This document shows positions 1 to 64,000 of a stretch of DNA of 64,000 nucleotides, piece after piece. The stretch comes from Candidatus Peribacteria bacterium (GTDB lineage Bacteria > Patescibacteriota > Gracilibacteria > UBA1369 > 2-02-FULL-48-14). A model generated the notes under the pieces. The model was not told the DNA's origin. It was given only the letters and a program-made list of their open reading frames with translations, and searched no databases. The position numbers were made by a program, and so were the translations under genes. The stretch covers positions 17,190 through 81,189 of the forward strand of contig CALRGE010000005.1 of NCBI GenBank assembly GCA_943357175.1, written 5' to 3'. Positions within the stretch are counted from its first letter, which is position 1; each line of letters starts with the position of its first letter.

Positions 1-1
1 A

Positions 2-685
2 AGTATCTCCATATAGTTTTTTTAGATTTTTTTCATTCATCAAATCCATTTTATGACCACGGCAAACAAGTGTTTTATTCAAACAAAAAACGGTATCAAC
101 TTCATTATTTACAACATCCAAATCATGAGAAACCAATACGATAGTAATATTTTTCTCTTTATTTAATTTCTTTAAAATAGAATAAAATTTCGCACTTGCA
201 TGTGGATCAATTCCAACAGCTGGCTCATCAAGTATTAAAATTTTTGGGTCAGAAACCAATGCCCTGGCAATAAAAACTTTTTGTAATTGTCCACCGGAAA
301 GTTCACCAATTAATTTAGATTTTAAATCTGTAATTCCAACAAGCTTCATCGATTCAATCGAAGAAATATTCGAAACATTATTTCTTGGCAAACCACTTTT
401 AACAATTTCAAAAACGGTTGCAGGAAAAAACGACATCATAGAAGAAATTCTTTGAGGCACATAACCAATATTCATATCATCAGATTTTTCTATACTACCT
501 TTTTTGGCCTTCAAAATTCCCAATAAGATTCGAACTAAAGTACTTTTTCCACCACCATTCGGCCCTATCAAACCAACATATTGACCCGCCTTAAGTTCGA
601 AAGAAACCGCATCTAAAATTTTCTCATTTCCATAACTAAAACTGACATTTTTACACTCCAGAAGCTTTTCTTGTTTCAAGTGCAT
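2..685 (-). CDS. znuC: Zn/Mn ABC transporter ATP-binding subunit (3' end runs off window)
   Basis: Not in ORF track. My translation begins MHLKQEKLLECKNVSFSYG and contains GPNGGGKST (Walker A), LSGGQ, LDEP and SHD; directly downstream of znuA. Confidence 0.9.
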   Translation of the reverse strand, partial: MHLKQEKLLECKNVSFSYGNEKILDAVSFELKAGQYVGLIGPNGGGKSTLVRILLGILKAKKGSIEKSDDMNIGYVPQRISSMMSFFPATVFEIVKSGLPRNNVSNISSIESMKLVGITDLKSKLIGELSGGQLQKVFIARALVSDPKILILDEPAVGIDPHASAKFYSILKKLNKEKNITIVLVSHDLDVVNNEVDTVFCLNKTLVCRGHKMDLMNEKNLKKLYGDT

Positions 686-1584
686 GAAAGCGCAGTTTTT
701 AAATTCTTTAGATTACTAGACATTATTGAAAGATAATTTTCTCCATTTTTTTCATCATCATTTGTTAGACCTTCAATTGGATTCAAAACCAATATTTGAG
801 CTCCTGTTTCATCAGCAATCGTTTCACTTATCTTAGAACTTAATAATGTTTCTGCAAACACATATTTGATTTTATACTGCTCAACCAACTCAGAAATTTC
901 AGCAATTTTTTTTGTACTTGGCTCTTCATCTGGCGATAGCCCAGAAATTGCTAACATTTCCAGACCATAGCCTTTTGCAAGATAAGCAAAGGCTGCATGT
1001 GAAGTAACAAAAGTTTTCATATTACAAGTTTGAAGCCCAGCAACAAAATCTTGATTTAAACTCTCTAATTGAGATTTAACTTTAGTATTATTATTTTCAT
1101 AAAAATTAGCATTTGCAGGATCAATACTTATAAGTTTCATTTTTATTTGATCTGCTATTTTGATCATATTATTAGGATCAAGCCAAAAATGAGGATCAGC
1201 AATGCCAGCACTTTCTCCTTCTTCAGCATATTTTGTTGCCAAAATATCAACAAGAGTAGAAGTCTTTAAGACTGCTGGTTCGGCGCCTTCTAATGTTTTT
1301 ACGAAATCATTAGCCCATTCATCTAAACCTGCACCATTATACAATAATAAATCTGAATCAATAATCTGGGCAATAGTTTTAGCACTTGGTTCAAAATCAT
1401 GAGGCTCAACTCCGTTAGGTACAACATTTAAAACCAGCGCTTTATCACCTACAATTTGCTCTGCCAAAAATGCTAAAGGATAGAAACTAGCGTAAATAGA
1501 AACACGTTTATCATCAGTTAAAGGCTCACTCTTACAACCAAGCAAGAAAACTGACAGAACAAGAAAAGAAATTATTTTTTTCAT
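676..1584 (-). CDS. znuA: Zn/Mn ABC transporter substrate-binding lipoprotein
   Basis: Lipobox LLGC; EPHDFEP, DPHFWL and HAAFAY motifs. Start moved to ATG 1584 (TAATG overlap with zur stop); track gives 1602. Confidence 0.9.
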   Translation of the reverse strand: MKKIISFLVLSVFLLGCKSEPLTDDKRVSIYASFYPLAFLAEQIVGDKALVLNVVPNGVEPHDFEPSAKTIAQIIDSDLLLYNGAGLDEWANDFVKTLEGAEPAVLKTSTLVDILATKYAEEGESAGIADPHFWLDPNNMIKIADQIKMKLISIDPANANFYENNNTKVKSQLESLNQDFVAGLQTCNMKTFVTSHAAFAYLAKGYGLEMLAISGLSPDEEPSTKKIAEISELVEQYKIKYVFAETLLSSKISETIADETGAQILVLNPIEGLTNDDEKNGENYLSIMSSNLKNLKTALSCT

Positions 1585-1979
1585 TATTGACAGGTTAAAC
1601 AAATACCAAAAAACTCCAGGGAATGTTTTTTTATTTTAAACTTTGTGTCTTTTTCAAGTTTTCTCTCGAATACATCTAAATCTTTATCCATATCAACTTC
1701 TTCAATTTTTTTGCACTTAATGCAGTAAAGATGGTGGTGATGATTTTTCGACTTCGACTCGTACATATTTTTCGCATTATCCAAACGAATATCAGTAATC
1801 ATGTCTTGCGACTCCAAAAAATCCAGCTCTCGATAAACCGTTGATTTATTTACGCCCAAACTCGCCACAATCTCATCTGCTGAAACCGGCGCATTAGATT
1901 TTTCAAGTAATTCCAAAATCGCAGTTCTTGCTTTTGTAATCCTAAAACCCTTCGATTTAAGCTCTTCTAAATTATTCAT
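1584..1979 (-). CDS. zur: Fur-family metalloregulator, likely Zur
   Basis: STVYRELDFL helix, HHHHLYCIKC and C-terminal CxxC; leads the znuAC operon. Confidence 0.85.
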   Translation of the reverse strand: MNNLEELKSKGFRITKARTAILELLEKSNAPVSADEIVASLGVNKSTVYRELDFLESQDMITDIRLDNAKNMYESKSKNHHHHLYCIKCKKIEEVDMDKDLDVFERKLEKDTKFKIKKHSLEFFGICLTCQ

Positions 1980-1985
1980 ATCTTG

Positions 1986-2015
1986 AGCTTAATGCAACTT
2001 AGTCGCATTAGTCAA
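1986..2015 (-). promoter_or_regulatory. zur promoter with Fur/Zur-type operator
   Basis: TTGACT and TAAGCT boxes, ATG 6 nt after the -10; the spacer holds the 10-1-10 inverted repeat TAATGCAACTTAGTCGCATTA (1990-2010, one mismatched pair). Confidence 0.75.
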
Positions 2016-2040
2016 GCAGGTTTTGCGGGAAAAACCAACA

Positions 2041-2063
2041 AAAAAAGCCCCGTTTCCGGGGCC
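2041..2063 (-). terminator. Rho-independent terminator after greA
   Basis: Minus strand GCCCCG-GAAA-CGGGGC followed by TTTTTT. Confidence 0.85.
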
Positions 2064-2086
2064 TTCTAAATTCACATTATGACAAA

Positions 2087-2632
2087 TTACGACAGTTTTA
2101 AAATTTCGTAGTCAATAATTCCAGCTGGTACATTGATTGTAACAACATCTCCGGCTTTTCTACCCATAAGTGCCAAACCAAGTGGCGCCTCATTTGAAAT
2201 TCGATTATTTGAAACATCAGATTCTGTTGAACCAACCAAAGTAAATTCGTGTTCCTCTGATTTTTTCTTAGTATTTCTTATGAAAACTTTTGTTCCAATC
2301 TCAACCATTTGTTTTGAATGAGTTTTCTCATCAATAACCTTTGCCTTTTTCACCTTTTCTTCAAGTTCCATAATACGACCTTCAACGAAAGCCTGTTCAT
2401 TTTTTGCCTCTTCATACTCTGAATTCTCAGAAAGATCACCGTAAGAAATAGCCTCTTTCAATCTTTTTGCAATTTCTCTTCTTCGAGTTGATTTCAAAAA
2501 TTCAAGCTCGTCTTCAAGAAGTTTCAAACCTTCTTTAGTCATAACTACGCTTTCTTCCTCAAAAGGAAGTACTTTTTTAGATTTTTTGGATTTTTTCTCA
2601 TCCATGTCCTGATCGTCGTGTTGTTTAGACAT
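2087..2632 (-). CDS. greA: Transcription elongation factor GreA
   Basis: GDLSENSEYEEAK and ISNEAPLGLALMG motifs; charged N-terminal extension. Confidence 0.95.
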   Translation of the reverse strand: MSKQHDDQDMDEKKSKKSKKVLPFEEESVVMTKEGLKLLEDELEFLKSTRRREIAKRLKEAISYGDLSENSEYEEAKNEQAFVEGRIMELEEKVKKAKVIDEKTHSKQMVEIGTKVFIRNTKKKSEEHEFTLVGSTESDVSNNRISNEAPLGLALMGRKAGDVVTINVPAGIIDYEILKLS

Positions 2633-2641
2633 ATTTTAATA

Positions 2642-3994
2642 TTAGTAATAAGAACGAATTTTAACGCTGGTTGGGTGTTCTCGCAATTTATGCAGAACTT
2701 TTGCCTCAATCTGACGAATTCTTTCTCGAGTTACTCCAAATTCAGTTCCAACTTCTTCCAATGTATGTCCAATTCCATCTTTAAGTCCAAATCGCATCTC
2801 AATAATTTTTCTCTCTCTTGGAGATAAATATTGCAACATCTCATGAATATTCTCCTTAATTAATTGTCTGTTTGTTTGCTCATCAGGAGAAAGTGAATCA
2901 TCATCTTTAATGAAATCTCCTAACTTACTGTCTTCTTCCGCACCAACCGGCGCCTCAAGCGAAACAATGTCTTGAGAAATCTTCATTATGTGACGAACCT
3001 TCTTTATATCCATATCCATTTCAGCCGCCAACTCTTCAATCAATGGCTCACGCCCAAGCTCCTGCACCAAACGTCGTTGAGTGTGAGTTAGCTTGTTGAT
3101 TGTTTCAACCATGTGAACCGGAATACGAATCGTTCGTGCCTGATCAGCGATTGCTCGAGTGATAGCCTGACGAATCCACCAAGTTGCATAAGTTGAGAAC
3201 TTGAAACCTCGATCTGGATCAAATTTTTCTACAGCACGGAAAAGACCAATGTTTCCCTCCTGAATAAGATCAAGGAAAGAAAGACCACGACCAATATATT
3301 TTTTAGCGATCGACACAACTAAACGCAAGTTTGCTTCAGCCAATTTTGCCTTAGCAGATTGATCACCTTTAGCAATTTTTCTAGCTAAATCAGCCTCTTC
3401 TTTTGCAGTTAACAGATCAACTTTACCAATTTCACACAAATACATTCGAATTGAATCATTCGCAATTTCAGAAAGATCAACAGTTTTCTTTGCCTTAGAT
3501 TTTCTTTTATCCTCTTTATCTTTTGCATCCTTAGCATCTTTAAGCGCAGCGGCTTCTTCAGCTGCAGCATCAATCTCTGGATCAACATCCTCTAAAAGAT
3601 CATCCCCATCAACAGCCTCAATAGCAGCCAAAGCAGCTAAATCTTCATCTGAAACATCTTCATCATCAAGATTGCTGGCCTCTTCTTTCAAATCTTCAAC
3701 TTCAAGATCAGCATCAACATCAGGCTCCTGACCCATACTCATTTCCTCTTCTTTCTTACCCCAAATCATTTGATCTTTAACATCAATCAATTTAATTCCA
3801 AGCTCCATCAAAAGTGTATAAACCTCATCTGCAAAAGTCACGTTTTCCTCAAGATTAGGAAGAGCGTGCATTAATTCTTGCTGTGTCACGAAACCACGAT
3901 GACGCCCCTTATCAATAAGATCACGTATCTCTTGTGGGTATTTTGCCAAGTTTTCCTCAGAGAAATGCGCTATAAACTTTCTAGTTCTGGCCAT
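2642..3994 (-). CDS. rpoD: Primary sigma factor RpoD
   Basis: [36 protein letters not shown]; region 1.1 plus acidic linker. Confidence 0.97.
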
Positions 3995-5753
3995 TAGTCT
4001 TTAGATTAGAGGAATATTCGAGATAGAGCAGCGCGATCAATTTTTCCATTTCTTCCTTGACCAGTTCCGGGTTCTGATTCTTAAATTCCGCCTCAAACAC
4101 CAATTTCTTGAGAGTCAATGAGTCTTCTCTACTCTGATAGAAGCCCTCATCAATCGCAGCGTGGAGATTATAGTAATCTCTTAGCTGTTTGTAAACATGA
4201 CTTGCATTAATCTCAAAATCTTCGCGTAATAAGAAATTTTCAAAGTCTTCAAAAAAGTCCGCGAGTTTTTCCACATTAAACTGCCTCACCAAACCTAACT
4301 TCTCTACAATTAAAGCAAAATCTTCAGCTTGCTTCATCTTCTCCCAAACCTCGAAACACTGCTTAGGAAAAGTCAAAATCAAACCTAAAAACTCTTCAAA
4401 ATATCTTTCAAGTTTATCTTTTTTAACAGCAATTTTTTCTTTCACCACACGCTGACTTCGCTGTTTAGAAGAAAAATTCTGTTTTATCAAATCATAAAGT
4501 AACTCGATTGGAGTACCAACCAGCTTCGACAATTCCTTCAAATAATGATCTTTCTCAACAGGATGCGCCATTCCCTCAAGCAAATCCAAAATTTTATTCG
4601 TAAACTCTTTCTTTCCTCCTGAACTTGCCAAATCATAAAGTGCCTCATATTTCTCAAAGAAAAAATCCATATAAGGTTTTTTAGCGGCCACCGCAGCCGT
4701 CCATAATTCAGGATTTTCTTTCACCGCATCAGCCGCATCTTTCCCACTTGGGATTGTGACTACAAAAATATCAAAACCCATAGGCTGTGCTATCAAAACA
4801 CTCCTTAAAAGCGCCTCCTGACCGGCATTATCTGCATCAAAAGCAAAAGCTAATTTTTTAGTATAACGTTTTACCAATTTCAATTGTTCTTCAGTTAAAG
4901 CGGTTCCACAAGTCGCAACCACATTTTTCTCTCCTGCCTGCCAAGAAGCAATTGTATCGAAATAGCCCTCCACAAACACAACAAAATCGAGTTCTTTTAT
5001 ATACTTCTTAGCTCGTGAAAAATTATACAAAACCGAACCCTTGTTATAAAGAACATAATCTGAAGAATTTAAATATTTTGGATCGTCGCCTTTTTTCAAA
5101 GAACGCCCACCAAATCCAATTGACTCTCCCCTATCATTCAAAATTGGAAACATTAGACGCAACCGAAATCTATCCAGCACATTCTGAGCTGTAGCATCTT
5201 TCGCCACAACCAAACTTGTTGTTAAAATTCGTTCTTTGAGCGAGCCTTTTTCCAATAAATGTCTGTAGAGCAAATCATAAGAATCAGGAGAAAAACCGAC
5301 ATCAAATTCGTTTATAGTCTCTTCAGTCAAACCTCGCCTTTTCAAATAGTCCAAAACCTTCGCACCGGCTTCCCCGTTCCACAAATTCTGAACAAAAAAA
5401 TGCGTAGCAGCCAAATTTATATCTTTCATTTCTTCCTTTTCATCTTTAGAAACCTTCGGTCCACCCTCAAATTTCGGCAACTCCACATTCGCCCTATCCG
5501 CCAACAAATCAAGTGCTCCCTTAAAATCTAGTCCTTCAATTTCCTGAACGAACTGGAAAAGATCTCCACCCTTATTACAACCAAAACAATATGCAATTTG
5601 CCTTTCAGGATTCACATGAAAACTCGGCGTTTTTTCAGAATGGAAAGGACAACATGCCTTAAAATATTTCCCGGCTTTTTTGAGCGGCACATAAGAAGCC
5701 ACAACATCTTCAATCGATAGTTTCGACTTGATTTCCGCAACAGCATCAAACAT
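3981..5753 (-). CDS. dnaG: DNA primase
   Basis: [11 protein letters not shown] zinc finger; KYLNS, EGYFD and FDADNAG TOPRIM motifs. Confidence 0.96.
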
Positions 5754-5981
5754 AAGAACCTCGTTAGAGGCTTTTATATTAGCACAAGGGTCAATAATAA
5801 AAACAGGGATACGAATTTCTTCATTTAAAATGGGATAATAATGTATTTCTGGCTAAGTATAAAGGAATAGAGACAATTTACATAGACTGACTTCAGTTCT
5901 CAATGCCAAGCAATTTAGCCTTGCCTTAGGGGGGTATATGTTATAATAGAGGGAATGATTTAATTCTTTAACAAAAATAAA

Positions 5982-6533
5982 ATGAAAAAATCATCAATTA
6001 CAAAATTCGCCGCAATAGGTATTCTGGTCGCAGTCATTGTAGGCGCTGCAGTCATTTCAAATAAAGAAAATTTGCAGGGAAATCTATCAAAGGTAGCAAG
6101 TGTTGAACTTAAAGCATTGAGTTCAACAGATTGTACTGGAACTCTTATATACGACAAAACGAACGGGAGCACTGGTACTATGAATTTTAACCAACTCTCA
6201 AGCTTATTCACAAGAGACAGCAGCTCTGCAACTGATTGTAAATATGAAATTGCTCTATATGATGGCAGTAAAATGAAAAACTTTTCAGACTACACTCTTC
6301 CATCAAACGGTTACTCAAACAGTGCAACCATTTACAGTGTAAGATCAAATGGTTCAACTGATCCAGACTTAATGGAATTTAAAATATTAGATGGTGGAAG
6401 CTATCCACTTGTAATATCTATAGATCCAATTTTGAAATCAGCAATAGCTAGTGGATGCATTGATACTGGTACAACAATAGGTTGTCTAACAACAGGAGCA
6501 ATTAGTAATATAGAGTTAGTTGTAAGTTATTAA
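5982..6533 (+). CDS. Secreted or membrane-anchored hypothetical protein
   Basis: N-terminal hydrophobic segment, Ser/Thr-rich with 4 Cys; TGnTATAAT upstream and terminator downstream. Confidence 0.7.
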   Translation: MKKSSITKFAAIGILVAVIVGAAVISNKENLQGNLSKVASVELKALSSTDCTGTLIYDKTNGSTGTMNFNQLSSLFTRDSSSATDCKYEIALYDGSKMKNFSDYTLPSNGYSNSATIYSVRSNGSTDPDLMEFKILDGGSYPLVISIDPILKSAIASGCIDTGTTIGCLTTGAISNIELVVSY

Positions 6534-6546
6534 TCAAGAAGTAGTG

Positions 6547-6578
6547 AAAAGTCCTGGGCAAAATGCTCGGGACTTTTT
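6547..6578. terminator. Bidirectional terminator
   Basis: AAAAGTCCTGGGC-AAAAT-GCTCGGGACTTTT between convergent genes. Confidence 0.75.
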
Positions 6579-6967
6579 TAAATACTTATTATTTTCAAGC
6601 CAAGCACTTTCTTGAAATCTTTTATATTTCTGGTCAATAAAGGCGCATTCATACTCATTGCAGTGGCAGCAATTAAAGCATCAGGCAATTTAATTTTACT
6701 TTCTCTACGAAAACGCGCAGTAATGTCTGCAATATTTGGATCAAGATTTACCTGATGAAAATTGCTTTTAAAAAACTTTTTTAAAAAATGAACTTCATCA
6801 TCAGATAATTTTGAAAAAGACATTGCCTCAATTTCAACAATGACTGAAACATATAACAAACCACACAGGGAACTATATCGATTCAATAGATCCACGATAA
6901 ACATATCTCGATTTAAGAAACCCACAACAACATTAGTATCAACGAAGATTACTTTATCTCCACTCAT
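6578..6967 (-). CDS. vapC: PIN-domain (VapC-like) toxin
   Basis: FVDTNVV, E, KLPDALIAATA and LLTRNIKDF PIN motifs. Confidence 0.88.
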   Translation of the reverse strand: MSGDKVIFVDTNVVVGFLNRDMFIVDLLNRYSSLCGLLYVSVIVEIEAMSFSKLSDDEVHFLKKFFKSNFHQVNLDPNIADITARFRRESKIKLPDALIAATAMSMNAPLLTRNIKDFKKVLGLKIISI

Positions 6968-7130
6968 TTCTAATTTGCTTTATGTGAGCATAAAATTGCT
7001 TAGCTCGTTTATTATCAATCATACCTTGAGCCGCATACCAACTAGGATGCATTTTTTTTTCTTTTAGAGGTTTAACTAAATCAAGTTTAAGAACTGACTC
7101 TAAAGATCTAATTTTTTCTACAGTTTTCAT
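6954..7130 (-). CDS. Putative antitoxin, 58 aa (not in ORF track)
   Basis: MKTVEKIRSLESVLKLDLVKPLKEKKMHPSWYAAQGMIDNKRAKQFYAHIKQIRNEWR; overlaps the vapC start; has its own promoter. Confidence 0.75.
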   Translation of the reverse strand: MKTVEKIRSLESVLKLDLVKPLKEKKMHPSWYAAQGMIDNKRAKQFYAHIKQIRNEWR

Positions 7131-7136
7131 AATCAG

Positions 7137-7165
7137 ATCCTAGCAAAAAAAATTGGTCATGACAA
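7137..7165 (-). promoter_or_regulatory. TA operon promoter with palindromic operator
   Basis: TTGTCA-17-TAGGAT (TGn extended), ATG 6 nt later; palindrome GTCATGAC overlaps the -35. Confidence 0.65.
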
Positions 7166-7168
7166 ATT

Positions 7169-8173
7169 CTACTTCCTATACAACAAAGCCCAAGCCAAGC
7201 CGGCCATAAATACTAAAATTGCAACAAGTGCAATTAACTTTCCTTCTGTGTGCAGGCCTAATGCTAATAAACCAAAGATTAAAGAACTCATTGCAAAGAA
7301 AATTACAACTTTTTGTTGACTGAATCCAGCCTTCAACAATCGATGATGGAAGTGCATCAAATCACCCTTAAATGGTGATTGACCTTTACGAATTCGACGT
7401 AAAATAACCCAAGCAAAATCTAGCATAGGGAAACCCAAAACAAGAATTGTTGTTGCAATTTTTCCTCCTGAAATCAGCGCGGTTACGGCAAGCAGAAAGC
7501 CAAGAAACATCGAACCAGTATCGCCCATTATCATTCGCGGTTTTGGAAAATCAAAAACTAAAAACCCAAGCGAAAGTGCCATAATTATGATTGATAGCGT
7601 AATTGCTAAAGTTTGATCTAAATAATGAAAACCAGGCCGAATACTCAATAAAAATAGAATCAAAGAAGAAACAAAAGCGATTGAACTTGCCATGCCCGGC
7701 ACACCATCAACCCAGTTAAAAGCATTCACCATAACCATTAACCACAAAACTGTAACCAGTGCAGAAAAAACTGCAAGCGACCCAAACATCACAGTATCCA
7801 GCGGAAAAGTTCCCCCAAAAGGATTCGTAATTGAAGTTACTCCAACCCCGCCATAAACCAAAATCGAACCTGAAATAAACTGTACAAACAATCGTAAAGC
7901 AGGCGGAAGACCAATTCTATCATCAACAAAACTTACTAGAACCAAAAGTGAAGCGCCAAAAAAAACGGAAAGCGTAATTGGATTCGCCGGGATAAAAGTC
8001 AAAAAACTTACAAGAAAAGCTAAATAAATTGCAAGACCACCAGGGTAAGGAATCGGCGCCCGTTTCAAACCATATTTTTTCGGTCTATCCATAAGACCAA
8101 TCCGTGGATAAACGCGCAAAGCAAGCCAAGCAAAAACAAATAGAAAACCGAGAGTTGTAATAAAAATTGTCAT
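7169..8173 (-). CDS. WecA/TagO-like polyprenyl-phosphate HexNAc-1-P transferase (MraY-like family)
   Basis: VDDRIGL, NAFNWVDG, MGDTGS and HFHHRL motifs; polytopic membrane protein. Confidence 0.88.
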   Translation of the reverse strand: MTIFITTLGFLFVFAWLALRVYPRIGLMDRPKKYGLKRAPIPYPGGLAIYLAFLVSFLTFIPANPITLSVFFGASLLVLVSFVDDRIGLPPALRLFVQFISGSILVYGGVGVTSITNPFGGTFPLDTVMFGSLAVFSALVTVLWLMVMVNAFNWVDGVPGMASSIAFVSSLILFLLSIRPGFHYLDQTLAITLSIIIMALSLGFLVFDFPKPRMIMGDTGSMFLGFLLAVTALISGGKIATTILVLGFPMLDFAWVILRRIRKGQSPFKGDLMHFHHRLLKAGFSQQKVVIFFAMSSLIFGLLALGLHTEGKLIALVAILVFMAGLAWALLYRK

Positions 8174-8185
8174 GCGCTTCTTATA

Positions 8186-8827
8186 TTATACGCCAGCGCT
8201 AAAATCTTCAATTTTTTTCGCTTCTTCAATCTTAAAATCTCCAACTCGAGTTCTGCGAAGTGCGGTCAAAACCGCTCCACAGCCTAATTTTTGACCGATG
8301 TCGTGAACCAAAGAACGAATATAAGTTCCACTTGAAACCTCAACTTTAAATTTCACAATCGGCATATCTATAGAAATATCCCAACCCCGCATTTTCACCA
8401 TAACCGGCTTCAATACTACCGGAAGCCCCGCGCGCGCTAATTCATAAGCCTTTTTTCCATTGATTTTTTTTGCTGAAAAAGCCGGTGGCATTTGAGATGT
8501 TTCACCCCAAAAAGTCGCCATCACTTCCAAAATTTTTGCCTCGCTTATATCTCCAATCGGCAAACTCTCCACCTTCCCTTCCGTATCATAAGTATCAGAA
8601 ACTTTTCCAAGCTCCATCGTCGCCTCATATTCCTTATCAAGTTTCATAAACTGAGAAATTTGCTTTGTTGCATCCCGCCCGACAGCCAAAACTAAAACGC
8701 CGGTTGCAAGCGGATCAAGAGTTCCGAGGTGGCCAATTTTTCTTTCCTTCAAAACTCCACGCATTTTTGCGACTACATCGTGACTGGTCCAGCCTGTTGG
8801 CTTGTCCATAATTATAAATCCGCTCAT
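8186..8827 (-). CDS. truB: tRNA pseudouridine(55) synthase
   Basis: DKPTGWTSHD, GHLGTLDPLATG and SSGTYIRSL motifs. Confidence 0.95.
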   Translation of the reverse strand: MSGFIIMDKPTGWTSHDVVAKMRGVLKERKIGHLGTLDPLATGVLVLAVGRDATKQISQFMKLDKEYEATMELGKVSDTYDTEGKVESLPIGDISEAKILEVMATFWGETSQMPPAFSAKKINGKKAYELARAGLPVVLKPVMVKMRGWDISIDMPIVKFKVEVSSGTYIRSLVHDIGQKLGCGAVLTALRRTRVGDFKIEEAKKIEDFSAGV

Positions 8828-10134
8828 GCAGTTGGGAGTTCCACGTCAATCACGCGAGATAAAATTTCGCGTGCCACTTTTCTGTCATCGAAAGGAATTT
8901 TTCCATGGCCGACATACTTATATTCCTGCGCACCTTTTCCGCAAATCAAAACGCTATCACCTTCTTTTGCGATGCTCAAAGCCAGCCGAATTGCCTCCGC
9001 ACGATCAAGTACCTGCCAAAATCTATCGCCTTCTTTCCTGTTAATTCCTTTTCTCACCATTTCAGCAATCGAATTTGGATCTTCAGTATAAGTATCGTCA
9101 TCAGTCAAAACAATAAAGTCCGAATATTTATCTGCAATTTGACCCATTATTGGCCGCTTCAAAGCATCGCGATTTCCGGTACAACCAAAAACTGTAATCA
9201 AGCGACCCTTTGTAATTTCCTTAAACATACTAAGAACTTGCTCGAGAGAATCTGCGGTGTGCGCAAAATCCACCACAACTGAAAATGGCTGACCGGAATC
9301 AATAATTTCAATTCTACCCGGAACCGGTTTCATATTCTCCAAGCCCTTCTTTATAGTTTCAAGATTTATATGAAAAGCCGTTGCAACAGTTGCCGCAGCA
9401 ACCGCATTGTAAACATTCATTCTACCGGGAATTTTGAAATCTACTTCTACTTCGCCATTCGGGATTTTCAAAGTGAATTTCGTTCCATCAGGTCGAGGCT
9501 CTAAATTTCTTGCATTGTAAGCGCCATTTATCACTCCGAATTTAAATTGCTGATCTGCAGGAAAAGCAGCAAAATATTCTTGTTCAGGATCATCTGCATT
9601 GATGATAGAAATTTTTGCAACTCCTGCTTTTCGCTGAGAACCGTTCAAATTTTTAAATATTTGCCCCTTCGTTTTTTTGTAATTTTCCATGTCACCGTGA
9701 TAATCCAAATGCTCGTGGGACAAATTAGTAAACACACAAGTATCAAGATTAATTCCCCAAACCCTGGACTGCATTATCGCGTGACTCGTAACCTCCAAAA
9801 CAACAATTTCACAACCCGCATCCACCATTTTTTTGAACATTCTCTGTAATGGAAATGGACTCAAAGTCGACTGATTAGTTAAATTCGTGTCTTCTTCATC
9901 TCCAATTTTAAAATTTACGGTAGTCATCAAGCCGGCCTTCTTACCTGACTCGCTGAGAATTTTATGAATAATATTGCAAGTGGTCGATTTCCCTTTTGTT
10001 CCGGTCACCGCAATCACAGTCATTTTATTCGCCGGAAATCCGTACGCAATCGAAGCTGCCACCGCCAAAGACTTATGATAAAACAGTCGAAGAGGATGTT
10101 GGTGTGGCAGGAGATTATTGAGAAAGTCTTTCAT
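8824..10134 (-). CDS. murE: MurE-family Mur ligase
   Basis: VTGTKGKST, EVTSH, NLSHEHLDYH, VPGRIE, DFAHT. Start placed at MKDFLNN (TATAGT 7 nt upstream); track gives 10212. Confidence 0.88.
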   Translation of the reverse strand: MKDFLNNLLPHQHPLRLFYHKSLAVAASIAYGFPANKMTVIAVTGTKGKSTTCNIIHKILSESGKKAGLMTTVNFKIGDEEDTNLTNQSTLSPFPLQRMFKKMVDAGCEIVVLEVTSHAIMQSRVWGINLDTCVFTNLSHEHLDYHGDMENYKKTKGQIFKNLNGSQRKAGVAKISIINADDPEQEYFAAFPADQQFKFGVINGAYNARNLEPRPDGTKFTLKIPNGEVEVDFKIPGRMNVYNAVAAATVATAFHINLETIKKGLENMKPVPGRIEIIDSGQPFSVVVDFAHTADSLEQVLSMFKEITKGRLITVFGCTGNRDALKRPIMGQIADKYSDFIVLTDDDTYTEDPNSIAEMVRKGINRKEGDRFWQVLDRAEAIRLALSIAKEGDSVLICGKGAQEYKYVGHGKIPFDDRKVAREILSRVIDVELPTA

Positions 10135-10211
10135 CGACCTTACTATAAAGAACTCCACCGGTTTTGGGAATACTAAGCTTTTGTCCACAACGCTGATAGG
10201 AATATTCATCA

Positions 10212-10976
10212 CTAAAAGAATCGCTTTTCCCTAACCCTCAGGTTAATCGAATGAGCAATTTCATGATGTTCTTTGCAGAGTGGCGCAAGATAGTTTGGGT
10301 CATGCTTCTGTGAAAGCGCGAAAGTTTGAGTGTGGTGGATAACTTCAGATGGTTTTTTACAGGTGGGGATGGAACATTTTGTACCAAATTCTTTCTTGTT
10401 TAATTTCTTCGTTTTTGCTGGAACCGGTCTACTTTTTGCCAATTCAACCGGCATAGCTTTCTCTTCTGCTATTTCTTCTTCACGTTTGTTAAGCGCGGCG
10501 CTGATTAACTCGTTGATGTCGATTCCTTTAAATTGAAGTTCAATTAATCGATTTTTGACTTCTTCATTTAAGGTTAAGGTCTGCACGTGCAAACCTGTAA
10601 ACTTTTCATCTCTAACTAGGGTTTCTACTGCTCGGTTTGATAGGTTTGAAACTACATTTAATAACTCTGCTTCATTCTCTTTTGTCGCAATCGAAACTAC
10701 TCTAGCTAACTTATTAATACTTACGTCTCCATTAACAAGTGCTTCGTGCAATCTTGGCATACTTTCGAATTTCTCCTCCAAGTTAAGCGCTAAACGAACC
10801 TGATCATTAGATAATCCTCCGAACTTTGCGGCGAACTCGAAAATAGAGCTACAGTTTTTCTTCTCGTACAACTTTCTTTTGTGAATTTCAGGCAAAAGTC
10901 CAATAAATTTCTGTCGCCAAAGCAGCGCATTCCGGCCATACAAACACGCGGTTTCAAGTAGTTCTTTATCGTTCAT
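10212..10976 (-). CDS. DUF222-like / HNH endonuclease-family protein
   Basis: C-terminal CxxxxC, HH and LCKEHH zinc-binding HNH signature; helical N-terminal domain; sits between housekeeping genes. Confidence 0.7.
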   Translation of the reverse strand: MNDKELLETACLYGRNALLWRQKFIGLLPEIHKRKLYEKKNCSSIFEFAAKFGGLSNDQVRLALNLEEKFESMPRLHEALVNGDVSINKLARVVSIATKENEAELLNVVSNLSNRAVETLVRDEKFTGLHVQTLTLNEEVKNRLIELQFKGIDINELISAALNKREEEIAEEKAMPVELAKSRPVPAKTKKLNKKEFGTKCSIPTCKKPSEVIHHTQTFALSQKHDPNYLAPLCKEHHEIAHSINLRVREKRFF

Positions 10977-11112
10977 TTTGGGTGGGGTTAAATCGAGAAA
11001 AGTATAGCAAAAATTCGACCAGTTTGCAGGTTAAATCGTCCACATCAGCTGGACAAATTGAGAGGTGAGTGTGCACTGACATTTCGCGGCCTACATAGGC
11101 AAAAACACTTCC

Positions 11113-11457
11113 TCAATCACCGCTAAAAATCTCCCTCGCCTTTTTCACATCGTCCTCAATTGCAATCACCAAATCTTCCACCGAATCAAACTTACGCACA
11201 TCACGAATTTTATCAAAAACCTCAACCTCCACTTCCCTTTCATACCAATCCTCATCAAAATCAAGAATGTGAATTTCAACACGCCTACCAAGAGAAAAAG
11301 TTGGAAGAGGGCCAAGATGCATCACAGCTGGCAGGCCCTCAACACGAACGCAATAAATTCCATCTTCCAAGTCCAAATCAGTCTCCAAATTCAAAGTTGG
11401 AAAGCCCAATTTTCGTCCTCTTTGATCTCCTTTTTTTACTTTGCCTGTAAATTTCAT
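11113..11457 (-). CDS. Stand-alone riboflavin kinase
   Basis: GDQRGRKLGFPTLN, VEIHILDFD and IRDVRKF; only the kinase half of RibF is present. Confidence 0.9.
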   Translation of the reverse strand: MKFTGKVKKGDQRGRKLGFPTLNLETDLDLEDGIYCVRVEGLPAVMHLGPLPTFSLGRRVEIHILDFDEDWYEREVEVEVFDKIRDVRKFDSVEDLVIAIEDDVKKAREIFSGD

Positions 11458-11500
11458 CGTTTGAATGCTAACATGCTTTCGATTTAAAAATAAGCATCAT

Positions 11501-11905
11501 ATGAAAAACCTATACGCAGTTTGGATTGACCACGAAAAAGCATTCATTGTTAAAGCTAACCCAATGGGTGACATGACATTTTCAACATTGCTCTCTGAAG
11601 TTGAACCGCACAGAAAAAGTACAGATCACGGCGGCGATCAATTTACAATCACGAATCAGAACAGAATGGAAGAAAGAAGATCGAACGAAATGCACTCTTT
11701 CACTAAAAGTATCGTGAGCCATTTGACTGATGCAGATGAAATTCTTGTTTGCGGACCATCGACTGCAAAGTTCGACCTCAAACATGAAATTGAAAAAAGC
11801 AAGCCGCTTGCAAGCAAGCTAACAAAAGTTGAAACTTGCGACAAAATGTCTGAAGCTGAGTTGAAAGAATACGCTAAAAAAGAGCTAAATCTTCCTCGAG
11901 ATTAA
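11501..11905 (+). CDS. eRF1-domain-like (baeRF / host-attachment-like) protein
   Basis: AVWIDHEKA, ILVCGPSTAK and VETCDKMS pattern; ATG start at 11501. Confidence 0.6.
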   Translation: MKNLYAVWIDHEKAFIVKANPMGDMTFSTLLSEVEPHRKSTDHGGDQFTITNQNRMEERRSNEMHSFTKSIVSHLTDADEILVCGPSTAKFDLKHEIEKSKPLASKLTKVETCDKMSEAELKEYAKKELNLPRD

Positions 11906-13110
11906 AGCATCGCTAAGAGCAACCAAAATTCAAAAGCCAGGTCATTTTTGAAAACCGGAGTATCAAAAATTCCGTGTATCAAAATAACTAGCAGCATCAT
12001 TGCAGCAACCGGCCGCTGCTTTGAGTCGTCTTCAAAAATCCACTTGATTGCATTCCAAATAAAATAGCCCAAACTAGCCAAACCTAGTAAACCTGTATTC
12101 AACCAAAGTGCAAAATACAAATTATGTGGATGAAGCATCACCCATTCAAAAGGTGCTGTTCCCAAAATTGAGACCGCTTGAGTTTGATAAACTTGTTCAA
12201 ATTGACCAAGCCCGATGCCCAAAAACGGATGCTGTTTAATTAAATCCCAAGCAATAGTATAAATCTGAACACGAACACCGCTCGAAGACCGATTTGTAAA
12301 ATCAAAAAATTGCTTGAATTTTTCGGTATCGGCTTGGCTATAAAACACTGCGCATAGAACTAGCAAAATCACAAAAATACCAGCAAGCCTAAAATGTGGA
12401 GCTTGTTTTCTTAAAAAGAGCAGAAAAGAAATTAGAAGACTTACCGAAACCGCAATCCAACTCGCATACGATTTTGTAAAAAACAATGCTCCCCCACAAA
12501 TCAAAGTAGCAAAAATGAGTAAAATTTTCTCAAAACCATCCTCCTCCTTTATAGAAGACAAAACACCATAAACAAAAATAGGACCCAAATAAAGTGCCAA
12601 GTAATTTGCTGATTCAAATGGACCAGAAGCTCGTAAATCTGGCGTAGAAAAATCACCTGTCCAAACCTGATACAATGCATAAATTGAAAGCAAAGTGCCA
12701 GATAACAAAAGTGCCCGTAATGAAGTTTCAATCAAAGATGGCTTCTCCTGAAAATAGAATCTGGCCATAAAGAAATATAGTATCGGTGCAAGAATCCAAC
12801 CTTTTAAAATGCCGAGTGCTTTGGCGAATCCATGAAATTCTGTACCATCAACAAAATAAGAAAGCTGAGGAACAATCACAGTGCTCAAAACAGCCGCCGC
12901 AACAAAAATAATTACCGGCCAGACTAAAAAAATTCTCGGCGTTTCCCAAGCTCTTTCACGATAAATAAAATATAAAAATGAAAAGCCTAAAATCACTTCC
13001 GGCAAAGTTACAGGAAAGCCAAAGGCACTACCCCTAATTAGATAAAGTGGGAAAAGCAGCGGCATCATCGCAATCAACCTCGGGAAAATTCCTCCTCGCA
13101 AAGTTGGCAT
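11902..13110 (-). CDS. O-antigen ligase-family membrane protein
   Basis: RASGPFESAN, HPFLGIGLGQF, HPHN and GLLG motifs. Confidence 0.85.
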   Translation of the reverse strand: MPTLRGGIFPRLIAMMPLLFPLYLIRGSAFGFPVTLPEVILGFSFLYFIYRERAWETPRIFLVWPVIIFVAAAVLSTVIVPQLSYFVDGTEFHGFAKALGILKGWILAPILYFFMARFYFQEKPSLIETSLRALLLSGTLLSIYALYQVWTGDFSTPDLRASGPFESANYLALYLGPIFVYGVLSSIKEEDGFEKILLIFATLICGGALFFTKSYASWIAVSVSLLISFLLFLRKQAPHFRLAGIFVILLVLCAVFYSQADTEKFKQFFDFTNRSSSGVRVQIYTIAWDLIKQHPFLGIGLGQFEQVYQTQAVSILGTAPFEWVMLHPHNLYFALWLNTGLLGLASLGYFIWNAIKWIFEDDSKQRPVAAMMLLVILIHGIFDTPVFKNDLAFEFWLLLAML

Positions 13111-13114
13111 AAAA

Positions 13115-13780
13115 TTATTTTAAGGCCAGGCAAAGTTCTCTCAAAATATCCATAGGTTTTGGAGCGCGCACAACTCCACTTGCAACCAAAATTCCACATG
13201 CACCTAATTCTTTCGCAACTTTCACATCATTTGCAGTTTTAATTCCTGCCCCAACCAAAACTCGATTAGATCCTAAAATTTTAACAGCATCGCTAATTAA
13301 ATGTGGCTTTGCTGTTGAAACTGAAACTTCACCACCAATCAAATCCGGCGGCTCAATAGCAATCAAATCAGGATTAAATTTCACAAGATATTCACATTCT
13401 TCAACTGACTCAGCGCAAACCACAGAAAACATTCCGTCAATCTTCATCTGCGCTATTGCAGCTGCCATGTGGTCGTCACCAATTCGCCTTTCCGAGTGAT
13501 TCAACAAAGATCCATCAACACCAAGCGGCTTCAAAATTGTTACTGGAATATGGCCTGTGAAAGCACCGTAACCAACACCATCAACATGTTGAGCCAAAAC
13601 CGGTATTGAAACCGACGCAGCAATTAGCGCCAAATCAACAGCCTGAACCGCAACCGCAATATTCACACCAATTTCATTCGCCAATCTTTCAATATCTTTG
13701 GCCATATTTTGACCGTTGACACCTGTTGATTCTTGATAAGCCTTAAAATTCACAATCACTAGCGGCAAATTGAAATTCAT
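13115..13780 (-). CDS. tpiA: Triosephosphate isomerase, short archaeal type
   Basis: VNFKAY, NHSE, AIEPPDLIGG and GILVASG; 221 aa. Confidence 0.92.
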   Translation of the reverse strand: MNFNLPLVIVNFKAYQESTGVNGQNMAKDIERLANEIGVNIAVAVQAVDLALIAASVSIPVLAQHVDGVGYGAFTGHIPVTILKPLGVDGSLLNHSERRIGDDHMAAAIAQMKIDGMFSVVCAESVEECEYLVKFNPDLIAIEPPDLIGGEVSVSTAKPHLISDAVKILGSNRVLVGAGIKTANDVKVAKELGACGILVASGVVRAPKPMDILRELCLALK

Positions 13781-13900
13781 ATTTTTAAATTAGTACGCCT
13801 ACAATTTCCCACGACACGCCAAAAAGCCAAGCGAACGCTGTTGCAAAAATACATTTTTTGTGGTAAGATAACGAGATAAATAAAAACTAAAACAAAAAGT

Positions 13901-16900
13901 ATGGCAATACGATGTATAAATTACGGCTTCATTAAGCCATTCGGGAAGAGTGTAGTGTTTTCAGATGCGCCAGACTCTACACCGGAAGTTAAGAGCTCAC
14001 CATTTACTGATCAAGAAAAATTAGATGTGTTTAATGCACAAGTTGAGAAAAATCTAGAATCAAAAAACCAAGAGGTAATAAAACACTTAATGGAGGCTTT
14101 AACTAAAGATGGCGGAACAATTGATGCAGAGGAATATAAAAACCTGCGAGATTGGATGTATAAACTAGACGGCCTTGAAAAACAATTAAGTGATGGCGTT
14201 ATAGACAAAAAAGCATATGAGGAATCTGTTACTGCTTTAAGATCAGTTGCATGGGGTGATAACTTAGAAATTCCTGCAGACACAATTAAAGAATTAGAAT
14301 TATTGCACAAGCAGGCGGAAGAGAGATTACAATTACGAGAAGCTTATACAAAATCTGTTGTAAAACTTGAATTCCTTGTAGGTGGAAATGGAAGATTAAC
14401 ACAGGCAGATATTGGATCAGAATTCGCAAATGATTCATCATACAAAATTGACTTCGGTAATTTAACTGAAAATGATGCGCTAAGCGCACAAAAAAAATAT
14501 GGACTAAAAGACATGTTACCGGCAAATGTTAAATCTGTAATGATTACTGCACCAAGTAAAGATGCAAGACTGGCAACAAAAGGCACTGATGGCAAATTCT
14601 ATTATAAAGATAATGGGAAATACGCTTCAGTCTTCCAAAATTACGAAATTAAAATCTCAGGTTCTGAAGTAAGCGCAGAGGAAAAAGCAAAAATTGATGC
14701 AGATGCTCAAGCAGTGCTTGATGAAGCAGGAGATCCGGAAGTTCTTCAAAGAATTGAGGACAAAGATAAAATCGCAGAATATGAGACAACTCTTGTTGCT
14801 GAAACAAAAGAAGAAGATTTTTCTGAGTATTGGAAAATTAAAGATGATTTTTCAGAAAATGCAAAAATTCAAATACCGGAAGCAATCCAAAAAATGGATC
14901 CGGCTCAATTTGCAGCCGATCTTCCTTATATGGCTCATGGAAGAGAAGTTGGAGAAGCGCTGACTCAACTAGATCCAAGCAGACAAATACAGGATGTTTA
15001 TTCAGATATAAGAAACAGGAAACTTGCTCCAAACCACATCAGTCTAGATGAGATTTCATTATCTATAAAAGGTAAACATAATTGGGAAATTTCGAATCAA
15101 ATCCCGAACGAAGATAGCTTTAAAGAAATATTAATTTTAGATGAAATTGAATCAAATGAAAAATATACTAGTAAAAGAGCTGAAATAGTGAAATTAGTAA
15201 GAAATGCAACCGGATTTGATAATAGTCAAATTGAAGCGGTATTGGACAATCGTGCAACAGTGGTTGAGAAGAAAAAGAGTTTTGAAGAAGTCAAATCATT
15301 CATTGCTGCATCAGCAAAATTGATGAGAGAAGTTCCAAAACTTGAACCAAAAGAAAAAGCTGATACATATGACGAAAAGTTTATAATCAAAGATTTAGGG
15401 CAAGTTGAAACAGTTGCAAAATTCATCTTTCCAGATCATGCAAGTAAAGGCCCTGTTGCTTTTAGAACTTTCTTACAGAAAATTTTAGGTAAAGGAAAAG
15501 GTACACTTAATATGGAGAATTTACATTCCAGAACAGGAATTGTTGGCAGCGATTTGGAGAAAACCGCTTCCGGTGAATCTGCATATGTTCAATTAGTTGC
15601 ATCTGCAATTGGATTTGGCCCAGAAGGTGAACCAGTTGTAAATAAGGAGGTTTTTGTTGCAAAATTAAATGAATTAAGAAAATTAGGATTAGATAATGTT
15701 GCATCAAGCTCAAATAAAGACTTAATTGCTAGATCTGAAGATCCTGCAAATAAAGAGTATTTGGATAAACCAATTACAAATGATTATATCTTTGGTGAAA
15801 CTGCAGAAGGTGTTACTGAACTTGAACGAGATCTGATGCAATTAGGATTTAGTAGAAATACAGAAATACAAAGAGTAACAGACATATATGAATACTCAGA
15901 AGCACAAAAGAAATACCCTGAGATTTTTGCAGGATTAGACCCGGTTAGAACACCAATTCTAAGTGCAATTATCAAAAACAATCCTCAAATAAGCGAAGCT
16001 GATTTGAAAAAAACATCAGAGATTGTAAAAGAAAACATGCTAATTATGGCAGGTGTCAGCTATCATCAAAAAATAGTTGATGACCAGAGAAATGTAACAA
16101 ATCACCCGGGTAAAACAGTTACAGATATAGTTCATGGAGCAATCGCAAAAACTTTTGATACTCCTGCAGGAACATTAATATTGGCTGTTGATTCAACAGG
16201 GAATATAAGTGTAGCGATTCAAAACGAACAAAAATTAGATAAGAAAGGCCGTGTTAGATTGGAAGAAACTGCCGGAGTAAGTGCAGGCCTAGATGGAACA
16301 AGAGTCGGTGGATCAATAATGTTAAAAATCTCGCCAGACAAATACTTAGAACATAATCTTGTTCTTGGAGCCGCAGCAGGTGCAGCACTCGACAGAAATC
16401 CTGGATTTGGATTGGCACTTGTACTTGGTTACGAATTAAATCTTGAAGGAACTCAAGCAAGGTTAGAAGCAAAATATTCTGAAGATCCTGAATTAAATGC
16501 AAAATTAGATGCTGAGTATAAAGCATTCGAAGCAGAGCTAATTGCTAAGAATGTTCCGCCTGAACTTAGAAAAGCATTATTGGCAAACACAACTAAGTTT
16601 GTTGAAGATAACAGAAGTGGACAAGCAGTAAATGACATGCCTAAAGTTGTTTTAAAACAAGCATCAGTTGCCATAACCGAACATGGTTTTGGAGTAGCTA
16701 TTACTGTTGGATTTAAAGGAAAAGATGAAATTTTCTATTCAATTCCAGAACAACCAGACCAAAATGAGAGCGCACGCGCAAAAATATATGAACAACTTAC
16801 ATCAAAAATGGGTGCAGATATGCAAAGCGCAACACAAGTATACGTTGCAGGAGAAATGATGATGACAGCAGATGGTTATAAAACTATCTCTAAATCAGAA

Positions 16901-18625
16901 GTAGAAAAAGATAAATTGGAATCTATTAATGCTCAACTTGCAGTTCAAGGGCTCCAATTAATCCCAGTTGAAACTGAAAATGGGGAGAATCGATTAAGAT
17001 TACGAGTAACAAAAGTTCATGGAAATGTTGATATTTTCACAGATAACACATCTGGAATAGAAACATATCCATCAAGTAAAGGTGATGTATTTATCAATAT
17101 TGATGAAGCTGATAAGATTTCAATTCAAAGAATTGACAGCTATAGCCAATTAAGAAAAGGCGGCGGTGTTTTAAATACTGAAATTTTTATTTCAAATGAT
17201 ATTAGAAAACCAACAGAACTGATAAAACGAAATAGCTCAGGTATGATTCATACAGAAAGCAACATAGCAAGTGGTCAAACACTTGATGCAATATTCATTC
17301 CAAATAGTGAGAACGCTGCCGGATCATTCGATAGTGAAGCTGACGCAAAAGCTGCAGGAATCGAAATAAATGATCTATATGCAGATATGCAAGATGTGAA
17401 GGCTGCCGGAGCTGAAATGGATAAAGCACTTCGAAGTGGCGAATATGAATCTTCATTAAGTGAAGATAAACGAAAAGAACTTACCAAATATGCGAAAGAA
17501 ATTGTTGGTGATGATGAAAAGCTATACAGACGGCTATCTGTTGACATGAAAGCAGAAGAAATTACTGCATTAATCCTAAAAAATCCAAATTGTCAAAATT
17601 TAAGTCCAAAAGAAATGACTTATATGCATCAAGCTTTGATGGTTGCCAGCCTTGCGGCACCAAAAAAAGATGCGGAATTTGTTAGACACATTCAAGAATG
17701 GAATAGAACTGCTTTAGAAAGTCAGTTGAAAGATAAAGGTATGAAAGGAGTTGATGCTAAAAACATCTCAACAAAAATAATGAAGTCTTATGGTGAATCA
17801 TTAACAAAGTGGTTTGCTGAGGGCCATGCTGAAGAAAATTTCGGCAAATTCTCAATACCGAGTGGAGCAATCGTCCAAATTCAAGTAGGAACACAAAAAA
17901 TTGAGGGTTATAGACAGGCTTTCTATCAACCTGAGGGTTCTCCAGCAATACTTGGTGGAGTAAATCTTACGGACGATGTCTATCTAACAGGTACAATGAA
18001 ATTAACTCCTGAGGAAGCTAAACTTTTCCAAGATGCAATGACTGCACGGCTCTCCCCTATGGAAACAACAGAACAAGTATTAAAGAGCCAGTTAGGATTA
18101 AGCGTATTATCTGCCTCTGAAATTATTTTTGGTGCTGATAAATGTAGAGAATTAACAGCAATAGTAAACAATAAAGACCCACAACTGAGATTAGGTGGAT
18201 CAACCTTAGATGAATTCTTAAAGCTTGTTCATGAACTTAGAGAGAAAGGCAGAGTAACAAGGCCAGATGGAATGATATTAAATGTAAACTTAACAAAAGA
18301 AATGGGATTCTATGAAGCTTGCAGAAATTTCACAATGGTAATGGATGAAAAACTTTCAATTACCGTTCCAAGAATGGCAGGAAGAGTGGAACTAACCTCA
18401 TACATCACTGGCAAGAAACAAGCACATTATAACAGCATAGCAGTTGCAACTTTCATAAGTACAGATGAGAAAGTAAAGCCACCACATGAGAGACCAGAGG
18501 CAGAGGAAGAAGATAATGTAGGTGAAAAAACACCTCCAATTGCGCTTGAACCTGATCAAGTCATACCAGATGTAATTAGAGCTAACGCTGATGGAAGCAA
18601 CAGCAGTGGAGTGCCAACAGAATAA
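13901..18625 (+). CDS. Giant hypothetical protein (1574 aa)
   Basis: Uninterrupted long ORF; no family motif recognised; central Gly/hydrophobic strand-like region. Confidence 0.8.
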   Translation: MAIRCINYGFIKPFGKSVVFSDAPDSTPEVKSSPFTDQEKLDVFNAQVEKNLESKNQEVIKHLMEALTKDGGTIDAEEYKNLRDWMYKLDGLEKQLSDGVIDKKAYEESVTALRSVAWGDNLEIPADTIKELELLHKQAEERLQLREAYTKSVVKLEFLVGGNGRLTQADIGSEFANDSSYKIDFGNLTENDALSAQKKYGLKDMLPANVKSVMITAPSKDARLATKGTDGKFYYKDNGKYASVFQNYEIKISGSEVSAEEKAKIDADAQAVLDEAGDPEVLQRIEDKDKIAEYETTLVAETKEEDFSEYWKIKDDFSENAKIQIPEAIQKMDPAQFAADLPYMAHGREVGEALTQLDPSRQIQDVYSDIRNRKLAPNHISLDEISLSIKGKHNWEISNQIPNEDSFKEILILDEIESNEKYTSKRAEIVKLVRNATGFDNSQIEAVLDNRATVVEKKKSFEEVKSFIAASAKLMREVPKLEPKEKADTYDEKFIIKDLGQVETVAKFIFPDHASKGPVAFRTFLQKILGKGKGTLNMENLHSRTGIVGSDLEKTASGESAYVQLVASAIGFGPEGEPVVNKEVFVAKLNELRKLGLDNVASSSNKDLIARSEDPANKEYLDKPITNDYIFGETAEGVTELERDLMQLGFSRNTEIQRVTDIYEYSEAQKKYPEIFAGLDPVRTPILSAIIKNNPQISEADLKKTSEIVKENMLIMAGVSYHQKIVDDQRNVTNHPGKTVTDIVHGAIAKTFDTPAGTLILAVDSTGNISVAIQNEQKLDKKGRVRLEETAGVSAGLDGTRVGGSIMLKISPDKYLEHNLVLGAAAGAALDRNPGFGLALVLGYELNLEGTQARLEAKYSEDPELNAKLDAEYKAFEAELIAKNVPPELRKALLANTTKFVEDNRSGQAVNDMPKVVLKQASVAITEHGFGVAITVGFKGKDEIFYSIPEQPDQNESARAKIYEQLTSKMGADMQSATQVYVAGEMMMTADGYKTISKSEVEKDKLESINAQLAVQGLQLIPVETENGENRLRLRVTKVHGNVDIFTDNTSGIETYPSSKGDVFINIDEADKISIQRIDSYSQLRKGGGVLNTEIFISNDIRKPTELIKRNSSGMIHTESNIASGQTLDAIFIPNSENAAGSFDSEADAKAAGIEINDLYADMQDVKAAGAEMDKALRSGEYESSLSEDKRKELTKYAKEIVGDDEKLYRRLSVDMKAEEITALILKNPNCQNLSPKEMTYMHQALMVASLAAPKKDAEFVRHIQEWNRTALESQLKDKGMKGVDAKNISTKIMKSYGESLTKWFAEGHAEENFGKFSIPSGAIVQIQVGTQKIEGYRQAFYQPEGSPAILGGVNLTDDVYLTGTMKLTPEEAKLFQDAMTARLSPMETTEQVLKSQLGLSVLSASEIIFGADKCRELTAIVNNKDPQLRLGGSTLDEFLKLVHELREKGRVTRPDGMILNVNLTKEMGFYEACRNFTMVMDEKLSITVPRMAGRVELTSYITGKKQAHYNSIAVATFISTDEKVKPPHERPEAEEEDNVGEKTPPIALEPDQVIPDVIRANADGSNSSGVPTE

Positions 18626-18634
18626 AAAATTAAT

Positions 18635-18784
18635 ATGAAAAAAATCACAATAATCAGCTTATTACTTCTAATGCTTACGGCATGTACAAATGAAGCTGCC
18701 AAAAAATATGCCAATCCTATCCAAAATATGGATGGAATCTCACAAAGAAGCACTTCAATAGAAACTAATACAGTACCTGAATAA
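18635..18784 (+). CDS. Small lipoprotein, 49 aa (not in ORF track)
   Basis: MKKITIISLLLLMLTA-CTNEAAKKY with LTAC lipobox; stop overlaps next ATG (TAATG). Confidence 0.75.
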   Translation: MKKITIISLLLLMLTACTNEAAKKYANPIQNMDGISQRSTSIETNTVPE

Positions 18785-21700
18785 TGAATAAAATTAAAAC
18801 ATACACACTCGCATTAATCTCTGGACTAACACTTGGATTTTTAATTCAACTGAGTCCAATTAGTTCAGCATATTCAGTAGATCTTCAAGTAGTGGATGAA
18901 TTAGAACAGACCCTTATTTGTAGTTTAGAGGCAACACATATTCATGCATACACAAATGAATCAGGCCCAACAGACGGGATTGAATATTGGGCAAGAACAA
19001 ACAAATTCAGAATTTACCTTCATGATGATTTCATGAGTAACGTGGATTTAGACACTTTGGAATGTAGCTCAGGCGGAAGGTGGATCTCATGTGATGGTGG
19101 AACAAGTACATCAGATGGAGGTACAAGCGTTGAATTTGTACAAAACGATAGATCAAGTGACGCTGTTTATCCTGATTACGTTGAATGGACATATGGAAAT
19201 ACAACAGCAAGTGATTCACCAATCATGCCAGGTTATAATGACTACGACCAAGATGGAGACATTGACACATCTCCAGAATCAGACAGAACAATGGGTGAAT
19301 ATTTAACCTATGATTTTATTGAAGATGATAGTGGAAAAGCCAGCACTACATCATCAATTTATATTAAATTTTGGGCATACGACATTGAAGATGACACTTG
19401 GACCGCAATTGAAGAAGATGGAGAAACTGATTATCACTGGAATAACCATACTGGTACAAATATAACAAATTATACTTGTCCTGCTGCAGGCTGTGCCTTA
19501 ATGACAATCACCCCAGACGAAGTCGGCGTAGACAATCTCTACACAAGCACAGACTTCGAAGTAACTGCATACGACTCGGAAGGAACAGACATTACCGCAG
19601 ATTTAGAAGATGAAGATGGTTTTGATTATACAGCAACCGGAGAAGGTGCATTCAAATATTTATGGACTACGAGGCAAACCCTAAGCGGTGCCGACGCAAC
19701 ACAAACCTACAAAAAAGCAGGTGCAGGTGATTCTTTCACTGTCGAAGCAGTGGGTTATGAAGATACTTGTAAAGTTGAAATCGCATTCCCTTATTGTGAA
19801 GATTTAACGGTCAACGAGCCAATCATGCCAATATTCTCATCTGCTCCTTATACAACAGATATTGATATTGATGTGACAGCTTCAAACGGTGAAGTTTGGC
19901 CTTTCGATATCACTTATACTTCAGATGATTCTGATGCTACTTTTGACGGAGAGACCTCACCTTACACAACAACAGAAACAAACGTCGCCTACTCAAGTTC
20001 AGTCAGCGCTCAAGTTGACATCGAAGCAGACCACGACGACGCAGGTCTTTGTAAAACAAATTTCTCTTACACAATTACAGAAGAAGAAACTCCTGATCAA
20101 TACTGCACTCTTTTGGAACTAGAAAGAATCGATTCAACAAATTGCTGGACATATGACATTACAAACAGTCAATCATTCCAAGGCACTCTTTACGCCGAAG
20201 GTTACACAGACTCAACAGGAACAACCCTCGCCACATCAAAACTTAAAATTGATAGTGAATCTTTTGCTAATCCTGCAAGTTCAACACTTCAAAATTTAAC
20301 AAGTGATTACTCCGGTAAAATTTGCTGGCCGGAATATGAAGTAGGAAATTATCTTAAGGTTTATGTTGAAGATGAAGATTCTTGTTTGGCAGAATATGTT
20401 GAAACGATCCCTGCTATTTGTAACGACATTGAAGTAACACCTTCAAGCGGAAATTGCTGGACTTATGAGCTTAATAACGAAGCAGATTTCAACGGTACAC
20501 TTTGTGCTGCAGGTTACACAGACAACACAAAAGCAACAACAAACGGTACAATTACAATTTATGACGAACGTGAAAAGTCAGTAAGCGGAAACGAAGCATG
20601 TGTGGAATTAAAAAATCCAAAAAGCATATATGAAGGTTCAATCTGCTGGCCAGAATACGTAAAAGGAAATTACTTAGATGTTTACGTCGAAGATCAAAAC
20701 ATGTGTCTTTATAATTACGAAGACACAACACCTGAAGAAGAAACTCCAGGAGAAACTAGCGGTGGTCCTGGTGCCCCAACAAATGTCTTTGGGAATGGAG
20801 GAGGAGTAATAGATTCACCAGGTATTGAGCTTCCTGATTCAGTTATCACTATAGTATACCCTGAACTTTCAGGAACACTTTCAAAATATGTTTACACATT
20901 CAACTTCGCAGATCAAAAAAAGTTGGAACCTGATGTAGATAGAAATATGTTTCCTTCACATGATTTAGATTATGCATTTTACACACTTGAATATGACCCT
21001 GAAGAAGGTGAATCATACATCACTTTCGGTGATGACATGTGGATAAACGATATAAGTGGATACTTTGGTAACAGCGAACCATCAAGTGGATCTGTTAAAT
21101 TATTATCAGATACAAGCGAATTAAGCACATACGAATCAACAAAGAGATTAGGCTTAACCGACGCTCTTGAATCAGGTTCAGATGACATTGGAAATGCAGC
21201 AATCGGAAGATATTGGATTCCATATATTAGTAATGATAACGGAAATAAAACTGAGATATTTGATTGTACTTCATACCCAGACAATGTTTGTTATAATCTC
21301 GATTATAATCCTGTAGATACAAGCAATGTCTTAATTCAAAATGCAGATCTTTTAAATGAAGATGAAGTGATAAGAATTAGATATGTTGGAAGAGTTCACC
21401 AAACAGAAGGACTTTGTGAGGATGAGGACAGAAAAAATCCTGATGGAACAACTGACGCATGTTTAACAGAAACATTCGACAACAATGGATATGTAATTGC
21501 ATATGGTGGTTATCAAGGAATTACTGCGCAAGCAAAAATCGTAGTTTTATGTCAGTATATTGTGACTAGAAATGCAGGTGACGTTTATCTTGATGATGTA
21601 TTACCAAGCGGTAGTGATATTTCATGTATTAACTGGGGCGAGGTAACTGAAGGTGAAGAATACGCCAACATTGAAGGAATTATTGTTAATAACTATTCCA

Positions 21701-22425
21701 TAGATACTACTGCCGGATTCTGTAATGGAACTGATTCATCATCAGACAACTTCATCAGTAACTTAAGTTCTTATGTTTGCGAGATCTTCAGTACGGTTAG
21801 TGAAATCTGGGACTCTGCAACAATTACAGAAATCACTGTAGAGCATGTTTACGAAGAAGTTAGGAATGCAGAAACAATACAAACCCAGCAAGGGTTGTAT
21901 AATCATAGTTTCAACTCTTGGAAAGAACTTCAACAAATATTATCAAATCAAAACAATCTTGATAGTGGAATTTTATATTACCTAGGCACAGGTGAAACAG
22001 ATGTAATCACTTTAAATTCTAAAATGGAAGTGGAAGAAGGTGCATGGACCTTAATTGTTGAAAACGCAACACTTAGAATTAACGAAGACATTGTCTACTT
22101 GAATAACACTTATGAATCATCAATTGCTTTCATAGTCATCAATGGAGATATTGATATCGGCGTTGGTGCAGAAATTCTAAATGGTGTTTACTACACTGAT
22201 CAAGGATTCACAGGAGATTGGAGAAGTCCGGTAACAGGTCAACTAACAATCTACGGTTCTATCTATGGTGATGTTAGTGAACTACTTACAAAAGCAAATT
22301 ACGTCGGTTCACCTAACCTAGATGGTGGTGGAATCGTGGTGTATTACGATAGCCGAATTTTGCTTAACACTCCTCCAGGACTTGCAGAATACGTGGATGT
22401 AAACAGCGAGCAGGCTGTGAATTAA
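18784..22425 (+). CDS. Large secreted acidic Cys-containing surface protein
   Basis: Signal peptide; D/E/T/S-rich; two ~105-aa internal repeats; C-terminal beta-strand-rich region ending YDSRILLNTPPGL. Confidence 0.8.
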   Translation: MNKIKTYTLALISGLTLGFLIQLSPISSAYSVDLQVVDELEQTLICSLEATHIHAYTNESGPTDGIEYWARTNKFRIYLHDDFMSNVDLDTLECSSGGRWISCDGGTSTSDGGTSVEFVQNDRSSDAVYPDYVEWTYGNTTASDSPIMPGYNDYDQDGDIDTSPESDRTMGEYLTYDFIEDDSGKASTTSSIYIKFWAYDIEDDTWTAIEEDGETDYHWNNHTGTNITNYTCPAAGCALMTITPDEVGVDNLYTSTDFEVTAYDSEGTDITADLEDEDGFDYTATGEGAFKYLWTTRQTLSGADATQTYKKAGAGDSFTVEAVGYEDTCKVEIAFPYCEDLTVNEPIMPIFSSAPYTTDIDIDVTASNGEVWPFDITYTSDDSDATFDGETSPYTTTETNVAYSSSVSAQVDIEADHDDAGLCKTNFSYTITEEETPDQYCTLLELERIDSTNCWTYDITNSQSFQGTLYAEGYTDSTGTTLATSKLKIDSESFANPASSTLQNLTSDYSGKICWPEYEVGNYLKVYVEDEDSCLAEYVETIPAICNDIEVTPSSGNCWTYELNNEADFNGTLCAAGYTDNTKATTNGTITIYDEREKSVSGNEACVELKNPKSIYEGSICWPEYVKGNYLDVYVEDQNMCLYNYEDTTPEEETPGETSGGPGAPTNVFGNGGGVIDSPGIELPDSVITIVYPELSGTLSKYVYTFNFADQKKLEPDVDRNMFPSHDLDYAFYTLEYDPEEGESYITFGDDMWINDISGYFGNSEPSSGSVKLLSDTSELSTYESTKRLGLTDALESGSDDIGNAAIGRYWIPYISNDNGNKTEIFDCTSYPDNVCYNLDYNPVDTSNVLIQNADLLNEDEVIRIRYVGRVHQTEGLCEDEDRKNPDGTTDACLTETFDNNGYVIAYGGYQGITAQAKIVVLCQYIVTRNAGDVYLDDVLPSGSDISCINWGEVTEGEEYANIEGIIVNNYSIDTTAGFCNGTDSSSDNFISNLSSYVCEIFSTVSEIWDSATITEITVEHVYEEVRNAETIQTQQGLYNHSFNSWKELQQILSNQNNLDSGILYYLGTGETDVITLNSKMEVEEGAWTLIVENATLRINEDIVYLNNTYESSIAFIVINGDIDIGVGAEILNGVYYTDQGFTGDWRSPVTGQLTIYGSIYGDVSELLTKANYVGSPNLDGGGIVVYYDSRILLNTPPGLAEYVDVNSEQAVN

Positions 22426-22536
22426 TTCAATTCCTGCGCGCGCAAATACCCTCCGGGTACTTCGCCTGTTAAATGTCAAAAACGCCACTTGATATACGTA
22501 AAAAATGGAGTAATATTCGCTCTCTTTATAAATTTT

Positions 22537-23085
22537 ATGGAACAGCCAAGCCAAGAAATTCTTGCGGAAGAATTTATACAAATCAGAGGAGGCTTAATAA
22601 ATCATGCATCTGGAATCACTAAAAATGAACAAGATGCCGAAGAAATAGTTTCTACGGTTATTGAAACGTTTCTAGTTAAGCTCAATAGCGGTGAACTACA
22701 AATGTATAACGCAAATTATAAAACCTACCTGTATACAGCTGTTAGAAATCGTGCTTTCAATTTAATCAGAGATAGACAAAGAAGATACAAAATAATTGAT
22801 TCTCATGAATGGGAGAATGCATCTAATTCAAATCAGGAAAACGAATTAAATCTCAAACAATTAACTGATTTATATTTACAATCACTCGGAGAACTTCCAA
22901 ATCATCAAAATGAAGCAATGCAGCTTAGAACACTAGGAGATTGTAGTTATCAAGAGATAATGGAAAGACAAGGTATAAAAATGGGGACTGTGATGTCTCG
23001 TTTATCAAGAGCACGAAAACAAATCAAAGAAGTATTATCTGCCAATGCGGATTATGAGGACCTGTTAAAATACACAATTCTCTAA
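22537..23085 (+). CDS. ECF-type sigma-70 factor
   Basis: DAEEIV, TYLYTAVRN and SYQEI...GTVMSRLSRARK; ATG 22537 preferred over TTG 22489. Confidence 0.85.
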   Translation: MEQPSQEILAEEFIQIRGGLINHASGITKNEQDAEEIVSTVIETFLVKLNSGELQMYNANYKTYLYTAVRNRAFNLIRDRQRRYKIIDSHEWENASNSNQENELNLKQLTDLYLQSLGELPNHQNEAMQLRTLGDCSYQEIMERQGIKMGTVMSRLSRARKQIKEVLSANADYEDLLKYTIL

Positions 23086-23270
23086 GACGCAAGATCTCCG
23101 GCGGAGTTAGTTAGAACATAGGTCAATTGGCTTCTTCTGGTCAACAAATCCTCCAAACCTTCAACCGAAGATGGGATTCTTCCGGCATTTACAGCCGTTT
23201 TAATTTTCGCAGAAATTTCTGATTCCAGATCGTTTCGCTCTTCTAGAATACTTTTTATATCTAAATTCAT
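23082..23270 (-). CDS. Small hypothetical protein
   Basis: 62-aa helical ORF; TAAGAT 6 nt before ATG. Confidence 0.55.
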   Translation of the reverse strand: MNLDIKSILEERNDLESEISAKIKTAVNAGRIPSSVEGLEDLLTRRSQLTYVLTNSAGDLAS

Positions 23271-23355
23271 AATGTTATCTTAAGTAGCCTCCACTATAAT
23301 AGATAATTTTTATTTGTCTAGATGATTTTTAAGCGTGCCGTGATAGAATCGGCAT

Positions 23356-24306
23356 ATGAAAATAGAAAATTTAACTTTCATGTACGGAGAAGACAGTTTT
23401 TCTCTTCAAAAAGAAGTCGACCGCTGGAAAAAAGGCTTCATAGAAAAACATGGTGATTTAAACCTCTTAGAGATTGCAAACGGAGAAATTGAAGTGGCGG
23501 AATTACGATCCAACATCAGCTCCCTTCCCTTTCTTGGTGAAAAACGACTGATAATCCTGAAAGATTGCTTAAAAAAAGCTGAATTAAAAGAAGCTCTGGC
23601 AGATATTCCTAGTTCAACAGTAGTTTTGATTGCGGAAACAAATCCACCTGATAAACGTACTTCACTTTTCAAACATCTTTCTGTTGTTGCCACTGTCCGA
23701 CTTTTCCTTCCTCCAAAAGGCGCACAACTGCGCACTTGGGTGGAAAGACGCACAGAATTTCATGAGGGTCATATTGATGGAAATGCAGCAGCATATCTAA
23801 TTAATATTTGCGGCGAAAACCTTTGGAATCTTGATAATGAAATACAAAAACTTTGCCTTTACGCCCGCGGAGAATCAATTTCAATCGAGAAAATTGAGGA
23901 ACTTGTAAGTGGAAACATTCAAGAATCCATTTTCAAAATGATTGATGAGCTTTCTCAAAAAAGAGTTGCAGAAGTTTTGAGGCTACTCCGCCAACTACAA
24001 GAACAGGGCGAAGATGCCGGCTTTGTTTTTTCCATGATTGCACGCCAATTCCGTTTAATGCTTGAAGTCAAAGCTCTACTTGAAGAGCGCTACAATCCAA
24101 ATATGCTTGCTTCGCGAGTGGGAATTGCGCCTTTCGTTGCGAATATCGTTAGCCGCCAGTGCAGAAATTTCACTTATGGCGAACTTCGCAAAGTAATGTC
24201 CGGTTTATTGAAAATTGACCGAAGATTAAAAACCGGCTTACTCGAACTCAGCGCCAAAAACCAAGATCATTATTTATTGGAGATTGAGAGATTGTTTGTT
24301 GCCTGA
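23356..24306 (+). CDS. holA: DNA polymerase III subunit delta
   Basis: YGEDSF, SLPFLGEKRL, NEIQKL, IARQFR and IDRRLKTG motifs. Confidence 0.9.
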   Translation: MKIENLTFMYGEDSFSLQKEVDRWKKGFIEKHGDLNLLEIANGEIEVAELRSNISSLPFLGEKRLIILKDCLKKAELKEALADIPSSTVVLIAETNPPDKRTSLFKHLSVVATVRLFLPPKGAQLRTWVERRTEFHEGHIDGNAAAYLINICGENLWNLDNEIQKLCLYARGESISIEKIEELVSGNIQESIFKMIDELSQKRVAEVLRLLRQLQEQGEDAGFVFSMIARQFRLMLEVKALLEERYNPNMLASRVGIAPFVANIVSRQCRNFTYGELRKVMSGLLKIDRRLKTGLLELSAKNQDHYLLEIERLFVA

Positions 24307-24385
24307 AAAATTGTGACTATTTGATTTTGCATTCGGGCGAGATTAAACACTATTTATGCTTAATGGAAGTATATATACTAAGACT

Positions 24386-24529
24386 ATGAAACGGTTAACA
24401 GACAATACAGATAAACTAGATTCATCCATTGAAAGAATGGATATGCTATTAAGTCGAATAGACCCAAAACTACTTGCAAGTTTAGAAGAACAACTGTACG
24501 GCAAACTATACATTTCACAACCATCTTAA
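24386..24529 (+). CDS. Small hypothetical protein, 47 aa (not in ORF track)
   Basis: MKRLTDNTDKLDSSIERMDMLLSRIDPKLLASLEEQLYGKLYISQPS; TATACT 6 nt before ATG. Confidence 0.55.
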   Translation: MKRLTDNTDKLDSSIERMDMLLSRIDPKLLASLEEQLYGKLYISQPS

Positions 24530-24569
24530 CCTGCAAAAATCTGTGCACGTGCGGGAATGTATATTTAAA

Positions 24570-24681
24570 CGTACAGTTCGGAATCCCACGCATGAGGACA
24601 TGTAGTTTGGGTTTTTGAAGGACCGTAATCCCAGATTAAAAAAGAAGAGATCATGATCTCTCCTTTTTTAATTCCAGGTCC
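24570..24681. repeat. Dispersed structured repeat, copy A (includes 38-bp near-palindrome that may terminate glnA)
   Basis: ATTAAAAAAGAAGAGATCA|TGATCTCTCCTTTTTTAAT at 24635-24672; 24624-24677 matches 59357-59410 at 40/54 ungapped. Confidence 0.7.
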
Positions 24682-24694
24682 GAAAAAATACAAA

Positions 24695-26116
24695 TTACAT
24701 GTCCAAATATCTATCCACTTCCCACTGGCTTACATAAGTTCTGTATGAATTCCACTCAGCCATTTTTGCTTCGTAGAAATGATTGAAGAAATGTTCGCCC
24801 AAAGCGCTTCGCAAAACTTCATCATCGCGGAAGGCATCAATCGCTTCTTTCAAAGTTCCGGCAACAGAAGTAACTTTCAACTTTTTCATTTCCTTTGGAG
24901 TCAATTCCCAAATGTTATCTTCAATTGGAGCAGGAGCAACCATTCCCTTTTTAATTCCATCAATTCCAGCTGCAAGCATAACCGCAAAAGTGAGGTATGG
25001 GTTAGAAGCAGGATCTGGGCATCGAAGTTCACAACGAGTTGCCCTTGGAGCAGTGTGAGGAGTAACTCGAGGAATTCTAATTAGAGCAGATCTATTTCTC
25101 TGGCCCCAAGCAACGTTTACAGGTGCTTCGTAACCCACAACAAGTCGTTTGTAAGAGTTTATTGTTGGGTTCATAATCGCGTTCATAGCTTTGATATGCA
25201 CCATTTGACCTGCAATAAAACTCTTCGCTGTTGTTGAAAGTCCGTAAAGACCATCTTTGTCGTAGAATTTATTTAGACCGTCTTCAAGACCGGCAAGTGA
25301 CTGGTGAACATGCATTCCACTTCCGTTAATTCCAAAAATCGGTTTTGGCATGAAAGTTGCCTGAAGTCCCATTCTTTGAGATATAGCCTTCAAAGTTAAT
25401 TTGAAAGAAATTGCATTGTCGGCAGTTGCTAAAGCATCACCGTATCTGAAATTAATTTCGTGCTGACCTGCAGCAACTTCATGGTGAAGCGCTTCAACCT
25501 CAATTCCCATCTCATCAAGTGCTAAACTCATCGTTCTTCTAATTTCAAGAGCAAGATCTGTAGTCTGATCAAAGTAACCAGCACCATCATGTGGATTCGG
25601 ACCAAATGTTCCATCTTCATTCTTCTTGAACAAAAAGAATTCCAACTCAGGACCAGTATTGAAGCTATAACCAAGCTTCTTGATTTCTGCGAGCTGTTTT
25701 TTGAGAATCTGGCGTGGATCACCCTCAAAAGCCTCTCCGTCTGGAAGGAAAACGTCGCAAATTAATCTTGCTGTTACATCATCTCCATTTTTAGTCCAAG
25801 GTAGAATACAAAATGTATTCAAGTCAGGTTTTAAATACATATCTGACTCTGTAATTCTTGTGAAACCTTCAATTGAAGATCCGTCGAACCAAACATTATT
25901 ATCCATTGCCTCTTCAAGTTTATGAGCTGGAATTGTTACAGCTTTCAAAACACCAAGAATATCTGTGAATTGCATATCCACAAATTGAACTCCGTTTTCT
26001 TTTGCCATTTCAAGAACCATTTCTTTTGTTACCCCGGTTCGAGGGAATTTTTTGTGCTCTCTTCGCATAGCGCGAATTGAGTCTGTCTGGACTGCGCTTT
26101 GTGTGGCGGTTGTCAT
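24695..26116 (-). CDS. glnA: Glutamine synthetase type I
   Basis: FDGSSIEGF, HHEVAAGQHE, FMPKP, NGSGMH, GYEAP and ELRCPDP motifs. Confidence 0.96.
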   Translation of the reverse strand: MTTATQSAVQTDSIRAMRREHKKFPRTGVTKEMVLEMAKENGVQFVDMQFTDILGVLKAVTIPAHKLEEAMDNNVWFDGSSIEGFTRITESDMYLKPDLNTFCILPWTKNGDDVTARLICDVFLPDGEAFEGDPRQILKKQLAEIKKLGYSFNTGPELEFFLFKKNEDGTFGPNPHDGAGYFDQTTDLALEIRRTMSLALDEMGIEVEALHHEVAAGQHEINFRYGDALATADNAISFKLTLKAISQRMGLQATFMPKPIFGINGSGMHVHQSLAGLEDGLNKFYDKDGLYGLSTTAKSFIAGQMVHIKAMNAIMNPTINSYKRLVVGYEAPVNVAWGQRNRSALIRIPRVTPHTAPRATRCELRCPDPASNPYLTFAVMLAAGIDGIKKGMVAPAPIEDNIWELTPKEMKKLKVTSVAGTLKEAIDAFRDDEVLRSALGEHFFNHFYEAKMAEWNSYRTYVSQWEVDRYLDM

Positions 26117-26303
26117 TGGGGCGTTGTTAGGAAATACATTAGAGTTTTAGAGCCGAATACTAAGGTTTACAAGTTAAAATTTTCTTCGAAAATTGGCTGT
26201 CAGACACTTGCAACAAGCCTCTCTTGCCTTATCAATTCGACCGGCATATGCTGTTGCTGATTTCGAGCTGTCGGAATTTTCTACAACACAAAAGCACTTG
26301 ACC

Positions 26304-27038
26304 ATGGAATTAGTAGATGTCCTAATTGATATCGGGCTCAGTGATAAAGAATCTCGCGTTTATTTGGCGACACTTGAAATCGGTGCCTCACCAGCATCTG
26401 AAATCGCAGTCCGCTCTAAAATGAATCGTGTTAGTTGCTATGACATTCTCGAAAAGCTCATCAAACGCGGCTTTATTTCGACTTACAACCAAAACAAAAT
26501 TAAGTTTTTTAACGCAATCGATCCAGATGAAATCAGAAATTCATACCGCCAGAAATATATGAACCTGAAATCTGCTCTGCCTGATCTTCGCCGCCTCCAC
26601 GGAAAAACCTCTCACCCACGAGTTACATATTATGAAGGCCTCGCTGCGATAAAAAAAATCTACTCCGACACACTAACTGCAAAATCTGAAATTTTAAACT
26701 ACGCCGACTCAAAACTGATTCGCCAGCACTGGCCAAATTACGACGACGAATACGTGAATGAAAGGGTGAAGCGAAAAATCTATCTGCGGGGAATTGCTCC
26801 AAAAGATTCACATGGTGAATTAGTTGCACTCGAAAACAAAATCCGCCACCGCGAAATCCGCCTAGTCACTCCTGGTGAATTTTCCTTCGCCAACGAAATC
26901 AACATTTACGACGACAAAGTCTCAATCATCTCCTTCGGCTCCGACTTATTAGGAATGATAATTGAAAGCCACGAAATAGCAGATACGCAAAGAGCAATCT
27001 TTAAGATGGCCTGGGAGTTTGCCAAATTAGCAGGTTAA
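26304..27038 (+). CDS. TrmB-family transcriptional regulator
   Basis: IGLSDKESRVYLATL HTH region and EINIYDDKV C-terminal domain; ATG 26304 preferred over TTG 26193. Confidence 0.85.
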   Translation: MELVDVLIDIGLSDKESRVYLATLEIGASPASEIAVRSKMNRVSCYDILEKLIKRGFISTYNQNKIKFFNAIDPDEIRNSYRQKYMNLKSALPDLRRLHGKTSHPRVTYYEGLAAIKKIYSDTLTAKSEILNYADSKLIRQHWPNYDDEYVNERVKRKIYLRGIAPKDSHGELVALENKIRHREIRLVTPGEFSFANEINIYDDKVSIISFGSDLLGMIIESHEIADTQRAIFKMAWEFAKLAG

Positions 27039-27068
27039 ATTTTACTCATATGAGCAAATTTACAGGTG

Positions 27069-27347
27069 CTATTCATAAACACATTCCGCGGCATACTGCA
27101 TCTGGTTTTTTTGGCCTTCACTAACGACTACTCCATCCAAAACAATCCTAAAAGCCACAGCAAATTTACCAGTATACTCTCGCAAGTCAGAATCATAACT
27201 ACAAAGTAAAAAACCAACATCTTGGGATTCAAAAATCATCCTTGCTCGCTCAGCATCAGGAAAATCTTTCTCTGCATGTTTTTGAAATTGTCCCAATTCT
27301 GAACCAGGATTTTCTTGAACGGCTAGATGTAATTCGTATGTGTCCAT
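27069..27347 (-). CDS. Hypothetical protein
   Basis: 92-aa ORF filling an intergenic gap; no motif recognised. Confidence 0.5.
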   Translation of the reverse strand: MDTYELHLAVQENPGSELGQFQKHAEKDFPDAERARMIFESQDVGFLLCSYDSDLREYTGKFAVAFRIVLDGVVVSEGQKNQMQYAAECVYE

Positions 27348-27425
27348 TTTTTCTTTTATAGGAAGCGAATCCTAAAACAAAGTTGCAAATTTTACAAGTA
27401 AATTAAAAAAGCCTAAACTCAAAAC

Positions 27426-28199
27426 ATGAAAAAAATCGCAATTTTAAGCATTTTCTTACTAATCAGTTCCTGCACAAGATCAGATTATAAATTTGAAATT
27501 CTTTCCGGTACGAAAAATCTTGAAGCAGGTAATACAGAAATGAATTATCAAATTAAAGACGGCGAAGAGATCTTAAAAAGTTTTGCTATCGTACACGAAA
27601 AAATAATGCATTTTATTGTTGTTAGAAATGATCTGCAAGACTTTCAACATCTGCATCCATCTTATGATGAAAATACCGGAGAATTTTCTATAGATTTAAA
27701 TCTTCCCAACGAAGGAGACTACCGTTTGTTCGCAGACTTCACGCCAACAGGAAAGAAATCACCTGTAACTTTATTTCAAGATATTACAATCGGTGACGCA
27801 AAGGATACAGAGCCTGTAGTTATAGATTCAAATAATGTGAAAAACACGGGAGATTACGAAGTAACTTATTCATTTCCAAAAGAAATAGAAGCTGGAACGG
27901 CGATTAAATATACACTCGAAATAAAAAAAGCCGGGATTGATGTAAATAATCTTGAAATGTATCTCGGAGGACTTGCACATGGATTAATAATCAAAAAAGA
28001 AGACCTGGATTTTATCCACTCCCACAATCTTAATAACGACATAAAAGGACCAAAAATTGATTTTGAAACGGTATTCCCGGAATCCGGAATTTATAAAATA
28101 TTCACACAATTCCAGCATGAAGGTCAGATTATAACTTCAGAATATGTAATAGAGGTAAAAGAAAATAAATCAGGGGCTTCTTCATCAATGAAGCACTAG
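27426..28199 (+). CDS. His-rich lipoprotein, putative heavy-metal binding (YtkA-like)
   Basis: Lipobox ISSC; HEKIMH...FQHLHP, YRLFADF, FIHSH and GIYKIFTQF (two related halves). Confidence 0.65.
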   Translation: MKKIAILSIFLLISSCTRSDYKFEILSGTKNLEAGNTEMNYQIKDGEEILKSFAIVHEKIMHFIVVRNDLQDFQHLHPSYDENTGEFSIDLNLPNEGDYRLFADFTPTGKKSPVTLFQDITIGDAKDTEPVVIDSNNVKNTGDYEVTYSFPKEIEAGTAIKYTLEIKKAGIDVNNLEMYLGGLAHGLIIKKEDLDFIHSHNLNNDIKGPKIDFETVFPESGIYKIFTQFQHEGQIITSEYVIEVKENKSGASSSMKH

Positions 28200-28254
28200 C
28201 AAAATTTGACTATCAAGAGAAAAACCGTAAAATGAAGCAGAAATAACCCATTTT

Positions 28255-28815
28255 ATGGCACAATCAATTACAGACTTAAAAGTAGGTGTGGTACTGAATC
28301 ACTCGAATGCTCCTTACCAAATCATTTCGAACTCATTCATGCGAACAGCGCAGAGAAAGCCGGTTATGAGAACAAAACTTAAGAACTTGATGAACGGAAA
28401 TGTGATGGAGAAAACTTTTATAGCTGGTGAATCTTTTGAAGTTGCAGATGTAGGACGAAAAACAATCCAGTTCCTATATAAGGACTCAGACAATGCATAT
28501 TTTATGGACAGCGAAAATTTCGATCAGTTCAGTTTCACTCTTGAAAGCCTTGGTGACATGGCAAATTACCTTCAAGACGGAAAAGAAATGACAGCTTTAA
28601 TGTACGAAGGAAGACCAATTTCTATCCAACTTCCACCAAAAGTGGAATTGAAAGTTGTTGAAACTACTCCTGGAATCAAAGGCGACCGAGCTCAAAGCGG
28701 TACAAAAATTGCTATCGTTGAATCCGGCGCGTCAGTAAACGTTCCCCTATTCGTAAACGAAGGCGATATGATCCGTGTGAACACAGAAACTGGAGAATAT
28801 GTGGAGAGGGCTTAA
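28255..28815 (+). CDS. efp: Elongation factor P
   Basis: FMDSENFDQ, TTPGIKGDRA, VPLFVNEGD and EYVERA motifs. Confidence 0.95.
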   Translation: MAQSITDLKVGVVLNHSNAPYQIISNSFMRTAQRKPVMRTKLKNLMNGNVMEKTFIAGESFEVADVGRKTIQFLYKDSDNAYFMDSENFDQFSFTLESLGDMANYLQDGKEMTALMYEGRPISIQLPPKVELKVVETTPGIKGDRAQSGTKIAIVESGASVNVPLFVNEGDMIRVNTETGEYVERA

Positions 28816-29343
28816 TTAAGCCTCAAGCACAGCAACTCTTTCCTCAGTTCTTTTGTGATTTTCAATTAAGATCGCCATTTCCTGTTCCAATCTCACTAAG
28901 GCACCTTTTGTATCGTCGTGGAATTTTAGGTTGAGGGAACGAAAGTCGGTGAAATCTTTTTCTGTGACAAGCACATTAAGATTAACTCGATGATCGATAA
29001 CTTCAACCACAACATTGTGAAGAGTTTTCTCAACATCACAGAGGCGCTGTTCAACAAGGATAAGTGTTGATTCAACACGACCTAACCTTGCTTCGACTTT
29101 ATCTAGTTTGCGCTCGAGTTTATCCATTCTAGCTTCAATTGCATCCATTCTCTTCTCTAGCTTATCCATACGTGCTTCTATTTTATCCATTCGTTTTTCG
29201 ATGGCATCCATTCTGGCTTCTATTTTATCCATACGAACTTCAAGTTTACCAAGTCTTTGATCTACTTGATCTAACCTAAGATTAATATTTACTTTTAGCT
29301 CATTTATAGCCTCAAGTATTACTGTGATTTCATTTTGTGTCAT
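28816..29343 (-). CDS. Heptad-repeat coiled-coil protein
   Basis: About 10 tandem R-M/L-D-K/A-I/L-E-x heptads. Confidence 0.75.
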   Translation of the reverse strand: MTQNEITVILEAINELKVNINLRLDQVDQRLGKLEVRMDKIEARMDAIEKRMDKIEARMDKLEKRMDAIEARMDKLERKLDKVEARLGRVESTLILVEQRLCDVEKTLHNVVVEVIDHRVNLNVLVTEKDFTDFRSLNLKFHDDTKGALVRLEQEMAILIENHKRTEERVAVLEA

Positions 29344-29384
29344 ACATGTATTGGTTAAGTATTAACCACCTAATTTTAATGAGT

Positions 29385-29422
29385 AAATCTGAATAAGTCC
29401 TGAATTTTTCCTGCAATAATTC
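29385..29422 (-). promoter_or_regulatory. Triple direct-repeat (CAGGA, 11-nt period) motif, copy 1
   Basis: GAATTATTGCAGGAAAAATTCAGGACTTATTCAGATTT; near-identical to 63763-63801; TAAAAT follows 10 nt after the third TCAG. Confidence 0.7.
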
Positions 29423-29639
29423 ACTTAAAAGTTTCCCTTAACTCATCCTGTTTTCTTAAAATATCACTAGCTTTACAAAACATAGCCAACTCTTCAGTAC
29501 TCATCGATTCAAGAAAATATTTTCGCTCTTCTTCCGCTTTTGCGGCAAAATACTTTTTAAAGTAAAAATCGATCTGTTCACTAATCTTATCAATTTTTTT
29601 GTTTAAGTTTGCCAATTCATTTAAAGTTGCGTCTTGCAT
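29421..29639 (-). CDS. Small hypothetical protein
   Basis: 72-aa helical ORF; upstream TTGACC-16-TATAGT promoter. Confidence 0.6.
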   Translation of the reverse strand: MQDATLNELANLNKKIDKISEQIDFYFKKYFAAKAEEERKYFLESMSTEELAMFCKASDILRKQDELRETFK

Positions 29640-29755
29640 ATATTTGCAGGTAAAAACTAATAAATTTCGGGGAAGTACGTGGGACTTCCCACTATAAACG
29701 AAGATGCGAAACGGTCAAGAAACGCGACTTTACCAACTTGAAAGTTTGAGTCATT

Positions 29756-31222
29756 CTAAATCTTAGGTCTCATCTTACCCCAATCTGTCACTTGCTCGAA
29801 AGCAGCGGCGGTTTGTAAAATTAGACTTTCACTCCACATCGGGCCCATTATTTGTAAACCAATTGGAAGACCTTTAGAAGAAAATCCACAAGGAATGGAA
29901 ATTCCAGGAATTCCAGCAGCAGAAGGCGGAATTGTGAGAGCATCGGCAAGATACATCGCAAGAGGATTCGCAGCTTTTTCACCAACCTTAAATGCAGGTG
30001 TTGGTGAAGTTGGAGCCATCATTACATCAACTTCTTTAAAAGCTCTGTCAAAATCCTGAATAATTAAGGTTCGAGCTCGCTGAGCCTGCTTGTAATAAGC
30101 GTCGGCATAACCTGCAGAAAGCACGAAAGTTCCAACCATGATTCTGCGCTTAATCTCACTACCAAAACCTTCCCCACGACTTCGTTTGTAATAATCTATC
30201 AAATCGGCAACTTCGCCATCAGGCTTGTGGCCAAAACGAATTCCATCATATCGAGATAAATTTGTGGAAAGTTCACCAGGCATTGTCACGTAGTAAACCG
30301 CAACTCCATATTTTGTCATCGGTAAACTGATTTCGCTTATTATCGCACCCATTTTTTCATATTCTTTCACGGCCGCCATAACAGCATCTCTCACTTCCTG
30401 TTCAACACCTTCGGCAAAATATTCTTTCGGCACACCAATTCGAAGTCCCTTCACTCCCTTTGCAAGATTCGCCGTATAATCAGGAACCTCAACTTGAGGA
30501 GTTGTTGAATCAAATTTATCAGGACCGGCAATTGCATTCATAATAATTGCTGCATCTTGAGCAGTTCGTGCAAATGGACCAACTGTATCCCAACTCGAAG
30601 CCATGGCCGTCACACCAAATCTGCTAACTCGCCCGTATGTAACCTTCAAACCAACACAACCTGAAAGCGAAGCTGGCTGACGAATTGATCCTCCAGTATC
30701 AGTTCCCAAAGCAAAGTAAACTTGGCCGGCAGCAACCGCAGAAGTACTTCCACCAGAAGATCCACCAGGCACATATTCCGGATTCCACGGATTCAAACTA
30801 GGCCCAAAAGCTGAAGTTTCTGTCGAAGCGCCACAAGCAAATTGATCAAGATTATTTTTTCCTAAAAGCACATAGCCGTTATCTAATAATCGCTGTGTTG
30901 CAGTTGATTCATAAGGCGGCACAAAATTTTCAAGCATTTTTGAAGAGCAAGTCGAACGAATTCCTCGAGTATTAAAGAGATCTTTCATTCCGGCCGGCAC
31001 ACCTTCCAGTGGAAGAATTTCTTCACCAGCTGCAATTTTTTTATCAGCCAATGCCGCACGCGCATATGCGTGATCTTCAGTCAAAGTTAAGAAATTATGC
31101 AGCTTTCCGTCAGTCGCTTTAATGCGTGCGTAAGAAGAATCAACAAGATCTTTTGAAGAGAATTTTTTCGCCTTCAAACCCTCGTGAACCTCCGCAATTG
31201 TTAGCCAGTGTAAGTCTGTCAT
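29756..31222 (-). CDS. gatA: Asp/Glu-tRNA amidotransferase subunit A
   Basis: Amidase signature PGGSSGGS and GTDTGGSIRQPA; RYDGIRFG; GLPIGLQ. Confidence 0.95.
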   Translation of the reverse strand: MTDLHWLTIAEVHEGLKAKKFSSKDLVDSSYARIKATDGKLHNFLTLTEDHAYARAALADKKIAAGEEILPLEGVPAGMKDLFNTRGIRSTCSSKMLENFVPPYESTATQRLLDNGYVLLGKNNLDQFACGASTETSAFGPSLNPWNPEYVPGGSSGGSTSAVAAGQVYFALGTDTGGSIRQPASLSGCVGLKVTYGRVSRFGVTAMASSWDTVGPFARTAQDAAIIMNAIAGPDKFDSTTPQVEVPDYTANLAKGVKGLRIGVPKEYFAEGVEQEVRDAVMAAVKEYEKMGAIISEISLPMTKYGVAVYYVTMPGELSTNLSRYDGIRFGHKPDGEVADLIDYYKRSRGEGFGSEIKRRIMVGTFVLSAGYADAYYKQAQRARTLIIQDFDRAFKEVDVMMAPTSPTPAFKVGEKAANPLAMYLADALTIPPSAAGIPGISIPCGFSSKGLPIGLQIMGPMWSESLILQTAAAFEQVTDWGKMRPKI

Positions 31223-31509
31223 ATTACTCGTTTAGTTTTAATTTGATGTTTATCTTTTGGCAGCGGGCTGCACTCTAATAATTCATCCGGTTTGCACAAA
31301 TCCTGCGCCACGACATCCTCTCGAAGCACATTTGTAAGCCCAGTAACCTGATTTGTTTCAGGAACTCCGGTCGTATCAAGCTCTTTCAAAACATCCACAT
31401 AATCCAAAATATTCGTGAGCTGTCCTGCAAAAAGTTCAACTTCTTCATCAGTTAGATGAAGCCTTGCAAGATGCGCAATTTTCCTGACCTGTTCGACTGT
31501 AAGTTGCAT
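31219..31509 (-). CDS. gatC: Asp/Glu-tRNA amidotransferase subunit C
   Basis: VRKIAHLARL and NVLRED; overlaps gatA. Confidence 0.93.
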   Translation of the reverse strand: MQLTVEQVRKIAHLARLHLTDEEVELFAGQLTNILDYVDVLKELDTTGVPETNQVTGLTNVLREDVVAQDLCKPDELLECSPLPKDKHQIKTKRVI

Positions 31510-31536
31510 GCGGCCAGTTTAAATCAAAATAATTCC

Positions 31537-31638
31537 CCCGTCGACGGGAAATAGAAGCTCCTCGCGACAAATCAGTTTTATTTCTTAATATGCCGCCGGC
31601 GGCACTTTTTCAGGTTAGGAACTGCACCCGGGTGCAGT
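31537..31638. repeat. Cluster of three perfect GC-rich palindromes
   Basis: CCCGTCGACGGG (31537-31548), TGCCGCCGGCGGCA (31591-31604), ACTGCACCCGGGTGCAGT (31621-31638). Confidence 0.85.
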
Positions 31639-31684
31639 CTGCTTAAATCTGGCGCAGAAGTACTGCCTTCGTTATACTGTCGAC

Positions 31685-31999
31685 ATGCAGAAAACGCTCC
31701 AAAATATTTCGCAGATTTCCTTCTTTTTCTTTCTAATTTTTGGACTTTTTCATATTTCAGCTGCCTTTCTTATTGCACAACAAGTGATAAATAAACCGGA
31801 TCTATTGATTTTCAGAGGCTTAGACCTTCCCTTTCTTTTCGCGGCCCTAGCTCTTGGAACTTCGCGCTTATCGTTGCGGCTCGGTAGCATTTTTGGTGGC
31901 GAAAAAGTCGCCTTCATTATTCTTTCAACTCTGTCTATAATTTTATTCTGTTTTGCCCTTTATTTGAATTTCTTTTTGCCAGATGCAAACCTCGGATAA
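31685..31999 (+). CDS. Small membrane protein
   Basis: Three hydrophobic segments; TATACT 6 nt before ATG. Confidence 0.7.
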   Translation: MQKTLQNISQISFFFFLIFGLFHISAAFLIAQQVINKPDLLIFRGLDLPFLFAALALGTSRLSLRLGSIFGGEKVAFIILSTLSIILFCFALYLNFFLPDANLG

Positions 32000-32426
32000 A
32001 AAATTAGTGATGGCATTCGGTACTTTTGACTTTTTTCACGCCGGTCATGAAAACTATCTGAAGCAGGCAAAAGCTCTCGGAGAAACTCTGATTGTAACAG
32101 TGGCGCGCGACGTAACAGTAAAAAAAATAAAGGGATTCGATCCTACTCACAACGAAAAAACCCGACTAAAAAACGTGAGCAACTGCCAATATGTTGATAA
32201 AGCGGTGCTTGGAAATCCAGATGACAAATATAAAGTAATCAAAAAATACAAACCAAATATTCTCGCACTAGGTTACGATCAGTTCGTCTTTACCTACGAC
32301 TTAAAAAAATTCTTCATCAAAGAAAAACTCGACATAGAAATCATCAGGTTAGAGCCATACCAACCACAAGCTTTCAAAAGCTCCATCCTCCGCAACAATG
32401 CGAATCAAACTCCACCACAACTTTAA
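31983..32426 (+). CDS. Cytidylyltransferase-family protein, likely RibL-type FAD synthase
   Basis: FGTFDFFHAGH, VTVARD and ALGYDQ motifs. Confidence 0.75.
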   Translation: MQTSDKKLVMAFGTFDFFHAGHENYLKQAKALGETLIVTVARDVTVKKIKGFDPTHNEKTRLKNVSNCQYVDKAVLGNPDDKYKVIKKYKPNILALGYDQFVFTYDLKKFFIKEKLDIEIIRLEPYQPQAFKSSILRNNANQTPPQL

Positions 32427-33297
32427 ACGACTGGCCCAAATTTCCCTGCAAAACATTGGCCGAAACCTTCTGCTTAGTGTTGCAACAGCGGTTATGATGG
32501 GACTAATTCTCTTCATTTTCAACGTGATAATGGTTTTGAATGTGCTCACTCAAGCAACAATGGAAAAAATTGGCGAGAAAGTTGACCTGATCCTTTACAT
32601 TTCTGATGATGCACTCACATTTGAAATCGAAGAAATGGTGAAAGACATACAAAGCATTCCGGTCGTGAAAAGTGCAGTTTACACAAGCAAACAACAAGCC
32701 CTTTCCGGTTTTCTTTCTGAATATCCTGATAAAGCTGATCCATTCACGAATTACGGAATTGCAAACCCACTACCGGGAAACATTAAAATCATAACCGATG
32801 AGCCTGAAAATCACAGCATTGTGACCGACTATATTAAAAAAAGTGACTATTCAAAATACTTGATCGATTCAGCAAGTTCTAATGAAAATCAAGAAATCGT
32901 TACTCGATTAATCAGCGTGACCAATTTCACACAAAAACTCATTTTTGGAGTAATTATCACGTTTATTTTCGGATCGCTCTTGATAATCATCAACGCAATT
33001 CACCTAAGCATTTTCACGCGCCGACTAGAAATCCAAATTATGCAACTCGTTGGCGCAAACCCAAACATGATCAGATTTCCATTCATTTTTGAAGGAATTA
33101 TTTATAGCCTCATCGCAGTTTTCTTCAGTTTCACATTACTCACGGTTTTCCTCGAAGGCTCAGAACTTAGCTCACTCGCAAACTTTCAAGAAAACTTTCA
33201 TCCATTTATACTTTTTGGATCTGAACTCGTGGGCAGCATCGCCATTGGCGTCACTTCAAGCTACATCGCGCTGAATTATTACCTCAGAAATTCATGA
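32398..33297 (+). CDS. ftsX: Cell division permease FtsX
   Basis: NPLP, RRLEIQIMQLVGA and PFIFEG motifs. Confidence 0.88.
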   Translation: MRIKLHHNFKRLAQISLQNIGRNLLLSVATAVMMGLILFIFNVIMVLNVLTQATMEKIGEKVDLILYISDDALTFEIEEMVKDIQSIPVVKSAVYTSKQQALSGFLSEYPDKADPFTNYGIANPLPGNIKIITDEPENHSIVTDYIKKSDYSKYLIDSASSNENQEIVTRLISVTNFTQKLIFGVIITFIFGSLLIIINAIHLSIFTRRLEIQIMQLVGANPNMIRFPFIFEGIIYSLIAVFFSFTLLTVFLEGSELSSLANFQENFHPFILFGSELVGSIAIGVTSSYIALNYYLRNS

Positions 33298-34001
33298 AGG
33301 AAAAAATCAGAAACATTCGCGGAATCGTGATTCGTAGCAGACCTTTCATGGAAAATGATCTCTGCGTTGCAGTAATTACCGAGCTCGGCGAAAAACTTGA
33401 TCTGATAGTGAAGGGAGCTCGTGGAAAAAATTCCCGCCGAAAAGGCCATCTTGAAGTTTTGAATCTGATTTCTGCGACAGTTTATGAAAGTCGCCACAAT
33501 TCTTATCTGCAAACCGTGCGCTGCGAAAACCCATTCTTCCGTCTTAAAGATTCCTACTTCAGCATTTTTTCAATTTGCAGATTAGTCGAAATAATCAATG
33601 CCCGCGTGCTTGAAGAAGACCCTCATCAAGAAATTTACGATTTGCTACTCGAAACTATGACTCTTTTGAATTCCGAAACCTCGCATCTTTTTACTGTCGA
33701 TTTTGCATTGGTAAAACTCGCAGATTTACTCGGCCATCTTCCAAGTTACAAAAACTGTGGCAGCTGCCACCGCGTGGAAGATCGAATGTACTTGAGCGAA
33801 AGCAGCAATGCGCTGAATTGCTCTGAATGCCGCAATGCAAATGATACGCCTGTCGAACTAAAATACCGGAAAGCCATGGAATTTTTCCGTGAAGCCGGCC
33901 TATCCGCCCTACAAAAAATCTCCCTCAGTGAAGAAGAGAGCGAGTTTCTGAAGAACATTATTGAAAAGCTTTTTGAGAAGAGGATGAAAGTTGTCGCGTG
34001 A
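33294..34001 (+). CDS. recO: DNA repair protein RecO
   Basis: GIVIRSRPFMEND, KGARGKNSRR and a CxxC...CxxC zinc finger. Confidence 0.88.
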   Translation: MKEKIRNIRGIVIRSRPFMENDLCVAVITELGEKLDLIVKGARGKNSRRKGHLEVLNLISATVYESRHNSYLQTVRCENPFFRLKDSYFSIFSICRLVEIINARVLEEDPHQEIYDLLLETMTLLNSETSHLFTVDFALVKLADLLGHLPSYKNCGSCHRVEDRMYLSESSNALNCSECRNANDTPVELKYRKAMEFFREAGLSALQKISLSEEESEFLKNIIEKLFEKRMKVVA

Positions 34002-34007
34002 TGGATG

Positions 34008-34814
34008 TTAGGCTTTTGCCCTTAGCAGGCCACGGACGCCACAATCGTCGCGCTCGCGGTTAGCAAGGATAATGTTAATGTGGGATTCTTGATTGACCGG
34101 ATCGAAGTACAAGATGCGAGCGCTGATATGATCAGGATTTTCTCCAGATTCAAGCCATGAAGATCTCAATGTGTTTCCATTTTTAGACCTTACTAGATGC
34201 TCTCCAGTGAAATTCTCGAATTTAAGTATTTCAGGCGATTTTTTAACTGAAGTTTTGTATGGAAATAATTCGTGTCCGGATTTCATCACGGCTTTTCTCG
34301 AGTTAGCATAATTCATTCCTCTCATGATTGGTTCAAGGCCCCCGCCAGCAACGAGTGGGTTTTCAGCTTCATCTAAGCCAAAAAGTATTCCTCCAAAATG
34401 CATAGAGATAGCTTTTTCTAGATTGTCTTTAGTGAGCAGTCTTTCCTCCACGAATTCCCAGCTTGCTCTTTCTTTATCTTTGGCATTCCACTGTTCATAC
34501 ATCCAGCGGTACTGCGGTCTGCAAAGTTCAACGAGCTTGCAATCTCTTGCTAGCTTTAAGAATTCGTCTTGATCGGTGCCTCCGCTGTTCCAAAAATCAA
34601 TTAACACTAAAGCGGCAGCAAGATCTGCAGATTCAGGTATTCCTTCGGCCAATCTATTTATTAAAAGCCTTATTATGGAAGCATATTGGCCTGATTCCTC
34701 AACTACACCTTTTATGTTTAACTTAATTAGTCCCTGACTAGACTGGACTTCCCAATGATTTGGCTCTGCTTCACGGTTTTCGTATGGCTCTAAAGGGTTA
34801 TAAATTTCGGACAT
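34008..34814 (-). CDS. Hypothetical protein
   Basis: 268-aa ORF with its own TAGACA-16-TATAAT promoter; no motif recognised. Confidence 0.7.
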   Translation of the reverse strand: MSEIYNPLEPYENREAEPNHWEVQSSQGLIKLNIKGVVEESGQYASIIRLLINRLAEGIPESADLAAALVLIDFWNSGGTDQDEFLKLARDCKLVELCRPQYRWMYEQWNAKDKERASWEFVEERLLTKDNLEKAISMHFGGILFGLDEAENPLVAGGGLEPIMRGMNYANSRKAVMKSGHELFPYKTSVKKSPEILKFENFTGEHLVRSKNGNTLRSSWLESGENPDHISARILYFDPVNQESHINIILANRERDDCGVRGLLRAKA

Positions 34815-34875
34815 CTTTTAATGTGAATTGCTGAGATTATACATTAAATTTGAGATTTGTCTATAGGCCGAAGAA

Positions 34876-34988
34876 GATGACACTAAAACTACTCAAATCC
34901 CTTATCGTGACTATGTCACGATAACAACCTGATGAGAATTCTAAAACTAAAAATTTCTTCCCTGGTTAACGTGACAATGTCACGATAA
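34876..34988. repeat. Two degenerate tandem units, each ending in a 23-bp CGTGAC-N3-GTCACG inverted repeat
   Basis: TTATCGTGACTATGTCACGATAA (34902-34924) and TTAACGTGACAATGTCACGATAA (34966-34988), each preceded by GATGA...CTAAAACTA. Confidence 0.85.
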
Positions 34989-35069
34989 GAGAATCATCAT
35001 CAAACATGTGTAAAAACAAGCCGAATAGAAAAGTCTGCGCGCGCAAACCTGTTGAATTTTCCACAAACT

Positions 35070-37160
35070 CTAAGCCCACACCGCCTCAACAAATCTCTCT
35101 CCATCAAGTCCACCCAACTCCCGACATTTCTCGCGGTGAATTGAAATTGCACTCCCTCGCCGCACATAACCGACTATCGCATTAGGCGGTTTTGGCTTGC
35201 AGCAAGCGCTAAACACGAGAGGTAAATTCGACTCGCCTGTAATTAAAACCTTGCCGGTGAGTTCCGGCGCAAAGTAGATCTCTTTCTCTTCTTCATGCGC
35301 CTCCTCTACTGCAAAAATTGTTTTGGCCACATGAGTAGCAGAAACAGTTCCGAGTCCAATTGCCTCTAAAATATCAATTCGATCGTCTAACGTTCGCTCC
35401 TTCCCAGCGTAATTTTTCATCACAGTAAATTTCTCATCAAGCTTTGGCTTATGCATAAGCTCAAGTTCATGATTCAGCATTTCGCGACCAAGCTTCACAT
35501 TGCTTTCAAATTCCTGTTTATGGAACCAGTTTTTAATTTTTGCCCTAGCATTTGAAGTTTTTGCGATCGACAGCCAATATTTCCCGGGTTTTGCATTCGT
35601 TCGAGTAACAATCTCAACAATCTCGCCGTTTTTCAGCTCGTAATCAAGAGGAACGCCCTTTCCATTAACCTTTGCGCCATTGCAGTGATTTCCAACATCA
35701 CTATGAATAAGATAAGCAAAATCCAGAGGACTTGCACCTCGGGCCAATTCAACCACATCGCCTTTCGGGCTTAGTACAAAAATTTTATCAGGAAAAATAT
35801 CTATTTCAGATGCCTTCCCAATATCATCAGCCAATCCTTTTAACCAAACTCGATGCTTCTCATAATTTCCTGCCAAAACAAGCGGGCCAAAGGCTCGCGC
35901 CTTCTTTATATTATCCAAATGTTTTTGCTCAATTCCCTTTTCCAAAAGCATGGTCTGAACTTTTTTTCGATCTGAAAAAACCATCTGCTGAAATTTTTCA
36001 ATCCATTCACGAACAATTCCTTCAATATCTGGCTCACGCTGCAAAAGCGCTCGAACTTCATGAAAAGCCTCCTGTAATTTTAAAGTTTGAGTACCTGTTT
36101 TGACTTTCTCCTTATATGCCCAATGTGAAGCAACTCCCAACTCGGCCTCGGCATGCATGCTCGCAGTTCTAATCTGAATTTCGGTAGGCGCATCATAAAT
36201 TCCAAGCACAGTTGTATGCAAACTTCTATAACCATTTGGCTTGGCAACCGCGATGTAATCTTTAAATCTATCCTGTAGTGGAATGAAATTATTGTGGATA
36301 ATCCCGAGAGTTGAATAGATATGCGCAACCTGTTCTTTCCCATCTTTATAAGAATCAGGAAGAATTACTCGAACGGCAAACAAATCATAAATTTCTGAAA
36401 TATCCATAGCCTGTTTTTTCTCCATTTTCTGATAAATACTCCAAAGGTGCTTTTTTCTACCTGAAACTTCCTGAACCTGAACACCTTCACGCATCAACAT
36501 TTGTTCAATTTTAGATGTCGCAAATTCCATAGAACTATCGCTTTTTTTAGAGAACTTAGCCACAGACTCCTTCAACTCTAGATACTGCTCGCCACACAAA
36601 TACTTAAAACATAAATCCTCCAACTCACTTTTAACCTGATAAATACCCAAGCGTGAAGCAATCGCCGCGTGCACAAACAAAGTCTCGCGTGCAATCCTCT
36701 CCTGTTTTTCTTTGGGTACGAACTGCAAAGTTCGCATATTGTGCAAACGATCGGAAAGCTTGATAAAAACAACTCGAATATCCTTCGCCATGGCTAAAAA
36801 CATCTTCTTCCAATTTTCAGTTTGCTGATCTTCTTTTTTCACTTTTATCACGGCCATCTTTTCCATAGCGGAAACCAGGTTTCCAACATCTTCCCCAAAG
36901 TCTTTCTTAATTTGCTCGACTGTAATTGGAGTATCTTCAGATACATCATGCATCAAGCACGCCTGAATTGCAGCTAAATCCGGATCAAGATCAAGTAAAA
37001 TTCTCGCAGCCTCAATTGGGTGAACAATATAATCTTCACCTGAATATCTCTTCTGACCAAGGTGCGCCACTTTCGCATATTCGTAAGCACGATCAACTTC
37101 AGCCAAATCAATGTCAGGCCGTCTTCTTGCAATTTCAGATCTTAGCGTTTCGTAGATCAT
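35070..37160 (-). CDS. relA: RelA/SpoT (p)ppGpp synthetase/hydrolase
   Basis: HDVSED, KLSDRLHN, KPNGYRSLHT, EIQIRT; TGS domain and CCKP zinc region. Confidence 0.93.
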   Translation of the reverse strand: MIYETLRSEIARRRPDIDLAEVDRAYEYAKVAHLGQKRYSGEDYIVHPIEAARILLDLDPDLAAIQACLMHDVSEDTPITVEQIKKDFGEDVGNLVSAMEKMAVIKVKKEDQQTENWKKMFLAMAKDIRVVFIKLSDRLHNMRTLQFVPKEKQERIARETLFVHAAIASRLGIYQVKSELEDLCFKYLCGEQYLELKESVAKFSKKSDSSMEFATSKIEQMLMREGVQVQEVSGRKKHLWSIYQKMEKKQAMDISEIYDLFAVRVILPDSYKDGKEQVAHIYSTLGIIHNNFIPLQDRFKDYIAVAKPNGYRSLHTTVLGIYDAPTEIQIRTASMHAEAELGVASHWAYKEKVKTGTQTLKLQEAFHEVRALLQREPDIEGIVREWIEKFQQMVFSDRKKVQTMLLEKGIEQKHLDNIKKARAFGPLVLAGNYEKHRVWLKGLADDIGKASEIDIFPDKIFVLSPKGDVVELARGASPLDFAYLIHSDVGNHCNGAKVNGKGVPLDYELKNGEIVEIVTRTNAKPGKYWLSIAKTSNARAKIKNWFHKQEFESNVKLGREMLNHELELMHKPKLDEKFTVMKNYAGKERTLDDRIDILEAIGLGTVSATHVAKTIFAVEEAHEEEKEIYFAPELTGKVLITGESNLPLVFSACCKPKPPNAIVGYVRRGSAISIHREKCRELGGLDGERFVEAVWA

Positions 37161-37176
37161 AAGTGAAATATATCAC

Positions 37177-38223
37177 TTAGAGCTGAGAACCATCAATAAC
37201 CAATTTCAAATCAGATCCTTCAAGCTCAATAACTCTAACACCTTTTACTAGCGCCTCCTTATTTAATTTAATATCTTTTATACGAAGTTCAAGCTCAGTA
37301 ATTCCATCATTATAAAAATTATCAAGTTTCAATCTTGCTCTATAATTCGCTCGAATCTCAAGTACTTCTTTTGAAACAGAAATAAAAGATTCCAAACTAA
37401 TATTACTAGAATTTCCATCAAGATTATTTATGCTATTGAAAAATGCATCTTCATCAGAAGCCTGATCAGCCTGTTTTATTTCAAATTGTGCAATCAAATC
37501 AGCTTCTTCTCTTTGCAATTGACGCAAATTCAAATTGGCTATATTTAATAGCGATTCAAGCTCATCGACATGTTTATCAATTGCCAATGTTCTATCTGAA
37601 GATTGATCAATTAATTTCTGTACATCAACCTGCAAAATATTGTAAATTTTCTGGAAATCCTCAACAAATCTGGCATATTCCGCTGCAGAACCACGCTCTG
37701 TACCCAATTCTTCACCTGTTAAGGTAGAACTATCTTTATCAGCCTCCTCAAAACCAATCTTAATTCCGGTTTCAATTTGAGTACCGAAAAGTGTATGTGT
37801 TGGAGTATCATCAGGTTCTTCAACAACAGGTTCCTCAGTAATGGGTCTATTTTTATAATATTCCCAAGCTTTAAATCCCCCGTAGACAAGCCCGGCTAGG
37901 AATAAAACTGCAAAAATTCCTCCACAACAAAACTTCACGTGCCGAGTTGAAAGGCCAGATTCACGAACAATATCAAGTAAGCCACCACCTTCATCACCCT
38001 CAGAATCACCTTCTTCTACACCTGCAAACTCACGCAATTTATTCTTGGTTTGTTGTCTTCTCTTCTGTAATTCACTCGACTCAGGCATTTCTTCAACCTC
38101 AAGCGGTGCAGAAAGAATATCTACCGGTTTCGGCAAATCTAAATCAAGAGCCTCATCGTCTTCACGCTCAGCGTGCTTTTCAGCTTTTTCTGTTTTTTCG
38201 TCTTTAGGTTTTTCTTCAGCCAT
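37177..38223 (-). CDS. Single-pass membrane coiled-coil hypothetical protein
   Basis: Acidic N-terminus, one TM segment, helical C-terminus. Confidence 0.7.
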   Translation of the reverse strand: MAEEKPKDEKTEKAEKHAEREDDEALDLDLPKPVDILSAPLEVEEMPESSELQKRRQQTKNKLREFAGVEEGDSEGDEGGGLLDIVRESGLSTRHVKFCCGGIFAVLFLAGLVYGGFKAWEYYKNRPITEEPVVEEPDDTPTHTLFGTQIETGIKIGFEEADKDSSTLTGEELGTERGSAAEYARFVEDFQKIYNILQVDVQKLIDQSSDRTLAIDKHVDELESLLNIANLNLRQLQREEADLIAQFEIKQADQASDEDAFFNSINNLDGNSSNISLESFISVSKEVLEIRANYRARLKLDNFYNDGITELELRIKDIKLNKEALVKGVRVIELEGSDLKLVIDGSQL

Positions 38224-38275
38224 AATTAAAAATAACTCATGATATTATACCATAAATAACTGCCATTTGCCAGGC

Positions 38276-38767
38276 TTAACTCAAGACAAAGCCAATCCCA
38301 ACCATCACTAGTGCAACAACTACTGTCTCTGGCCAATCTAATTTGGCAATTTTCCTCAAAACAGCCAATAGAATAACGAGACCCCAAACCTTACTTATAG
38401 TTGAAAGCTTTGGAAGAATATCAATAAAACCAATCAGTGAAGAAAAACACATGAGTTTAACAAAACCCTCCATTTTCAATCGACTCTTAAAAAACTCCTG
38501 TAAAACATAACCAACTGCATAAAAAGTCACTAAAGAGATAACAGTTGTTTCAACTGTATTCTTTATTACAGTGAAAAAATCAGGGCGATAAACAACAATT
38601 CCAGGATTAGGGAAGAAATAGTAACCAATAGCTCCCAAAAAGCCTGAAATAGCCAAAATCAAAAATCCATCGTAAAGAGCCTCACGATCATCAGCAATTT
38701 TCCTCATCGTTAACTCGTTCAAAAGCACAATTTCCCCGGCATCTTTGAAGTACTTTTTTGGATCCAT
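38276..38767 (-). CDS. Yip1-like membrane protein
   Basis: About 5 TM segments with Yip1-like spacing. Confidence 0.55.
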   Translation of the reverse strand: MDPKKYFKDAGEIVLLNELTMRKIADDREALYDGFLILAISGFLGAIGYYFFPNPGIVVYRPDFFTVIKNTVETTVISLVTFYAVGYVLQEFFKSRLKMEGFVKLMCFSSLIGFIDILPKLSTISKVWGLVILLAVLRKIAKLDWPETVVVALVMVGIGFVLS

Positions 38768-38897
38768 ATATATTGGTGTGCGCTATCATTAAAACAATAT
38801 TCCAGCGACTAGTCAAAAGGATTCTTCAATCTGCATTTGATGAATAGGCGGATTTTGCCTAGAATAGGCCGGACTTAAGCTATTTAACCTCATTTAA

Positions 38898-40955
38898 ATG
38901 AACATTCCATTTATAGCCATTGGAGCAAGTATTTTATCATTGCTCTGGGCAGTCGCGTTAATCGTATCGGTACTTAATAAAAAGACAGGCGACCAAACAA
39001 TGCAAGACATTGCAAATGCCATTCAAGAAGGCGCAATGGCTTACTTAAACCGTCAGTTCAAAACAATCGCAGTTTTCGCAATTATTATTTTCTTGATTTT
39101 AGGCTTCGCATTACCTGCAAACGGATTCTTAATCGCAACCGGATTCTTGGTTGGAGCGGTTTTCTCAGCACTTGCCGGATACATTGGTATGGGCGTGGCT
39201 GTTAGAGCAAACATCAGAACAGCCGCAGCCGCAAAAGATGGGCTAGCACCTGCACTTAACATCGCCTTCAGAGGTGGTGCAGTAACAGGTTTAGCAGTAG
39301 TTGGATTGGCACTTCTTGGTGTTGCAGGTTTATATTGGTTGTTTGTGAACTCATTCGGTCTTTCAGTTTCTGAAGCACCTGGAGTTTTGATTGGATTCGG
39401 ATTCGGAGCGTCTTTGATTTCTCTCTTCGCACGTGTTGGTGGAGGAATTTTCACAAAGGCCGCAGATGTTGGAGCTGATCTTGTTGGTAAAGTTGAAAAA
39501 GGAATTCCTGAAGACGATCCAAGAAACCCTGCAGTAATTGCAGATAACGTTGGTGACAACGTGGGAGATTGCGCCGGAATGGGTGCAGATTTATTCGAAA
39601 CTTATGCAGTGACTTTAATTGCAGCCATGGTTTTGGCTGCTTCAACATTAACAGATAAAATCGGTCAGACTGGAATCGAATTTCCACTAGCACTTGGTTC
39701 TATTGCAGTTGTCTCTTCAATCCTAGGTATTTACTTTGTGAAACTTGGAGACGGTTCAAAAAACATCATGGCCGCTCTATATAAAGGAACACTCGCAACA
39801 GGAATTTTCTCAGGAATCGGTTTCTACTTCGCGACAAAATACATGATCAACGACATCAATATTTTCTTCGCAACAGTAGTAGGTTTAATTATCACTCTAC
39901 TTATCAATATCGTTACTGAATATTACACATCTAAGGAATACAGCCCAGTTCGTTCAATCGCAAAATCTTCTGAAACAGGTGCAGGAACAAACTTAATTAC
40001 AGGTCTTGGAGTTGGAATGCAGTCAACTTTCCCAATGGTTTTAATTATCATCGGTGGAATTTTTGCAGCTTACTGGCTTGGTGATCATTCAGTTCTACAA
40101 AGCGGAATTTATGGAATTGCTGTTGCTGCAGTAGCCATGCTTTCAACAACAGGAATGGTTATCGCTATGGATTCATATGGACCGATCACAGACAATGCAG
40201 GTGGTATTGCAGAAATGTCAAAACTTTCAGCTTCAGTTCGTGAGAATACAGATCTACTTGATTCTGTTGGTAACACAACAAAAGCAGTAACAAAAGGTTA
40301 CGCAATTGCATCAGCTGCACTTGCCGCTCTAGTACTTTTCCAAGCATACGGTGAAGAATTAATGAAACACTCAACAAAAGAATTTATTTTTGACATCGCA
40401 GATTACAGAGTTATTATCGGTCTATTTATAGGAGGTGTTCTTCCTTTCCTATTCTCATCATTCTTGATGGGTGCAGTTGGCCGAGCAGCGTTCAGCATTG
40501 TTGAAGAAGTTAGAAGACAGTTCCGTGAAATCAAAGGAATTATGGAAGGAAAAGCAAAGCCTGAATACAGCACTTGTGTGGATATTGTTACAAAGGCCGC
40601 ATTGAAAGAAATGGTGATGCCTGGAGTAATCGCAGTTGCTTCCCCAATTCTAGTTGGATTCATTCTTGGGCCTCTTGCTCTTGGTGGTCTACTTGGTGGA
40701 GTTATCATCACAGGTCTTCTAATGGCAATCAATATGAGCAATGCCGGTGGAGCTTGGGACAATGCAAAGAAATACGTTGAAGATGGAAACCACGGTGGAA
40801 AAGGTTCAGTTGCTCACCATGCAGCAGTTGTTGGTGACACAGTTGGTGATCCTTACAAAGACACAGCTGGTCCTGCCCTAAACGCACTCATCAAAGTTAT
40901 AAACACTATCGCTTTGATCATTGCTCCAATTATCGCAACAAAGTCATTGATGTAA
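38898..40955 (+). CDS. hppA: Membrane ion-translocating pyrophosphatase, K+-independent signature
   Basis: [20 protein letters not shown] and [11 protein letters not shown]; GNTTK(A) has the Lys that marks K+-independent H+-PPases. Confidence 0.95.
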
Positions 40956-40999
40956 CAGCCACCAGCGACTTCAGTCGCCATCACTAAGAAAGAAGCAAC

Positions 41000-41028
41000 A
41001 AAGCGCCCGCAGAAATGTGGGTGCTTTT
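41000..41028. terminator. Terminator after hppA
   Basis: AAAGCGCCCGC-AGAAAT-GTGGGTGCTTTT. Confidence 0.75.
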
Positions 41029-42829
41029 AGTTCACCGCGCTACTCATGCGCAATTCTTGTTGGCGCAATAACAAGTAAGTTGCAAAAGCCGCTCCTTCCG
41101 GAGTATCAAGAATTTTCTTCGTACTCTCTCGATCAATATCTTCACCCAAGATCAAACTAAAAAGTACTTTCATTGTATCGATATTAACCTGCGTTAAACC
41201 TTTCGTATTGATTCCGTACTGTAAAATATCAGCTTCTTTTTGAAATCCAAGAAGTCTAAATGGCAACTGAATATCAGTACCAATCGTAAAACCGGAAACA
41301 CTATCAGCAAGTCCCTCTACTTCACCTTTGCCAAAAAACCATTCATCGACTGAATTTTTCATTCCACTCTCCAGTAGCGCAGTTGCCAAAATTCTTGCTG
41401 AACTTTGCTCATCCAAAGCATTTCCACGCAAATATTCTTGCATTTTAATATAGCTGCTAATGTTATCAGGTTCTATATGAAGACCAGCAAATCGGTAATT
41501 CGAAAGAAAATTTTCATCTAAACCACCGTTACAAATAATATCATTAGCAATTTTCTTTACTTGGAGACCACGATTAGCAAAAGTAACCTCCTTTTTTTCA
41601 AAAGTTTTTTCATCTGGTAGTTTCAAATCAAGTTCAGTAAGTACTAAATTCGGACTTCTAAAATTATCATTGTTATATTTAGCCACCCAAGCCAAGCGAG
41701 ATTGAGCCCCAAAAAATCCATCTGCAATTTGCCCATCAAATTGACTTTGAACTACACCAGCCCACTCAACATCTAAACCGTTCAAATAACTTGAATCCAA
41801 AAGAATTTGTCCTGTAGAACCTATTGGAAAGCTTGATGAAATCAACGGAGAACCACCATTAATATTTTGTAGTAATTTTTTATATCCTGCAATTTCCTGA
41901 GCTCGTTCTGGAACTAAGATTGAAAGATAAATCCCTGACCACATGTCTAGAAATTCAGCAAAACTTCCGGAATCTACTCCTGTTTGAGATTGAGAATGGT
42001 AAAGAATATCAGATGGCCGTTGATAATTCGAAGCACGAATTGCTTTGCCAATCATATGATCACCTCGGACTTCAGAATCTTTCTCCCAATCAAATGAAGA
42101 AAAAGACCAGTTTCTCGCTTCCGCACCATGTTCCCGCGTAGCCTCAACAAAAGGACGATCGCTAGAAATTCCCGCACCGTAAGGAGGGCGAACATGTTTA
42201 ACTTTATAATTTGGATTAGCAGTAAGAACTTCAATCATCCATTCAAAAAATTCAAGATCTGAGGAGAAAACTTCAGAAGACATATTTTGCATGTGTGCAG
42301 GACTATTAACATCTTGATGTTGCATACCATGAAAACCGATTTCATAACCATTCTCCAAAACCTTTTTTGCAATTTCAATACTCTTAGCATCCGCAACTGA
42401 CAATAAATACTCTTCTCTACTCAAATCTCCACGATTTTCATCAATCCAATTCATCCACTCACCTGGTTCAGGTGACCCACCGTTAATAAACTTTCCACCA
42501 ATGTAATAAAAAATAACGTTCTGAAAATGCAAATTCTCAACAGACTGAATCAATTTCAAATCATTTTCATTAGGACCGTCGTCAAAAGTCGGCGTTACAA
42601 AACTTAATGGATTTGAAACAGCATCAGGCCATTCAACACGACTCACAATCTCCAAAGGAGCAGATTTAAAACCGTCAATTTTAAAAACTTCTTCAATTTT
42701 CTGATGAGTATTTTCACAATCAAGTAAAAATGGCTTTCTCTCAGGACCAGAATCCAAAGTAAGAAGACTGGCCATTGCAAGCATACGAACTTTGTTCATA
42801 TTATTTTTCAGATAAATACTCTTTCGCAC
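41027..42829 (-). CDS. Polysaccharide deacetylase (CE4/NodB) multidomain protein
   Basis: TFDDGP, HGMQH, RPPYG, WSFSSFDW, ILYH; then DGFFGAQS and a C-terminal region with ES...GLTQ. Start may be 42799. Confidence 0.8.
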   Translation of the reverse strand: MRKSIYLKNNMNKVRMLAMASLLTLDSGPERKPFLLDCENTHQKIEEVFKIDGFKSAPLEIVSRVEWPDAVSNPLSFVTPTFDDGPNENDLKLIQSVENLHFQNVIFYYIGGKFINGGSPEPGEWMNWIDENRGDLSREEYLLSVADAKSIEIAKKVLENGYEIGFHGMQHQDVNSPAHMQNMSSEVFSSDLEFFEWMIEVLTANPNYKVKHVRPPYGAGISSDRPFVEATREHGAEARNWSFSSFDWEKDSEVRGDHMIGKAIRASNYQRPSDILYHSQSQTGVDSGSFAEFLDMWSGIYLSILVPERAQEIAGYKKLLQNINGGSPLISSSFPIGSTGQILLDSSYLNGLDVEWAGVVQSQFDGQIADGFFGAQSRLAWVAKYNNDNFRSPNLVLTELDLKLPDEKTFEKKEVTFANRGLQVKKIANDIICNGGLDENFLSNYRFAGLHIEPDNISSYIKMQEYLRGNALDEQSSARILATALLESGMKNSVDEWFFGKGEVEGLADSVSGFTIGTDIQLPFRLLGFQKEADILQYGINTKGLTQVNIDTMKVLFSLILGEDIDRESTKKILDTPEGAAFATYLLLRQQELRMSSAVN

Positions 42830-44369
42830 GATTCACGTAATAACCATCATCCGTCTTCTCAAGCAAACCTATTTTAACTTTAAGTTCAAGAACTTGCTTT
42901 ACTCGTGCATCAATATCTTCCATGCTCATTTCACCCTTTTCAATAGCCACTTCAACAGTGGCAGCAATCTGATCTAAGTCACCGCTATTATGAAGCAACA
43001 TTGGCATAGTCGCACCTGCCATAAATGCATTTTGAAAAAGGAAACCAGGGTTATTACATCCATCCTTTTTACTATAATTCTGTATAGCACCCATACTTAA
43101 ATCATCAGTCCAAACTACTCCATCAAAACCAAGTACATTTCGCAATCTATGTTGGATTACGTCAGAACTAAGTGTCCCTGGAGTATTTGTATCCATAAAA
43201 CTCAATGCATGCCCAACCATTATTCCATCAACAGGATTCATAGTTGTAAATTTACTAGCATCAACTCCGAAATCATGATTTTCAAGCTTAGCAACACGTG
43301 CATCAACAAAGAACCTATCAAGAGGATAATAATTTGGTATACCTTCAGTAAACAATCTTCCTACTATTGCATCTTTAAAAGGAAGAAAACTCCCGTCCTT
43401 TTTATCCATTCCAGAAATCGTTTGTTCCTCAACTGCATGTGGATTAACATCCATTTTTCCAGTTCCGGCAAAATGCTTTGGTACCAAAAGAACTCCATTT
43501 TGTAATTGGAATCCTTTTTGAAAATGGAATGCCAAAACTCTCACTGTATGAATTTTATCACTATACGTCTCATCATTTTTTTCCATAAAATTAAGCCCAT
43601 CTTTATCCTCAACCAAATCCATAACTGGACCAAAATCAACAGTGATTCCAATATGACGGCAAAGTTTTGCAATCGCAGCACCATATTTTTCCATATCAAG
43701 CCGAAAAGCTATTTTTTCTTTATCTGTTTTAAGACTTTCAAAAAGTCGCCCCAAATCTTCTTGAGCTGGCAGTTCAATATTATTAGCTTTTGCAAGTAGA
43801 ATAAAACGCATCGGAACTCCAAATTTATAAGCTTCGTCATAAGTAATCCCTAAATGCTTTGTATATCCACCAACAATATCCATTGAAGTGAACGGTGGAA
43901 TTTTACTCTTAGCCATAATTTCATACATACTTAATTGTGCCTCCTCAACTGTACGAGCATCTGACCGAAAAATATGTACACCGCCAATATTTTCATCAGA
44001 TTTAAGATCATCAGTTATCCAATCGGTGAAATTTATTGGCAGTGGCACTTTACGATGATTTACTACGCGATCAATTGTATCGTCAATCTTTGAGTCATAT
44101 GCGGAACCATGAAGAAGTTGTGCAATCTTTTCTCTTAAACTTAACTCTGCAATTGAGAATTTTTCTCCATCATGAGGAAAATCAATCTCATCACTCGACT
44201 CACGATTACAAGAATACATTGCAAGAAAAACAGATGTATTAAATGCCGAAACTAATGCCGATATATTAAAAGCTGCAAATACTTGCAATCCATTCTTAAG
44301 CAAATTTAATCCAACTTTTTTAAGTTTATCTCTACTCTCGGCTTGTCTATTAATACGCTCCATAATCAA
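42801..44369 (-). CDS. Glycoside hydrolase family 3, NagZ-like
   Basis: SMDIVGG, FGPVMDL, KHFAG, IMVGH and TDDLSMGAI motifs. Confidence 0.85.
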   Translation of the reverse strand: MIMERINRQAESRDKLKKVGLNLLKNGLQVFAAFNISALVSAFNTSVFLAMYSCNRESSDEIDFPHDGEKFSIAELSLREKIAQLLHGSAYDSKIDDTIDRVVNHRKVPLPINFTDWITDDLKSDENIGGVHIFRSDARTVEEAQLSMYEIMAKSKIPPFTSMDIVGGYTKHLGITYDEAYKFGVPMRFILLAKANNIELPAQEDLGRLFESLKTDKEKIAFRLDMEKYGAAIAKLCRHIGITVDFGPVMDLVEDKDGLNFMEKNDETYSDKIHTVRVLAFHFQKGFQLQNGVLLVPKHFAGTGKMDVNPHAVEEQTISGMDKKDGSFLPFKDAIVGRLFTEGIPNYYPLDRFFVDARVAKLENHDFGVDASKFTTMNPVDGIMVGHALSFMDTNTPGTLSSDVIQHRLRNVLGFDGVVWTDDLSMGAIQNYSKKDGCNNPGFLFQNAFMAGATMPMLLHNSGDLDQIAATVEVAIEKGEMSMEDIDARVKQVLELKVKIGLLEKTDDGYYVNRAKEYLSEK

Positions 44370-44430
44370 ATAATTTATCTGACTATAGAACTATTCCTTT
44401 AATTTGTCAAGGCAGTGCCCTTCACTAAAC

Positions 44431-45204
44431 TTATTTAACCGATTCAGTGATTTCCGGGTAGTGCTTTAAAATCCAAGCAAAATTATACAAGTATCGACTA
44501 TGAATATCAGACTTACCAACTGCATCACGAACGGGTTTTAACTCTTCTTTACGCGCACCAATACTATTAAGATTTCTTCCAGCACGAGACAATGAAATTT
44601 CCAAACCTTTTAAAGAAGCTGCGAGATGCATTTTTTCACTTTCATCAAGGCTCTCAATACCTTTCGCAGATAAAAACCTTATAATAGACAACAGTGTCTT
44701 TGCCTGATTTATTCTTCCATTCAAAGTAGTTTCAGCAATTTCCTCATTTGTAGTTCCTAAAACTGGATATGCTCTCGATCTCCAATCTCCCATTTGTTCA
44801 CCTTCATTCATAGCCACAACATTCTGTAGGAAACTCTCCATCTTCCAAATTTCATGATCCACATCTATTCGAGTAGAATTTGTACGAGCTAATTGAAGAT
44901 ATTTACCAGCTTCGCCCTTTTTACCTTCTGTCTGGATTTCATATAATTCTTTTACATTTGCATCATGCAGATCAGCCAAAGAATCCAAAGAAAAGATGTC
45001 TTTAAATAATTCCTCAACTTGATCTCTTACCAATCCACGTTGAGCACTAAGTCTTATTTCAATCTTTCTTCTTTCAATATCAGCAAGTACATCATCTCTG
45101 GGTACGCCTTCATATACTCTTTTCCTACTCTGCATGCGAGGCGAAGCTCCTTGCTCATATGAATCTAACCAACCATCCGTAAGCATAAATAAGATATTAT
45201 CCAA
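44431..45204 (-). CDS. Hypothetical protein
   Basis: 257-aa helical ORF; no motif recognised. Confidence 0.65.
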   Translation of the reverse strand: MDNILFMLTDGWLDSYEQGASPRMQSRKRVYEGVPRDDVLADIERRKIEIRLSAQRGLVRDQVEELFKDIFSLDSLADLHDANVKELYEIQTEGKKGEAGKYLQLARTNSTRIDVDHEIWKMESFLQNVVAMNEGEQMGDWRSRAYPVLGTTNEEIAETTLNGRINQAKTLLSIIRFLSAKGIESLDESEKMHLAASLKGLEISLSRAGRNLNSIGARKEELKPVRDAVGKSDIHSRYLYNFAWILKHYPEITESVK

Positions 45205-45302
45205 ATAATAAAATTATTTTACATAAAACTAACATTTTAGCAAGCAAGCATACTTGCCGACCTACACCATTTCCCATACACTGACCTCCACTCCAAAAAA
45301 CA

Positions 45303-45539
45303 ATGTTCAATCCACTCAAATATCAATATTTGGCCAATTTTCTCCAAAAAGAAGATGGCATCGCCGAACTATCTCTGAAACTGGGAGCGAAAGAACATAC
45401 ACTAAAAATTCCGGCAGATTTTTTACCAAAAGAACTAGAACCAGGGCATGAATTTATTTTGAAAATGATACCTGCGGACTCAGCAAAAACAAACGACTAT
45501 GAAACGATGAGAAAGATACTTGAAGACTTAATAAATTAA
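45303..45539 (+). CDS. Small conserved-looking hypothetical protein (DUF3006-like)
   Basis: IPADFLPKELEPG and ILEDLIN pattern. Confidence 0.55.
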   Translation: MFNPLKYQYLANFLQKEDGIAELSLKLGAKEHTLKIPADFLPKELEPGHEFILKMIPADSAKTNDYETMRKILEDLIN

Positions 45540-46198
45540 TCCTTCTTTTCTTTCTTTTCAGGAGCATCAGCTCCTTCTTCAACCTTCTTTTCAGAAGTAA
45601 CCTCAATCTTAGATAGATCAACTGGTTCCGCTGGAGCTTCTTCTTCAGCTTTTTGCTGAGCTACAGTAGCAACAGTCAATTCTGCGTCTGTAATAAGAGT
45701 GATTCTTTCTGGAAGTTTGATGTCACTAACGTGAAGTGAAGCGTTGAAATCAACAAGTGTCTCAACATTCAATATCAATTCGTGAATCAAATCAGCTGGA
45801 AGACATTTAATTTCAATCTCATGAATACTCTGAACTAAAGTCCCCTGTAATTCTTTAACTGCAGGTGCAGTTCCTTCAAGTTTAACCTTAACACGAGTGT
45901 TAATTGCCTGATCCATCTTAATGTTGATGAACTCAACATGAGTAATATCATCTGAAACTGGATGATAATCAACGTGGTGAATCAAAACTTTCTTCTTAGA
46001 ACCATCAATATCTAAATCAATAATAGTATTCTGACCTGCACTTTTGTAAGCTCTTCTAATATCTCCGTAAGCCATCTGCAAGCTAAGATTTTCAACTCCA
46101 CGACCATAAAATTCAGCAGGAACCAACTTCACTCTTCTAAGAGTGTTTGCTCTAGCTTTTGGGTCTCGCTTCTGTGCTTTCAATACTATTGTATCCAT
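45536..46198 (-). CDS. rplY: 50S ribosomal protein bL25/CTC
   Basis: VPAEFYGRG, HPVSDDITHVEF and C-terminal CTC domain. Confidence 0.93.
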   Translation of the reverse strand: MDTIVLKAQKRDPKARANTLRRVKLVPAEFYGRGVENLSLQMAYGDIRRAYKSAGQNTIIDLDIDGSKKKVLIHHVDYHPVSDDITHVEFINIKMDQAINTRVKVKLEGTAPAVKELQGTLVQSIHEIEIKCLPADLIHELILNVETLVDFNASLHVSDIKLPERITLITDAELTVATVAQQKAEEEAPAEPVDLSKIEVTSEKKVEEGADAPEKKEKKD

Positions 46199-46307
46199 AT
46201 ATTTTTAAATTAGCGGGGTGATTCTAGCTAACAGTCAATAGAAGTGCAAGCTAAAATTTACAAGTAAAGTTCCGTCTGCTAAACTGCAGCCACTTTAACA
46301 AAAAAAT

Positions 46308-46631
46308 ATGGGATTATTTGGACAAGCAAAAGACATGTACCAGCTTCAAAAAAAGGCAAAACAGATTAAGAAAGACCTTGCAAACCTACATATAGAAGCG
46401 GAATTCGAAGGAGTAACTGTGATTATTAACGGTGAACAGGAAGTTATGGAAGTTCGGATTTCCGAGGAAATGATGAAGCCTGAGAACAAAATGAAACTTG
46501 AGAAGGCTCTTCTTACAGCATTCAACAAAGCAGTAAAGAAATCACAAGAAATAGCAGCTGAGAGAATGCGAGATGTTATGGGAGATTTGGGTCTTCCAGG
46601 AATGGCAGGTGGAACTGATGCCGCAGCCTAA
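46308..46631 (+). CDS. ybaB: YbaB/EbfC nucleoid-associated protein
   Basis: VTVIINGEQEV, AFNKAV and GLPG pattern. Confidence 0.85.
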   Translation: MGLFGQAKDMYQLQKKAKQIKKDLANLHIEAEFEGVTVIINGEQEVMEVRISEEMMKPENKMKLEKALLTAFNKAVKKSQEIAAERMRDVMGDLGLPGMAGGTDAAA

Positions 46632-47632
46632 TGGAAAAAAGATTTCTTCAGCTAGGAGCGCTCGCGCTAATTTGCTTCAGCATTTGGCATTTTTGGGATC
46701 CTCTTTGGAAATACAATATAAATGAAGCAGTAGATAAAAATAGCACAGAAAAACTTGTTTTTGAGGTAGAAAAAGGCGAATCAGCAAAGTCGATTGCAAA
46801 CGGACTAGATGATAAAGATTTGTTGGTTGATTATCGCGCTTTTTTAAGAACTGTAAAAAGTGAAGAACTCGACAATAAACTTCGTTATGGAAAATTCGTT
46901 TTGAGTCAAAACATGACAACCAGAGAAATCGTAACTATTCTAACAACTCAAGGTACAGGTGAGCTTGCACTAACTATCAAAGAAGGTGCTACAATAGATG
47001 AAATAGATGGCCAGCTTGCAGAGCTTGGCCTAATAAAAGCCGGCGATTTCAGACTTTGCAGCTTTAATTGTGTCTTCACGTATGATTTTTTAGAAAACGA
47101 CCGCAGTCTTGAGGGTTTTCTCTTCCCTGACACTTATTTTTTGGATAGTGCCAATTTTTCCTCTGAAACTTTGATCAATCAAATGCTCAGAAATTTCGAT
47201 TCAAAATTTACCGAGCAAATGGAGGCAGATTTGGGAAATAGATCTATTAGAGATGTAATCAAAGTTGCTTCAATGGTTGAGAAGGAAGTGAATTATTCAA
47301 CTCACCCAAATGATGCCCCACTTGTTGCCGGCATAATCTGGAAACGTCTCGACAATGATTGGACCCTGGGAATTGATGCAACGCTACTTTATATGGATTC
47401 TGATGGTAAACTTTCATCTGAAGATTTAGCATCAACAAGCCCATATAATACACGTGTTCAAAAAGGTCTAACTCCAACAGCCATTAGTAACCCAGGAATT
47501 GATGCAATTATCGCCGCAATTTACCCAAAAGATTCAGCCTACTGGTTCTACCTGACAGCTACTGAAACCGGTGATACAATCTTTTCCACGACAAACGAAG
47601 AGCATGAGGCGAATAAGTCTCGTTACTTATAA
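46631..47632 (+). CDS. mltG: Endolytic transglycosylase MltG
   Basis: LEGFLFPDTY, ASMVEKE, SPYNT, PTAISNPG. Confidence 0.92.
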   Translation: MEKRFLQLGALALICFSIWHFWDPLWKYNINEAVDKNSTEKLVFEVEKGESAKSIANGLDDKDLLVDYRAFLRTVKSEELDNKLRYGKFVLSQNMTTREIVTILTTQGTGELALTIKEGATIDEIDGQLAELGLIKAGDFRLCSFNCVFTYDFLENDRSLEGFLFPDTYFLDSANFSSETLINQMLRNFDSKFTEQMEADLGNRSIRDVIKVASMVEKEVNYSTHPNDAPLVAGIIWKRLDNDWTLGIDATLLYMDSDGKLSSEDLASTSPYNTRVQKGLTPTAISNPGIDAIIAAIYPKDSAYWFYLTATETGDTIFSTTNEEHEANKSRYL

Positions 47633-47668
47633 AGAGGGTGAGGAATACAGGAAATATTCTCACCCTCT
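47633..47668. terminator. Hairpin between convergent genes
   Basis: AGAGGGTGAG...CTCACCCTCT inverted repeat; lacks a long U-tract. Confidence 0.55.
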
Positions 47669-48809
47669 AAAAGCTCGCATTCACCTTCACCACAACTGTG
47701 TTGCTCACCTTCCCTGCTGCATCATAAGCAATAACAGTATAAGTATTATCACCAACTTTCAGGTTTTTATATTCTGCAGTTGCAACAAAGCGGAAACTTG
47801 AGCCACCGGATTTGAAACCTTGCAAAGTATAAGGTGAATTATTCCCGTCCCATGTCACAGTTACTTTATCTGCAGTTCCATTAACAATTTCACCTTCAAT
47901 TGCGAGGCCATTTTTTTCAATTGTAGCAGGTGAAATAGGTGAACTTACTGAAATCACCAATCCAGATAAAACTTCTCCAGTTGAAGCTACAGGTTCAACA
48001 ATTTCCACAGGAGTCTCAACAATTGTAATAAGCTCATCATTCACTTCAGAAGTACCAGAAGTCTGAAGAACTCCAGCTTTGACTAAAGTCCAAGTATAAA
48101 AAACATCGCCCAACAAGTCATCTGTAGAATTTTCGACAAGCGTTACAGATTCACGTGCCAACAAAGATGTCTGTTTTGAATCAGGCATTGCAATTTTTTG
48201 ACCACTCTTCAAAATTGTATTTTCAATAACAACATCTTTATCAAGCATTTGCGGATTTGCCTCTCCGTTCAAAACATAAATATACTCATTATCAGGAATA
48301 TTTGAGGCAATATATTGAGTTTGCACAGATGCAATTTTCATCACATCGGTTTTAACATTCAAAGTCATCTGGCCTTCTTCATTTGGAATTTGATTAACAA
48401 AAACTCGTCCATTTTTCAGCTCAAGTGTCAAAAAATCATTATTATCTTCAGTCGATACATCAGAAAAAAGCAGAGTTGTTTTCTGGTCGAGTGTAATTTT
48501 ACTACCATTATAGAAACTTAAAGTTGCATAACTATTTTCAGCGGTTTCAATTTTATCACCTTCCAGAATCATTTGAGAATTTGCTGCTGCGCCAGGGCTA
48601 TCATCACCCCAAACAGTAACCAGAGCACTACCTTTATCTATAGACAAAATCGCCTCATCACGTTTTTCATTTTTAGTATTGCTCGCCGATGTAAAACAGG
48701 ATTTAAAGAAAATCGCAGAAATCACTAAGAAAATCATCAACCAGAAAAACGAGGAAAATGTTTCCCGCTTTTTTTTCGGCTGATAACGTCTGTAATATGT
48801 GTAATTCAT
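47667..48809 (-). CDS. FecR-like domain membrane protein with C-terminal Ig-like domain
   Basis: TM segment, GDKIET...FYNGSKITLD, and GDNTYTVIAYDAAG. Confidence 0.7.
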   Translation of the reverse strand: MNYTYYRRYQPKKKRETFSSFFWLMIFLVISAIFFKSCFTSASNTKNEKRDEAILSIDKGSALVTVWGDDSPGAAANSQMILEGDKIETAENSYATLSFYNGSKITLDQKTTLLFSDVSTEDNNDFLTLELKNGRVFVNQIPNEEGQMTLNVKTDVMKIASVQTQYIASNIPDNEYIYVLNGEANPQMLDKDVVIENTILKSGQKIAMPDSKQTSLLARESVTLVENSTDDLLGDVFYTWTLVKAGVLQTSGTSEVNDELITIVETPVEIVEPVASTGEVLSGLVISVSSPISPATIEKNGLAIEGEIVNGTADKVTVTWDGNNSPYTLQGFKSGGSSFRFVATAEYKNLKVGDNTYTVIAYDAAGKVSNTVVVKVNASF

Positions 48810-48812
48810 GCT

Positions 48813-50234
48813 CTAAATACCCATATCCTTTTTAATGGAATTTATATCTTTAATCAAGGCCTGATCTTTTTTTAGAGCTTTTTCAACTTTTTCACATGAG
48901 TGCATAACAGTCGTATGATTCTTTCCACCAAAATCAGCTCCAATTTTTTCATAAGGAAAATTTAATCCTGTTCGAATCAAATACATTGCAACCTGTCTTG
49001 GCTTCATAATTTCACTTTTACGAGCTTCCCCAAAAATCTCAGCTGCAGCGACTTTATAATATTCAGCCACAATTTGCACAACATCTTGAGAAGTTCTTGC
49101 CCGACTCAAATCCTGTTCTGCATTCATTTCAAAAGGAATCGCTTTACGCAGTTTTTTCAAAATACTCGCTACGTGTCTAACTGTTGGCGTTGTATGTTCC
49201 AGCTCAGCCTCCGCAATTGCCTGTAAAAGTAAGCCTTCAAGTTCTCGAACAGAGTCAGGCACATTCTTGGCAATAAACTCAAGCACCTCCGGATGAATCA
49301 TTGATTGCTGCTCTCGGCATTTAGCATGCAAAATTGCCAGTCTAGTTTCATAATCAGGATGCTGAACATCCACAATCATTCCCATTCCAAATCGGCTCAC
49401 CAGCCTGTCTTCCAAACCACGTAAATCTCGTGGCGGTCTATCTGAACTAATTATAATTTGTTTGTTGTTGTCATATAGCTCGTTAAAAGTATGGAAAAAT
49501 TCCTGCTGAGTCATTTCTTTATCAGCAAGAAATTGAATATCATCGATAATCAAACAATCTACTTTTCGGTATCGATCTTTAAAAGCCTTTGAGTTTCTTT
49601 TTCCAATAGCTTCAACGATTTCATTCGTGAACCTTTCGCTAGTCATGTAAACCACAATTTTATCTGGATCATTTCGCAAAATTTCATTTCCGGTAGCTTG
49701 TAAAAGATGAGTCTTACCTAATCCTACTCCACCATAAACAAAGAGTGGGTTGTATGCCTTTCCAGGATTATGTGCAACCGAATAGCAAGCTGCATGTGCC
49801 AATCGACTATTCTGACCGATTACATAATTATGAAGTGTATACTTTGGGTTCAAACATTTACTCGCAACGCCTTCCGCCAAACGCACTTCTTGTTTTCCAG
49901 GCAATTTTCTCATCTTCTTTTCGTTCCCAAAAAATTTCGTAACATCAATACTTCGATTATCATTGTTTGAATCAAAACCAGGTCTCACCTCAACTACTAA
50001 ATTCTGGAAACGCGGTTCAATGAAACGGATTGCCGCAATTAACTGTTCATTAAATTTATTTTCAAGCCAATCTTTTGCATACAAATTTGGCGCCCCAACA
50101 GTCATGATTCCTTCATCAAAAGAAATCACACCTGTATTTTGAAACCAAGTCAGAAAGTGTGCCTTTTTAACTTCAGGTTCTACTTTTTCGAGGATGCGAA
50201 GCCAAAGCTCACGTTCCGAGGAAACAGCTAGCAT
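48813..50234 (-). CDS. dnaA: Replication initiator DnaA
   Basis: YNPLFVYGGVGLGKTHL, IDDIQF, EFFHTFN, PRQVAMYL, HTTVMH. Confidence 0.97.
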   Translation of the reverse strand: MLAVSSERELWLRILEKVEPEVKKAHFLTWFQNTGVISFDEGIMTVGAPNLYAKDWLENKFNEQLIAAIRFIEPRFQNLVVEVRPGFDSNNDNRSIDVTKFFGNEKKMRKLPGKQEVRLAEGVASKCLNPKYTLHNYVIGQNSRLAHAACYSVAHNPGKAYNPLFVYGGVGLGKTHLLQATGNEILRNDPDKIVVYMTSERFTNEIVEAIGKRNSKAFKDRYRKVDCLIIDDIQFLADKEMTQQEFFHTFNELYDNNKQIIISSDRPPRDLRGLEDRLVSRFGMGMIVDVQHPDYETRLAILHAKCREQQSMIHPEVLEFIAKNVPDSVRELEGLLLQAIAEAELEHTTPTVRHVASILKKLRKAIPFEMNAEQDLSRARTSQDVVQIVAEYYKVAAAEIFGEARKSEIMKPRQVAMYLIRTGLNFPYEKIGADFGGKNHTTVMHSCEKVEKALKKDQALIKDINSIKKDMGI

Positions 50235-50317
50235 ATGAAAATTGAATGGACTAGCATTCTAAAACGGCCGAGTAGTTCAATGCAAGCAGCAACAAAAAAA
50301 TCCCTTTGACACATCAC

Positions 50318-51826
50318 CTAAAATAGACGCAACACATCGTTGAAGGTGACGTATGCAATAAATAGCAGTAGGAAGACAAAACCAGCACTATGAATATACC
50401 CTTCAATTCTTGGATTTGCCTTCTTTCCTGTCATTCCCTGAATCAAAATAAATAGGAATCTACCACCGTCTAAAGCCGGGATTGGTAGAATATTAACGAC
50501 TCCCAAGCTCAAAGACAAAAGTGCCATAAATCTTATTATCGCGGCAAAACCATCCTGCAAAAACACATATGTCATTTGTGCGATTCCAACCGGTCCGGAA
50601 ACTCCATCTGGCACAGAACCTCCACTCACAAAGCCTCCCAAAACTTTAACAAACATAACTGCAGTAAGTTTTCCAAGCCTCCACATATCTTTCACAGCCT
50701 GAACCGGGGCATAAAAACCATACTGAACTTTGTGAACTTCAATTAAAGTATGAGGAACTAAAGCAGAATAGAATGAAATTTCAGAACCCTGAATTAACTC
50801 AGCAACTGAAACTCCAACTCTACCATCTTCACGAAGTGGAATTTCAAAATTCAAATTAGCACTGTCTCTTATAACCATATATTTTATCTTACTGTCTTTA
50901 TTTTTTGCAGTTGCTGCAACCACATTCTCAGGAGACAAAATCTGATCATCATTAATCATTTTCACCTGATCACCAACCATCAATCCAACCTCTTCTGCAG
51001 GTGAGCCAATTTCTATATAAGAAATTACAGGGTAATGCGCAGGCTGAGTAACATTAGTCTCAATCATTCCAACGCCTGGCCTGAAATAAGAAATATCAAA
51101 AGAAATTTTATCTTTAATAGCTGCAAGCAAATCTGCCTCTTCCAAAATCTGAGCACCATCAACGGCGGTTAAAACATCACCCTCCTGCAATTTGCCGTAA
51201 AAAATTGAGTTCTGATCTTCAAAATAAACAAGCCTATTTAAGTAAGTAGGAGAAAACTGAGTTTTATCAATTGTCTCTGTCAGCACATCTTCTCCTTTTG
51301 AAATAATTGCCTGAGTATCTTCAGGAAGAGCCGCCCATGTCTCTATACTTGTAACAGGAACCCCATCCACCTTCAAAATTGTCTCACCAGATTTTGAAAT
51401 AATTCCCGGTTGAATATCAACCTGGCCGATTCTAATTGCATTATAAAAATCATCAACATTCGCCAAGAGTGGCTCAATTCCAATCAAGAATCCAAAAGTC
51501 AAAAGCAAAAATGACATCAAAAGATTCATGAAAACTCCGGCGCAAACAATTTTTGTTTGTACCCAAAAAGATTGATTCGTAAAACTTCGTTTATCGTGGC
51601 TTCCTCCGTCCTCTCCAAGCATTCTCACAAATCCTCCAAATGGAATCCAGTTGATTGAATAAAGTGTTTCACCTTTTTTAATTCCCCAAATTCGTGGAGG
51701 CAAACCAAAACCGAATTCTTCTACTTTTACTCCGGCCCTCTTTGCGGCTGCAAAATGACCTAACTCATGAATCAAAATTAAAAAAGAGAAAATAAAGATG
51801 AAAACTATTGCAGTGAGAAAATACAT
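50318..51826 (-). CDS. rseP: Site-2 metalloprotease RseP with PDZ domains
   Basis: HELGH, IPFGGFV and NILPIPALDGG motifs. Confidence 0.92.
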   Translation of the reverse strand: MYFLTAIVFIFIFSFLILIHELGHFAAAKRAGVKVEEFGFGLPPRIWGIKKGETLYSINWIPFGGFVRMLGEDGGSHDKRSFTNQSFWVQTKIVCAGVFMNLLMSFLLLTFGFLIGIEPLLANVDDFYNAIRIGQVDIQPGIISKSGETILKVDGVPVTSIETWAALPEDTQAIISKGEDVLTETIDKTQFSPTYLNRLVYFEDQNSIFYGKLQEGDVLTAVDGAQILEEADLLAAIKDKISFDISYFRPGVGMIETNVTQPAHYPVISYIEIGSPAEEVGLMVGDQVKMINDDQILSPENVVAATAKNKDSKIKYMVIRDSANLNFEIPLREDGRVGVSVAELIQGSEISFYSALVPHTLIEVHKVQYGFYAPVQAVKDMWRLGKLTAVMFVKVLGGFVSGGSVPDGVSGPVGIAQMTYVFLQDGFAAIIRFMALLSLSLGVVNILPIPALDGGRFLFILIQGMTGKKANPRIEGYIHSAGFVFLLLFIAYVTFNDVLRLF

Positions 51827-51827
51827 T

Positions 51828-52373
51828 TTAGATTGTCATTATGGATTGTTCCTTTGCCCTTGCCATTGAATCAATTGACTTATTAATCTCGTCCACCTTT
51901 TCCTGCATTTGCTTCTCAAGACGATTTTTTTCATCTTCAGGAATTTCCTTATCATGTTCAGCTTTACTTAGAGTTCCCATATAATCATGCCTTATATTTC
52001 TAACAGAAATTTTTGCCTCTTCCGCCAAACGATTCACCACTTTTGCCAAATCTCTTCTTCGCTCTTCAGTTAGAGGTGGAATGCTCAAAATAATTGAAAG
52101 TCCATTATTCACAGGATTCAAATTTAGATCTGATACTCGAATTGCCTTTTCAATTATTGCTAACATTGATCTATCCCAAGGCTGAATTTGAATTGTTTTT
52201 GCATCAGGAACAGAAACACCGGCAACTGATTTTAATGCCTGCATTGAGCCATATGCCTCAACCATCATTCCTTCTACCAAACCGGCAGAAGCTCGCCCAA
52301 TTTGAAGTTTTTTATATTCTTCCTCAAGATGACTTGTTGTCTTATCAAAGTCTTTTACAGGTAGGTTTATCAT
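51828..52373 (-). CDS. frr: Ribosome recycling factor
   Basis: IGRAS, PPLTEERR and VRNIR motifs. Confidence 0.95.
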   Translation of the reverse strand: MINLPVKDFDKTTSHLEEEYKKLQIGRASAGLVEGMMVEAYGSMQALKSVAGVSVPDAKTIQIQPWDRSMLAIIEKAIRVSDLNLNPVNNGLSIILSIPPLTEERRRDLAKVVNRLAEEAKISVRNIRHDYMGTLSKAEHDKEIPEDEKNRLEKQMQEKVDEINKSIDSMARAKEQSIMTI

Positions 52374-52374
52374 T

Positions 52375-53070
52375 TTATGAAATTAAAGTACCAATTTTTT
52401 TGCCCTTCACAGCTTTTAACAAATTTCCAGATTTTTTCAAGTTAAACACCTGGACTTTCAAGCCATTTTCTTTTGCCAAAACAATCGCATTCAAATCCAT
52501 CACTTCAAGACCTCTCTTTAAAACTTCATCATAGGAAATTTTATCGAAAAACTTCGCCTTCGGGTTTTTCACAGGGTCAGAATCATAAACTCCGTCAACT
52601 TTTGTTGCCTTCATCAATACATCACAATTCAATTCCAATGCCCTTAAAGCCGCCGCAGAATCAGTAGTAAAATAAGGGTTCCCAGTTCCACCACCACAAA
52701 TCACAACTTCTCCGCGTTCCAACAATGAAATTCCTCTAGATGCCACGAATGGTTCAGCAAAGTAAAATGAAACATGTGGTGCCAAGGCACTGGCCCTCAC
52801 GCCAATAGATCTCAACGCATCCTGCAAAACTCTTGCGTTCATAATTGTTGCCATCATACCAATCGTGTCTGAATCTGCGCGTGAAATCTTGATTTTTTTA
52901 TTATCTCGATATCTCCAAAAATTTCCTCCGCCAACAACAATTGCAACTTGCACTTTTGATTTCACAATCGCCTTAATTTCATTACATAATTTCAATAATT
53001 CCTCTCCATCAATGCCGCCTTCGGTGCTACCCAAAACCTCACCGGAAATTTTCAACATTATTCTTTTCAT
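52375..53070 (-). CDS. pyrH: UMP kinase
   Basis: LKISGE, GGGNFWR, GNPYFTTDSAA and DGVYDSDP. Confidence 0.95.
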   Translation of the reverse strand: MKRIMLKISGEVLGSTEGGIDGEELLKLCNEIKAIVKSKVQVAIVVGGGNFWRYRDNKKIKISRADSDTIGMMATIMNARVLQDALRSIGVRASALAPHVSFYFAEPFVASRGISLLERGEVVICGGGTGNPYFTTDSAAALRALELNCDVLMKATKVDGVYDSDPVKNPKAKFFDKISYDEVLKRGLEVMDLNAIVLAKENGLKVQVFNLKKSGNLLKAVKGKKIGTLIS

Positions 53071-53399
53071 ACTAAAAATTTAACAATAATACCTCCCAAT
53101 AACAAGCCACCGGCAAATAAAAAAGGACCCATTTTTCTTGGAGAAATTCCTCTAGCATTCGCCAAGTCAGTTAATAAATTTGTACTGATAATAACCTCCT
53201 CATTTTTATTCTTTTCTACAACTTCAATAAAACTATGATTCGCCACCAAGGTCACAAATCGATCAAAAGTAATCTTCACATATGAAGACGCATTAATGCC
53301 GCTGTTACCTTCTTTTCTCACTTCTTCAGATTTAATTTCCTTACGTGTAAAAGGCACAGTATCAATCTGTTCTTCGTCAGGTAAGTAAATGTCATCCAT
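53067..53399 (-). CDS. Hypothetical protein with C-terminal TM
   Basis: 110 aa; overlaps the pyrH start. Confidence 0.7.
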   Translation of the reverse strand: MDDIYLPDEEQIDTVPFTRKEIKSEEVRKEGNSGINASSYVKITFDRFVTLVANHSFIEVVEKNKNEEVIISTNLLTDLANARGISPRKMGPFLFAGGLLLGGIIVKFLV

Positions 53400-53470
53400 C
53401 TTTTTGGCGTAAGATCAAAGACAGTTTACAGAAGATATCTGCCCAACTCAAGCACTTCTATTTGGGAGAA

Positions 53471-54286
53471 TTAGAGCACATTACCAATCTGCTCAGCGAT
53501 GGTAACTAAAAGTCGAGTTTCCTCATCTTTGAATTCATCACAAACTTCACAGGCAAGAATGGCAGCCAAAGAGCCGTCTGGTTTGTGTGAAGCACAATAA
53601 ACGGTGCCATCTTGATCAAGAAATGATTCCGGAGCATCAGGCATTTTAAACCTGTTAAAATAGTCTGGAACATGCATTTCAAATTTCGCCAAAACGTCGG
53701 GGTTTAATTCAATCGAAGTGTGCATCGGCAAACCATTAACATCAAACATTGCAATAGAAAAATGATCAATCGCCCTACTCAATTCAATAAAAATTGCAGG
53801 AATCATTTGAGAAAGATTTCCTTTAAACATGGTCATAATTCGAGTCACATCGTAAAGCGCAATTAAACGAGTGTTCATTGCTTGTAGACGTGCATTTAGA
53901 ACCTTCACAATTCCAAGTAAAATTCCACTTGCAGCTTCCGGTTCCGCTCTCACAAGTTTCTGAAATTTTTCCGGGTTCAATTTTAAAACTTCAGTTGGAG
54001 CTAAACAAATAATCGTTGCCCCCCTTCCCTTTTCTGAAAGCAAAGAACCTTCTCCAAAAAAATCTCCGGCTGTCAAAGTTGCCAAATGTTTTTGAGTTTC
54101 ACGATTATCTGAAAGAGTTTTTGTCACTTCAACCGTACCTGAAAGAATGTAGTAAAAATCCTTACCCTCCCCGCCTTCTTCTAAAATTTTCTCACCATAA
54201 GGATACGAAATTTTTTCCCAATATTCAGCTCCTCCAAAAATTTCAAAAATTGCAGGATCAGATAAATTTATAAACATATTTTTCAT
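53471..54286 (-). CDS. Cyclic-nucleotide-binding protein with GAF-like C-terminus
   Basis: YYILSGTVEV and FFGEGSLL...RGAT; ends DEETRLLVTIAEQI; no HTH. Confidence 0.8.
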   Translation of the reverse strand: MKNMFINLSDPAIFEIFGGAEYWEKISYPYGEKILEEGGEGKDFYYILSGTVEVTKTLSDNRETQKHLATLTAGDFFGEGSLLSEKGRGATIICLAPTEVLKLNPEKFQKLVRAEPEAASGILLGIVKVLNARLQAMNTRLIALYDVTRIMTMFKGNLSQMIPAIFIELSRAIDHFSIAMFDVNGLPMHTSIELNPDVLAKFEMHVPDYFNRFKMPDAPESFLDQDGTVYCASHKPDGSLAAILACEVCDEFKDEETRLLVTIAEQIGNVL

Positions 54287-55344
54287 TGCTGCGCGAGATT
54301 AAAAACTAATTCAGGATCATGCGCCTTTGCCCTTGCTGATTCCTGAGAAATCACACCTTCTTTAAGCAAGGCAGCCAAGGATGTATCTAAAGTAATCATA
54401 CCGTCGGCTTTACCAATTTGCATCATTGAGTAAATTTGATGTGTTGTTCCTTCTTTAATACAGTTCGTAATCGCATCATTTCTAACAAGAATTTCAAATG
54501 CGACGGTTCGTCCATTACCATCAACCCGAGGAATCAAAGTTTGCGCAACAATTCCCAAAAGAGTTGTTGAAAGCTGAGCTCGAATTTGTTGCTGCTGTGT
54601 TGGTGGAAAAACATCGATCATACGATCAACAGTTTGTGCAGCATCTTGAGTGTGAAGTGTTGCCAAAACTAAATGTCCTGTTTCTGCGAGCGTTATTGCC
54701 GCTGCAATTGTTTCAAGATCACGCATTTCACCAATCAAAATCACGTTCGGATCTTCACGTAGAGCAGATTTAATTGCCGCCGGAAATGAATCCGTGTGCA
54801 TTCCAACTTCACGCTGACTAATAAGTGATCTGTTTGATTTGTGAATAAACTCGATTGGATCTTCAATTGTTAAAATATGTGCTCTTCTTGAACTGTTAAT
54901 TTCATTCACCATTGCCGCAAGAGTTGTTGATTTACCGCTACCGGTTGGCCCGGTTACAACAATTAAACCTCGGCCTTTTTTTGTAAATTCTCTAATAACT
55001 TCCGGATAGCCCAAACCTGTTAATGTTGGGATAATATCCGGGATACTTCTCATCGCGATTGCAGGACCATCAATTTCAGTGAAAACATTCACACGAAATC
55101 GTCCGACACCATCTGCAGCATAAGAGCCGTCAACCTCCTGTTTTTCCTTATAAATGATGTATTTTTTATCTCCCAAAATTTGTTTTATCACTTCTTCCAT
55201 AGTCTCTCTAGTTAGCACTTCAGAATTCTGCATGTCATAAAGTTGACCGTCTGTTAAACGCACAACCGGAACCCTTCCAACCTTCAAATGAAGATCTGGA
55301 GAGTGACTGTCTGCTACTTGTTTTAGGTAAGGATTGATGTCCAT
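54283..55344 (-). CDS. pilT: Type IV pilus retraction ATPase
   Basis: GPTGSGKST, TIEDPIE, LREDP, GEMRD and ATLHT motifs. Confidence 0.93.
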   Translation of the reverse strand: MDINPYLKQVADSHSPDLHLKVGRVPVVRLTDGQLYDMQNSEVLTRETMEEVIKQILGDKKYIIYKEKQEVDGSYAADGVGRFRVNVFTEIDGPAIAMRSIPDIIPTLTGLGYPEVIREFTKKGRGLIVVTGPTGSGKSTTLAAMVNEINSSRRAHILTIEDPIEFIHKSNRSLISQREVGMHTDSFPAAIKSALREDPNVILIGEMRDLETIAAAITLAETGHLVLATLHTQDAAQTVDRMIDVFPPTQQQQIRAQLSTTLLGIVAQTLIPRVDGNGRTVAFEILVRNDAITNCIKEGTTHQIYSMMQIGKADGMITLDTSLAALLKEGVISQESARAKAHDPELVFNLAQQ

Positions 55345-55356
55345 AAAATGGGTTAA

Positions 55357-56370
55357 TTATTCAGGTTTAGGTTCTTCAGTTGGAGCCGCAGTTCCAGTAG
55401 TTTCGGCACCTTCAGCCGGAGCAGCAGCGACAACAGCAGCTTCTCCAGTGACAGGTGCTGTGGCCACTACCGGTACTCCTGTAACAATTGAATTTAATTG
55501 AGCCTTAACTTCTTCACCACTTAATCCACATTTTGCCATATTTTCATCAATTTTCGTAGGATCAGCTGAAGTCATAACTGCAGCCATCAAATGCTGATTT
55601 GTGAACCACTGAACACCACCTTTTTCTCTTTTATAAAGTTCAGCATATTTTTTTACAGAATCGATATCAAGTGTTCCATCAGCTTTCATTGGGAAACCTA
55701 CAGGTGGAGCAAAAACAATTTGAATTTCTTTATCTCCAGGCTCAGGAATGGTTTCATTAACTCCGTAAGTCTTCAAAGTAATTCCATGTTTTAATAAACC
55801 AATCTGAAGCGCAGCTGTGACATCCAATCCTAAAATCGATTCCTCAGAATTATCTTCAGCAGGCATAACCAATGTTGAACCTGTCATAAATTTCAATGTT
55901 GATTCATCACCTGTCTCAACCTGACCTTTCAAATTCCAAAGCATCGTTGCCTTTCCCATATTTCCTTCCGCTGTGGGATAATAAATATTATGATCATCCA
56001 ATTTATTCTCTTCCTTCACAGATGCAATTGTATCTGCAAAACTTGTAGTCTCAATTTTCTTACCTTCTCCAACAACACCATCCATTATGGATCCGGAAAG
56101 ATTCTCTGCAATCCACATTTTGGCCATCAAAGAAAACTTCTCAGTTAATGTGAGTTGCTTTCTGAGAGCATCTCTATTTATTTGACCATTTTTATCAATC
56201 AATTGTTTCGCTTCGCTATCCATTGAAAGCAAAATTTCCTTTGCTAAATCTGGTTTTTCAGTCGCAAGTTGATCTAGTTGATCACCAAGCAATGCATCAC
56301 CAAAAAATTCATTCCCAGCGGCAGAAATTTGATCCATCATTCCAGGTTGTGCTGAAACCTCATCAGGCAT
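55357..56370 (-). CDS. Hypothetical protein
   Basis: 337-aa acidic ORF with Ala/Thr/Pro-rich tail; upstream of pilT. Confidence 0.7.
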   Translation of the reverse strand: MPDEVSAQPGMMDQISAAGNEFFGDALLGDQLDQLATEKPDLAKEILLSMDSEAKQLIDKNGQINRDALRKQLTLTEKFSLMAKMWIAENLSGSIMDGVVGEGKKIETTSFADTIASVKEENKLDDHNIYYPTAEGNMGKATMLWNLKGQVETGDESTLKFMTGSTLVMPAEDNSEESILGLDVTAALQIGLLKHGITLKTYGVNETIPEPGDKEIQIVFAPPVGFPMKADGTLDIDSVKKYAELYKREKGGVQWFTNQHLMAAVMTSADPTKIDENMAKCGLSGEEVKAQLNSIVTGVPVVATAPVTGEAAVVAAAPAEGAETTGTAAPTEEPKPE

Positions 56371-56656
56371 TATTTGGAGCTTTATGGGTTAAACTTTCCA
56401 TTCTTACCTTTAATTTCTCGAGTCTCTGAAGATATGAGGTTTGATTTATCGTCAATTTTCTCAACTTTTCAGTTTCCACATCTTGATTCATTCCTTTTTC
56501 CTCCTCTAAAACCAAGAGAAGTTCATCTATTTTTTTCTCATCTAGTGACTTCAAAATTCCTGACCACTGATTTGCAGTCAAAACTACATTTGCCCTAAAA
56601 CCAGGACTAACAGGAAGTAGAGCCGAAGCATGTTGAATTTTTTCTTCTTTTGTCAT
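56363..56656 (-). CDS. Hypothetical protein
   Basis: 97-aa ORF overlapping the next gene's start. Confidence 0.65.
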   Translation of the reverse strand: MTKEEKIQHASALLPVSPGFRANVVLTANQWSGILKSLDEKKIDELLLVLEEEKGMNQDVETEKLRKLTINQTSYLQRLEKLKVRMESLTHKAPNNA

Positions 56657-56842
56657 GGCGTGAAATTAATCATGTAATTATAACAGAAAAAGCCCTTCTA
56701 TTCAATTGATGCTTGTGGCGATTTTCTTCCCGTGCAGAGATTTACAAGCAATATTGGCTTACAGGAGCCATCTCGCAAATTTGCGCTTCAATTGACAGAT
56801 GTAACAAATGTGATAGAATCATTTCATATTTTTTCAAAATTT

Positions 56843-57244
56843 ATGAATAAACCCTCAGCATTACTCGCAAGCTTGGCAATATCCTGCGCTCCTCAAAACA
56901 CAATCGACTACAAATCCGCTACAGGTTTAGATGAATCAGACAAAGTAGCAATTTCAGCACTAGTTGAAGAATTTAAATTAGACTGTATGTTACAACAAGA
57001 TCCTGAAAGTGTTTTTGCCGAGGCCGGAAGCGAGGGAATGCTTGCAAGTTTGGAAAGAAGAAGATCGGAAATGCCAAAAAATGCTCTGAAGACAACTCGT
57101 GAAAAAGTTGGCTCAATTTTAAAAGAAGCAGGCTGTAAATCAACAGGCGCTATGTGGTGCAATTTCAACAATGAAGAGTATCCATATGTTGCACAGATTT
57201 GGGTGAAGAAAAATACTCAAGGCGGACTAGATTGCCAGACATAA
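56843..57244 (+). CDS. Putative small lipoprotein
   Basis: MNKPSALLASLAISC; TTGACA-16-TAGAAT at 56792-56819 supports the internal ATG. Confidence 0.6.
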   Translation: MNKPSALLASLAISCAPQNTIDYKSATGLDESDKVAISALVEEFKLDCMLQQDPESVFAEAGSEGMLASLERRRSEMPKNALKTTREKVGSILKEAGCKSTGAMWCNFNNEEYPYVAQIWVKKNTQGGLDCQT

Positions 57245-57277
57245 AAAGAGCCCCAAGGATTTTTCCAAGGGGCCTTT
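57243..57277. terminator. Terminator after groEL
   Basis: Minus strand GGCCCC...GGGGC-TCTTTTT. Confidence 0.65.
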
Positions 57278-57305
57278 CTTAGTATTGCTCACCTTCGGTG
57301 AGTGA

Positions 57306-59224
<1,919 letters not shown>

Positions 59225-59244
59225 AAGATTGGGGTTACAGAAAT

Positions 59245-59271
59245 CTAGCACTCGCTATTATGCAGTGCTAA
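59245..59271 (-). promoter_or_regulatory. CIRCE element (HrcA operator)
   Basis: TTAGCACTG-N9-GAGTGCTAG versus consensus TTAGCACTC-N9-GAGTGCTAA; overlaps TTGACT...CATAAT promoter. Confidence 0.9.
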
Positions 59272-59296
59272 TTTTTAGAGTCAAGAGGAATTACTT

Positions 59297-59438
59297 TCAA
59301 CTATACGATTTCTTCGTACAGTTGATTAACCGAATGAGCTATGGAGTTTTACGAAACGTAATTAAAGGATATAAAAATAGAGAGCATGCTCTCTATTTTT
59401 ATAATCCCAGTGTAGTAAAACTCCATAGCTCATTCGGT
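59297..59438. repeat. Dispersed structured repeat, copy B (nested inverted repeats, MITE-like)
   Basis: Perfect 24-bp inverted repeats 59329-59352/59415-59438 enclose a perfect 34-bp palindrome 59370-59403; extra hairpin 59297-59325. Confidence 0.85.
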
Positions 59439-59439
59439 A

Positions 59440-60969
59440 TCATTCCGCAAAAGCCTCAATTCTCAACTCTCTCACAACATCCACTTTAATTTTTCCTGGA
59501 TATTGAAGATCTTTTTCAATCTTTCGTGCGATTTCATGAGAAAGTTTGATCGCGCGTAAGTCATCTAATTTTTCAGGGTTAACAAAGACTCGTAGTTCTC
59601 TACCGGCTTGAACTGCGAAAGCTTTTTCAACACCATCAAAACTCAATGCCAATTTTTCAATTTCTCCAAGACGCTTAATGAAACTTTCAAGATTATCTTT
59701 ATCAACTCCTGGTCTTGAAACTGAAATCAAATTTGCAACTTGAATAATTTTTGCCTCAATTGACTTAGCCTCCACATCACCTTCATTCGCCTCAACACAG
59801 TGAAGCAACTCCTCACTCATTCCAAATTTTTTCAAAATATCACGACCGATTGCTGCGTGTTTTCCATGAACTTCATGATCTACAGCTTTTCCAATATCAT
59901 GCAAAAGTCCTGCTTTCTTACAAAGCTCCACATTCGCTCCCATCATTCCTGCAATTTCAGCTGCGAGGAACCCAACTTCCATAGAATGCTTCAATACATT
60001 TTGACCATAAGCAATTCTAAATTTCAACCTTCCCAAAATCTTAATCAAGTTTGGAGGAAGCCCAGCAACACCAACTTCATAAGCGGCTTTTTCTCCAAGC
60101 TCCTTTATAAGAACATTCACTTCTTCCTTTACCTTTATACCCATTTCCTCAATTCGGGCAGGGTGAATTCTTCCGTCTTCAATCAGACGTTCAAGAATAA
60201 TCTTAGCCATGTATCGACGAATCGGATCAAAACAAGAAATCACAATTGATCCAGGTGTATCATCAACAATCACATCAACTCCCGTAACAGTTTCAAAAGC
60301 ATTGATATTTCGGCCTTCTCTACCAATAATTCTTCCCTTCAAATCATCAGAAGGAAGATTCACCAAGGTTGTAGTTGATTCAACGGTTGTCTCAGATGCA
60401 TAACGCTGAATTGCGTCCGCAAGAATTTCTCTAGCCTTGCCCTCTGATTCATCCTTGATTTCCTTTTCAAGTTTTTTTGCATACTCAATCAGTTCATCTT
60501 TAGATTCCTCTTCAACCTGTTTAAATAGAATTTGTTTAGCTTCTTCCTTATTAAGTTGAGCAATTTCCTTCAATTTCTCTTCCTGTTTTAAGAAGACTTT
60601 TTCAGCCTCTTCTTTTTTCTTCTTTGCGTCCTCAATATCAGATTCAAGTTTCTCTTTTAACTTTTCGGAATTGTCCATTTTCGAATCGAGCGATTGCTCT
60701 TTTCTTATAAGTCTTTCCTCCGATTCCTCAATTTTCTTCCTTCTTATACGCTCTTCATTCCTAGCCTCTTCTTGCAACTTTATCATCTCAGCCTTTGCCT
60801 TGTGTAGAATATCAGCTGCCTTTGTGTTTGCCTCCTGCAATGCTTTCTCCTGTTCCTTACGTTTTTTTATATCTTCATCTTTGAGCTGGCCGTTTCTGTA
60901 AACGAAACCGATTCCACCTCCAAGACCAAAACCAAGAACGAGTAGAAGCACTTGTGTAATAGTGCTCAT
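59440..60969 (-). CDS. rny: Ribonuclease Y
   Basis: N-terminal TM, coiled coil, KH (KGRIIGREGRNI), LLHDIGK and AGRELRV. Confidence 0.93.
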   Translation of the reverse strand: MSTITQVLLLVLGFGLGGGIGFVYRNGQLKDEDIKKRKEQEKALQEANTKAADILHKAKAEMIKLQEEARNEERIRRKKIEESEERLIRKEQSLDSKMDNSEKLKEKLESDIEDAKKKKEEAEKVFLKQEEKLKEIAQLNKEEAKQILFKQVEEESKDELIEYAKKLEKEIKDESEGKAREILADAIQRYASETTVESTTTLVNLPSDDLKGRIIGREGRNINAFETVTGVDVIVDDTPGSIVISCFDPIRRYMAKIILERLIEDGRIHPARIEEMGIKVKEEVNVLIKELGEKAAYEVGVAGLPPNLIKILGRLKFRIAYGQNVLKHSMEVGFLAAEIAGMMGANVELCKKAGLLHDIGKAVDHEVHGKHAAIGRDILKKFGMSEELLHCVEANEGDVEAKSIEAKIIQVANLISVSRPGVDKDNLESFIKRLGEIEKLALSFDGVEKAFAVQAGRELRVFVNPEKLDDLRAIKLSHEIARKIEKDLQYPGKIKVDVVRELRIEAFAE

Positions 60970-61173
60970 GTTTAATGTTGTTATAACCAGAATACAAAAA
61001 AGAGAACCGGCTTAGGTCGGTTTTTTCAGATTTGAGAGTGAAAAAATTGAATTTTCCATGATTTTCTCTTTGAATTCGGTCGCAATTTATAAAAGATCTG
61101 AACGCAATTTAACAAAGCAAAGTCCGCTTGGCAAGAATTATCTTTGCGGCTAAAGTTTCCGAGTAATAAAAAA

Positions 61174-63780
61174 ATGAAAGAAAAAATCAAATACATTATC
61201 GGGACAATTTGGCTTGTAATAGTGATGTATTTTTATTACAAAAACCACAGTTATTACACAGATAGTTTTCTAGGATTAGGAAGATTTTGGATACTTTGGC
61301 TTGCGCCGATTATCTCTTATGTCATTTTCTTATTTTATTCTTGGGGCAAAGGCGAAGATTCCTTAACAATGAAGCTGAGTGCGAAGAAAATCGCGGTCGT
61401 CTTCTTATTAGGAATGTTTTTCCTGGTGAATGTAGAATTTATAGTAATCAAACCTCTAATGTATATGGGCCCGACAGCCATATACAACACTGACGGAACG
61501 GTCAATTTAAATCCTACCCAAGAAGAACTCAGTGGTGACGCACAAATTTTAAGGAAAGCGATTGTTATTTCTGCAAGTAATAGTTTTTACAAAAATGCGC
61601 CGGAAAACATAAAACAATATTTAGTTCGAGCTAGCTTTTTCGAAATTCAAAAAGGTATGCTTTGGACTTTTCTAAAAGTATATCTTCCCTCTTTGCTATT
61701 TTTATTTTTTTCATGTGCATTAGGCACAAAGTTGCATAAAATCTTAAAAAGAACCCAAGATCACGAAGACAATTTTGAAAAAAAGCTGATTGAAACTATT
61801 TTAGGCTTATTATCAATAAGCCTCGTTTTCCTTGCAACTTCATCACTTGGTCAATTTAGTATCTTGGTAAATTTATCCATAATAGGCGTAATTGCTATTT
61901 TAATACGGAAGGAATTATTTTACATATTTGAAAAAATCTCCAAATGGAAAGTAGTGCTTGAGTTTCCATTTTCAAATTTACTTATCCCGATAGGCATTTT
62001 TATTTGGACATTTCTATCAATTCACCTCATGGACAATCTGAGCCCAATGCCGCGTGGCTGGGACGGATTAAATCGGTACATACTAATTGCTAGAGATATT
62101 GCCGAAAGTGGATCAGGAGTGAAAATTGCAAGCATGTATTCCTGGGAACTTATTTTGGCTTTCTTCTATCAAATTGATTCAAAAATTGCCCTATTTTGGA
62201 CTTCTATACCCGGAATTTTAAATTTCATAATAATCTGGATAATTTGCAAAAAATTCACTTCAAGCAAAAATGCAAGTCTCGCAATTGCCTTCATGATTTC
62301 AATGCCGATGATGTCATTTTACATGGCAGATGAGAATAAAATCGATTTGGCACACTGGCTACTTGGAAGCACCGCATTATTGTCACTATTAAATGGACTC
62401 GATTTCAAAGATAAAACCCGAATTAAAGATTATTCATACATATGGATTGCCGGAATCCTTGCCGGATTCGCATTCACGGTAAAACTTACAGGTATACTTT
62501 TAATTTTCGGACTTGTTGCAACTTTTGCATTGGTAGAAAGTGGATGGCTTTTTGCAATCGCAATCGGTCTATTTTCTCTTGCCGCACTTGTGAAAATGGG
62601 AGGTCTTAATTTAGGTTCAGATTTCGTTAGCTCTGAAAATTTTAATTCTATAATTATTGTTTTCTCAGGGATTACAGGCTTAATTTCAAGCTTTATCGCG
62701 ATTAAACAGAAGCAGCTGAAGTTACTCAATATCAAGCATTTCTTTATCTTATGCGCCCTGATTATATTACCAATACTTCCTTGGTTTGCTTATAATATTT
62801 CAAAAATGACTACTTTTTCAGTAGATGCCTTAGTACAAGGCACTGCTGAATATCCTTCTATTGATATGCAGTTAATAGAAGGAAAATGTGACGCAGGTAC
62901 CGGTTCCTATGAAGAATATGACCGATATTTGGGCTACAATCCTAATATCATTGTGCGAGCACTGGCAATTCCTTGGCACTTAACGATGAATGATATTGGC
63001 GCAGTGGGTGCTTATGTTGATATAGGTTTTTCATTTTTAGGATTTATAGTTTTTACTATTCTTTTCTTCAAATTCTCTGATAAAAGAAAAACCGTTCTGC
63101 TGTTTTTTGCGCTAGTGTATGGATTTTTCTGGCTGATTAGAGCAAATGGCGTCATTTGGTATGGCTTCCCTCTTTTGACTTTTGCTGCAATCGCAATGGC
63201 ACTCTCGTTCGAAGAACTTGATAAAAATACCTTCGGTCGAACTATACTTTTATTTGCTTTCCTAACTTGGGCTATTCTTGCTCTAAATACACGCTTAAAT
63301 AATTTTGGAAATGCCGTACTTTTATTAAATCATGCGGGGAAAATTACTTATCAAGACGTACAAGATAATATTTTCCCGGCTGCGGATGAGATTCAAAGTT
63401 ACTTAAAAGATCATGAGGGCTTAGTTTATAAAGTAGGAACACCTTACGGATTTTATATTCCCGGTTTCTTCAAACGAACTTACGATGATCAACTATTGGA
63501 CGTCTTCTACTGTACCTACCAAAGTTATGATGGCGATCCGATTAAAATTATTCGGATTTTTGAAGAGAACAATATAAAATTCATGCTTTATGACACTCAC
63601 ACAAACACAATCGGGAACGACCCTAAAGGGACACTAGTTAAAAAAGTAAACATAATAACTGATTTTATGAATAAATATCTGGAAATTGTTGTTTATGACG
63701 ATGTTCGAGGAAACTATCTTCTATATATTCCAACAGAGGTGGAACTCATTCAAAAACATCCCGAATTATTGCAGGAATAA
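61174..63780 (+). CDS. Large polytopic membrane protein, GT-C/PMT-like glycosyltransferase candidate
   Basis: Many TM segments; GWDGLNRY, KID and AFTVKLTG patterns; ATG 61174 preferred over TTG 61144. Confidence 0.65.
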   Translation: MKEKIKYIIGTIWLVIVMYFYYKNHSYYTDSFLGLGRFWILWLAPIISYVIFLFYSWGKGEDSLTMKLSAKKIAVVFLLGMFFLVNVEFIVIKPLMYMGPTAIYNTDGTVNLNPTQEELSGDAQILRKAIVISASNSFYKNAPENIKQYLVRASFFEIQKGMLWTFLKVYLPSLLFLFFSCALGTKLHKILKRTQDHEDNFEKKLIETILGLLSISLVFLATSSLGQFSILVNLSIIGVIAILIRKELFYIFEKISKWKVVLEFPFSNLLIPIGIFIWTFLSIHLMDNLSPMPRGWDGLNRYILIARDIAESGSGVKIASMYSWELILAFFYQIDSKIALFWTSIPGILNFIIIWIICKKFTSSKNASLAIAFMISMPMMSFYMADENKIDLAHWLLGSTALLSLLNGLDFKDKTRIKDYSYIWIAGILAGFAFTVKLTGILLIFGLVATFALVESGWLFAIAIGLFSLAALVKMGGLNLGSDFVSSENFNSIIIVFSGITGLISSFIAIKQKQLKLLNIKHFFILCALIILPILPWFAYNISKMTTFSVDALVQGTAEYPSIDMQLIEGKCDAGTGSYEEYDRYLGYNPNIIVRALAIPWHLTMNDIGAVGAYVDIGFSFLGFIVFTILFFKFSDKRKTVLLFFALVYGFFWLIRANGVIWYGFPLLTFAAIAMALSFEELDKNTFGRTILLFAFLTWAILALNTRLNNFGNAVLLLNHAGKITYQDVQDNIFPAADEIQSYLKDHEGLVYKVGTPYGFYIPGFFKRTYDDQLLDVFYCTYQSYDGDPIKIIRIFEENNIKFMLYDTHTNTIGNDPKGTLVKKVNIITDFMNKYLEIVVYDDVRGNYLLYIPTEVELIQKHPELLQE

Positions 63781-63801
63781 TTCAGGACTTTGTCAGGATT
63801 T
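63763..63801 (+). promoter_or_regulatory. Triple direct-repeat (CAGGA, 11-nt period) motif, copy 2
   Basis: GAATTATTGCAGGAATAATTCAGGACTTTGTCAGGATTT; 35/39 identical to the reverse complement of 29385-29422. Confidence 0.7.
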
Positions 63802-63836
63802 GAGTTCATGATTGCCATGTAATTTAACCCAATTAT

Positions 63837-64000
63837 ATGCGTAAACTTTTCATATTCCTCTTAATTCTATCTTTTCCAACAGTTTTTGCGTCGGAAGAAT
63901 GCCCAAGTAGCGCCATAGGCGGCATTATTTCCGTTTCAACAAAGCTTGAGATAGGCAGCCTCTACCCATCACCTAAAACTGGTGAGAAAGAATGGGTAGA
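63837..64000 (+). CDS. Secreted protein, probable lamin-tail domain (partial)
   Basis: MRKLFIFLLILSFPTVFA signal peptide, then LEIGSLYPSPKTGEKEWV; runs off window. Confidence 0.6.
   Translation, partial: MRKLFIFLLILSFPTVFASEECPSSAIGGIISVSTKLEIGSLYPSPKTGEKEWV

Follow-up and report, generated by a model that had tools for sequence, protein, structure and literature searches.

The window analysed here is a 64,000-nt stretch of the Candidatus Peribacteria genome G000 (C5:17190–81189), a genome of 1.23 Mb in 20 contigs with ∼38% G+C. Two structured palindromes, named copy 1 and copy 2, occur in it, each located just 3′ of a minus-strand gene. Copy 1 follows glnA, the gene for glutamine synthetase (24695..26116, stop codon at 24695–24697), taken from the list of open reading frames (ORFs) and from Pfam matches to Gln-synt_C (5.2e-128) and Gln-synt_N (1.7e-32). 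Copy 2 follows rny, the gene for RNase Y (59440..60969, stop codon at 59440–59442), which carries the Pfam domains RNase_Y_N, KH_1 and HD. A sequence-only reading of the window had described both as loopless palindromes with a CATG axis, placed behind minus-strand genes and alike without gaps at 40 of 54 positions (24624–24677 against 59357–59410). The match is reproduced exactly, the gene context is as described, and the axes lie at 24652–24655 and 59385–59388. The element itself is larger than these coordinates, with copy 1 reaching 24704 in the last glnA codons.

Copy 1 is a nested hairpin of ∼109 nt (24596..24704, minus strand, as are all parts of both copies), delimited by its RNA fold and its score with the covariance model R2. 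Its outer stem, found by inverted-repeat search and folding, pairs a 5′ strand at 24684..24704, which overlaps the final two or three glnA codons together with the stop codon, with a 3′ strand at 24596..24616, the complement of the glnA end, and comprises 21 bp with three mismatches. The inner hairpin with its A6/T6 tracts (24632..24676) bears the CATG apex. A 3′ internal loop and a short middle helix (24620..24631, from alignments A1 and A3 and the fold) contain the motif CGTAAT (plus strand, 24624–24629). On the far side of copy 1 ends a small plus-strand ORF (stop at 24529), and the element lies between convergent genes. Over 171 nt, the orthologous glnA 3′ region of G002 shares 94% of its bases with that of G000, and the outer stem in G002 is a perfect 19 bp.

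Copy 2 (∼110 nt, 59329..59438, from the fold and the R2 score) is located between rny and the groES promoter. Its outer stem is a perfect 24-bp inverted repeat, with a 5′ strand (59415..59438) that starts 1–2 nt past the rny stop codon and a 3′ strand (59329..59352) defined by inverted-repeat search and folding. The inner hairpin (59366..59408) is a 17-bp perfect palindrome about the CATG apex, and the asymmetric 3′ internal loop (59353..59365, from the alignments and the fold) carries CGTAAT (plus strand, 59357–59362). In the orthologous rny copy of G003, the inner 72 nt are 94% identical and the outer stem has 21 bp instead of 24; the two stems differ in sequence and both are perfect. Collectively, the rny copies of G000 and G003 and the glnA copy of G002 indicate that perfect outer stems are kept though their sequence differs. 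In contigs of four sequencing runs, the unitigs break at the palindrome and no joints are seen; two more distant populations fail to align across 59295–59452. Among the runs listed for 57300–61000, none is an RNA run.

The gene-strand RNA of copy 1 (24594–24705) has a predicted folding energy of −42.5 kcal/mol (z = −6.6, with 0 of 200 shuffles as good) and that of copy 2 (59328–59439) of −60.2 kcal/mol (z = −13.4); on the opposite, non-gene strand the z values are −9.3 and −15.8, respectively. The R2 scores are 65.6 bits for copy 1 and 70.2 bits for copy 2, both copies being part of the R2 training set. No separate terminator follows either copy, and the inner stems of both have A6/T6 tracts. 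A simple terminator scan flags copy 2 on the minus strand and leaves copy 1 unflagged, though T6 follows its stem.

Similarity outside the stems had also been proposed, and only a part of it belongs to the element. CGTAAT is a family motif; CGTACAGTT, CG.ATGAG and ATG.AGTTT are not. Near copy 2, CGTACAGTT is part of the groES upstream region, which is kept in G002 where the element is absent, and the copy 1 orthologue in G002 has TGTACATTT at the place matching CGTACAGTT. The other two motifs are in or beside the locus-specific outer arms.

Likeness of the two copies

In an nhmmer search of the 1.23-Mb genome, copies 1 and 2 are reciprocal best non-self matches (E = 0.0026 and 1.9e-4), and the next match has E ≥ 2.5. 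Palindromes inflate nhmmer scores, and an empirical null was therefore added, made of the genome's 1,051 other hairpins (perfect stem ≥7 bp, loop 0–8 nt), compared over 60 nt about each axis in both orientations. Centred on their axes, the two copies agree at 41/60 positions when oriented alike and at 33/60 when oriented oppositely; the closest of the 1,051 other hairpins reaches 28/60, and hairpins with A/T tracts average 18–19/60. The pair ranks second among 55,420 pairs of A/T-tract hairpins, and the runner-up hairpin of copy 2 (C1:84654) is a further member of the family.

These values bear on the simplest alternative, namely that the window holds two independent bidirectional terminators, alike merely as hairpins with an A-tract, a stem and a T-tract. 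Such tracts do flank both stems, and blastn-short at E ≤ 50 gives no match of copy 1 to copy 2 among the matches listed for contig C5. Nevertheless, the alternative is refuted by the reciprocal nhmmer matches, by the gap between 41/60 and at most 28/60 for every other hairpin of the genome, by flank motifs, an apex and an outer-stem plan common to dozens of members elsewhere, and by a class-wide sample in which the model finds almost nothing in ∼130 other genomes; we regard it as highly improbable. CATG as a general palindrome centre in this genome is ruled out as well: among 24 perfect loopless palindromes with at least 9 bp per arm, CATG is central in 4 and CCGG in 6.

Family architecture, covariation and distribution

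Copies 1 and 2 are true members of a previously undescribed palindromic, partly mobile repeat family. Covariance model R1 was built from 8 sequences, and R2 is the second model. Across the family, the unit is a nested rod of about 105–130 nt, the window copies having ∼110 nt. In the reading direction of the upstream gene, its parts are an outer arm, CTGG(G/A)AGCG or CTGGAATT, a purine-rich tract, a variable stem and CATG; the return stem comes next, then a pyrimidine tract, some further bases, (T)TTACG(G) and the second outer arm. The conserved motifs occupy a short 5′ loop (CTGGGAGCG or CTGG(G/A)A) and a longer 3′ loop (UUUACG or (U)UUACG). The outer stem is locus-specific and the middle of the inner stem freely variable; the centre is conserved.

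The apex and the outer stem define the class. Among 58 R1 matches examined, the apex is CATG in 46, CGTG in 1 and another sequence in 11. Directly next to the core, an outer inverted repeat of ≥10 bp is present in 43 of the 47 members with CATG or CGTG, in none of the 11 matches with other apices, and in 9 of 1000 random windows from the same loci. In these 43, the repeats are perfect in 25, reach at least 14 bp in 41, and have a median length of 19 bp (range 11–27). As the CATG apex is a feature separate from the outer stem, the co-occurrence of the two marks a class distinct from ordinary terminators.

The argument for selection on structure had rested on symmetric, seemingly compensatory differences between the two window copies. 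This argument does not hold: in a perfect palindrome any difference in one arm is mirrored in the other by construction, and two copies alone thus show no covariation. The claim itself survives on other grounds, since covariation is strong in alignment A3, which comprises 47 members on the gene's strand scored over 19 pairs. Paired cells make up 92.7%, against 69.1% in shuffles; 226 cells are changed on both sides, against 66.5 expected; and the covariation score is 0.666, against 0.222 in shuffles and at most 0.229 in slid controls. None of 500 shuffles reaches the observed double changes or the observed score, and all these figures, like the counts above, overstate the support because related genomes and sequences are not independent. 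In the basal helix, two pairs are predominantly G·U on the sense strand (29/47 and 31/47), corresponding to A·C on the other strand.

The family is restricted in distribution. R1 has matches in 22 of 61 relatives, and R2 in 24 of the 151 genomes sampled from the order, namely in 18/22 of the window's own family, 2/9 of family f13, 2/16 of f15, 1/22 of f2 and none of the remaining sampled families. In the class-wide sample, 4 of 151 genomes have R2 matches, three of them from the window's family, with one weak match outside that family; this sample doubles as a specificity control, with almost nothing found in ∼130 other genomes of the class. Similar hairpins occur in other genera behind other genes. 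G000 has four distinct copies, the two in the window and two on another contig (C1:84623–84690 and C1:38037–38104). Copy number is patchy: R2 matches number 26 in G010, 24 in G074, 19 in G007 and 16 in G024, and 0 in three genomes of the genus of G010; a match does not equal a copy here, as palindromic copies often score on both strands.

No named family had been recognized beforehand, and the searches agree. Rfam 15 gives 0 matches in the whole window at the gathering score. At both loci with E ≤ 1, it gives only the two miRNA hairpins mir-553 (score 25.6 bits, threshold 82) and MIR7504 (score 24.3, threshold 83), with E-values of 0.15 and 0.74. In titles and the opening parts of abstracts on Peregrinibacteria and Patescibacteria terminators, CPR MITEs and intergenic palindromic repeats, no such element is mentioned. 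The view that this is a dispersed REP/MITE-like or 3′-UTR RNA element, instead of two independent terminators, is borne out by dozens of members in relatives.

Placement behind stop codons and signs of mobility

Family members lie preferentially behind genes. In the first round, 25 of 27 matches had a gene end within 39 nt of one fixed side of the model. In the CATG class, a same-strand ORF ends within 45 nt upstream in 30 of 47 members, a convergent ORF lies that close in 8, and both apply in 6. An upstream ORF and an outer stem are both present in 28 cases, and in 25 of them the distance between the stop codon and the beginning of the outer arm is at most 12 nt. A variety of unrelated genes precede the element, among them rny, glnA, ftsZ, secDF, groEL, an htrA-like gene, the alanine dehydrogenase gene and genes for S-layer-homology (SLH) proteins and pilin.

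Some loci are especially informative. In G010, the element follows the ftsZ stop codon and is separated by 11 nt from a conventional terminator with A-tract and T-tract; it precedes this terminator and must therefore be transcribed whole, as a 3′ UTR, at that locus. In G019, the ftsZ stop codon is followed after 11 nt by a similar terminator with no element, and G023, whose FtsZ is 96% identical, is also without it. The outer arms of the secDF, ftsZ and glnA copies and of the G003 rny copy include codons. The outer stem is kept even where one strand is coding, which indicates a constraint on pairing, due either to selection on RNA or to correction at the DNA level. G000, G003 and G011 carry the element behind rny; among 65 other rny loci, R2 has a match at the 3′ end in one, a G003-like record (L052). 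A metagenome search with RNase Y yielded 49 loci, the closest 87% identical over a short piece, and no further rny copy of the element.

Such placement is what would be expected of a purely cis-acting RNA signal at mRNA 3′ ends, serving processing or stability, kept gene by gene and itself immobile, with MITE-like units carrying it as cargo. A site for a double-strand-specific RNase, built of a stem, an asymmetric loop and a stem, would be an example. The orientation bias relative to the upstream gene, the anchoring at stop codons, the conserved loop motifs and apex next to free yet compensated stems, and the two G·U pairs confined to the sense strand are all consistent with this possibility. 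The same is true of the ftsZ copy upstream of a conventional terminator and of the secDF copy, which is kept in four genomes of two genera with outer arms that track the differing coding ends. It fits poorly, however, with match counts of 0 and 26 inside one genus, with near-identical copies at unrelated loci, with insertion into a divergent promoter region, with the mixed orientation relative to genes in high-copy genomes, where some copies lie in promoter regions, or with the different, imperfect CATG hairpin that occupies the rny 3′ end in a strain whose RNase Y is 99% identical. As a complete explanation, a cis-acting signal of this kind is unlikely.

The evidence for mobility comes from relatives. 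In G074, ten copies are near-identical over ∼105 nt, their own imperfect terminal repeats included; most differences among them fall on three or four positions in the middle of the stem and are always compensated. At least 33 copies with conserved ends are detectable by blastn in this genome, at 75–98% identity. In G010, two subtypes of the module stand tail to tail in units of ∼304 bp that carry a 15-nt terminal inverted repeat at their ends; this repeat has 7 + 7 matches, bounding units of 169–306 bp. A filled site in G007 holds ∼195 nt of extra sequence, arms included, in the promoter region between divergent genes, at a point that is empty in G020, G015 and G024; this is the sole clean filled/empty locus. 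Conserved terminal inverted repeats thus characterize the composite units of G010 and the units of G074, and solitary copies, the two of the window included, have unique arms. The definition of a MITE (short, without ORF, in many near-identical copies at non-homologous loci) applies in relatives and not in G000 with its four diverged copies; G000 shows no signs of current mobility, and the terminal repeat of G010 is absent from it at ≤1 mismatch.

Other hallmarks of transposition were looked for. No consistent target-site duplication is seen in the flanks of 7 G010 units, and none is evident at the filled G007 site. For an autonomous partner, five genomes were searched; all opposite repeat pairs listed in G010, G024 and G018 are ∼160–310 bp apart and none encloses a gene-sized stretch. 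Linked IS200/IS605 or RAYT genes had been envisaged, and this link is rejected: the Y1 transposase (PF01797) does not track the element, being found in G000 and G024 and absent from the high-copy genomes G010, G007 and G074, and the single G000 gene is on contig C13, away from all four copies (C5 and C1). In the search for empty sites, the glnA 3′ end of G003 holds only a degenerate half-element. For the two C1 copies of G000, rearrangement has affected C1:38037 in both G002 and G003, and synteny breaks down at C1:84623 in G001 and G003; for the G074 copies, the relatives are too distant.

Possible roles and relation to known systems

We consider it fairly probable that the element is a lineage-restricted MITE/REP-like repeat lodged in 3′ UTRs and that, in G000, it probably serves as a terminator or 3′-end stabilizer. 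Copies 1 and 2 would then be old, diverged and solitary members of a palindromic family of mobile origin. The module would spread, or once have spread, inside non-autonomous repeat units and would be tolerated or selected mainly between the stop codon and the transcript end, where it would be transcribed as part of the 3′ UTR. In G000, the inner hairpins with their A6/T6 tracts are the most likely candidates for factor-independent terminators of glnA and rny; copy 1, located between convergent genes, would terminate in both directions. The outer stem would act as a clamp on the 3′ end of the mRNA. Efficient termination at the inner hairpin would leave the 3′ outer arm untranscribed, and therefore the terminator and clamp roles should not both be strong at the same copy. 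The mixed orientation and the promoter-region copies of the high-copy genomes also count against this reading, as do the unflagged copy 1, a folding energy that does not prefer the sense strand, and the searches that yielded neither a consistent target-site duplication nor an autonomous partner.

The origin of the outer stems invites a reading at the DNA level, in which a recombinase or nuclease recognizes a hairpin or cruciform with a CATG apex and mismatched pairs in DNA that is single-stranded or extruded, and the outer repeats arise from insertion into existing palindromes or from growth and correction of quasi-palindromes by template switching. It would explain why the outer repeats are mostly perfect (25/43) even with one arm coding, and why near-identical copies within one genome, G074, show compensated differences. 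The invariant apex tetranucleotide, the several layers of inverted repeats and the tail-to-tail pairs point in the same direction, as does folding energy, which favours neither RNA strand, be it among the listed members or for the two window copies. The flanking host sequences in G074 form extra short inverted repeats somewhat more often (at least 7 matches in 3/10, against 4/90 mismatched flank pairs), but this signal is weak (mean 4.6 matches against 3.1, n = 10). Moreover, the searches yielded no candidate enzyme, since the Y1 transposase is distributed as described above, and no empty site with a pre-existing palindrome was found among the loci compared. Arms copied from nearby host sequence are rejected: a third, host copy of the arm is found at 1 of 41 elements (L108), and the mean best match is 0.628, against 0.622 in controls. 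Finally, the orientation bias relative to genes is explained more easily at the RNA level. Altogether, a purely DNA-level element appears doubtful to us.

Individual features can be read in both ways. Either selection for an RNA clamp or processing site or DNA-level correction of quasi-palindromes accounts for the constraint on pairing, and the sense-strand G·U pairs would be just as compatible with a hairpin in single-stranded DNA or with inheritance from a master copy. A more novel possibility is a new type of stop-codon-anchored repeat, with a conserved core that moves between loci and an outer stem formed separately at every locus as the inverted end of the upstream gene, yielding a made-to-measure 3′ clamp, and with a putative reader of the CATG apex and asymmetric loop. 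The outer stem would arise through outgrowth of the palindrome by template switching or in a structure-guided insertion step. We hold this possibility to be rather improbable as it stands.

To our knowledge, CPR bacteria, with their very small genomes, are generally thought to be repeat-poor, and the signals that end or stabilize their transcripts are essentially unstudied. In this context, the family provides a covariance model and ∼100 example loci of a structured element marking gene 3′ ends in one lineage, and it reaches 20–30 or more copies in genomes of 1.2–1.4 Mb. Its pattern is unusual, with a conserved core and a locus-tailored outer stem that is often perfect and may extend into the final codons. 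Should a DNA process generate the outer stems, the family would be a natural system for studying palindrome growth; should they be selected in RNA, it would represent a new 3′-UTR motif. For annotation, the hairpins break assembly graphs and can be mistaken for simple terminators.

Several known systems come close to the element. REP/BIME sequences of enterobacteria and pseudomonads, associated with RAYT, are short extragenic palindromes present in many copies, typically in intercistronic DNA or 3′ untranslated regions; they are credited with stabilizing upstream mRNA, and their copy number varies between relatives. A REP is ∼35 nt long and is defined as an imperfect palindrome of 20–40 nt with a conserved 5′ GTAG. 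The Peribacteria element resembles them as a multicopy palindrome at gene 3′ ends with a copy number varying between relatives. In contrast to them, it is nested and ∼110 nt long (105–130 nt across the family), with locus-specific, stop-anchored outer stems and an invariant CATG apex; it has the motifs CTGGGAGCG and UUUACG instead of GTAG, and it shows no link to Y1/RAYT, the gene missing from three high-copy genomes. Correia elements of Neisseria and ERIC/IRU elements of enterobacteria are MITE-like imperfect palindromes of 100–150 bp, non-autonomous, located in transcribed intergenic DNA, with reported roles as terminators or as sites of RNase processing. Size and the long rod-like fold are shared with the Peribacteria element. 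However, terminal repeats are conserved in those families, whereas the Peribacteria element is conserved at its centre, has unique arms in solitary copies and shows no consistent target-site duplication at the sites inspected, the families being compared here by description.

Intrinsic bidirectional terminators share the A-tract, stem and T-tract and the position at gene ends, and copy 2, though not copy 1, passes the terminator scan. The Peribacteria element adds conserved apex and loop motifs and an outer stem with no T-tract behind it; in many relatives, the elements have only CUUUCUUCC after the stem, and the G010 element precedes a conventional terminator. Integron attC sites are imperfect palindromes of 57–141 bp defined by structure and placed behind the stop codons of diverse genes in one orientation, with conserved outer core sites and a variable centre. 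Position behind the stop codons of diverse genes is common to both, but in the Peribacteria element the centre is conserved, the outer arms are locus-specific, and the upstream genes are housekeeping genes in conserved places. RNase III signals of the phage T7 type consist of a lower stem, an asymmetric internal loop and an upper stem, and cleavage leaves a protective 3′ hairpin. Their layout at message ends is similar, which suggests a possible way of working, not a homologous family. Collectively, the element may be likened to REP, Correia and ERIC sequences as a probably transcribed palindrome at gene ends and, by the features compared, appears to be a member of none of them.

Repeat units in relatives and the transposase gene

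In two relatives, the nested palindromic hairpin with its CATG apex forms the core of repeated units. In one of these genomes (G010, loci L137–L146), the units are composite repeats of ∼304 bp, with the terminal inverted repeat CGTGAATCTTGAAAC at both bounds; in the other (G074, loci L147–L156), the repeat measures ∼105 nt and is present in at least 33 copies. The genome containing the window (G000) carries a single Y1 transposase gene of the IS200/RAYT type (C13:42214–42573, outside the window; PF01797, 118.5 bits), with an open frame of 161 aa. None of the four copies of the element shares its contig.

At the locus orthologous to the G000 copy at C1:38037, the element is truncated in two relatives, G002 (contig C17) and G003 (contig C2) (loci L163–L164). 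There, the truncated element is followed by a promoter-like stretch common to both genomes and a G+C-rich, structured-looking segment that G000 does not have at C1:38037. In G113, the intergenic region orthologous to G074 locus L150 holds an unrelated hairpin (L158), with a stem of ∼18 bp and a 16-nt loop. Long hairpins specific to a single locus may therefore be common 3′ of genes in the order, even without the CATG-apex module.

Other dispersed palindromes

A second palindrome family is represented in the window by a half-decayed copy, AAAATCTGTGC-N4-GCACAGATTTT (24536–24557), directly after the stop of a plus-strand ORF. Exact matches to its 17-mer are numerous in the relatives G005, G016 and G030, where they frequently lie at the ends of contigs, and intact copies in other genomes are located 3′ of rny or close to the CATG-apex element.

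Further palindromes are scattered through G000. CCGG-centred palindromes (ACTGCACCCGGGTGCAGT and similar) occur in the window at ∼31610–31650 (C5:48818) and at no fewer than nine more sites on several contigs, with CAGGTTAG / CTAACCTG as frequent flanking sequences. Others, of the form TTATCGTGAC-N3-GTCACGATAA, are found at window positions 34902 and 34966 (C5:52091 and 52155) and, outside it, at C2:1477, C2:1541, C3:277, C8:45600, C10:33292 and C17:4447, spaced 64 nt apart as pairs in two cases. At three sites CAACCTGATG(A/G)G comes next, and GAACCTGATAAG at C3:277. An Rfam search of the window gave no matches at gathering score. Finally, one terminator hairpin, AAAAGGACCTCATAAGGGTCCTTTT, is present outside the window in three copies with similar flanks (C1:925, C3:88070 and C9:37521), the C1 and C3 copies being identical at 50 of 60 positions about the axis.

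The groES–groEL control region

Beside the element copy 3′ of rny, a sigma-70-like promoter on the minus strand (TTGACT-16-CATAAT, 59284–59257) overlaps an operator, TAGCACTC-N9-CAGTGCTAA (59247–59273), in front of groES (58949–59251 in the ORF list, with an alternative ATG start at ∼59226) and groEL (57306–58937). This operator region is common to many relatives (query bases 17–51 of the sequence search). By its consensus, the operator is of the CIRCE type.
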